A stretch of 64,000 nt of DNA from Eledone cirrhosa (Eukaryota). The notes under the pieces were generated by a model, which searched no databases, had not been told where the DNA came from, and saw only the letters and a list, made by a program, of their open reading frames with translations. The stretch lies in NCBI GenBank assembly GCA_964016885.1, contig OZ024748.1, positions 45,322,001 to 45,386,000 of the forward strand, given 5' to 3'. Made by a program: the position numbers and the translations under genes. Within the stretch, counting starts at the first letter, position 1. Every line of letters begins with the position of its first letter. Below, piece after piece: positions 1 through 64,000 of the stretch.

Positions 1-558
1 AACTCTACCAAGGATCTCACACATTATCCAATATATATATACCTGTATACCTGTCAAACGGACATTCATGTCTGTGTCTGTAGTTACATATACACAGATA
101 TACTTACCCTCATATATATATTTACGCACACATTTTCACTATACACACACATTTGTACATACATACATATGTACATCTGTGAGTGTATATACATACATAT
201 ACACACACGTAACTATATTTCTTAAACATTTTTTAATATATTTTATATGTCTATTGTATTACCTTCACCTATATTTACATAATTTTTTTTGCATTTCTTG
301 AGGAGACTTTCCAAATATTTAGCGATGTTTTATATTGCCTCGGTCGACGAACGAATGAAGACGTTTCTTTCGTATTCGCCTTATTCTGGAAACCTCTGGT
401 AATGAGGTAATTATATTGTATTGCTGTTTTTTATACATTAAATTTTGCTCTGGTACTTACATAGAGCACTCTTCACTCCTATGACTTTTTCTGTTTTCAA
501 CGGAAACTTCAATACTTATATATATAGATATATGTATATATATATATACATACATACA

Positions 559-607
<49 letters not shown>

Positions 608-719
608 TTTAAAAACAGCGAGCGAAGTTTGAAATTTAGTTAGATCACCGTATTTTGACTAAAGAAACGCACACACACACTCTCTCTCTCTCTTTATATA
701 TATATATATATATATATAT

Positions 720-770
720 AAGTATGTATGTATACGTACATACATATATGTATACAGACGTACAGTAGCA

Positions 771-869
<99 letters not shown>

Positions 870-1184
870 ACACATATGCATACAGGTACACATACATATA
901 TGCACGCATCAGTTTAGCCGACGTTTATTATAACGCCTGCTTTGTTCGTTTGTTTGTCAACAAATCGAACAGCCTGAATTTATGCCATACGGTGTTAAGG
1001 CAACCACGTCACCATTTTGTTCAACACTGACACAGGAACGATGTACTAGTTTCAAGCTTGTTAGCTATCATCAGCACCGTTTACCCATCTGCCAGATAGT
1101 TGAACGTTCGAAATACATACTTACATTTAAGTAAGTGCCATACTAAGAGTGAGAAATGAAATTTCGTTTTCATTTTTTTCAACT

Positions 1185-1186
<2 letters not shown>
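720..1186 (-). mobile_element. Retrozyme-like element (466-bp family): one HHR-bearing segment on minus (720-1113) joined to an inverted 3' end on plus (1114-1186)
   Basis: Reverse complement matches the 466-bp array monomer. Both ends abut (TA)n. Confidence 0.85.
1037..1081 (-). ncRNA. Type I hammerhead ribozyme (466-bp family)
   Basis: Minus strand reads AACGGUG-CUGAUGA-U AGCU AACA AGCU U-GAAA-CUAGUA/CAUCGUU: 7-bp stem I, intact core, ACUAGU palindromic stem III, GUA cleavage triplet. Confidence 0.85.
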
Positions 1187-1218
<32 letters not shown>

Positions 1219-1311
1219 TGTATGTTTGTATATATATATATATATATACACACACATGTACAGACAGCACACACATACACGCACATATACACATACTTGC
1301 ACATACATGAG

Positions 1312-3395
1312 CTCACCTACACATACAGTCAGATTCACCCATATACATATATGTAGACGTACACATATACACACATACATACACATACATATACACACAC
1401 ACATACGCATACACACATATATACAGATATATATATACACACACATACACACATGTATACACATGTGTTCACATACACACACACACACACATATAACTAT
1501 GCGTACACGCACGCACACTTATACGCCCGTATGTGTAAAAATACTTACACACAGACACACACGCTATTGTTGGTTGGGGAGTGGAGGTATGTGTTGTTGG
1601 TGTTGATGAAGTATGGAGTTGTGTTTTGTGGTGGTGGTGGTGGAGTTGTGATGGACAAACATATATATACAGGATCGAATACTGGTTAAAAGGTGACATG
1701 GGGACCGCGGGGGAGAAGCGTTTATGGACGTACGGCGATGTGTGTTGTGGACATGGTGATGGTGATGGTGCTGGGGTGATATGTTCGACAAGATGATTAC
1801 ATGATCAGAGGTTACGGTGTGTTATAGGGTAAGGCAGACGGGTGGGGGGGTGGGGGTTATATAATACAGTCGATCTGGGAGGGTGGGGTGATATGTGTTG
1901 ATGATGTTAATGATAATGATTGTTGAAGTATATGGATGTATTTAGTGGTGGCGGTGGCTGTGTGTGCGTGCGACAGTACAATTACAGGGTCGAATTTAGC
2001 GTGGGGTTGTAGGTTAGCGTGGACAGAGGGAACATGGGCCGATGAGATTGTAGGTGTGTATGGTAGACATATGACGATGTGTGATGTGGTGGTGGTGGCG
2101 ATGGTGTGATATGATCGACATTGTATTTACAAGGTCCCTTGTCATTGTGGATTGCAAGGTAAAACGTATCATAGGAGATCGATCTAATACGATGTTGCAA
2201 CGATGATGTGTGTATGTTGATGTGAATTTTGGTGGTGGTGATGGTGATGTGTGCGGCATGATATACAAATGCGGGCTTAGAAATGGTTACATGGAGTACA
2301 ATACAATAAGTTCATTGAGATGGGCGATGGTGAGACGGGGTATAGGTGGTTATTAATATGGTTTGTCATGGTTAGTGTGATTTTTGGTGTGGGTTATGTA
2401 TGCGGCATGATATACAAAATACGGGCTTACATTTGGTTAAATGCAATACAATAAAATAAGATAAAGTAAAGTAAAATTAGAATTAAAATTCGTTGAGATG
2501 GGCGATGGTGATACGGGGCAGATGTGCTTATAATTATGGTGGGTCATGGTTAGTGCGTGGCCCTCCCGCGAATGTTTGTGCAGAAAAGGTGTTCATCCTA
2601 GTGTGTCTGCAGATCAAGTCGGCCAGTTTTGTTTGGGGTCGTTTCAGTCTATGTTTGAAGGAGCTTCTGTGATTATCCTACAACCCCACGCTAAATTCGA
2701 CCCTGTAATTGTACTGTCGCACGCACACACAACCACCGCCACCACTAAATACATCCACATACTTCAACAATCATTATCATTAACATCATCAACACATATC
2801 ACCCCTCCCTCCCAGATCGACTGTATTATATATCCCCACCCCCCACCCGTCTGCCTTACCCTATAACACACCGTAACCTCTGATCATGTAATCATCTTGT
2901 CGAATATATCACCCCAGCACCACCACCATCACCATGTCCACAACACACATCGCCGTACGTCCATAAACGCTTCTCCCCCGCGTTCCCCATGTCACCTTTT
3001 AACCAGTATTCGATCCTGTATATATATTTTTGTCCATCACAACTCCACCACCACCACCACCACCACAAAACACAACCCCATACTTCACCAACACCGACAA
3101 CACATACCTCCACTCCCCAACCAACAATAGCGTGTGTCTGTGTGTAAGTATTTTTACACATACGGGCGTATAAGTGTGCGTGCGTGTACGCATAGTTATA
3201 TGTATGTGTGTATGTGTGTATGTGTATATGTGAACACATGTGTATACATGTGTGTATGTGTGTGTATATATATATCTGTATATATATGTGTACGCGTATG
3301 TGTATGTGTGTGTGTATATGTATGTGTATGTATATGTGTATATGTGTACGTCTACATATATGTATATGGGTGAATCTGACTGTATGTGTAGGTGA
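1312..3395. repeat. Long imperfect inverted repeat (~700-bp arms, 1312-2013 / 2677-3395); second copy at ~7212-9295
   Basis: For example GTCGAATTTAGCGTGGGGTTGTAGG (~1989) is the reverse complement of CCTACAACCCCACGCTAAATTCGAC (~2677). Mirror-image ORFs appear on opposite strands. Confidence 0.9.
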
Positions 3396-3954
3396 ATGTG
3401 TGGGCAAGGATGTGCGTATGTCTTTTGTGTTGTGTGTGTTTATACAACAATATGTGTGCACATATATACATATATGTGTGTGCGTATACGTATATACAAA
3501 GTATCTGTCAGACGAAGAGCGTCAGGCTATGTATCTAGGTAAGGACCTTGACGCCACCAATACATCCACCACACCACTACAAACGCCGCTACCATAGACA
3601 ACGGCATCAATACTCCCGCCCTATCACACACCCACACGACAACCCGTCTACTGACAATCCACTAACTTCCTACCACAGCCCATCCCACTAAGCAACCATA
3701 ACCACCACCATATCATCACATCCACCCCCACATATTCTACACGCCAAGGCCAACCCACCACCACCACCACCACCACAGCCCACCTCATCCACCCATCGTC
3801 ACCAACATCTCACCATCACACCCACCCCCATATACACTACAGGCCAGTACATCGCCTTGATCCTTCCCACCAATCAAAACAACTCATTTTGTCAAACTCT
3901 TGAAATCTCTGACTTTACCACATAGCATGTATTTCATTTTCTTATAGCATTTTA

Positions 3955-4200
3955 AGAGAGTCCGTCGAGCTGCGGATTATTGAGTCGGGTAGGATCGATA
4001 TAGATCGAACCTTGAGCTCATCAGTGGCGAAACGCGCATCACCTATCAATAAATGCAATGAAGGAATAATCAATCGCCATTTTTATCCTTTCGATATATT
4101 ACACTCTGTATAGCTCTACACCTCGACACAGAAGTGAACCCAAACATCGAGTGCTCTCCAGGGTGAACCTGCAGTAACTCCTAGTTACCCCCCCCCCGAC
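3955..4200 (+). mobile_element. TA-inserted short element with a degenerate HHR-like motif (CCUUGA..GAAACGCG) and a GAGTGCT 3' motif; relatives at 9855-10101, 29960-30160 (-) and 32127-32378 (-)
   Basis: Reverse-complement homology among the copies. GAAA plus a palindrome lies on the same strand as TCGAGTGCT (4147-4155). Confidence 0.55.
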
Positions 4201-4222
4201 ATATATATATATATATATATAT

Positions 4223-4284
<62 letters not shown>

Positions 4285-4291
<7 letters not shown>

Positions 4292-4544
4292 TGTTTCCTT
4301 GAGCAAGACACTTTATTTCACATTGCTCCAGTTTACTCAGCTGTAGAAATGAGATGATAGGGACTGGGGTCCTTATCATTCCACTGCAAAGTGTTCGTGG
4401 AGGCAAAAACGCACGCAGCACTCACTGTAAATGAGGTTGGTTATAGGATGGGCATCCAGCTGTAGAAATCAAGGCAGCATCAGTTCCCGTCCCACCCTTG
4501 CAAGCAGGGAAAAGTGGACGTAAAATGAAATGATGATGATGATG

Positions 4545-4545
<1 letters not shown>
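4285..4545 (+). mobile_element. SINE body and RTE-type tail, 5'-truncated; duplicate at ~10190-10448
   Basis: CCTTGAGCAAGACACTTTATTTCAC core, shared with the tRNA-headed copy at 53431-53601. Ends GGAAAAGTGGACGTAAAATG(ATG)n. Confidence 0.75.
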
Positions 4546-4612
<67 letters not shown>

Positions 4613-4618
<6 letters not shown>

Positions 4619-4839
4619 AATGTGTGAGATCCTTGGTAGAGTTAGGGATATTTGAAAAAAGGAAAAGAATTACTTCACTTGTAGTTCTAAATAATTTGAC
4701 TTAATTTTATAATATTATAAATCTACCGACTCATAATATTATAAAATTAAATCAAATTATTTAGAACTACAAGTGAAGTAATTCTTTTCCTTTTTTTCAA
4801 ATATCCCTAACTCTACCAAGGATCTCACACATTATCCAA
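4613..4839. repeat. Fold-back (hairpin) element in (TA)n with ~105-bp arms; copy at 10517-10743, partial copy at 1-31
   Basis: TTGGATAATGTGTGAGATCC... / ...GGATCTCACACATTATCCAA with a short central loop. No HHR seen. Confidence 0.9.
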
Positions 4840-5366
4840 TATATATATACCTGTATACCTGTCAAACGGACATTCATGTCTGTGTCTGTAGTTACATATA
4901 CACAGATATACTTACCCTCATATATATATTTACGCACACATTTTCACTATACACACACATTTGTACATACATACATATGTACATCTGTGAGTGTATATAC
5001 ATACATATACACACACGTAACTATATTTCTTAAACATTTTTTAATATATTTTATATGTCTATTGTATTACCTTCACCTATATTTACATAATTTTTTTTGC
5101 ATTTCTTGAGGAGACTTTCCAAATATTTAGCGATGTTTTATATTGCCTCGGTCGACGAACGAATGAAGACGTTTCTTTCGTATTCGCCTTATTCTGGAAA
5201 CCTCTGGTAATGAGGTAATTATATTGTATTGCTGTTTTTTATACATTAAATTTTGCTCTGGTACTTACATAGAGCACTCTTCACTCCTATGACTTTTTCT
5301 GTTTTCAACGGAAACTTCAATACTTATATATATAGATATATGTATATATATATATACATACATACA

Positions 5367-5431
<65 letters not shown>

Positions 5432-5542
5432 TTTAAAAACAGCGAGCGAAGTTTGAAATTTAGTTAGATCACCGTATTTTGACTAAAGAAACGCACACAC
5501 ACACTCTCTCTCTCTCTTTATATATATATATATATATATATA

Positions 5543-7118
<1,576 letters not shown>

Positions 7119-10100
7119 TGTATGTTTGTATATATATATATATATATACACACACATGTACAGACAGCACACACATACACGCACATATACACATACTTGC
7201 ACATACATGAGCTCACCTACACATACAGTCAGATTCACCCATATACATATATGTAGACGTACACATATACACACATACATACACATACATATACACACAC
7301 ACATACGCATACACACATATATACAGATATATATATACACACACATACACACATGTATACACATGTGTTCACATACACACACACACACACATATAACTAT
7401 GCGTACACGCACGCACACTTATACGCCCGTATGTGTAAAAATACTTACACACAGACACACACGCTATTGTTGGTTGGGGAGTGGAGGTATGTGTTGTTGG
7501 TGTTGATGAAGTATGGAGTTGTGTTTTGTGGTGGTGGTGGTGGAGTTGTGATGGACAAACATATATATACAGGATCGAATACTGGTTAAAAGGTGACATG
7601 GGGACCGCGGGGGAGAAGCGTTTATGGACGTACGGCGATGTGTGTTGTGGACATGGTGATGGTGATGGTGCTGGGGTGATATGTTCGACAAGATGATTAC
7701 ATGATCAGAGGTTACGGTGTGTTATAGGGTAAGGCAGACGGGTGGGGGGGTGGGGGTTATATAATACAGTCGATCTGGGAGGGTGGGGTGATATGTGTTG
7801 ATGATGTTAATGATAATGATTGTTGAAGTATATGGATGTATTTAGTGGTGGCGGTGGCTGTGTGTGCGTGCGACAGTACAATTACAGGGTCGAATTTAGC
7901 GTGGGGTTGTAGGTTAGCGTGGACAGAGGGAACATGGGCCGATGAGATTGTAGGTGTGTATGGTAGACATATGACGATGTGTGATGTGGTGGTGGTGGCG
8001 ATGGTGTGATATGATCGACATTGTATTTACAAGGTCCCTTGTCATTGTGGATTGCAAGGTAAAACGTATCATAGGAGATCGATCTAATACGATGTTGCAA
8101 CGATGATGTGTGTATGTTGATGTGAATTTTGGTGGTGGTGATGGTGATGTGTGCGGCATGATATACAAATGCGGGCTTAGAAATGGTTACATGGAGTACA
8201 ATACAATAAGTTCATTGAGATGGGCGATGGTGAGACGGGGTATAGGTGGTTATTAATATGGTTTGTCATGGTTAGTGTGATTTTTGGTGTGGGTTATGTA
8301 TGCGGCATGATATACAAAATACGGGCTTACATTTGGTTAAATGCAATACAATAAAATAAGATAAAGTAAAGTAAAATTAGAATTAAAATTCGTTGAGATG
8401 GGCGATGGTGATACGGGGCAGATGTGCTTATAATTATGGTGGGTCATGGTTAGTGCGTGGCCCTCCCGCGAATGTTTGTGCAGAAAAGGTGTTCATCCTA
8501 GTGTGTCTGCAGATCAAGTCGGCCAGTTTTGTTTGGGGTCGTTTCAGTCTATGTTTGAAGGAGCTTCTGTGATTATCCTACAACCCCACGCTAAATTCGA
8601 CCCTGTAATTGTACTGTCGCACGCACACACAACCACCGCCACCACTAAATACATCCACATACTTCAACAATCATTATCATTAACATCATCAACACATATC
8701 ACCCCTCCCTCCCAGATCGACTGTATTATATATCCCCACCCCCCACCCGTCTGCCTTACCCTATAACACACCGTAACCTCTGATCATGTAATCATCTTGT
8801 CGAATATATCACCCCAGCACCACCACCATCACCATGTCCACAACACACATCGCCGTACGTCCATAAACGCTTCTCCCCCGCGTTCCCCATGTCACCTTTT
8901 AACCAGTATTCGATCCTGTATATATATTTTTGTCCATCACAACTCCACCACCACCACCACCACCACAAAACACAACCCCATACTTCACCAACACCGACAA
9001 CACATACCTCCACTCCCCAACCAACAATAGCGTGTGTCTGTGTGTAAGTATTTTTACACATACGGGCGTATAAGTGTGCGTGCGTGTACGCATAGTTATA
9101 TGTATGTGTGTATGTGTGTATGTGTATATGTGAACACATGTGTATACATGTGTGTATGTGTGTGTATATATATATCTGTATATATATGTGTACGCGTATG
9201 TGTATGTGTGTGTGTATATGTATGTGTATGTATATGTGTATATGTGTACGTCTACATATATGTATATGGGTGAATCTGACTGTATGTGTAGGTGAATGTG
9301 TGGGCAAGGATGTGCGTATGTCTTTTGTGTTGTGTGTGTTTATACAACAATATGTGTGCACATATATACATATATGTGTGTGCGTATACGTATATACAAA
9401 GTATCTGTCAGACGAAGAGCGTCAGGCTATGTATCTAGGTAAGGACCTTGACGCCACCAATACATCCACCACACCACTACAAACGCCGCTACCATAGACA
9501 ACGGCATCAATACTCCCGCCCTATCACACACCCACACGACAACCCGTCTACTGACAATCCACTAACTTCCTACCACAGCCCATCCCACTAAGCAACCATA
9601 ACCACCACCATATCATCACATCCACCCCCACATATTCTACACGCCAAGGCCAACCCACCACCACCACCACCACCACAGCCCACCTCATCCACCCATCGTC
9701 ACCAACATCTCACCATCACACCCACCCCCATATACACTACAGGCCAGTACATCGCCTTGATCCTTCCCACCAATCAAAACAACTCATTTTGTCAAACTCT
9801 TGAAATCTCTGACTTTACCACATAGCATGTATTTCATTTTCTTATAGCATTTTAAGAGAGTCCGTCGAGCTGCGGATTATTGAGTCGGGTAGGATCGATA
9901 TAGATCGAACCTTGAGCTCATCAGTGGCGAAACGCGCATCACCTATCAATAAATGCAATGAAGGAATAATCAATCGCCATTTTTATCCTTTCGATATATT
10001 ACACTCTGTATAGCTCTACACCTCGACACAGAAGTGAACCCAAACATCGAGTGCTCTCCAGGGTGAACCTGCAGTAACTCCTAGTTACCCCCCCCCCCCG

Positions 10101-10124
10101 ACATATATATATATATATATATAT

Positions 10125-10195
<71 letters not shown>

Positions 10196-10448
10196 TGTTT
10201 CCTTGAGCAAGACACTTTATTTCACATTGCTCCAGTTTACTCAGCTGTAGAAATGAGATGATAGGGACTGGGGTCCTTATCATTCCACTGCAAAGTGTTC
10301 GTGGAGGCAAAAACGCACGCAGCACTCACTGTAAATGAGGTTGGTTATAGGATGGGCATCCAGCTGTAGAATTCAAGGCAGCATCAGTTCCCGTCCCACC
10401 CTTGCAAGCAGGGAAAAGTGGACGTAAAATGAAATGATGATGATGATG

Positions 10449-10522
<74 letters not shown>

Positions 10523-11225
10523 AATGTGTGAGATCCTTGGTAGAGTTAGGGATATTTGAAAAAAGGAAAAGAATTACTTCACTTGTAGTTCTAAATAATT
10601 TGACTTAATTTTATAATATTATAAATCTACCGACTCATAATATTATAAAATTAAATCAAATTATTTAGAACTACAAGTGAAGTAATTCTTTTCCTTTTTT
10701 TCAAATATCCCTAACTCTACCAAGGATCTCACACATTATCCAATATATATATACCTGTATACCTGTCAAACGGACATTCATGTCTGTGTCTGTAGTTACA
10801 TATACACAGATATACTTACCCTCATATATATATTTACGCACACATTTTCACTATACACACACATTTGTACATACATACATATGTACATCTGTGAGTGTAT
10901 ATACATACATATACACACACCTAACTATATTTCTTAAACATTTTTTAATATATTTTATATGTCTATTGTATTACCTTCACCTATATTTACATAATTTTTT
11001 TTGCATTTCTTGAGGAGACTTTCCAAATATTTAGCTATGTTTTATATTGCCTCGTCCGACGAACGAATGAAGACGTTTCTTTCGTATTCGCCTTATTCGG
11101 GAAACCTCTGGTAATGAGGTAATTATATTGTATTGCTGTTTTTTATACATTAAATTTTGCTCTGGTACTTACATAGAGCACTCTTCACTCCTATGACTTT
11201 TCTGTTTTCAACGGAAACTTCAATA

Positions 11226-11263
<38 letters not shown>

Positions 11264-11269
11264 CATACA

Positions 11270-11317
<48 letters not shown>

Positions 11318-11319
<2 letters not shown>

Positions 11320-11720
11320 AAAATGATAAGAATGAGCTGCACGTTGCAAATGGGATGCATATGAAAAAGTAAGTCCTTCATCAGTAACCCTCCAACCGTC
11401 CCAGGCATTTCATCGCTTTAAGGGCCATATACCTCAGGTTGGTGCGAACAACGGCTAAAAAAAGTCGTTGGGACACATAAATAAAGGGGACGTTAGGGTA
11501 ACAAACAAAATGGTTTAAGCAACGGAAAGTGAGAAGAAAGAGACAAGTCCCAGATTTCTATGAATATAAACTCGGTGAAATCGTGAACAAGAGACAAAAG
11601 ACCATCAAACCTGGTTGAAATGTGAGCAAGGAAGGAATTTCGCACAGGTCTAACGGGGGGAAGAAGAAGGGGTCTGGTCTACGAATTCGGTAAACATAAG
11701 TTTTGTGAAGTCGCAGACGA
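11318..11720. mobile_element. TA-inserted dispersed repeat; inverted copy at ~60132-60530, diverged relatives at 30340-30680
   Basis: Shared blocks (CCATATACCTC..GGTTGGTGCG; AAACCTGGTTGAAATGTGAGCAAGGAAGG). Confidence 0.75.
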
Positions 11721-12011
11721 TATATATATATATATATATATGAAGCTAGATTTACCATCTTTCTAGTGGGTCCGGGTAAGCTTTTTACATTCATATGATT
11801 TATTGATTTATTGATATTTTTTCTGAGTGACCCGAATCTTCCGCATCGTAATGTTTCGGTCGTATGGTTGATTTTAGACATAATCTATGTGTGTTGGTAT
11901 TTTAACGATTGTTATAGCTCTGATTTATCTGAATTATTGAGCCCTCTGCCACTCATGTCAAATTTTGTTTATCGTGAACTCGTGCGCCGATTTTTCGATA
12001 CTCGATTATTC

Positions 12012-12129
<118 letters not shown>

Positions 12130-12191
12130 TTTAAAAACAGCGAGCGAAGTTTGAAATTTAGTTAGATCACCGTATTTTGACTAAAGAAACA

Positions 12192-12275
<84 letters not shown>

Positions 12276-12296
12276 ATATATATATATATTTATAAT

Positions 12297-12650
12297 GTAG
12301 GAGGTGAGTTTTATTGTAGTAAAATAAAGCAATGCAGATATCGGATAAGTAGCACTCTACAGTTTGTAGGACTGGAGTATACATAATATATAAGATCAAA
12401 AGATGGTTAAATGAGTTCCATGTATTTTATTATGCGCATTTCAAATGTTGATTTCATATGTTGATTTCATATGTTGATTTCATATGTTGATTTAAAACTG
12501 CACTATCCACAAGTGTTTTTAACCTTCATATCATGTCCCCCTATTTTATCTGATGAAAACACAAATGTTATTGCATGATGATATTTGTTTTTAAAATGCG
12601 CATAATAAAATACATGGAACTCATTTAACCATCTTTTGATCTTATATATT
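12297..12650. mobile_element. Fold-back element of the TTTTAT-HHR superfamily; HHR at 12544-12610 (+) has GAAA mutated to AAAA
   Basis: Homologous to 56232-56655. Three short tandem CATATGTTGATTT copies lie at the inversion junction. Confidence 0.8.
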
Positions 12651-12712
12651 ATATATATTTATATATATAGTGACGAAACATAAGTCAATTGCATGAACAG
12701 ATTCCTTTATTT

Positions 12713-12768
12713 ACTGCTATATATATTTCGATAATACCCATTGAATGGCTATGACCTCATCAGGCAGT
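12713..12768 (-). ncRNA. Type I hammerhead ribozyme, separate family
   Basis: ACUGC-CUGAUGA-(imperfect long stem II)-GAAA-UAUAUA-UA/GCAGU: perfect 5-bp stem I and palindromic stem III. Confidence 0.65.
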
Positions 12769-12824
12769 TAGTGAGTTCTTAGATATGCCAGCTCTGTGTT
12801 TATAGTGTTGATGGTATCAGAGCC

Positions 12825-12957
<133 letters not shown>

Positions 12958-13397
12958 GAAAAACGTAAATATGAAAGTTATGAAAATTGACTTACTTACT
13001 AAAATTTCACTCCAACTAATTAGTTTCTGTAAGGGGATAAATATGGTTACGGAGTGTTCCCATAGAGAAGCCTTACGTCATAAGGGAGTCTATTCTCAGC
13101 TAAGCTTCCAGGCAATGTGGGGACACTGGGAACTTATATAAAAATAATTCAGTGGATGGAAAAAAGCGAGCGGGGCTAGATTCCAAGACATTGAAAAATT
13201 CACTGCCTACTTTGTCAAGTGGCAAATTCAAAAGAATCAATCACGTGACACTGAGGTTAAGGTGCTATTAAGACAGAGCCTAGCCACTACTATTAATCAC
13301 AGGTTCTTGCATAGAACCACAAAGTTACTAAGACAAAACATATATATTTGCTAACATAGGTTTGCATCTGTATACATATGTCGGTAGATATATTAAT

Positions 13398-13436
<39 letters not shown>

Positions 13437-13441
<5 letters not shown>

Positions 13442-14246
13442 TAATATATCTGAGGGTACAATGTACCCCCAGAAATACATAGGTTGTCTATGATTTAAGG
13501 TGGTTCTATGGTAATAATTTGATATACCAGAACTTAATATCAAGATAAGCAGAACAAGTAAAATTCAACCAATTTTTCAAAATAAATCAAAATTAATTTA
13601 CAATTAAAATTAATCAAAATTAAAAAATATAATATAAATATTTACCTATTCGAGTAGCTCTTACTGTACAGTTTCACTTTGCAAAACATTAGATATCACA
13701 TGGATATTAATGGAAAAGCAAAGATCATCAGAGAAGCATTTTCCTTTCCTAGGGTTAAAAACCCCAGGAACGATAAAATATATGACCTCACTCCAACTAA
13801 TACAGGTCTGAAAGGTCGTGAAAGTGACCCTTAAATACGTTGGTGTATAGTGAAGGCGGGAAATCGTAGACTTGTTGTCTATGTTCGCTACCCCAAAAAA
13901 TTTTTAGCAGCTAGATAGAACGACAGAATTTTTTCTCTACATGACACCAACGTATTTATGGGTCACTTTCACGACCTTTCAGACCTGTATTAGTTGGAGT
14001 GAGGTCATATATTTTATCGTTCCTGGGGTTTTTAACCCTAGGAAAGGAAAATGCTTCTCTGATGATCTTTGCTTTTCCATTAATATCCATGTGATATCTA
14101 ATGTTTTGCAAAGTGAAACTGTACAGTAAGAGCTACTCGAATAGGTAAATATTTATATTATATTTTTTAATTTTGATTAATTTTAATTGTAAATTAATTT
14201 TGATTTATTTTGAAAATTGGTTGAATTTTACTTGTTCTGCTTATCT

Positions 14247-14252
<6 letters not shown>
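13437..14252. mobile_element. Head-to-head fold-back element in (TA)n; arms ~13537-13846 / 13944-14252, with a longer left tail
   Basis: ~310-bp inverted arms, each carrying an HHR whose sense strand points outward. Confidence 0.9.
14053..14133 (+). ncRNA. Type I hammerhead ribozyme with long stem II; mirror copy at 13657-13737 (-)
   Basis: UUCU-CUGAUGA-U CUUUGC...GCAAAG U-GAAA-CUGUACAG-UA/AGAG. Stem III is the palindrome ACUGUACAGU. Confidence 0.8.
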
Positions 14253-14344
<92 letters not shown>

Positions 14345-14359
14345 GTGTGTATATATATA

Positions 14360-14450
14360 TACGAAATTCGGCTGGAAAGTTCCTAGGCTGACCAAGATAC
14401 TCTCATGGAATGAGCAAATGAGGTTTATTTTTGAACATAGTCCCAGGAAA
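14360..14450 (+). mobile_element. Possible Tc1/mariner-type terminal fragment; inverted relatives at ~40850-40910, 41195-41255 and 41330-41415
   Basis: TACGAAATTCGGCTGGAAAGTTCC start next to TA. CCAAGATACTCTCATGGAAT block is repeated. The mariner assignment rests on resemblance only. Confidence 0.4.
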
Positions 14451-14999
14451 GGAACAATGCAGTTATTAATAAGAAGAGTTGAAATGAATGCATGCAAGAT
14501 TCCGCAGCTCTAGCATCACTTCGCCATAATCAGCTTCTGAACTTTGCAGCCAATTCTTGTACAACGGTCATTTAACAGCTTACGACCTTCATCTTGTCGA
14601 GCAACGAAACCTGGGTTAGTCGAAGAATTCTCTAGATTGCAACTAAACACGTTAGCGCCACACGTTACTTCCTAATTGAGGGGCCTATTAACACAGAGCA
14701 AGAATGCCACGATGTCGGCTGGCATTTTGTCCTGCTGCCGGTCTATCAATACACGCTTAATTATTTCACACTTTTTGACCGATCGATACATCTTTGTGAA
14801 CACATATGGGGTATCTATGAGATAAATATTGAACATTGAAGATGGGTTCTTAATTATTCTATCATATATATTAAGCGGACGAGATGAACGCAACGTGAAC
14901 CGTGAAGCCCGATAAACGACGTTGCAAAAAGAAAAGAACTTTTGTTTAGGAATCGATATTTAATGTGATCTAATGCATTTAAATTGGGTGTTGATATCG

Positions 15000-16520
15000 A
15001 TGATGATGGTGATGTTGTTGGTGATTGTATTGGTGATAATGGTGGACAATGTGACTGTGAGATTAATGATGTTGCTGGTGATGGTGATGATGATGATGCT
15101 GGTGATAATGGTGGACAATGTGACTGTGAGGTTAATAATGTTGCTGGTGATGGTGTGTGATGGTGGTGATGGTGATAATGGTGGACAATGTGACTGTGAG
15201 GTTAATAATGTTGCTGGTGGTGGTGTGTGATGGTGGTGATGGTGATAATGGTGGACAATGTGACTGTGAGGTTAATAATGTTGCTGGTGGTGGTGTGTGA
15301 TGGTGGTGATGGTGGTGATGATGGTGATGATGGTGGTGATGATGGTGATGGTGGTGGTGATGATTGGTGGTGATGGGTGGTGGTGATGGTGGTGATGATT
15401 GGTGGTGATGATGGTGGTGATAGTGATGATAGTGATGATGGCGGTGATGGTGATGGGTGGTGGTGATGGTGGTGATGGTGATGATGGTGGTGATGGTGAT
15501 GGTGATGGTGGTGATGGTGGTGGTGATGATTGGTGGTGATGGGTGGTGGTGATGGTGGTGATGGTGGTGATGGTGGTGATGGTGGTGATGGTGGTGATGG
15601 TGATGGTGGTGATAATGGTGCTGGTGATGGTGGTGATGATTGGTGGTGATGGTGGTGATGGTGATGATGGTGGTGATGGTGGTGATGGTGATGATGATGG
15701 TGGTGATGGGTGGTGGTGATGGTGATGATGGTGATGGTGGTGATAGTGATGGTGGTGGTGGTGGTGGTGATGATGATGGTGGTGATGGGTGGTGATGATA
15801 GTGATGATGGTGGTGATGGTAGTGATAGTGATGTTGATAAAAAAGATGATCATAATGATAATGATGATGATGTTTGTGATAATTGTGATAAAGTCTGAGT
15901 TATCTTGATATCTTGAAAGTGATGATAATGATAACGATGATGATGATGATGATGGTGGTGGTGATGGTGATGGTGGTGGTGATGGTGATGATGATGGTGA
16001 TGGTGATGGTGATGATGATGGTGATGGTGATGATAATGATAGTGATGATGATGGTGGTGGTGATGGTGATGATGATGATGGTGATGATAATGATAGTGAT
16101 GATGATGATGATTATGATGACGATGGTGATGATGGTGATGATGATGATGATGATGGTGATGATGGTGATGATGATGATGATGATGATGATGATGGTGATG
16201 ATGGTGATGATGATGACGGTGGTGATGGTGATGATGATGGTGGTGATGGAGGTGATGGTGATGATGGTGGTGATGATGGTGATGATGGTGATGGTGATGA
16301 TGATGATGGTGGTGGTGATGGTGATGATGATGATGACGATGGTGATGGTGATGATGGTGATGATGATGCTGATGATGGTGGTGGTGATGGTGGTGATGGT
16401 GATGATGATGATGACGATGGTGATCATGGTGGTGATCATGGTGATGATGATGATGGTGATGATGGTGGTGGTGGTGAGGGTGGTGGTGATGGTGGTGATG
16501 ATGATGATGATGATGGTAGC
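15000..16520. repeat. Compound (GAT/GGT)n microsatellite with four ~65-bp GGTGATAATGGTGGACAATGTGACTGTGAG units at its start
   Basis: Direct reading. Confidence 0.95.
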
Positions 16521-16587
16521 AATGATAGCGATGGCTACCGTTAACAGTGATGGTGATGGTAAATATGGCATTGACGATGACACACAC

Positions 16588-16674
<87 letters not shown>

Positions 16675-16784
16675 CACACACACACAGACACGCACACACA
16701 CACACACACGTATAATATATATATATATATATATTTGTGTGTGTGAAACTATGTATATTAGTATGCATGTATATGTACACATAT

Positions 16785-18170
16785 ACACACATTCATATAT
16801 ATTTATATGTGTGTGTGTATGTTATTATGTATGCACATATACACACATTTATATATATTTATATGTGTGTGTGTATGTTACTATGTATGCATATATACAC
16901 ACATTCATATATATTTATATGTGTGTGTGTATGTTATTATGTATGCATATATACACTCATTCATATATATTTATATGTGTGTGTGTATGTTATTATGTAT
17001 GCATATATACACTCATTCATATATATTTATATGTGTGTGTGTATGTTATTATGTATGCATATATACACTCATTCATATATATTTATATGTGTGTGTGTAT
17101 GTTATTATGTATGCATATATACACTCATTCATATATATTTATATGTGTGTGTGTATGTTATTATGTATGCATATATACACTCATTCATATATATTTATAT
17201 GTGTGTGTGTATGTTATTATGTATGCATATTTACACTCATTCATATATATTTATATGTGTGTGTGTATGTTATTATGTATGAATATATACACTCATTCAT
17301 ATATATTTATATGTGTGTGTGTATGTTATTATGTATGCATATATACACACATTCATATATATTTATGTGTGTGTATGTTATTATGTATGCATATGTACAC
17401 ACATTCATATATATTTATATGTGTGTGTGTATATTATTATGTATGCATATGTACACTCATTCATATATATTTATATATGTGTGTGTATGTTATTATGTAT
17501 GCATATGTACACAGATTCATATATATTTATATGTGTGTGTGTATGTTATTATGTATGCATATGTACACAGATTCATATATATTTATATGTGTGTGTGTAT
17601 GTTACTATGTATGCATATATACACACATTCATATATATTTATATGTGTGTGTGTATGTTATTATGTATGCATATGTACACAGATTCATATATATTTATAT
17701 GTGTGTGTGCCTATGTTATTATGTATGCATATATACACTCATTCATATATATTTATATGTGTATGTGTATGTTATTATGTATGCATATGTATACTCATTC
17801 ATATATATTTATATATGTGTGTGTATGTTATTATGTATGCATATATACACTCATTCATATATATTTATATATGTGTGTGTATGTTATTATGTATGCATAT
17901 GTATACTCATTCATATATATTTATATGTGTGTGTGTATGTTATTATGTATGCATATATACACTCATTCATATATATTTATATATGTGTGTGTATGTTATT
18001 ATGTATGCATATGTACACAGATTCATATATATTTATATGTGTGTGTGCCTATGTTATTATGTATGCATATATACACTCATTCATATATATTTATATGTGT
18101 GTGCCTATGTTATTATGTATGCATATATACACTCATTCATATATATTTATATGTGTGTGTGCCTATGTTA
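16785..18170. repeat. 56-bp minisatellite (~25 copies)
   Basis: GTTATTATG(TATGCAT) recurs at 16821, 16877 (variant), 16933, 16989, 17045, 17101 and onward. Confidence 0.95.
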
Positions 18171-18181
18171 GTATGCGCGCC

Positions 18182-18218
<37 letters not shown>

Positions 18219-18242
18219 ACACCCACACACCCACACACACAT

Positions 18243-18277
<35 letters not shown>

Positions 18278-18383
18278 ACTATCCGTGCCTGTGTGTGTGC
18301 GTATGAGATTGTATAAGTGGTTGGTTGCTGTTATGTGAGTGTGAGAGTGTGGATGTGTGTGTGCAGATGTGTGTTTGTGTGTG

Positions 18384-18444
<61 letters not shown>

Positions 18445-19041
18445 TGTGTCTCAATATGTGTGTGTATATGTGGTAGCTTCTGTCCGGGTGTGTGTGTGTA
18501 TATAAAGATGTACGTTGACGTGTTGAATGACGTCACAAGGACTTAGTAGATGAGAAGAGGAAGGTGAAGGGGAGGACGAGGCGAAGACGAAGAAGAAGAA
18601 GAAGAAGAAGAAGAAGTCAAAGAAGAAGAAGAAGGCAAAGAAGAAGAAGAAGAAGAAGAAGAAGAAGAAGAAGAAGAAGAAGAAGAAGAAGAAGAAGAAG
18701 AAGAAGAATGAGGAGGAGGAGGAAGAGGAGGAGGAGGGAGTATAATGGTTAATTGGTGATAATGGCGTATGTCAGTAAAGAAGGCAGCCATATATGTTGA
18801 GGAGAAAATGTCAGTGCACTAATTAAATGAATGAAATGTGTTGAAGAACTTACCAAGAAGGTTGCTACCATCACCTTCCACCACACCAACAACATGTCAT
18901 TCCTAAAGCATGAATACAAACCATACCAACAAACTAACCAACCAACCAACCAACCAGCCAGCCAACCAGCTACAGCTACCCACGGAATATCCAGCCGCTC
19001 TAACTACTATATTCACTAATCCAAACTTATCAAAGACGTCT

Positions 19042-19156
<115 letters not shown>

Positions 19157-19283
19157 GGAGGTGAGTTTTATTGCAGCACAATAAAGCAATGCAAATATCG
19201 GATAAGTAGCACTCAACCGTTTATAGGACTGAAGTATAAATAATATAAAATCAAAAGATGGTTAAAAGAATTCCATTTATATA

Positions 19284-19350
<67 letters not shown>

Positions 19351-19361
19351 GTATATATATG

Positions 19362-19440
<79 letters not shown>

Positions 19441-19485
19441 TAATTCAAAATATTAACAAAATAGATATTCTTGTGATCAAGTATA

Positions 19486-19548
19486 TTTTATTATACATAT
19501 TTCAGAGGTACTGAGTTAAGTTCAACAGTACGTCCTCATCAGATAAAA
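19486..19548 (-). ncRNA. Type I hammerhead, TTTTAT superfamily; partner at 20241-20302 (+)
   Basis: UUUUAU-CUGAUGA-GGA C GUACUG...CAGUAC C UCU-GAAA-UAUGUA-UA/AUAAAA. Confidence 0.8.
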
Positions 19549-20377
19549 TAAGATGATGCATGACATACCCTGACATTGTTGAAGATTCAGTCATTGAACC
19601 TTGTTTAAATTTTATATATATATATATACAAATATAATTCAGCGAGAATCGTATTTTGGCTGGTAGAAAGAGCGAAACGAAACGCAAAATCGTAGCAATA
19701 CTGGCAAGCACTCAATAGTTAAAAAACCAGAGCTAAACCATGTTAAAACGCCATACAAACTGAAAAAGTGGTTAAGAAGGCATTAACCACCTAAGCCAAA
19801 AAATATATCAGGTCAAACAAAATAAATGATAAAGAAAATAAATGATAAAAACCTGGACTCAAATGGAACTGGTGGTAAAATCCAAATGCTGGGTTTCTAT
19901 GACACCTAAATCAATAATACTGTCTGCTTAAAGCTATAAGCTTTCAGCATAAAGATCGAACAAGGAATATCACGTTATCAACAGGTAATTCTTTCTGCTC
20001 TGTAACCAACTTTGCGAGTGACGCCAAACATAGTAAACGCACATGTGTAAGTCACAAGGGGAAATTCCCCATATTTTGGCAAAGGAATTCAGTATGTGTA
20101 TATCATACAAAAAATTGCATAGAGAGCACAAATGGAATAAGCACTCAACCGGGTAGTTTTTAAGACATATATATATAGACTGACAGAACTGAAATTGAAC
20201 CCATCAGCAGCATAGTTGAGGTATGTCAGACATCAATTTATTTTATCTGATGAGGACGGACTGATGAAACAGCTCAGTACCTCTGAAATATATATAATAA
20301 AATATATTTGATCACATGAATGTCTATATTTATTAATATTTTGAAATAATATATATATATATATATATGTATATGTA

Positions 20378-21031
<654 letters not shown>

Positions 21032-21164
21032 TCACACCAAAACCGTATTGTTTACACACACACACGCACACACAAATGTGCGTGCGTGTGTGTGTGTTTG
21101 TGTGTAATCAATAGGGTTTTGGTGTGGTGGTACTTGAGAGGAATATTTGTGAATGTAAATATTT

Positions 21165-22030
21165 GTGGTGGTGGTGTTGGAGGTAGTGGTGGTGATGGAG
21201 TTGGTGGTGGTGATGGTGGTGTCGGTGGTGTTGGAGTTGGTGGTGTTGGTGGTATTGGTGGTAATGGTGGTGGTGGTGGTGTTGGTGGTAGTGGTGGTGA
21301 TGGTGGTGTTGGTGGTATTGGAATTGGTGGTGGTGATGATGGTGTTGGTGGTATTGGAGTTGGTGGTGGTAGTGATGGTGTTGGTGGTGGTGTTGGAGTT
21401 GGTGGTGTTGGTGGTGTTGGTGGTAGTGGTGGTGATGGTGGTGTTGGTAGTATTGGAGTTGGTGGTGGTGATGGTGTTGGTGGTGTTGGTGGTGGTAGTG
21501 GTGATGGTGTTGGTGGTGTTGGAGGTAGTGGTGGTGATGGAGTTGGTGGTGGTGATGGTGGTGTTGGTGGTGTTGGTAGTGGTGGTGATGGTGGTGTTGG
21601 TGGTATTGGAGTTGGTGGTGGTGATGGTGTTAGTGGTGTTGGTGGTGGTAGTGGTGATGGTGTTGGTGGTGTTGGAGGTAGTGGTGGTGATGGAGTTGGT
21701 GGTGGTGATGGTGGTGTTGGTGGTATTGGAGTTGGTGGTAGTGGTGATGGTGGTGGTGGTGGTGATGGTGGTGTTGGTGGTAGTGGTGGTAGTGGTGATG
21801 GTGGTGGTGGTGGTGTTGGTGGTAGTGGTGATGGTGGTGATGGTGGTGTTGGTGGTGGTAGTGGTGGTGATGGTGGTGTTGGTGGTATTGGAATTGGTGG
21901 TGGTGGTGATGGTGTTGGTGGTGTTGGTGGTGGTAGTGGTGATGGTGGTGGTGGTGGTGGTGTTGGTGGTAGTGGTGGTGATGGTGGTGTTGGTGGTATT
22001 GGAGTTGGTGGTAGTGGTGATGGTGGTGTC
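21165..22030. repeat. Degenerate (GGT)n microsatellite
   Basis: Direct reading. Confidence 0.95.
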
Positions 22031-22099
22031 TGCCTAATTAGTGTGGTAGTAATGAGGTAGTAAGGTTGGGAGGAGTCGTTGGTGTCTAGCTGTGGGGTG

Positions 22100-22670
<571 letters not shown>

Positions 22671-22729
22671 GATGGCTGCCCCCTCGTTATCGAGTATGGC
22701 CATTGCACAATAAAAAAAAAAAAAAAAAA

Positions 22730-22777
<48 letters not shown>

Positions 22778-22969
22778 GAAAAAAAAAAAAAAAAAAAAAA
22801 ATAAAAAAGGGAAAAGATATATATATACATATATATATACACACATATATATACATATATATATACATACACATATATATACACACACATACATACACAT
22901 ACATACATATATACACACACACATACATACACATACACTCACACATATATACACACATACATTAATAAC

Positions 22970-23024
<55 letters not shown>

Positions 23025-23103
23025 GCAATAATATTAATAACGACAACAACAACAATAATATACATATTCATGTATATATACACACACACGCACGCACATA
23101 AGC

Positions 23104-23141
<38 letters not shown>

Positions 23142-25272
23142 GATAGCAACTAACAGTGCTGCGATCGAATGTGGCTTTTTAGCCCAGCCAATGATCTAAA
23201 ATGTCTTGCACAGAGTCGGCAACCAAAACATTTACTGGGAATAGTCGGCTGTGGTTGGAGTTCGTGTACTTTTGCATGTCGCTTGAGTCCTCCTGCTGAT
23301 TTACATTCTCTACCACATGTTTGGCAAGCATGATGAGTAGCATCTCCAACAGCAGCCTGGTAGTCAACCACTGGTCTTACTTTATGACTGCGAAGATGAC
23401 TTTCGAGTCCAGCTTTGCTTAGGCAGAGTCTCGCACAGACGCTGCATGTCAGAAACATAGGAGGACCCTCGCCGTCTGGAAGTGCAACAGCAATACCCTT
23501 CCTCACGTCCCGCTTTACTTTCTCGTGTGCGATTCGAGATGCCTCAAAGGCAACTTTTCCCTCATATACAGTCTTTCTCCATTTATTACGATCAGCAGCA
23601 ATATTTTCCCATGTATCAGCAGAGATGTTAGCGTCTTTCAGAGAGGCCTTCAAGGAATCCTTATACCTCTTTTTTGGTTTATGTGGCGGTCGTTTTCCTT
23701 TAACCAACTCTCCATAGAAGAGTTGTTTTGGTATTCTAGAATCCTTCATCCTGGCAAGGTGACCACTCCAACGGAGTCGCTGCTTAAGCACAAGAGCTTC
23801 TATACTGTCACACATAGAGCTTTCCAAAATCTCGACATCACTGATGTGGTCCCTCCAGCGAACGCCATGTATCCGTCTGAGACACATCTGATGGAAACGC
23901 TCCAATTGCCTAAGGTGGCGTCGATATGTGACCCAGGTCTCGCAGGCATAAAGAAGACAAGAGAGTACACATGCCCTGTACACCCTTACCTTTGTCCTCC
24001 TGCATATATCTCGCCGACCCCAGAGTCGCCTTTCTAGCTTTCCGAAAGCATCACTTGCTTTCCTAATCCTAAGTGAGATTTCACTGTCAAGGTTGCCGTA
24101 TCGATTGACAGTGCTTCCCAGGTAGACAAACTGATCAACCACTCCAAGTCGTTTGCCATACACATAGATGTTTGGTTCAGTGTACTGCCTACCAGGTGCA
24201 GGTTGGTACATGACGACGGTTTTCTTGAGACTGACAGTCAAACCCAGGGCAGTGCAAGCGTCAGAAAATACATTCAAAATGTGCTGCATATCACTCTCTG
24301 TGTGAGCTACAAGATCGCAATCATCTGCATACAAGAGGTCTCTTATGACTGATGTAAATACCTTTGTCTTCGCAGCAAAGCGCCTGATGTTAAATATGCT
24401 GCCTGAGGTTCGATATCGGATGTAAACACCATGCTCGCAATTCCTGAATGCAACACAGAAAACCATTGCAAAGTATATGGCAAACAGGGTCGGTGCTGGA
24501 ATATCCCCCTGTTTCACTCCATTTTTTACTGAGATAGGCTCCGACATGTTACCTCCGACATTAACCCAAGCCTTCATGTCGTCATGGAAAGACCTAACTA
24601 AAGCAAGGAACTTATCAGGGCAACCAAGTTTCTGGAGAATCTTCCATAATGCATCTCTGTTGACAGTATCGAAAGCCTTTGTCAGATCGACAAAAACCTG
24701 ATACAGATCCAAGCCCTGTTCAATGCACTTCTCCTGGAGCTGTCTAGCTGAGAAGATCATATCAGTAGTGCCGCGTCCAACACGAAAACCAGATTGACTT
24801 TCAGGAAGGACACAATCTGCAATGTGTGTCAGCAGACGGTCCAGAAGCACCCTACATAAAACTTTCCCCACGACAGAAAGCAATGATATACCTCTGTAGT
24901 TCCCACAATCATTCCTGTTACCCTTTCCCTTGTACAAGACCACCATTACTGCATCTCTCCAGTCCTCAGGCACGGATTCATTAGCCCATATCCTTCCAAA
25001 CAGAGAGTGAAGATGTTGCAGGAGTCTCTAACCACCATATTGTAGGAGCTCAGCATGTATGCCATCCATACCTGGAGATCTTCCACTGTTCAGCTTCGAA
25101 ATAGCCACTGCAACCTCCACAAGTGTCGGAGGTTCTGCGAGAGCTACTTTCACAGGACTTTCCGGAATGAGATTGAGGAAATCTTCACTGACGACAGACG
25201 GCTGATTCAAAAGATCATCAAAGTGCTCTCGCCACCTTCGTAGAATTCCCTGTGAGTCACGAAGAAGTTCTT
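22671..25272 (-). mobile_element. 5'-truncated RTE-clade-like non-LTR retrotransposon (LINE)
   Basis: RT ORF. The 3' end carries a CTCG-ATAA-CGAG hairpin followed by GGGCAGCCATC, as expected for RTE-type ends. The 3'UTR is filled with microsatellites. No endonuclease domain. Confidence 0.9.
23150..25272 (-). pseudogene. LINE ORF2 remnant: reverse transcriptase plus three C-terminal C2H2 zinc fingers; in-frame TAG at 25028-25030
   Basis: Motifs NYRGISLL, VDLTKAFDTV, GVKQG, LYADD, YLGS and three CxxC..H..H fingers. The upstream ORF (RRWREHF...SPGMDGIHAELLQYGG*) continues in frame into the 607-aa ORF. Confidence 0.92.
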
Positions 25273-25517
25273 GTGTGGAGGAAATAGTTAGGATGGGATT
25301 GTGGAATATTAACAGATGGAAAAGGTCACCAATTCTGAGGAATCCATCAAGAACCCCCACTAATACATATCAACACTTACTCCTCCTCCCCCGCCGCCGC
25401 CGTCATCTGGCATCATCATCATCATCATCATCATCATTAACATCTTCATCGATGTTGAGAAATATTTCCCTAATTCACACTTTTTATACACACACACACA
25501 TACACGTGTGTGTGTAT

Positions 25518-25661
<144 letters not shown>

Positions 25662-25685
25662 ATATATAATATATATATATATATA

Positions 25686-26241
<556 letters not shown>

Positions 26242-26339
26242 TATATATATATATGTATACATATATATATATAAGTATATATATATATGTTTATATATAT
26301 AAGTATATATATATGCATACACACATATATATATGTATA

Positions 26340-26415
<76 letters not shown>

Positions 26416-26496
26416 GATAAGTATATATATATACATATATATATATATATGTATATATATATACATATATATATACTTAGATAGATAGATATACAA

Positions 26497-26576
<80 letters not shown>

Positions 26577-26577
26577 T

Positions 26578-26609
<32 letters not shown>

Positions 26610-26653
26610 TATACATATAAATATATTCACTTATAGATACACATACACACACG

Positions 26654-26853
26654 NNNNNNNNNNNNNNNNNNNNNNNNNNNNNNNNNNNNNNNNNNNNNNN
26701 NNNNNNNNNNNNNNNNNNNNNNNNNNNNNNNNNNNNNNNNNNNNNNNNNNNNNNNNNNNNNNNNNNNNNNNNNNNNNNNNNNNNNNNNNNNNNNNNNNNN
26801 NNNNNNNNNNNNNNNNNNNNNNNNNNNNNNNNNNNNNNNNNNNNNNNNNNNNN
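26654..26853. other. Assembly gap (200 N)
   Basis: N run. Confidence 1.
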
Positions 26854-26883
26854 ATATACTTAAGATATATAATAGATATACAA

Positions 26884-26965
<82 letters not shown>

Positions 26966-26966
26966 T

Positions 26967-26998
<32 letters not shown>

Positions 26999-27249
26999 TA
27001 TACATATAAATATATTCACTTATAGATACACATACACACACGCATATATATATATATACCCTCTTATGTAATTACACACAGACCTTTAAGTTATTTCTCT
27101 CTCCCCCTCTCTCTCTATATATATATATTTATATATATATTTATACACACAGACATATATATATATATGTATACATACATACATACATACATACATACAT
27201 ACATACATACATGCATACATACATACATACATACATACATATACATACA

Positions 27250-27383
<134 letters not shown>

Positions 27384-27696
27384 CAGGCATGTTCCAGAAG
27401 CTTCTGCTCTCTTCAAAAGAATTCAAAAGATAATCAAAGAAGAGTCATTTACATTCTGTTTGAAGCCACATAAAGTATTCTTCACCATTCTTCACCATTC
27501 TTCACCATTCTCTTCAAGTGGTCAGTCTATGAAGATAAGACATACACATAGAAAAACAAGGAATAACATCAAACAACAACAGTTACAACAACAACACCTA
27601 CAACAATAACAGTTACAACAACAAAGAAAAGTTCTGGAACGTTTTATCAAATGGATTGATGCAAACTGTTAATAGTTTCCGTCACTCGTGTTCCAC

Positions 27697-28420
27697 TCTT
27701 CTTCTTCTTCTTCTTCTTCTTCTTCTTCTTCTTCTTCTTCTTCTTCTTCTTCTTCTTCTCCTCCTCCTCCTCCTCCTTCTTCTTCTTCTTCTTCTTCTTC
27801 TTCTTCTTCTTCTTCTTCTTCTTCTTCTTCTTCTCCTCCTCCTCCTCCTCCTCCTCCTCCTCCTCCTTCTTCTTCTTCTTCTTCTTCTTCTTCTTCTTCT
27901 CCTTCTTCTTCTTCTTCTTCTTCTTCTTCTTCTTCTTCTTCTCCTCCTCCTCCTCCTCCTCCTCCTCCTTCTTCTTCTTCTTCTTCTTCTTCTTCTTCTT
28001 CTTCTCCTCCTCCTCCTCCTCCTCCTCCTCCTCCTCCTCCTCCTTCTTCTTCTTCTTCTTCTTCTTCTTCTTCTTCTTCTTCTCCTCCTCCTCCTCCTCC
28101 TTCTTCTTCTTCTTCTCCTCCTCCTCCTCCTCCTCCTCCTCCTTCTTCTTCTTCTTCTTCTTCTTCTTCTTTTTCTTCTTCTTCTTCTTCTTCTTCTTCT
28201 TCTTCTTCTTCTTCTTCTTCTTCTTCTTCTTCTTCTTCTTCTTCTTCTTCTTCTTCTTCTTCTTCTTCTTCTTCTTCTTCTTCTTCTTCTTCTTCTCCTT
28301 CTTCTTCTTCTTCTTCTTCTCCTCCTCCTCCTCCTCCTCCTCCTCCTCCTCTTCTTCTTCTTCTTCTTCTTCTTCTTCTTCTTCTTCTTCTTCTTCTTCT
28401 TCTTCTTCTTCTTCTTCTTC
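27697..28420. repeat. (CTT/CCT)n microsatellite, probably the expanded (GAA)n tail of the adjacent LINE fragment
   Basis: Abuts the 3' end of the minus-strand LINE fragment. Confidence 0.9.
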
Positions 28421-28760
28421 GCCCACTTATTCCTGAGAGGGTCGCCGGGGGCAGAGTCCTCAAACACACCTTCCAGCGGGTCCTGTCAGAAGCAACCGTC
28501 TCCAACAGATCCGGCTGGATCACCAAACGAGACCGCCCAATTTTATAGACATCATCCAACTATCTTGTCCAGGGTCTACCCCTGGGTCCCCTGCCAGTTG
28601 GTTTTGCCCGTAAAAATCTGTCCCTCCATTCTAACCGCTTGCCCATAGTATCGGAGCTGTGATCTCTCAATTCTGTCCAGTGATTCTTTCCTGAGACATT
28701 CTAACCACATGACTAAATGATCGGGGCTTTGATCTCTTCAATTTGGAGAAGTAGCGGCTC
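28421..28760 (-). pseudogene. 3' fragment of an RTE-like LINE ORF2
   Basis: Minus strand reads ..IERSQLRYYGQAVRM..GRGPRGRPWTR*LDDV..VASDRTRWK, typical of an RTE C-terminus. Confidence 0.75.
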
Positions 28761-28958
28761 AGTTTTTCTCTTTCTCTATCTCCCACGCTCTCTCTCTCCT
28801 CCTTACTCTCTCCGACTCGCTCTCTCTGTCTCTCTCTCTCTCTGTCTGTCTATCTATCTGTCTCTCTGTCTGTCTCATTCTCTCTCTCTCACTCTCTCAC
28901 TCAATCTCCCTCAGTTCTCAGTCTCCCTGATTCACTCTCTTCCTCCTTCTCGCTCCCC

Positions 28959-29004
<46 letters not shown>

Positions 29005-29117
29005 TTCTCTCTCTCTCTCCGTGTCTCTCACTCTGTCTATCTGACTGTCACTTTCGCTCACTCTCTCCCCCAGTCTCCCTCTCTTCCTCCACGCCTCTCT
29101 TTGTCTCCCCCTCTCTC

Positions 29118-29193
<76 letters not shown>

Positions 29194-29248
29194 GCTATCT
29201 CTCTATCTACCCCTCTCTCTCTCTAAATATATATGCACATATATATGC

Positions 29249-29279
<31 letters not shown>

Positions 29280-29397
29280 AGTTATTCCGGGTTGAATCGG
29301 AGGTAACCACAGTAAGTAAGGTACTCAATACATAGCAGAGTATAAAAGTTTTAATATATATTATTATATATTAAAACATATATATATATATAAATAG

Positions 29398-29440
<43 letters not shown>

Positions 29441-29633
29441 AAGATATGTATTGAGAATGGACAGCTGAGATTTAGTTAACAAGCACTCGTTGACCTCAGA
29501 GTAAACGTGCAGGTTACATAGGAATTGCTTTGGTAGTTTCAGCATTCTTCATCCGTTTCTGTAGATGGTTCTCTACACACACGCACACACAAACACGAAC
29601 ACACACACACACAAACACATACACACACACGCA

Positions 29634-29724
<91 letters not shown>

Positions 29725-29789
29725 ACATACACACACACACAAACACACACATACACACGCACACATACACACGCACACAAACACACACG

Positions 29790-29876
<87 letters not shown>

Positions 29877-30243
29877 TATATATGAACAGACTCACACTGA
29901 GACACAGAAATACACTCATATATATGGACGAGTCGCTATATTTTTTTCAATACATCTATTGAGGTGTGACGCACGTTTCTCGTCCGATCAGCTCAGGGTT
30001 CGTTCTGTATCAATCGAGCCCGACTCAGGAATCAAAAGCTCATCGAACTCCTGTTATCGTAATAGTAGAATGATTCCATTACACTTTTAGTACAATCACA
30101 AAATACATACTGGAGATTACGCAACGAGTGCTCACTTTGGTGAACCTACAGTTACTTGACATTACAATCCCTATATATATAGCGTGAAATTAATAAACAT
30201 TCGTTGTACTGCCTCTCTGTTTTGTCCCTGTTCAAATTTTTCC

Positions 30244-30287
<44 letters not shown>

Positions 30288-30818
30288 AAAAATATGGGGA
30301 GAAGAATACTGCATGGTTGAACATGGATAACATGTTATAAAATGAGTCCCTCATCAGTGATTTGCCAACGGTCATTGGTATTTCATTGCATTAAAAATCA
30401 TATACCTCACGTTGGTGCAATAATAACTAAAATAAGTTATTAAAACAATTAAAACGCGTAAAGCGCGTGAGACAAGTAAACAAACAGGGGAAAGCCGAAG
30501 ATAGGAAGAAACACAAGCTACATAGTTATTCTATCAGTATATATATGAATAAAATTAGAGCAAGAAGACATGACTGTCCGTCATCAGTGATCTTCCAGCC
30601 ATCATCGGTATTTGTTCGCATTGAAGACCATATACCTCAGGCTGGTGCGAGCAATAACTAAATAAAGTTATTGGGACAATAAATGTCACCAGTTCTTTCA
30701 GAAAACAACACCATACATCGGAGAGGGCATATCAAAGGGCCGAAATAACGGAGGTAATCTTTGTTCCATCGTTATTTTTTTCTGTTTTTCCTATGGAAGC
30801 TCTAGCTATCTGATGAGG

Positions 30819-30917
<99 letters not shown>

Positions 30918-31123
30918 TAACAGATTAAAGTTTAAGCAAAGAATCGCTGCTTTCACCCTTAACGGGATCTTCTGAAACTAACAAAGTCAATATGTAAACG
31001 CAGAAGTGGATAAACTTTAATCTGTTATTTTAATAAATATTTGCTCTACGGTTCTTATATATTTGATATATATTTATCCTTATCGAGCGCTCTTTGGATT
31101 TTAGTCTTCAATTTTATTATTAT

Positions 31124-31212
<89 letters not shown>

Positions 31213-31674
31213 ACAGGTAAACAGAAATAACAACACAATCGGTACAATATATGGAAGGAATATATTAGGTTATCACTTGAAATAGCAGGAAGAGGGTCTT
31301 AATGTTTCGGACGATAGTCCTTGATCAGAAGAAAGAATGAGATATAAGATAAATTGAAGGGACTGGCTGGTTGGAATTGGAAAAAATGTGTTTAGAGAAA
31401 ATTCACAGGTCCATTTATGATACCATATATATATATATATACAAATATAATTTCAGTGAGATCGAATTTCGGCAGTGGTCGAAAACAAAGCGAAACGCAA
31501 TTTCTGAGTTATGCGGCAAGCGCTCCATGGACGAAAACAAGACAAGAGCAATAAACATAGGATATAGAAGCCAAACAAACTGAGAGAGGCGGTCAAGAAC
31601 CCCTCAGACACCTAAGCCAAAGAAAAAACGAAGCAAGCTAAATAGGTCAAACAAAAGAATATATATATATATAT

Positions 31675-32091
31675 ACGATATTAAACAAATGGAAACTATA
31701 TTTATAAAACCATATTTATTTCATTATACATATTTCAGGGATACCATATTAAAAATATGGCATGCCTTCGTCAGATAAAATACAATATATAACCAGTTTT
31801 ATAAATAATTTTGACGTACCATAAATATAGCGACCATTAAGGTAGGAAGCTATATTTATGGTACGTCAAAATTATTTATAAAACTGGTTATATATTGTAT
31901 TTTATCTGACGAAGGCATGCCATATTTTTAATATGGTATCCCTGAAATATGTATAATGAAATAAATATGGTTTTATAAATATAGTTTCCATTTGTTTAAT
32001 ATCGTATATCTACTCCAAAAACTTGTCGAGTGCTTTATATCAGTTATAAAATATTTACTTGTTGTAACCCAACAATTTTAAATAAAACTTT

Positions 32092-32093
<2 letters not shown>
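31675..32093. mobile_element. Perfect-arm fold-back, TTTTAT-HHR superfamily; HHRs at 31719-31780 (-) and 31900-31961 (+)
   Basis: UUUUAU-CUGACGA-AGG C AUGCCAUAUU..AAUAUGGUAU C CCU-GAAA-UAUGUA-UA/AUGAAA. GAGTGCT at 32028. Confidence 0.85.
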
Positions 32094-32128
<35 letters not shown>

Positions 32129-32508
32129 AGGGAGTGTGTGTAGCTTGGAGTTACTGTAGGTTCACCCGGGTGAGCACTCGATGTTTAGGTTCACTTCAGT
32201 GTCGAGGTGTAGAGCTATACAGAGTGTAATATAGTGAAATAAGATAACAAGGACGATTGGTTACTCCTTCATTACATTTATTGGTTGGTAACGCGCGTTT
32301 CGCCACTGATCAGCTCAAGGTTCGATCTGTATCAATCTTACCCGACTCTGTAATCTGCGGCTCGTCGGACCCCTTGTAATATATATATATTTAAAAGTTA
32401 AACAAGGTTCAATGAATAAATAAAAGAATGAGTTTTACAATAGATTGGAAGCACTCAACGGTGATGGTTTTCCAGAGTTATTAATATTAATATATAACCA
32501 TATACATC

Positions 32509-32548
32509 CCGAACTGAAGATCCGTGAAGGTGAAACAATTGTTCTCGG
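32509..32548 (+). ncRNA. Minimal type I hammerhead, separate family
   Basis: CCGAA-CUGAAGA-U CC GUGAA GG U-GAAA-CAAUUG-UU/CUCGG: palindromic stem III, one stem I mismatch. Confidence 0.6.
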
Positions 32549-32642
32549 TATGGTGAACTAACTGTTGTGTAACCACTTCTACCTAACTCGTCCCATGGAC
32601 TGAGTGCTGTACCACTACGGATATTACCTTCCAGTGTTCCAC

Positions 32643-32704
<62 letters not shown>

Positions 32705-32747
32705 AATATTAAATAAATGGAAAACTATATTTATAAAACCATATTTA

Positions 32748-32809
32748 TTTCATTATATATATTTCGGGGATATCATATTAACAGTATGCTATGCCTTCAT
32801 CAGACAAAA
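32748..32809 (-). ncRNA. Degenerate TTTTAT-superfamily hammerhead
   Basis: Core intact; stem II has extra mismatches. Confidence 0.55.
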
Positions 32810-32893
32810 TACAATATAAACAGTTTTATAGATAAATATATTCGACATACCGTAATAAACATGGACTTCATTTGAAGAGGTTTACGCTAACTT

Positions 32894-32963
<70 letters not shown>

Positions 32964-33286
32964 AAGTTAGGTGACGTGGTTGCCTTAACACCGTATGGCA
33001 TAAATTCAGGCTGTTCAGTTTGTTTACAAACGAACAAAGCGACGTTAGCGCCGCTAAACTGATACGTGCATATATGTATGTGTACCTGTATGCATATGTA
33101 TGTATATATGTATATATATATATATATGTGCATGCTACTGTACGTCTGTATACATATATGTATGTACGTATACATGCATACTTACATTTAAGTAAGTGCC
33201 ATACTAAGAGTGAGAAATGAAATTTCGTTTTCATTTTGTTTCAATTTATCGTTTTCGGTATGCCTGACCGATTTAACTCACTCAAT

Positions 33287-33294
33287 ATGCAAAT
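33287..33294 (+). promoter_or_regulatory. Octamer motif ATGCAAAT, one per monomer, ~75 bp upstream of the HHR
   Basis: Perfect octamer, retained in the diverged subfamily (~52350-52392). Function is inferred. Confidence 0.5.
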
Positions 33295-33367
33295 TAGGCT
33301 GCTCAGCCGTTAATTTTCATAAGGAAAGTATATACTTTCGACCGTTCAACTATCTGGCAGATGGGTA

Positions 33368-33412
33368 AACGGTGCTGATGATAGCTAACAAGCTTGAAAC
33401 TAGTACATCGTT
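33368..33412 (+). ncRNA. Type I hammerhead; identical copies start at 33834, 34300, 34766, 35232, 35698, 36164 and 36630 (45 nt each)
   Basis: Stem I AACGGUG/CAUCGUU, CUGAUGA at 33375-33381, GAAA at 33396-33399, predicted cleavage after A33405. Confidence 0.88.
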
Positions 33413-36400
33413 CCTGTGTCAGTGTTGAACAAAAAGGTGACGTGGTTGCCTTAACACCGTATGGCATAAATTCAGGCTGTTCAGTTTGTTTACAAACGAA
33501 CAAAGCGACGTTAGCGCCGCTAAACTGATACGTGCATATATGTATGTGTACCTGTATGCATATGTATGTATATATGTATATATATATATATATGTGCATG
33601 CTACTGTACGTCTGTATACATATATGTATGTACGTATACATGCATACTTACATTTAAGTAAGTGCCATACTAAGAGTGAGAAATGAAATTTCGTTTTCAT
33701 TTTGTTTCAATTTATCGTTTTCGGTATGCCTGACCGATTTAACTCACTCAATATGCAAATTAGGCTGCTCAGCCGTTAATTTTCATAAGGAAAGTATATA
33801 CTTTCGACCGTTCAACTATCTGGCAGATGGGTAAACGGTGCTGATGATAGCTAACAAGCTTGAAACTAGTACATCGTTCCTGTGTCAGTGTTGAACAAAA
33901 AGGTGACGTGGTTGCCTTAACACCGTATGGCATAAATTCAGGCTGTTCAGTTTGTTTACAAACGAACAAAGCGACGTTAGCGCCGCTAAACTGATACGTG
34001 CATATATGTATGTGTACCTGTATGCATATGTATGTATATATGTATATATATATATATATGTGCATGCTACTGTACGTCTGTATACATATATGTATGTACG
34101 TATACATGCATACTTACATTTAAGTAAGTGCCATACTAAGAGTGAGAAATGAAATTTCGTTTTCATTTTGTTTCAATTTATCGTTTTCGGTATGCCTGAC
34201 CGATTTAACTCACTCAATATGCAAATTAGGCTGCTCAGCCGTTAATTTTCATAAGGAAAGTATATACTTTCGACCGTTCAACTATCTGGCAGATGGGTAA
34301 ACGGTGCTGATGATAGCTAACAAGCTTGAAACTAGTACATCGTTCCTGTGTCAGTGTTGAACAAAAAGGTGACGTGGTTGCCTTAACACCGTATGGCATA
34401 AATTCAGGCTGTTCAGTTTGTTTACAAACGAACAAAGCGACGTTAGCGCCGCTAAACTGATACGTGCATATATGTATGTGTACCTGTATGCATATGTATG
34501 TATATATGTATATATATATATATATGTGCATGCTACTGTACGTCTGTATACATATATGTATGTACGTATACATGCATACTTACATTTAAGTAAGTGCCAT
34601 ACTAAGAGTGAGAAATGAAATTTCGTTTTCATTTTGTTTCAATTTATCGTTTTCGGTATGCCTGACCGATTTAACTCACTCAATATGCAAATTAGGCTGC
34701 TCAGCCGTTAATTTTCATAAGGAAAGTATATACTTTCGACCGTTCAACTATCTGGCAGATGGGTAAACGGTGCTGATGATAGCTAACAAGCTTGAAACTA
34801 GTACATCGTTCCTGTGTCAGTGTTGAACAAAAAGGTGACGTGGTTGCCTTAACACCGTATGGCATAAATTCAGGCTGTTCAGTTTGTTTACAAACGAACA
34901 AAGCGACGTTAGCGCCGCTAAACTGATACGTGCATATATGTATGTGTACCTGTATGCATATGTATGTATATATGTATATATATATATATATGTGCATGCT
35001 ACTGTACGTCTGTATACATATATGTATGTACGTATACATGCATACTTACATTTAAGTAAGTGCCATACTAAGAGTGAGAAATGAAATTTCGTTTTCATTT
35101 TGTTTCAATTTATCGTTTTCGGTATGCCTGACCGATTTAACTCACTCAATATGCAAATTAGGCTGCTCAGCCGTTAATTTTCATAAGGAAAGTATATACT
35201 TTCGACCGTTCAACTATCTGGCAGATGGGTAAACGGTGCTGATGATAGCTAACAAGCTTGAAACTAGTACATCGTTCCTGTGTCAGTGTTGAACAAAAAG
35301 GTGACGTGGTTGCCTTAACACCGTATGGCATAAATTCAGGCTGTTCAGTTTGTTTACAAACGAACAAAGCGACGTTAGCGCCGCTAAACTGATACGTGCA
35401 TATATGTATGTGTACCTGTATGCATATGTATGTATATATGTATATATATATATATATGTGCATGCTACTGTACGTCTGTATACATATATGTATGTACGTA
35501 TACATGCATACTTACATTTAAGTAAGTGCCATACTAAGAGTGAGAAATGAAATTTCGTTTTCATTTTGTTTCAATTTATCGTTTTCGGTATGCCTGACCG
35601 ATTTAACTCACTCAATATGCAAATTAGGCTGCTCAGCCGTTAATTTTCATAAGGAAAGTATATACTTTCGACCGTTCAACTATCTGGCAGATGGGTAAAC
35701 GGTGCTGATGATAGCTAACAAGCTTGAAACTAGTACATCGTTCCTGTGTCAGTGTTGAACAAAAAGGTGACGTGGTTGCCTTAACACCGTATGGCATAAA
35801 TTCAGGCTGTTCAGTTTGTTTACAAACGAACAAAGCGACGTTAGCGCCGCTAAACTGATACTTGCATATATGTATGTGTACCTGTATGCATATGTATGTA
35901 TATATGTATATATATATATATATGTGCATGCTACTGTACGTCTGTATACATATATGTATGTACGTATACATGCATACTTACATTTAAGTAAGTGCCATAC
36001 TAAGAGTGAGAAATGAAATTTCGTTTTCATTTTGTTTCAATTTATCGTTTTCGGTATGCCTGACCGATTTAACTCACTCAATATGCAAATTAGGCTGCTC
36101 AGCCGTTAATTTTCATAAGGAAAGTATATACTTTCGACCGTTCAACTATCTGGCAGATGGGTAAACGGTGCTGATGATAGCTAACAAGCTTGAAACTAGT
36201 ACATCGTTCCTGTGTCAGTGTTGAACAAAAAGGTGACGTGGTTGCCTTAACACCGTATGGCATAAATTCAGGCTGTTCAGTTTGTTTACAAACGAACAAA
36301 GCGACGTTAGCGCCGCTAAACTGATACGTGCATATATGTATGTGTACCTGTATGCATATGTATGTATATATGTATATATATATATATATGTGCATGCTAC

Positions 36401-37093
36401 TGTACGTCTGTATACATATATGTATGTACGTATACATGCATACTTACATTTAAGTAAGTGCCATACTAAGAGTGAGAAATGAAATTTCGTTTTCATTTTG
36501 TTTCAATTTATCGTTTTCGGTATGCCTGACCGATTTAACTCACTCAATATGCAAATTAGGCTGCTCAGCCGTTAATTTTCATAAGGAAAGTATATACTTT
36601 CGACCGTTCAACTATCTGGCAGATGGGTAAACGGTGCTGATGATAGCTAACAAGCTTGAAACTAGTACATCGTTCCTGTGTCAGTGTTGAACAAAAAGGT
36701 GACGTGGTTGCCTTAACACCGTATGGCATAAATTCAGGCTGTTCAGTTTGTTTACAAACGAACAAAGCGACGTTAGCGCCGCTAAACTGATACGTGCATA
36801 TATGTATGTGTACCTGTATGCATATGTATGTATATATGTATATATATATATATATGTGCATGCTACTGTACGTCTGTATACATATATGTATGTACGTATA
36901 CATGCATACTTACATTTAAGTAAGTGCCATACTAAGAGTGAGAAATGAAATTTCGTTTTCATTTTGTTTCAATCTATATATATATACTTATATATGTATA
37001 ACTATATATATGTCATAGATGCATACACACACATTCATATATATATATATATATATATATCGATATCTATATCCATCTATCTGTGTATATAAA

Positions 37094-37408
<315 letters not shown>

Positions 37409-37802
37409 TATATATATATATATATATCCAGGCATGGACATGACAGAGTAGGAAGGGAAGAAGGCAGCCGTGTGTATAACACATGGCATGACATATAACC
37501 TGTCAGGACTGTAAAGAAGACATCAACAAGACTAAGGATGCTACGACTATACGTGATTCGTTCGGAATGTTTGGCTAATCACGTTGGTTCCATTAATCCA
37601 GGTAACATCACTCATCTTAAAGGTCACTCTGGTCAAATATACAATATATAGATCAGTGTTTATGTATGTATGTATGTATGTATGTATGTATGTATGTATG
37701 TATGTATGTATGTATGTATGTATGTATGTATGTATGTATGTAGGTAGGTATGTATGTAGGTAGGTATGTATGTGTGTGTATACATGTATGTATGTATATG
37801 GA

Positions 37803-37867
<65 letters not shown>

Positions 37868-37990
37868 GCAATTACACACCTACCTACTTACTCATACACA
37901 CACATTTATATATATATATGTATATAAAATATAAATATAGATATACACAGAGGCACGTAACCCTCACTTATACACACGCACATATATACA

Positions 37991-38071
<81 letters not shown>

Positions 38072-38077
38072 TATATG

Positions 38078-38132
<55 letters not shown>

Positions 38133-38133
<1 letters not shown>

Positions 38134-38415
38134 AACGGAAAAAAATGAAACGATATTTCATTTCCCACTCTTAGTACGGCTGTTACTTAAATATAAGTAT
38201 GTATACGTACATACATATATGTATACAGACGTACAGTAGTATGTATATATATATATATACATACATGCACACATATATATATATGTACGTATGGATTCAC
38301 CGAACATTTATTATAATGCTCGGTGTGTTTGTAAACAAACATCTCGTATTAAGCCGTAGTGTCTAGCAACCACCGTTGCTCGTTTGTTCAACACTGACAA
38401 AGGAACGCTGTACTA
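38133..38415 (-). mobile_element. Diverged subfamily of the 466-bp retrozyme, 5'-truncated at the HHR
   Basis: Near-identical to 51981-52252. Stops at AACGCTGTACTA followed by (TA)n. Confidence 0.8.
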
Positions 38416-38427
38416 TATATATATACA

Positions 38428-38820
38428 ATGATATTAAATGAATGGAAACTATATTTATAAAACCATATTTATTTTATTATATATATTTCAAGGGCAACCA
38501 AGACAACAGTGGTACGCTTTCATCAGATAAAATACAAAGATTGTTTTATAAATAGAGACATACCCATGAAAATCATACCTTATCGGTTGGAAATTTCCAA
38601 CCGATAAGGTATGATTTATAAAACAAACTTTGTTTATAAAACATACTTTGTATTTTATCTGATGAAAGCGTACCAATGTTGTCTTGGTTGCCCTTGAAAT
38701 ATATATAATAAAATAAATATGGTTGAATATTTACTTCAGTAAATTGTTGAGTGCTCTAAATCAGTTATAAACATTTATGTTTGTCGGACTTCCAACAAAT
38801 TAAATACAACTTCTACTTAT
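38428..38820. mobile_element. Fold-back, TTTTAT-HHR superfamily; HHRs at 38472-38532 (-) and 38653-38713 (+)
   Basis: UUUUAU-CUGAUGA-AAG C GUACCA..UGGUUGC C CUU-GAAA-UAUAUA-UA/AUAAAA. GAGTGCT at 38749. Confidence 0.8.
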
Positions 38821-38881
38821 ATATATATATATATATATATATATAACCACGAAGTGGATTACAATAAGCAAATTTCTGCTT

Positions 38882-38943
<62 letters not shown>

Positions 38944-39446
38944 AAGATATATATATATATAAGTAGAAGTTGTATTTAATTTGTTGGAAGTCCGAAAACT
39001 AATTCATCGCCGCTATATATATATATATATATATATATATCGGCGATGAATTAGTTTTGCGAGGTTTTTTATATGAAATCGTGTGTCGAAACAAATATTG
39101 TTATACTTGGGGAGGGTCATATTTGTGTAATATTGCCAGAATTAATAACAGAACACACTCACTGTTTGGTTGGTTTTCGCTTCTCGCTGTCTTTTATATC
39201 GGTAATCTAACTTACTCGGTCCTCAATGTTGCCATTGACTGACCGACGGTCAAAAATAATACAGATACAATATAGACACAAACACATATATATAGTTTAT
39301 CATAAATCTTTCGTTGCACATCTGCAACATCGTCAGTGGTGTTATATTTTCCTCCTGTTGTGTTGTATGTCTACGCCATTTTTATTCAGTCTGTCTATAT
39401 ATATTTATTTATTTATTTGCTTGTTTGTATTTTATCTGATGATATA

Positions 39447-39533
<87 letters not shown>

Positions 39534-39936
39534 GCATACATAAATATATATATGTGTGTGTGGGGGGGGGGGGGTATGTGTATGTGTGTGTGTATAGGAA
39601 TGTATATCTAGATTAATATAAATGCATTGGTTGTGAACAGTAAGAAATCTGACCGCCTGTGTCTTTGTTTAGCCGAGAAGAAAATTTATAAACTAGAGAA
39701 ATATTTAGAAGTGACAAATGGGATAGGGATTCTTGAAAGAGTGTTAGACTGAAGTTAAAGTACATATAGCTGTGGAGTGCTCAGACACTTGACTTGAAGA
39801 TGAAAGCTGGTTCATCAGATTGGTTCATCAATCAAACAAGCGGACCGCCCATGGGCGGAACTGACGATGGTATTTGACACAGTTTAACTTCTATTAAGAT
39901 ATTATAGAAGTAATATTCTATCATGTTTTTGTACTG

Positions 39937-41167
39937 TGGCAGTATCGGTAGAGCGTCAGACACCCTATTTCGCAGCATGGAGTTACGTCCCTTTATGTTT
40001 TGAGTTCAAATCCCGCCGAGGTTAACTTTGCCTTTCATCCTTACGGGGGTCGATAAAATAAAGTACCAGTAATGTACTGGGTATTTGCTGGACTTGTGTC
40101 AAAAGTAGAAACAATTATTATCGGTGGATTGACGGCAGAATCGGTAGAGCGTCGGACATGCTTTGCAGTATGTAGTTACACCCCTTTATGCTCTGAGTTC
40201 AAATCCCGTCGAGGTTAACTTTGCCTTTCATCCTTACGGGGGTTGATAAAATAAAGTACCAATAATACACTGGAGAAAATTGCTGGCCTTGTGCCAAAAG
40301 TAGAAACAATTATATTATACCGGAATGACAGTTTCTTTTAAATGCTAATGTACTTTAACGATTAGAATAGATTACGAAATATCATAATTTTAAAAGAAAC
40401 CAAATACAAAATAAAAGCTATGAACATGTAACGACAAAGCTTGTCTTGACAACCAAAGTAATTTATGCAATGTTTTAAACTACATGTCTAAACGGTTACA
40501 TCAAATAGACAACTAAAACAATTTCTTGTCGTTTAACCATGCGTTGAAGAAACACATTACGTGCGGCGTGGGTTGAAACGTCCACGGGCTGACTATGAAG
40601 GATTGATGTTAGAGCTGTGAAATCTTGCATGCGTTAATTTCAATTATTATAAAGGGTCGGACGTCATTCTTTGACGCATAGATCTACGGCCCTTTCCATT
40701 CTGAGTTCAAATCCCGCCGAAGTTAACTTCGCTTTTCATCGTTAAGCGGTCGATAAAATAAAGTACCAGTAATACACTGATTGATTGCTGGCCTTGTGCT
40801 AAAAGTAGAAACAATTATTATTAATAACAGCATTGCTTCTTTCCACAGATTTATATTGAACAGTAAACCTCATCTCATTTGGCTATTCCATGAGAGTATC
40901 TTGATCAACGTATGAAGGATTGATGTTAGAGCTGTGAAATCTTGTATGCATTAATTTAAATTCTTATTATTAATAACTACAAGCGCGGTAGATTGGCAGT
41001 ATCGGTAGAGGGTCGGACACCATGATTTCCAGCATAGTTACGTCTCTTTACAATCTGAGTTCAAATCCCGCCGAGGTTGACTTTACCTTTCATCCTTACG
41101 GGGTCGATAACATAAAGTACCAGTAATACACTGGGTTATTGCTGGCCTTGTGCCTAAAGTAGAAACA
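39937..41167 (+). mobile_element. Cluster of four tRNA-derived SINEs (~39937-40112, 40123-40308, 40653-40812, 40985-41167)
   Basis: A-box-like TGGCAGTATCGGTAG, B-box GAGTTCAAATCCC, core TTGCCTTTCATCCTTACGGGGTCGATAAA, tail TTGTGCCAAAAGTAGAAAC. Confidence 0.85.
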
Positions 41168-41669
41168 ATTATTAATAACTACATTGTTTCTTTCCAGAGA
41201 TTATCTTGAACAATAAACCTCACTTGGCCATACCATGAGAGCATCTTGGTCAACCAATGAAGGAGTGATGAAATCTTGCATGCATTAATTTCAATTCTTC
41301 TTATTAATATTACATTTGTTTCTTTCCAGGGACTATGTTGAAAAATAAATCTCATTTGGTCATTCCATGAGAGTATCTTGGTTAGACTTTCAGCAAATGA
41401 AAAATTTCAGCTGACCTTCATGTAACACAGGACGGGAATCAAAGCTAGACAAAAAGAAAAACCTTAGTTGATAACACTACCATGTTATATAAAATTCCAG
41501 AATAAACGGATAATATTAAGTAAGGAAAATGTATTAATGTTGCATAAATACAAATAAAAAAACTTCACACATAAATGCAGCACACTTGAAATTTGGAAGT
41601 AACTCGAAACGGTGAAATGAATTTAAATGCGGCGATGAAAACTATTATTATCACTTCATATAAATAATT

Positions 41670-42037
41670 GTTTCTACTTTTGGCACACGGCCAGCAATTA
41701 CTTTATTTTATCGACCTCGTAAGGATGAAAGGCAAAGTTAACCTCGGCGGGATTTGAACTCAGAATGGCAAGGGCCGTAACTCTATGCGTCAAAGCATGG
41801 CGTCCGACTCTCTACCGATACTGCCAATCCATCGCCCTTCATATAAATAAGTGATTCTACATTTGGCACAAGGCCAGCAATTACCCAGTGTATTACTGGT
41901 TCTTTATTTTATCGACCCCGAAAGCATGAAAGGCAAAGTTAACCTCGGCAGGATTTGAACTCAGGATGGCAAGGACCGTAACTCTATGCGTCAAAGCATG
42001 GCATCCGACCCTCTACCGATACTGCCAATCCACCGCC
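41670..42037 (-). mobile_element. Two tandem SINEs of the same family
   Basis: Reverse complement of the motifs above. Confidence 0.85.
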
Positions 42038-42137
42038 CTTCATATAAATAATTGTCCCTGGGAAGCGATCTTTAACATTCATTAATTAAAAATATTAAAA
42101 TTATAGAGTAGTATAGTCGTGTCTTCAAATTAACATT

Positions 42138-42182
<45 letters not shown>

Positions 42183-42247
42183 TCCCCCCCCCCTCTCCCC
42201 CCCCTCTCTCTCTCTCTCTCACTATCTCTTTCTCTCTCTCTCTCTCT

Positions 42248-42297
<50 letters not shown>

Positions 42298-42392
42298 GTG
42301 TTTGTATATATATATATATATATATATTTAATATAAAAATGGCTTCTACAGGACTAGAACTGTTTCATTCGGGGGAAATCATCAGGAAGGCC

Positions 42393-42466
<74 letters not shown>

Positions 42467-43074
42467 ATACTTGGGGAGGGTCATATTTGTGTAATATTGC
42501 CTGAATTAATAAGAGAACACACTCACTGTTTGGTAGGTTTTCGCTTTTCGCTTCTGTGTCTTTTATATCAGTTAATTTAATTTATTCGGTCCTCAATGTT
42601 GCCATTGACTGACAAACGGTCAAAAATAATACAGATACAATATAGACACAAACACATATATATAGTTTATCAAAGTTCTTTCGTTGCACATCTGCAACAT
42701 TGTCAGTGGTGCTATTGTTTCCCCCCGTTGCATTGTATTTTCTACGCCATCTTTATTTTGTCTGTTTATATATTTATTTATTTGTTTATTTTATTTTGTC
42801 TTCTTTGCGCATGCGTTTGCGTGTGTGTATAGTGTTTTGTTTGATGTGTGTGTTTATATGTGTTTGTTGTTATTGTGCTTGTGTATGTATTTATTTATTT
42901 ATTTATCTATTTATTTATACTTCTCTTAGGTCAGTGTTGTTTGTTTGGGTGTTGTTGTTATTCCATTCATTCTTTCTGTTTAGCCTTGGCCTTCTAAGTT
43001 CTATTTCACTGGCCTATCTGATTTGCCTATATGGGTATATATGAGATTAAGACAAAATATCTGGTAGAGAATAT

Positions 43075-43710
43075 AAAGAGGCTAGAGAAGATTACTAATG
43101 TAGGCGGGAAGCCGCTAGAATTGGTTGAGGACTTCCTGTATTTGGGAGCAAAGATTGGGAATACGGAAGATGATGTGGTTGAGAGGAAGAGCAAAGCCTG
43201 GGCGGCGTGTCACAGCTTGGGATCGGTGTGGAAGTCGGACCTTCGTAAAGACCTGAAAATCCGCCTCTTCATTGCTGTAGTGGAGTCTGTGCTGCTGTAC
43301 GGGTCTGAGACTTGGACACTGACCAAGAAACTCACTCAGATGGTGGATGGGTGCTACACGATAATGCTGAGGATGGCTCTGAACATCAATCAGTATACAC
43401 TGAGGATGAAAATCTCAGAGCTGAATGGGAGCCTCCCAAAAGTCAGCTCAAAAGCGACACAGAGCAGACTGAGGTTAGCTGGACATGCTCACCGACATCC
43501 AGAGTTGACATTGCACTCAGTGCTCCTATGGGAGCCCTAGATGGACACACTGGATGTGGAAGACCAAGGTTAACATATGTTTATGCCCTAAGAACAGACA
43601 CTGGTCTGTTGGAGACGCAGGACATGGCAGTGATAATGAGGAACAGAGACCGCTGGAGAGAACTCGTCCATGGATCTCGGGAATTTTACCCGTCCTAGAT
43701 AGATAGATGG
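43075..43710 (+). pseudogene. RTE-like LINE 3' fragment with a (TAGA)n tail; other copies at 44471-44702 (-) and 56785-57212 (-)
   Basis: LELVEDFLYLG..VESVLLYGSETWTLT..RLRLAGH..GRPRLTYV..RDRWRELV, with a stop and a frameshift. Confidence 0.85.
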
Positions 43711-44016
43711 GTATATACATTTATATATATATATATATATATATATGGGTATATTTATATATATGCATAAATATATATTTATGTATGTATATATATAATT
43801 ATATGTATATAATTTATTTTCAATCACACACACGGACGCCACATATATATATACATGCATATATATGCGGGCGTACGTGTGTGTGGTTGAAAATAAATTT
43901 TATGTAACCGATCTAGTCCATGCATATTAAAATATCTATCAATATGCTAATATCAGCCGATAGAGGTAGAATATTAATGACAAAACTGATTAGATTTAGT
44001 ACACACACATACATAT

Positions 44017-44051
<35 letters not shown>

Positions 44052-44181
44052 CACACACAGACACATATATATATATATACAGTCATACACACGCACATAT
44101 ATATATACATACATACATATATAAATAAATACATATATGTATGTAAATATTTATACACACACACATATATATACGTATGTA

Positions 44182-44265
<84 letters not shown>

Positions 44266-44427
44266 TACGGGGTTTGGGATCTAGTGATCTCAGTGGAGCA
44301 CTAAAGAGGAAATAATTAAAAGTTTACTGTAGATTTATAACATACGTTGAATTATTCATGTCTTTACGTCTTTTAAGAAGATTAGTAAAACACCCCATAT
44401 GATGAAACATCGCAGGTATATTTTTTT

Positions 44428-44459
<32 letters not shown>

Positions 44460-44784
44460 AATATATATATCTAGGGCGCGTAAAATTCCCGAGATCCATG
44501 GACGAGTTCTCTCCAGCGGTCTCTGTTCCTCATTACCACTGCCATGTCCTGCGTCTCCAAAAGATCAGTGTCTGTCCTTAGGGCATGAACATATGTCAAC
44601 CTCGGTCTCCATGAAAGAGTGTCCATGCAGGGGCTCCCACATGAGCACTGAGTGCAGTGTCAACTCTGGATGTCGGTGAGCATGTCCAGCTAACCTCAGT
44701 TTCCTATATGTACATATACATATATAGGTATATATACATATATAGGTATATATACATGTAGCCGTTTCGGCACCACATCATTTT

Positions 44785-45510
44785 GTATTGAACATTTTGA
44801 AAGTAAGTTTATAATTATGAATTTTCAGTTGATTCTTGTAGTTGTCTCAGTGGCCTAGTGGTAGGTGAATGTAACCTTTTTTTAGTTTTTATTTTACATC
44901 CCATAGAAAAAAACTGAAAATACTTACCGGGAAACCTACTCCCGACCAGGATCGAACTTCAGACCAGGATCACCACCGTCTATGATTCCTCCAACTAGGC
45001 CGCTGAGACAGCTACATAAGTATGATAAAAATTAATAATTATAAACCTACTTTCAAAATCAAAGTTAAGAAGAAGCAGTGTCGTTCTTGGCTTTCCTAGA
45101 GGTATTAGCTGCCGGAACGGCCGGAGCTCAGCCGTTGGGGTCTTGACTCTTTTTTTCTTAACTTTGATTTTGAAAGTAGGTTTATAATTATTAATTTTCA
45201 CTATACTTTCGTAGCTGTCTCGGCGGCCTAGTTGGAGGAATCATAGACCATGGTGATACTGGTCTGAAGTTTGATCCTGGTCGGGAATAGGTTTCTCGCT
45301 AAACCTTTCCATTTTTTTATCTATGTGATGTAAGATAAAAGCTGAAAAAGAACACTTGTATCTCCCGACGAGAATTGAACCCAAGCCTAGGACCGCCACC
45401 GTCTCTAGTACATACCGCTAGACCACTCAGACAACTACGCAAATCTACTGAAAATTCGTACTTATAAACTTACATTTAAAAATTTCAATTAAAATTATGT
45501 GGGGCCGTTC
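44785..45510. repeat. Nested inverted repeat built from tRNA-like (A/B box) units
   Basis: Inner arms ~44880-45075 / 45150-45350; outer arms ~44788-44865 / 45410-45510. TGGCCTAGTGG and GTTCGATCC-like boxes present. Confidence 0.7.
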
Positions 45511-45669
45511 ATGTCTTTCTTAATGTTATTGCTTCTACTTAAGGTCGACTTCTAAATCATTTGGGTGTTCCATAAACTACATCATTCGTTTCTTATTGAT
45601 TTCTTTAGAATGAAACAGCTCTAGTCCTGTATTTCTGTATTTCTGTATTGAAAATGATATATGAATATA

Positions 45670-45755
<86 letters not shown>

Positions 45756-45997
45756 CAGTCTCTATTACATATTCTATGCATACAAATATAACTTTATGAT
45801 ACATTTCAACTGCTAGCTCAGCCCCCCCCCCCACGCACACGCACACACACGCAAACTCATACACACATATATATATGTTGTTCTATCACACACACGTTAT
45901 TTCCATGCATCTATTATTCTGCGAAATATTCAATACTCTTTTCCCTGTATATATATATATATGTATATATACATTCATGCATATATATATATATGTG

Positions 45998-46115
<118 letters not shown>

Positions 46116-46126
46116 TATATATACAT

Positions 46127-46243
<117 letters not shown>

Positions 46244-46874
46244 TATATATATACACGTTAAGAGATTTATTTTCTGCAGTACAGTACGACACATTAAGAA
46301 TTCGATACCATTTCTCTATGCAGACAAAAATAAAAGACAATGATTGAATGCCTGATACAATGTCATTGAGCACCAGTACCAACTAAGTACATCTTGTATA
46401 GAAGATCTTCAATACTTGTCACATGAAAAAGGAACTAATTCTGGGAACCTTTTAACATTCATACAAAATGGAAGGATTTTGATCAGTAAAAAAAGAAGCG
46501 AAACGAAATAATAATTTAAAAAAAAAAAAACGAAACGAAAAAAAAAAAATGTCAGGAAAAATAAACCACGATTTTTATTAAAAAAAAAAAAAAAAAATGC
46601 TTCCTCGTTAAAAGTTTCTTTTACATTCCTTCCAAAATATTTAAAATAGTCTTTGAGTCATTATTTAAAGTAGATGATGAAGATGGCTTAACGCTCTTTG
46701 AAGTTCAACCATAACGAATTTAAAGTACTGCTGTTATTATAGTTTAAATAAATCCAATGACGTCATTCGTCATGGTGTATTTTTGAAAAATAATGTTTTG
46801 GGTGGGATTTAATTTAATTTTCAAGAAGACTTGTACACACACTCAAACACGAGAATGCCGTGTCTTTACATTGT

Positions 46875-46920
<46 letters not shown>

Positions 46921-47126
46921 ATATATATATGTGTGTGTGTGTGTGGGTGGGTGTGGGTGTGGGTGTGTGTGTGCATGTGTGTGTGTATTCCATTTCCTGA
47001 AAATATTCTATTCTTTATTTCGACTATCTTTCTATTTCTTTTTCCCTCCCACATTCTTCTTTCGGATGAGGTATTACCATCCGAAATATTAAGTCTCTTT
47101 TCCTATTGTACCCAGCGTTACACCTA

Positions 47127-47158
<32 letters not shown>

Positions 47159-47590
47159 ACCAAAAGTTAAACAAGGTTAATTGATTAATCAATGAATATA
47201 GTTTTACAATAGATTAGAAGCACTCAACAGAAAAATATTTCTGGAGTTATTAATATTAAATCAAAATATTAATAAATATAGACATTCATGTAATCAAATA
47301 TATTTTATTATATATATTTCAGAGGTACTGTGCTGTTTCCTCAGTGCGTCCTCATCAGATAAAATATATAAATTGATGTCTGACATATCTCAACTGTGCT
47401 GATGGTTCAATTCCAGTCTTGGCAGACTGGAAGACTGGAATTGAACCATCAGCACAGTTTAGGTATGTCAGACATCAATTTATATATTTTATCTGACGAG
47501 GACGTACTGAGGAAACAGCACAGTACCTCTGAAATATATATAATAAAATATATTTGATTACATGAATGTCTATATTTATTAATATTTTGA

Positions 47591-47597
<7 letters not shown>
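47159..47597. mobile_element. Fold-back, TTTTAT-HHR superfamily; HHRs at 47303-47364 (-) and 47487-47548 (+)
   Basis: Stem II GGA C GUACUG..CAGUAC C UCU. AGCACTC at 47219. Confidence 0.85.
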
Positions 47598-47635
<38 letters not shown>

Positions 47636-47638
<3 letters not shown>

Positions 47639-47785
47639 GTAGAACACTGGAAGGTAATATCCGTAGTGGTAGAGCACTCAGTCCATGGGACGAGTTAGGT
47701 AGAAGTGGTTACACAACAGTTAGTTCACCATACCGAGAACAATTGTTCTCGGTATGGTGAACTAACTGTTGTGTAACCACTTCTA
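47636..47785. mobile_element. Fold-back of the 32509-HHR family; perfect 86-bp palindrome at 47700-47785
   Basis: The axis is AACAATTGTT (47738-47747). Homologous to 32533-32645. Confidence 0.85.
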
Positions 47786-47870
47786 TATATATGTATATAT
47801 ATATGTGTGTGTATGTATATATATATACATATGTATATACATATATGGATATATATACATATATATATAT

Positions 47871-48015
47871 ACCGCCTCGTCTACCTTTTTTCCAAGAGCA
47901 CTTTCCCTGATTTTCTAAACTATTATTTGTAAAGATCGAGTACTATTATAGTCATTTGCGTTTGGACGGCTACATTTCAAAGTTCATATTTTATTCAATC
48001 TTCAAGAATATATAT

Positions 48016-48077
<62 letters not shown>

Positions 48078-48237
48078 GATGTATATATATATATATATAT
48101 TCTTGAAGATTGAATAAAATATGAACTTTGAAATGTAGCCGTCCAAACGCAAATGACTATAATAGTACTCGATCTTTACAAATAATAGTTTAGAAAATCG
48201 GGGAAAGTGCTCTTGGAAAAAAGGTAGACGGAGGCGG
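47871..48237. repeat. Inverted repeat (~140-bp arms) around a (TA)n spacer
   Basis: CCGCCTCGTCTACC...TCTTCAAGAA / TTCTTGAAGA...GGTAGACGGAGGCGG. Confidence 0.85.
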
Positions 48238-49412
48238 CCGTGAGGGATCGAACCTCCTATTACAACATATTTAAAGTGCAGTAGTGGGGAGGGGCTGGTC
48301 AGGTGAGACGATTTCTCTGAAAAGTCTACCTCTTAGGTCTTGTAGAGACGGGGATATATTTGGTAGTCACCTCTCTACAGAAATATATGTATATGGTGGG
48401 TGGTGTTAGGGTTAACTGGAAGAAGAAGAAGGAGGAGGTGGAGAAGAAGAAGAAGAAGAAGAAGAAGAAGAAGAAGAAGAAGAAGAAGAAGAAGAAGAAA
48501 CCAACAGTTAAAAGAGCATCCAGCCTTAACCGCAATATAAACAATACCAACAACAACAAAAATAAGAACAGTAACAGCAATAACAGCAGCAATAACAACA
48601 ACAACCACAGCAACAACAATAACTACACAGTAATACTAACAGCAAAAGCAACAATAACAACAAGAACAACAACAGTAATACTAACAATAACAACAGCACC
48701 AATAACAACAACATCAACAACATCAGCAACAATAATAATAACAAATCAATAACAATATACAAAATAAATATAGAACACAAATAACAAAAGAACAACAAAG
48801 TAAACCAATAAAAGAAAATAAAGAAAAAAGAAAGAATATCAATAGGTCCCCCCTTCCCCACCTATAAATACAATTTCCAATCAACAGATCAATAACTGCA
48901 GATTCAAACGATAATAATAAAATTTGTCACGTTAGAAGTGTGTGGTGGTGGTAGTGGTGGTGGGGTATTGAAGGGTAGGGGAGGAAGGTAACAATGGGAG
49001 GAGGTGGGAAGAGGGATGCGGAAAATAAAGAATCACTCCCCCACTCACATCCATTCTGTCTCTCTCTCTCTCTCTACTGCCACGAGCAACTGCACTACCA
49101 CCACCACCACCACCACAACCAACACACCACCATCATCACCACCACCACGACGACGATGACCACCACCACCACCACCACTACCACTACCACGACCACCACA
49201 AACAAAAAACCCACCATCATCACCACCACCACGACCACCACAAACACCACCACCACCACTACCACCACCACAACCACGACCACCGACACCACCACTACCA
49301 CCACCACCACCACCACGACCACCGCCATTACCACCACCACTACCACAACCACCACAACCAACACACCACCACCACCACCACCACCACCACTACAAAAACG
49401 ACCACCATCACC

Positions 49413-49447
<35 letters not shown>

Positions 49448-49824
49448 CACCACAACCACCACCACCACTATCCGCCACCACCACCACCACCACTGCTACC
49501 ACCACCACAACCACCACCACCATCACCACCACCACCACTACTACCACCACCACCACCACCACCAGGTTGTTCTGCTATGCAACCCGGCTTCGCAGCTTGC
49601 ATTTCGTTTTCTATATTCAACTTGGAAGTGAAGATTTACAAGAGGAAATGGTGTGTACAGACACGGTCGGCTGGTTTATTGTTTAACACTAAACCCTGCT
49701 CCACCCTGCTCCACCCCATTGCAATCTGCTCCACCATACTGCACGCCACTCCACTCCACCCCAACACATCACTCCACTCAACACACCACTTAACTCACTC
49801 CATCCTACACCACAGCCTAGGCTT

Positions 49825-50465
49825 CACTAGGCTGTTGTCTAAACACTCTACCTCACAACACATCACTGGGTTGTTGTCTAACACTCCACCTCACAACACA
49901 TCACTGGGTTGTTGTCTAACACACCACCTCACAATACACCACTAGGCTGTTGTCTAACCCTCCACCTCACAACACGCCACTGGGTTGTTGTCTAACACTC
50001 CACCTCACAACATAACACGCCATTTGCTTGTTGTCTAACACTCCACCTCACAACACACCACTGGGTTGTTGTTTAACACACTACCTCACAACACAACACG
50101 CCACTGGGCTGTCGTCTAACACTCCACCTCACAACACACCACTGGGTTGTTGTCTAACACACTACCTCACAACACAACACGCCACTGGGCTGTCGTCTAA
50201 CACTGCAGCTCACAACACACCACTGGGTTGTTGTCTAACACTCCAGCTCACAACACGCCACTGGGTTGTCGTCTAACACTCCACCTCACAACACAACACG
50301 CCACTGGGTTGTTGTCTAACACTCCAGCTCACAACACGCCACTGGGTTGTTGTCTTACACTCCACCTCACAACACAACACGCCACTGGGTTGTTGTCTAA
50401 CACACTACCTCACAACACAACACACCACTGGGTTGTTGTCTAACACTCCACCTCACAACACATCA
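49825..50465. repeat. 38/43-bp minisatellite (CCACTGGGTTGTTGTCTAACACTCCACCTCACAACA)
   Basis: Direct reading. Confidence 0.9.
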
Positions 50466-50897
50466 CAGGGTCCACCCCACGGCCACACCTCTCATACTTT
50501 GCTGTGGAACACTGCACCCCGTACAGTACACCAGTCACGTCTTTACAAGTTGAACATGGAAGCATTAACAACAACAACAACAACAACAACAACAGTATCA
50601 GAAGAAGAACACCAAAGAGAAGAACTCATGATAAATCGTATAAAAATAACAACACTAACGGTTTCTTGATAATCATATGTTAGAAAATAACGTTAAAAAA
50701 ATGTCGGCAACTTCTAAGCAGACGACAACGGTACAATACACACCAGATGGATGACTCTACTTGAATTGTTTGAGTGTAAAATAGAATTGTCGTAGTTGAT
50801 GGTATTGTCGTTGTTGTTGGTACCTGTGGTGTTGTTGTTGTTGGTGGTGGTGGTGGTACCTGTGTTGTTGTTGTTGGTAGTGGTGGTGGTATCTGTG

Positions 50898-50929
<32 letters not shown>

Positions 50930-51257
50930 ACCTGTGTTGTCGTCGTTGCTGTAGTTATGAAGACATCTTTTGATATTTCACTTGTTACATTACAAGGTAT
51001 ATACATGGTGTGTGGCGTGTGGTGTGTGGTGTGTGGTGTAGTGTGTTGTGTGTTGTGTGGTGTGTGGTGTAGTGTGTTGTGTGGTGTGTGGTTTAGTGTG
51101 TGGTGTAGTGTGTGGTGTGTGGTGTAGTGTGTAGTGTGTTGTTTGGTGTGTGGTGTGTGGTGTGTGGTGTTAGTGTCTGGTGTGTAGTGTGTGGTGTGGT
51201 GGGTGGTGTGTGATGTGTGGTGTGTAGTCTGTGGTGTGTCGTGTTGTGTGGTATGTG

Positions 51258-51292
<35 letters not shown>

Positions 51293-51616
51293 AATAAAGT
51301 TTCAGCGAGAATCACATTTCGGCGGGTAGGAAAAGCGAAGCGAAACGCAAAAATCAGAAATGATACTGGCAAAGTGCTCAATAGTTAAAAACCAGAGCTA
51401 AACAATGTGTTAAGAAGCCATACAAAACTGAAAAGGTGGTCAAGAAGGCATTAACCACCCAAGCCAAAAACCAAATCAAGCTAAACAGGTCAAAACAAAA
51501 TAAATGATAAAAAATAAATATATATATTTCTAGGAAAATGACCCAATCTACTACCCTAAGTATTGAGTACTCTGGTGCGTTATCTGGTCCATCAGGTTCC
51601 TTACCACACCTCCTAC

Positions 51617-51734
<118 letters not shown>

Positions 51735-51751
51735 TATATATATATATATAT

Positions 51752-51940
51752 AGTGAAGGAAAAGTGGTAAGGAACCAGGTGGACCATAACGCACCAAAGT
51801 ACTCAATACTTAGGGTAGTAGAGTGGGTAATAGAAGTAAGTAAGACCCCGACGGCTGAGCTCAAGCCGTTTCGACGGCTAATGTACAGAATTAGCCGTCG
51901 AAACGGCTTGAGCTCAGCCGTCGGGGTCTTACTTACTCCT
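51752..51940. mobile_element. Fold-back family with GTCGAAACGGC and TTGAGTACT; copies at 51530-51620, 57228-57422, 59470-59602, 60560-60632 and a fragment at 45095-45150
   Basis: Shared GTGGTAAGGAACC..GGACCA..AACGCACCA..AGTACTCAATACTTAGGGTAGTA block. Hairpins have a short right arm. Confidence 0.8.
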
Positions 51941-51980
51941 ATATATATATATACTGTATATATATATATATATATATATG

Positions 51981-52403
51981 TAAACGGAAAAAATGAAACG
52001 AAATTTCATTTCCCACTCTTAGTACGGCTGTTACTTAAATATAAGTATGTATACGTACATACATATATGTATACAGACGTACAGTAGTATGTATATATAT
52101 ATACACATACATGCACACACATATATATATGTACGTATGGATTCACCGAACATTTATTATAATGCTCGGTGTGTTTGTAAACAAACATCCCGTATTAAGC
52201 CGTAGTGTCTAGCAACTATCGTTGCTCGTTTGTTCAAAGGAACGCTGTACTAGTTTCAAGCTTATTAACTATCGTCAGCAACTTATACCTTCCTGCCAGA
52301 TTGTTGAACGTATATACTTACCTTATGCATATTAACGGCTGAGTAGCCCAATTTGCATATCGAGTGGGTTAACCCAGTCGATATGCAAATTGGGTTACTC
52401 AGC
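51981..52403 (-). mobile_element. Diverged 466-family monomer with an HHR (~52241-52285) and a terminal fold-back at 52338-52403
   Basis: GUUG-CUGACGA-U AGUU AAUA AGCU U-GAAA-CUAGUA/CAGC, showing pairing-preserving changes relative to the array copy. Confidence 0.8.
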
Positions 52404-52523
52404 ATATATCGAGGGAGAGACAGAGAGAGAGAGGGGTAAATAGATAGATACTAAAACGGAGTAAGACATACTCTTCTACTGGAGTCTCAGTTACCAATGT
52501 TTGAGAAGTTGTATTATATGGGA

Positions 52524-52524
52524 A

Positions 52525-52564
<40 letters not shown>

Positions 52565-52581
52565 TGTAGTAGTAATAGTAA

Positions 52582-52617
<36 letters not shown>

Positions 52618-52782
52618 TAGTAGTGGTAGTAGTAGTAATAGTAGTAGTAGTAGTAGTAGTAGTAATAGTAGTAGTAGTAGTAGTAGTAGTAATAGTAGTA
52701 GTAGTAGTAGTAATAGTAATAGTAGTAGTAGTAGTGGTAGTAGTAGTAATAGTAGTAGTAGTAGTAGTAGTAGTAATAGTAA

Positions 52783-52841
<59 letters not shown>

Positions 52842-52853
52842 GTATTAATAGTC

Positions 52854-52889
<36 letters not shown>

Positions 52890-53150
52890 ATAGTAAAAGC
52901 AGTTGTAGTAATAGTAGTAGTAGTAGTAATAATAGTAGTAGTAGTAGTAGTATTAGTAATAGTAGAAGTAGTAGTAGTAGTAATAGTAGAAGTAGTAGTA
53001 ATAGTAGTAGTAGTAATAATAGTAGTAGTAGTAATAATAGTAGTAGAAGTAGTAGTAGTAGTAGTAGTAATAGTAGTAGTAGTAGTAATAGTAGTAGTAG
53101 TAATTGTAGTAATAGTAGTGTAAGTAGTAGTAGTAACAGTAGAAGTAGTA
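52524..53150. repeat. Degenerate (TAG)n microsatellite
   Basis: Direct reading. Confidence 0.9.
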
Positions 53151-53430
53151 GTCTAATTGTTGTTGACGTGGTCAAATGTAGTATACACTAATAAAACTTT
53201 AACACAAAACCATATCAAGGAGACATAAATTAGCTTTGCTGTGTCTAATTGTTGTCGTCTTGGTCAAATTTAGTATATACTAGTAAATCGCGAAACTTCA
53301 ACACAAAACCATAGCAAGGACAGATAGATTAGCTTTGCTGTGTCACCTTGTTGTTGTTACAGCTCACACCTATGCAGGTTTCGCTGGTCTCCCCCAAGGT
53401 ATATCTCCTTGGAGGTGTCTTGGGTGATTT

Positions 53431-53601
53431 AATGATAGGGACCCTGATCCTATCATCTCATTTCTACAGCTGAGTAAACTGGAGCAATATGAAATAAAGT
53501 GTCTTGCTCAAGGAAACTACACATCACCCGGTCCGAGAATTGAACTCACAACCTTTCGATTGCAGGCCCAATGCTCTAACCACTAATACATGCGCCTTCA
53601 C
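53431..53601 (-). mobile_element. tRNA-headed SINE, 5' half
   Basis: Minus strand TTAGTGGTTAGAGC (A box) and GAGTTCAATTC (B box), then the CCTTGAGCAAGACAC core. Confidence 0.8.
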
Positions 53602-53883
53602 TATGTCAACTTAACATACAGAGAATCTAATTGTTGCCGAAGTGGTCACATTTTTAAAGTAAACTTGCACCTACGTACAAGGAAGTTTCGCAACTGGCTG
53701 TGGTTGAATTAATTTGAATAAAATCTCCATTTCTCAGACAATCCTTACTAAAGGAGAGGCCTGATTAGAGAAAGGAAGCGGACACCGACAAAGTATATCT
53801 CACACACCCCCTCCACCCCTCGCCACACACCCTCCACACACTCCTTCACCACACACCCTACCACACACTTCTCCATCGCCCCT

Positions 53884-53967
<84 letters not shown>

Positions 53968-53971
53968 CCTA

Positions 53972-54015
<44 letters not shown>

Positions 54016-54125
54016 TAATATACTAATATATATATATATATATATGTAATGAAATTTCCGTTGAAAACAGAAAAGGTCATAGAAGTGAAGAGTGCTCTAT
54101 GTAAGTACCAGAGCAAAATTTAATG

Positions 54126-54164
<39 letters not shown>

Positions 54165-54549
54165 GTGTGTGTGTGTATATATATATGTTTGTATAGTTTT
54201 CCTTGAACAAAGGCAATGTGTAAATATTTCTAAGACAATCTTTAGTTTTGTTCAAAGTAGCCATTTTGGTATTGTTTAGTTATTTTTAGTGAAATATTTA
54301 ATATTTAATATCCAATAACATATAGTTCGATTATTGCGTTAATATAAAGCTAAGTATATTGGATCGATAAATGATTTGAGAGGAAGAGAGAAGTGAAATA
54401 TATGGATAGGGAGATAGATAGATAGAGATAGTGAAAGATATATACATAGAGAGAGAGAAAGATATATACATAGAGAGAGAGAGATAGATAGATAGAGAGA
54501 GAGAGAGGGAGAGAGAGAGAGAGAGATACAGAGATAGAGATAGAGAAAG

Positions 54550-54580
<31 letters not shown>

Positions 54581-54636
54581 AAGGGAGAGATAGATAGAGA
54601 GAGAGAGAGAGAGTGAGAGAGAGTGAGAGAGAGAGA

Positions 54637-54668
<32 letters not shown>

Positions 54669-54689
54669 TACAGAGATAGAGATAGAGAA

Positions 54690-54724
<35 letters not shown>

Positions 54725-54731
54725 ATGGGAG

Positions 54732-54763
<32 letters not shown>

Positions 54764-55220
54764 ATTGAGGAGTCAGCTTGGGCAGATTATAAGTGGAAAA
54801 GGGGAATACGAAAGGGGTGGGTGAAATAGAGGGTGAAAGTGAGAGAAGGGGGGGGGGACAGATAGATAGATAGATAGAGAGAGAGGGAGAGAGAGATTGA
54901 GAGAGGGAGAGGAAGAGATGGAGTTCGATTAACAGAGAAAATGATATAAGATTCCTCTGTCTCTCTCTATATATATATGTATATACACACACACATACCC
55001 ACCCACATAAATATATATGCACACACATATATATATATGCACACGCACACACACATATATATATATATACAGATATAGATAGATAGATATAGATATACAT
55101 ACATATATACATACACACACACACACATATATATATACATATATATATATATAGATATAGATATAGATAGATATACATATACATACATATATACATACAC
55201 ACACACACACACATATATAC

Positions 55221-55275
<55 letters not shown>

Positions 55276-55367
55276 TATAGATATATATTTCTTTATTTAC
55301 CATAAAGATATTATATAGATATAGATATAGATAGATATACATATACATACATATATACATACACACC

Positions 55368-55475
<108 letters not shown>

Positions 55476-55801
55476 TATATAGCCAGCTGTACATATATAA
55501 TGATATATCGATATAGGGAAGGTTATGTTATTATATGTGCTGAGATTCAATGTATGCTATTACGGAAATTAAAAGACTTCCATTCCTGATACGGTTCATT
55601 CTTCTCATTCTTTAATTCTCATTCCACTATTCTGGATCAAAGCTGTGGATAGTAAGTGTTCGGTTATTCCTACTCTTATTGTCACCACCACCACCACCAC
55701 CACCACCACCACCACCACCACCACTACCAATCATCACCACCACCACCACCACCACCACAGCCACCACCACCACCACCACCACCACTCTCTCTCTCTCTCT
55801 C

Positions 55802-55924
<123 letters not shown>

Positions 55925-55962
55925 CTCTCCCTCTCTCTCTCTATATATATTTTACCCGCCCT

Positions 55963-56014
<52 letters not shown>

Positions 56015-56231
56015 TTAATATAGATGAGATTCTACAGGACTAGAACTGTTTCATTCTTTAGAAATCATCAGGAATCCTGATGATTTCTAAAGAATGAAAC
56101 AGTTCTAGTCCTGTAGAATCTCATCTATATTAAAACTTTTATACTCTGCAATGTATTGAGTACCTTACTTACTGTGGTTACCTCCGATTCAACCCGGAAT
56201 AACGTATATATATATATATATATATATATAT

Positions 56232-56775
<544 letters not shown>

Positions 56776-57554
56776 TATATATATCTAGGGCAGGTAAAAT
56801 TCCTGAGATCCATGGACGAGTTCTCTCCAGCGGTCTCTGTCACTCATTATCGCTGCCATGTCCTGCGTCTCCAACAGACCAGTGTCTGTCCTTGGGGCAT
56901 CAACATATGTTAACCCTGGTCTTCCTCTTCCAGTGTGTCCATGTAGGGGCTCACACAGGAGCACTGAGTGCAATGTCAACTCTGGATGTCGGTGAGCATG
57001 TCCAGCTAACATCAGTCTCCTCTGTGTCACTTTTGAGCTGACTTTTGGGAGGCTCCCATACAGCTCTGAGTTTTTCATCCTCAGTGTATACTGATTAATG
57101 TTCAGAGCCATCCTCAGTATTCTCGTGTAGCACCCATCCACCATCTGAGTGAGTCTCTTGGTCAGTGTCCAAGTCTCAGACCCATACAGCAGCACAGACT
57201 CCACTACAGCAATATATATAGATATAACGTTGGAGGTGTGGTAAGGAACCAGATGGACCATAACGCACCAGAGTACTCAATACTTAGGGTAGTATAGCGG
57301 GTAATAGGAAAATGTATGACCCCGACGGCAGAGCTCAAGCCGCCTCGACGGGTATTTCTGGACCTTCCAGAAATAGCCGTCGAGGCGGCTTGAGCCCTGC
57401 CGTCGGGGTCAATCATTTTCCTATATACAGTATATATATATATATATATATATATATTCTTCGGCTCTGTTTAACTACATTGAGCTATACCTTTTACTGT
57501 CATTTCTATAATACGAAGAGCGTGTTTAACTCCAACACGCTCCAGTATTTTAAC

Positions 57555-57594
<40 letters not shown>

Positions 57595-57598
57595 ATAT

Positions 57599-57704
<106 letters not shown>

Positions 57705-57973
57705 GAACACACACCCCACCGTATATATATATATATATATAGTTTTGTCTTATTTAAGAGGCATATTTATAATTCGTCTGATTAAGAGTAAGTAATCATT
57801 ATTGCAAATCTTGTTCTCTGGAGATAATCTCGCATGTTCTCTGTAGGTATGTAAACCCCGAGACTGTACAGATACATACACACATACACATAATGATAGA
57901 GACATATATACATACAGGTTTAAAGCAGCACGAAGCATACGTGAGAGAGAGATACACAGATAGAGATAGAGAA

Positions 57974-58037
<64 letters not shown>

Positions 58038-58149
58038 GCAAAAGAAACCAAAGAACGCTTTACATACTCAAACAGTCTTTATTTAATTACAATGTTTCAT
58101 CCTCACCTTTTGGCAGGAATCCTCAGAGCCTAATAAATACAATGTTGAG

Positions 58150-58183
<34 letters not shown>

Positions 58184-58470
58184 TAGATAGATAGAGAGAT
58201 AGATAGGTAGATAGAGAGATAGAGAGATAGATAGATAGATAGATAGATAGAGAGATAGATAGATAGAGAAATATATATATATATACATATATATATACAC
58301 GCATAAAGGGAGAGAGATTGAGATTGAGGAGTCAGCGTGGGCAGATTATAAGTGGAAAAGGGGAATACGAAAAGTCTGGGTGAAAGTGAGAGAGTGAGGG
58401 GGGTGGGGAGACAGACAGATAGATAGATATATTTCTTTATTAGCCACAAGGGCGCAAGACAGATATATAG

Positions 58471-58504
<34 letters not shown>

Positions 58505-58569
58505 ATAGCTTTTTCTCCAGTTTTGATGTCAGCGTCCAAGCGATAGAGCCACAAACAAGCACAGATTCC

Positions 58570-58812
58570 ACAGCAGCCCCTGAAGAAATTCCTTTTCAGT
58601 TTGGCCGGAGGGAAGACCCAACAAATAAGGATCTCTATGACAATATACCACCTATCAGCAAGTCAATACGTAAACAGAGACTGAGATTTGCCTGGTCATT
58701 GTTGGCGCAGCAAGGAAGAAATAGCAGGCGATGTGTTGTTATGGAGTCCATCTCATGGAACAAGAAACGCTGGTCGTCCCAAGAAGACATACGTCAAGCA
58801 ACTTGAGGACGA
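58570..58812 (+). pseudogene. RTE-like LINE internal fragment
   Basis: ..[19 protein letters not shown] / [40 protein letters not shown]. Confidence 0.75.
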
Positions 58813-58962
58813 TATATATATATATATATATGACTGTATCATTGTGTATATATATATATATATATATGTCTATCATTGTGTGTATATAAATGTCTCTATG
58901 ATTGTGTATATATATATATGTCTCTATCATTGTGTATATATATATATATATGACTCTATCAT

Positions 58963-59037
<75 letters not shown>

Positions 59038-59314
59038 TATTTTCCGTTGTGTTGTAATATAAATATTACACACAGTAGATTATCAGCTCACGTAGAGTTT
59101 GCTCGACGGTTCCAGTTGTAGTTCCAAAAGTAATCCGGAGAAAAATAGAAAGATTTGAATGGATACAGTTTAGTTGTATCCATTCAAATCTTTCTATATA
59201 TATATATATATATATATGTCTCTATCATTGTGTATATATATGACTCTATCATTGTGTATATATATATATGACTCTATCATTGTGTGTATGTATATATGTC
59301 TCTATCATTGTGCG

Positions 59315-59342
<28 letters not shown>

Positions 59343-59345
<3 letters not shown>

Positions 59346-59406
59346 CAAGGGCGGTGCCCCAGCATGGCCTCAGCCGGATGGCTGAAACAGGTAAAAGAGT
59401 AAAAGA

Positions 59407-59408
<2 letters not shown>
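59343..59408 (+). mobile_element. SINE/LINE 3' tail fragment
   Basis: GGCGGTGCCCCAGCATGGCC..GCTGAAACAGGTAAAAGAGTAAAAGAG ends in a short tandem tail. Confidence 0.55.
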
Positions 59409-59470
<62 letters not shown>

Positions 59471-60052
59471 CGAAGGAAATGTGGTAAGGAACCAAGTGGA
59501 CCATAACGCACCAAAGTACTCAATACTTAGGGTAGTAGAGTGGGTAATAGGAACAAATAAGAACCCGACGGCTGAGCTCAAGCCGTTTCGACGGCTAATT
59601 CTGGACTGAATGAAAATTTATTCTGGTATTTAAATAGCCGAGCTTGTCAAGGGGTAATTCCATATATGGTCAAAGAGATAAACACCAGGATTGGTCACAT
59701 CACAAGTCAGTAGTAAATCTGTGATGGCAAAATGGTGGGGAAAGGGGTAGCTGAACCTGCCAGTAGGAGAAAAAGGGAGAGGGGGTGGAGTAGACCCATT
59801 CAAGCGTTGGTAGTGCCGGCTACAGCTGGGTGTGAGGTCAAAGTGGATACTGGGGAGGGGGAGGGGGAGGAAGTCGAAACGGTAAGTAAGAACAATGAAG
59901 GGTAAAACTATGAAATGTACTGAGAGAGAGAAAAGAGAAAATAAGCAAGGTCTGGTTACTAAGACTTAAGTCTCTCGCTATTGCTAGGCTAATGAAATAC
60001 ATAAATAAATAAATAAACAAATAAGTGAATAAAAGAATAGATAAATAAATTT

Positions 60053-60083
<31 letters not shown>

Positions 60084-60099
60084 TAATGAAGAATAAAAA

Positions 60100-60130
<31 letters not shown>

Positions 60131-60526
60131 TCTCGTCTACGATTTCACAGAACTTATGTTTACGGAATTCGCAGACCAGACCCCTTCTTCCTCCCGTTAG
60201 ACCTGTGCGAAATTCCTTCCTTGCTCACATTTCAACCAGGTTTGATGGTCTTTATTCTCTCGTTCACGATTTCACCGAATTTAAATTCATAGACATTTGG
60301 GACTTGACTCCTTCTTCCTCACTTTCTGTTGCTTCACCATTTTGTTTGTTTACCCTCGCGTCCCCTTTATTTACGTGTCCCAACGACTTTTTTTGGCCGT
60401 TGCTCGCACCAACCGGAGGTATATGGTCTTTAAAGCGATGAAATGCCTATGATGGTTGGAAGATCACTGATGAAGGACAAACTTTTTTCATATGTAACCC
60501 ATTTGCAACTCCGCAGCGCCCTTAAT

Positions 60527-60562
<36 letters not shown>

Positions 60563-60632
60563 GAAGGAGGTGTGGTAAGGAACCTGATGGACCAGATAAC
60601 GCACCAGAGTACTCAATACTTAGGGTAGTAGA

Positions 60633-60756
60633 TCGTCATAATCAGGTCGAGCTTGCTCGGCCTTCTAAGACACGTTTCCTCCATCCAACTCTGTCTCTCA
60701 TAGCGTTTGCCAGTTCTTCCGCAGTGCAAGCTTGACCTGATGATGATGATGATGAT
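60633..60756 (-). mobile_element. RTE-like LINE 3' end (minus) fused head-to-head to a second tiny 3' end with a (GAT)n tail
   Basis: Minus strand reads CTAEELANAMRDRVGWRKRV. ATCAGGTCGAGCTTGC (60641) is mirrored by GCAAGCTTGACCTGAT (60726). Confidence 0.65.
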
Positions 60757-60825
60757 AAATACACATAATCATAGAGAACTACACACATACACATAATGGT
60801 AGAGACATATATAAATACACACATC

Positions 60826-61220
60826 TGTTTCTACTTTTGGCACAAGGCCAGCAATTATCCCAATGTATTACTGGTACCTTATTTTATCGACCCCGTAAGG
60901 ATGAAAGGCAAAGTTAACCTCGGCGGGATTTGAACTCAGATCGTAAAGGGGCGTAACTCTATGCTGCAAAGCATGGCGTCCGACTCTCTACCGATTCTGC
61001 CAATCCACCAACATTCACATAATTACACATAATTGTTTCTACTTTTGGCACAAGGCCAGCAATTACTCCAGTGTATTACTGGTACTTTATTTTATCGACC
61101 CCGTAAGGATGAAAGGCAAAGTTAACCTCGGCGGGATTTGAACTCAGAATGATAAGGGCCGTAACTCTATGCGCCAAAGCATGGCGTCCGACCCTCTACC
61201 GATACTGCCAATCCACCGCT
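60826..61220 (-). mobile_element. Two tandem tRNA-derived SINEs (same family as 39937-42037)
   Basis: Same A/B box, core and tail motifs. Confidence 0.85.
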
Positions 61221-61244
61221 CTTAATTACACATAATGATGGACA

Positions 61245-64000
61245 TATATACATACACACAATGATAGAGTCATATATATATACACACAATGATAGAGTCA
61301 TATATATACATACACAATGATAGAGTCATATATATATACACACAATGATAGAGTCATATATATATACACACAATGATAGAGTCATATATATACATACACA
61401 CAATGATAGAGTCATATATATATATACACACAATGATAGAGTCATATATATATATACACACAATGATAGAGTCATATATATATATACACACAATCATAGA
61501 GTCATATATATATACACACAATGATAGAGTCATATATATATACACACAATGATAGAGTCATATATATACATACACACAATGATAGAGTCATATATATATA
61601 CACACAATGATAGAGTCATATATATATACACACAATGATAGAGTCATATATATACATACACACAATGATAGAGTCATATATATACATACACAATGATAGA
61701 GTCATATATATATACACACAATGATAGAGTCATATATATATACACACAATGATAGAGTCATATATATATACACACAATGATAGAGTCATATATATACATA
61801 CACACAATGATAGAGTCATATATATATACACACAATGATAGAGTCATATATATATACACACAATGATAGAGTCATATATATATACACACAATGATAGAGT
61901 CAGATATATATACACACAATGATAGAGTCATATATATACATACACACAATGATAGAGTCATATATATACATACACACAATGATAGAGTCATATATATATA
62001 CACACAATGATAGAGTCATATATATACATACACACAATGATAGAGTCATATATATACATACACAATGATAGAGTCATATATATATACACACAATGATAGA
62101 GTCATATATATACATACACACAATGATAGAGTCATATATATATACACACAATGATAGAGTCATATATATATACACACAATGATAGAGTCATATATATATA
62201 CACACAATGATAGAGTCATATATATATACACACAATGATAGAGTCATATATATATACACACAATGATAGAGTCATATATATATACACACAATGATAGAGT
62301 CATATATATACATACACAATGATAGAGTCATATATATATACACACAATGATAGAGTCATATATATATACATACACAATGATAGAGTCATATATACACACA
62401 ATGATAGAGTCATATATATACATACACAATAATAGAGTCATATATATACATACACAATGATAGAGTCATATATATATACACACAATGATAGAGTCATGTA
62501 TATATACACACAATGATAGAGTCATATATATACATACACACAATGATAGAGTCATATATATATACACACAATGATAGAGTCATATATATATATACACACA
62601 ATGATAGAGTCATATATATATACACACAATGATAGAGTCATATATATACATACACAATAATAGAGTCATATATATATACACACAATGATAGAGTCATATA
62701 TATATATACACACAATGATAGAGTCATATATATATACACACAATGATAGAGTCATATATATACACACAATGATAGAGTCATATATATATACACACAATGA
62801 TAGAGTCATATATATATACACACAATGATAGAGTCATATATATATATACACACAATGATAGAGTCATATATATACACACAATGATAGAGTCATATATATA
62901 CACACAATGATAGAGTCATATATATATACACACAATGATAGAGTCATATATATATATACACACAATGATAGAGTCATATATATATACACACAATGATAGA
63001 GTCATATATATACATACACACAATGATAGAGTCATATATATATACACACAATGATAGAGTCATATATATATACACACAATGATAGAGTCATATATATATA
63101 CACACAATGATAGAGTCATATATATACACACAATGATAGAGTCATATATATATACACACAATGATAGAGTCATATATATACATACACACAATGATAGAGT
63201 CATATATATATACACACAATGATAGAGTCATATATATACATACACACAATGATAGAGTCATATATATATACACACAATGATAGAGTCATATATATATATA
63301 CACACAATGATAGAGTCATATATATATACACACAATGATAGAGTCATATATATATACACACAATGATAGAGTCATATATATACATACACACAATGATAGA
63401 GTCATATATATATACACACAATGATAGAGTCATATATATATACACACAATGATAGAGTCATATATATATACACACAATGATAGAGTCAGATATATATACA
63501 CACAATGATAGAGTCATATATATACATACACACAATGATAGAGTCATATATATACATACACACAATGATAGAGTCATATATATATACACACAATGATAGA
63601 GTCATATATATACATACACACAATGATAGAGTCATATATATACATACACAATGATAGAGTCATATATATATACACACAATGATAGAGTCATATATATACA
63701 TACACACAATGATAGAGTCATATATATATACACACAATGATAGAGTCATATATATATACACACAATGATAGAGTCATATATATATACACACAATGATAGA
63801 GTCATATATATATACACACAATGATAGAGTCATATATATATACACACAATGATAGAGTCATATATATATACACACAATGATAGAGTCATATATATACATA
63901 CACAATGATAGAGTCATATATATATACACACAATGATAGAGTCATATATATATACATACACAATGATAGAGTCATATATACACACAATGATAGAGTCATA
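61245..64000. repeat. ~28-32-bp satellite (CACAATGATAGAGTC(AT)n) running off the window end; inverted seeds at ~58830-58970 and 59217-59315
   Basis: Direct reading. Confidence 0.95.

Follow-up and report, generated by a model that had tools for sequence, protein, structure and literature searches.

A Decaying Solo Retrozyme Copy in a (TA)n Run and Probable Hammerhead Selection Among the Source Elements of Its Family

Anatomy of the Retrozyme Copy

The window, i.e., the whole stretch of 64,000 nucleotides that was analyzed (G000:C8:45322001-45386000), is rich in microsatellites. The segment 51981..52403 is a solo, 5′-inverted, decaying copy of a non-LTR retrozyme, which lies in a (TA)n run and has a predicted type I hammerhead on the minus strand. 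Retrozyme units of this family are 420-470 bp long, and no coding frame was found in the unit. Along the minus strand, the copy comprises an inverted arm, an octamer, a TATA-like word, the hammerhead, hairpins with an internal (TA/TG) palindrome, and a tail, followed by (TA)n from 51980. Its features are as follows:

51981..52372, minus strand: retrozyme body in native orientation, subfamily B (B unit 422 bp), with promoter-like block, hammerhead, hairpins, internal (TA/TG) palindrome and 3′ tail
52338..52403, no strand assigned: 5′ fold-back, in which an inverted, 5′-truncated second arm (52373-52403) mirrors 52338-52368
52351..52358, minus strand: octamer ATGCAAAT, common to subfamilies A and B and to family D
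52311..52316, minus strand: TATA-like word, part of the predicted promoter, 41-42 nt past the octamer start in A, B and D
52279..52300, minus strand: stem I 5′ strand (proximal part 52284-52279, loop 1, distal stem), with a private C>A at 52283
52242..52278, minus strand: hammerhead core and helices, with CUGACGA at 52278-52272 (C3 = 52278) and GAAA at 52257-52254
52270-52259, minus strand: stem II (4 bp, loop AAUA) with U.U at its base and a private C>U wobble at 52268
Within the palindrome ACUAGU, minus strand: stem III of 2 bp; H17 is A at 52248, and the stem I 3′ strand is 52247-52242
Between 52248 and 52247, minus strand: predicted hammerhead cut
52236..52237, minus strand: private 9-nt deletion that takes most of the distal stem I 3′ strand
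51981..52041, minus strand: 3′ tail of 61 nt between two preferred ends, with a hairpin at 52014-51986
52042 and 51981, minus strand: preferred 3′ end site 1 (after CATACTTA at 52042) and site 2 (after CCGTTTA at 51981)
51940..51980, no strand assigned: (TA)n target run at the 3′ junction of the copy, in which a target-site duplication is not discernible

The ribozyme reads GUUG-CUGACGA-U-AGUU-AAUA-AGCU-U-GAAA-CUAG-UA-CAGC on the minus strand. In the hammerhead position numbering, N7 and H17 are positions tolerant of change. The type I core (CUGANGA, GAAA and UH) and three helices, open at helix I, are all found here, with helix I down to four contiguous pairs. Rfam returned no hammerhead hit, either above the gathering score anywhere in the window or at E≤5 in 51700-52500; this reflects the cut-off of the library and not a structural criterion. 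The hammerhead assignment rests on core motif, helices, and covariation. Rfam miRNA matches in the region were rejected as artefacts of the fold-back and of (TA/TG). The palindrome ACUAGU may form a 6-bp duplex with a second ACUAGU (-4.8 kcal/mol, computed), and such a dimer mode has been reported for animal type I hammerheads (PMC4209133, PMC7229834). At least two consecutive intact hammerheads, by which Li et al. (2026) recognize an active element, occur in the arrays of the family and not in this copy, because it is solo and its one hammerhead is damaged.

Family Size and Subfamilies

Further members of the family lie in the same window:

32969-36977, plus strand: subfamily A tandem array of 8.6 units × 466 bp, 99% identical, with 8 hammerheads, flanked by (TA)n runs
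38132..38415, minus strand: second subfamily B copy, 5′-truncated, 94% identical to the copy at 51981..52403, starting 3-5 nt upstream of the predicted cut
5626..7086, minus strand: more subfamily A units (hammerheads at 6974, 6409 and 5902) and a short inverted arm
798-1186: duplicate of the first unit of 5626..7086

The second B copy is followed by a short (TA)n and then by a fold-back insert of another hammerhead family (to 38820). Within 1-12000, a segment of ~5.9 kb is apparently tandem-duplicated; it includes a retrozyme unit as well as a 209-aa frame that recurs identically at 2892 and 8792.

In the 3.0-Gb genome, a pattern in the promoter block has 20,139 exact matches, one immediately 3′ of the cut has 29,620, and one for subfamily B has 4,231. 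Loci were sampled as the first places on contig 1, with anchors outside the ribozyme, and the loci fetched from a list of 100 of the 20,139 promoter-block places held 85 copies from 66 independent insertions. These insertions belong to lineage A (the array type), an intermediate lineage, B (the type of the copy at 51981..52403), and an older lineage C.

As in non-LTR retrozymes, every unit of a short, non-coding tandem repeat contains a type I hammerhead, both in the array 32969-36977 and in B arrays with a 422-bp unit. The elements are dispersed in high copy number, end in (TA)n without terminal direct repeats, and have no LTR, PBS or PPT (the last two judged by eye). The family is thus a new member of the known metazoan non-LTR retrozymes. 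Neither a description of the retrozyme family of this genome nor an inherited-versus-private mutation test for retrozymes was found in the openly available main texts searched; supplements might include the former. Related pieces also occur in runs X4, X6, X7, X10 and X12 (other organisms), in a small number of low-depth contigs, and carry no weight in the present argument. In one B array (G000:C1:49584270-49588133), a stem II variant alternates every unit, and this period of two suggests a dimer template or a higher-order duplication.

Private Changes and Neutral Decay

The initial annotation compared the copy with the array, which reads CGGUG-CUGAUGA-U-AGCU-AACA-AGCU-U-GAAA-CUAG-UA-CAUCG, and described it as a diverged subfamily whose substitutions preserve the ribozyme fold. 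The letters quoted for both are present, ACUAGU and the octamer (52358-52351) occur in both, and the flanks are diverged as stated, with 74% identity between the copy and the 466-bp array unit over 383 nt. Subfamilies A and B do exist; a single copy had, however, been taken for a subfamily and compared with a single array. The ribozyme difference that truly separates A from B consists of N7, loop 2 position 3, and one stem I pair (G.U to U.G).

Set against 14 B copies, the copy has three private changes in the ribozyme region, namely C>A at 52283, C>U at 52268, and the 9-nt deletion in distal stem I. The first converts stem I pair 5 from C-G to A.G and is carried by none of 100 B copies. GUUG/CAGC can be read in stem I as described, but this description shortens the stem from 5 to 4 pairs and mentions neither the broken pair 5 nor the deletion. 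When the hammerhead fold is enforced, the copy gives the worst value (-7.1 kcal/mol, where eight other rows reach -17.6 to -21.6), and left unconstrained it does not fold into a hammerhead. Shuffle z-scores for the 82-nt ribozyme region are +0.7 for this copy and -0.9 to -2.2 for three others, a weak signal.

The second change yields the AGUU of stem II, which had been treated as a subfamily character and is found in 0/14 and 3/100 subfamily-B copies, both sets having been picked without regard to the ribozyme. Since ranking by query likeness enriches AGUU, BLAST-ranked loci are unfit for such frequencies and were left out of the counts. Genome-wide, in the same 33-nt context, the wobble occurs in 114 copies, the pair-breaking partner-side G>A in 113, and neither in 7,624; among the matches listed, a single array on C21 contributed 17 of 100 wobble rows. 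In an independent run (X1), the consensus base was present at 52268 in 99.4% and at 52283 in 99.3% of contigs, percentages weighted by contig depth, which is not copy number. The wobble in stem II is a chance mutation like any other, and the private changes of the copy are neutral decay.

The same applies to inserted copies in general. Rare changes, defined as those in ≤3 insertions, were counted in a set of 100 B copies representing 61 insertions. The 11 core sites had 10 of them, the 20 stem I/II sites 24, and the 70 flank sites 61, which corresponds to 0.0149, 0.0197 and 0.0143 per site per insertion, respectively (core versus flank, p=0.86). The core is intact in 90/100 B copies. In a separate set of 47 copies with single-base deletions, the deletions are spread over the whole ribozyme, core included. 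The X1 table, which lacks two rows and missed one known variable site, has no core position at 1% and is consistent with these counts. Inserted copies therefore mutate neutrally, with the core at the flank rate. A core mutating at the background rate across many copies had been named as evidence against selection; at the level of copies this is what was found, as is expected for any retroelement after insertion.

Constraint Between Lineages

A different picture emerges from inherited variants. Those shared by at least three of the 66 loci affect 0/11 core sites versus 49/132 flank sites (p=0.016), and 1/23 sites of core, stem II and stem III together versus the same 49/132 (p=0.001), with flank counts inflated by a chimeric copy that was kept; one truncated copy in this set was swapped for its neighbour. 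Rare changes in the 66-locus set were also fewer at constrained sites (0.47×, p=0.013), and a 2×2 test of shared versus rare changes was not significant (p=0.30). At stem I pair 3, the 66 loci have U.G (29), G.U (22), A-U (12), or no pair (3); at pair 4, four changes break the pair and four produce a wobble. Lineage-level changes inside the ribozyme are confined to N7 (C/U), loop 2 position 3, H17 (A or U and in no case G), 10.1/11.1, and the two partners of stem I pair 3 (rows L097 and L039 were left out of alignment A2 for H17 and N7). These are positions at which change is tolerated in hammerhead biochemistry. Between A and B, 2/22 stem letters are changed with pairing kept, which alone is no more than expected by chance (p 0.17-0.33).

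Sister family D extends the comparison. It has a unit of ~466-470 bp, ends in (TA)n, and forms arrays of >30 units with an inverted arm; it carries G-C at 10.1/11.1 and a predicted GUU cut triplet, and it is homologous to the retrozyme in the promoter and 3′ region (E 1e-7). The search that found it specified the core and spacing only, with a non-U base at 10.1, and gave 11,210 matches, mostly D; the core identity of D is thus conditioned by the search, which did not require stem pairing. Loci of this family include G000:C1:53176, 5738327-5752443 and others (L172-L200). The stems of D differ from those of B in 13/22 letters and from those of A in 12/22, and 11/11 pairs are kept (p of 1e-3 for B and 3e-3 for A with the same sites changed, and of 3e-5 and 7e-5 with random sites). 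Within family D, stem II swaps U-A for A-U. In 11 chosen rows, both sides have changed in 8/17 pairs, and 93% of cells pair versus 31-52% when slid, a control that ignores relatedness; because the rows are related, this covariation amounts to a handful of events, and independent lineages are few (about four). No core-dead lineage was found among the 66 and 61 sampled insertions.

With the core spared by inherited variants, variation limited to tolerated positions, and the pairs of D kept, the source elements are likely under selection for the ribozyme, as judged from sequence comparison, and this selection is seen only between lineages. Unpaired catalytic bases are kept and change only at N7 and H17, which points to catalysis and not to shape alone. 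The proposal of selection on RNA structure thus appears sound for lineages of source elements, from evidence other than that originally offered, and fails for the copy at 51981..52403, whose private changes are neutral.

Insertion and the Penelope Connection

Of the 35 sampled loci, 25 terminate at either of two positions that are separated by 61 nt and immediately precede (TA)n, and 15 have element sequence in both orientations. In 100 copies anchored just past the cut, the 5′ end fell within one unit in 66, and within 7 nt of the cut in 2/66, with ~2 expected; paired arms were counted twice, and 5′ ends near 300-360 nt lie in an internal microsatellite and are unreliable. Since 5′ ends are not concentrated around the cut, cut linear monomers were not the main template, and circles and uncut multimers both remain as candidates. 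A rolling-circle test by array-private variants gave 1/30, a value confounded by truncated units.

It was reported by Craig et al. that Penelope-like elements have (TA)n targets, inverted 5′ arms and tails, and that non-autonomous ones are arranged head-to-tail (PMC8557442). According to Frangieh et al., the Penelope tail lies between two internal reverse transcription start sites (PMC11167929). The marks of Penelope mobilization, i.e., a microsatellite target, 5′ truncation or inversion, and a tail between two 3′ ends, are present in the family studied here. Penelope-like ORF fragments were found in the fetched loci as separate inserts (GIY-YIG E 2.6e-4, below the cut-off), and no autonomous partner sharing the retrozyme unit was found among the ORFs of 160 fetched loci.

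Proposed Mechanism and Alternative Explanations

The best explanation, to which we assign a probability of about 0.8, treats 51981..52403 as a solo copy, now decaying, of a high-copy retrozyme. On this view, selection likely maintains a working type I hammerhead in the source elements, and inserted copies are neutral. Briefly, a tandem unit would be transcribed from its own snRNA-like promoter, and adjacent hammerheads would pair via ACUAGU and excise unit-length RNA, as the fold and tested relatives suggest. The unit RNA may then be circularised by a host ligase (cf. PMC7229834). A Penelope-type reverse transcriptase/endonuclease would nick (TA)n, the target observed here, and would start at one of the two internal sites 61 nt apart and copy through the cut site. 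The products would be solo, tandem, and 5′-inverted inserts, whose ends, target, and inversions are those observed. New lineages would arise solely from units that retain cutting, from which it follows that inherited changes spare the core and keep pairs and that private changes do not, both as found. Propagation would thus probably depend on cleavage at the level of lineages.

A stronger form of this explanation, in which self-cleavage is an obligatory filter in animal retrozyme copying and the (TA)n-targeting Penelope enzyme copies circles, is advanced only tentatively. With the promoter located 5′ of the ribozyme, it would then be passed on by cut and circularised units alone. If so, the neutral private and constrained inherited changes would constitute a genome-scale natural in vivo mutational scan of the hammerhead.

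The most serious rival differs from the best explanation solely in whether cutting is obligatory. It holds that cutting and circularising make the RNA abundant or stable, or that the enzyme binds the fold, and that insertion proceeds from an uncut multimer, cleavage being helpful and not required and the ribozyme a passenger. It agrees with experiments on the Anolis Penelope element (PAc), in which in vitro insertion is unimpaired in hammerhead-dead mutants and draws mainly on uncut RNA (PMC11167929), and with the suggestion that hammerheads may simply parasitise Penelope elements (PMC8557442). Nearly all sampled copies cross the cut site, which fits uncut RNA as well as circles. Against it stand the strictly kept unpaired catalytic bases, which point to catalysis and not to shape alone, and the absence of a core-dead lineage among the sampled insertions; we consider this rival less likely than the best explanation.

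A reading of the unit as a pseudo-LTR, remaining as truncated pieces of an autonomous Penelope-like element, is improbable. Xenopus retrozymes and pseudo-LTRs have been reported to be related (10.64898/2026.07.22.740005), and the Penelope-like ORF fragments mentioned above share the (TA)n runs. Yet by eye no ORF in the 160 loci was seen to run on from the unit except across a (TA)n run, and what lies upstream is the unit itself.

Less probable still is a DNA-level satellite, spread by unequal crossing-over and segmental duplication, with ribozyme conservation only apparent because copies are young. Long arrays and local duplications do amplify wobble, pair-breaking and core-dead units as well (C21:33.96 Mb array; C1:97.0 Mb), but solo copies are dispersed, they have two exact 3′ ends in (TA)n, are truncated on the 5′ side to varying extents and include inversions, and the flanks are strongly diverged while pairs are kept; DNA-level expansion is hence a secondary process. 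The reading first proposed, in which the copy is itself a subfamily, each stem I and stem II change (wobble included) was selected for pairing, and selection on copies is ongoing, can draw on stem I pair 3 (G.U in A, U.G in B, A-U in intermediate lineages) and on N7, which do differ, and is hardly tenable given that wobble and pair-breaking changes are equally frequent, which refutes it for stem II, that X1 has consensus C at 52268, that pair 5 is broken beside a deletion, and that the core of copies mutates at the flank rate.

The element class was already known, and 51981..52403 is a poor example of it; the method and the result are what is useful. The ~30,000 copies allow inherited changes to be split from private ones, and the hammerhead appears constrained only in source elements. 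This bears on whether cutting is needed for retrozyme and Penelope mobility, a question to which one in vitro test, of an autonomous element, has answered no. The family also offers natural variants for cleavage assays, including four pair types at one stem I position and two rewritten stem II helices.

Comparison with Known Systems

The family resembles the metazoan non-LTR retrozymes described in PMC7229834, especially axolotl Rtz_353/HHR_Amex2, in having a non-coding tandem unit of a few hundred bp and low GC, a canonical type I hammerhead with a 6-bp helix I and a short palindromic helix III, and several families per genome with thousands of copies. It further shares with axolotl HHR_Amex2, which cuts better as a dimer, a U.U at the base of helix II and a 2-bp helix III (PMC7229834). 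Unlike those retrozymes (150-450 bp), the unit here is 422-470 bp and is known from sequence alone; a target-site duplication is not seen here because the target is (TA)n.

Insertions of Penelope-like elements from the Naiad and Neptune clades share with the family the (TA)n target, truncation and an inverted arm at the 5′ end, the head-to-tail arrangement of units, and two 3′ ends bounding an optional tail (PMC8557442, PMC11167929). The retrozyme, by contrast, has no ORF and a tail of 61 nt versus 30-40, and its hammerhead is canonical as opposed to the minimal type of Penelope-like elements (PMC4209133). Newt satellite 2 is likewise a hammerhead tandem repeat and is cited as having an internal snRNA-type promoter (PMC2220036), to which the likeness here is one of motifs. 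In the vertebrate survey of Li, Clavereau and Pollet (2026, 10.64898/2026.07.22.740005), monomers, dimers and multimers are tied to Penelope elements as here, and one of nine predicted Xenopus retrozymes cut in vitro; its retrozymes are related to pseudo-LTRs, and inherited and private changes are not separated in the available part of that work.

A Predicted snRNA-Like Promoter

On motif likeness, the retrozyme is predicted to have an snRNA-like internal promoter. In host U6 genes, an octamer-like word lies at -76 to -78 in 4/5 distinct upstream regions, with a TATA-like word near -30; the spacing from octamer to TATA is 45-48 nt there versus 41-42 nt in A, B and D (41 in D). Host U1/U2 genes (L143-L170, L101-L112) have a TATA-like word near -30 as in U6, and the snRNA classes differ by TCAG at -56 (U1/U2) versus the octamer at -77 (U6). 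In U1/U2 regions, TCAG lies 26 nt before TATA, and TCAG-N21-23-TATAYA was matched in 9/18 under the strict pattern. Subfamilies A and B carry octamer, TCAG and TATA, and D has octamer and TATA without TCAG. The host snRNA promoter pattern departs from the vertebrate rule. For newt satellite 2, the snRNA-type promoter is credited to Coats, Zhang and Epstein (1994) in PMC2220036.

Other Elements in the Window

A LINE-type reverse transcriptase frame of 625 aa lies at 23150-25027 on the minus strand (RVT_1 E 8e-31), with C-terminal C2H2 zinc fingers. Hammerhead-like motifs of the form CUGAUGA...GAAAUAUAUA with a long stem II occur at 19542, 20247, 25977, 31774/31906, 32803, 38526/38659, 47358/47493 and 56418/56560, often as inverted pairs in (TA)n runs, and look like minimal Penelope pseudo-LTR hammerheads of several families. 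Further CUGA...GAAA motif families are located at 37346/37352, 42385, 56071/56077, 12763 and 20912, two of which centre perfect fold-backs. Another (TA)n-inserted repeat with a long fold-back (51745-51940 and 51500-51620) adjoins the 3′ end of the copy at 51981..52403 and has GUC directly before GAAA.
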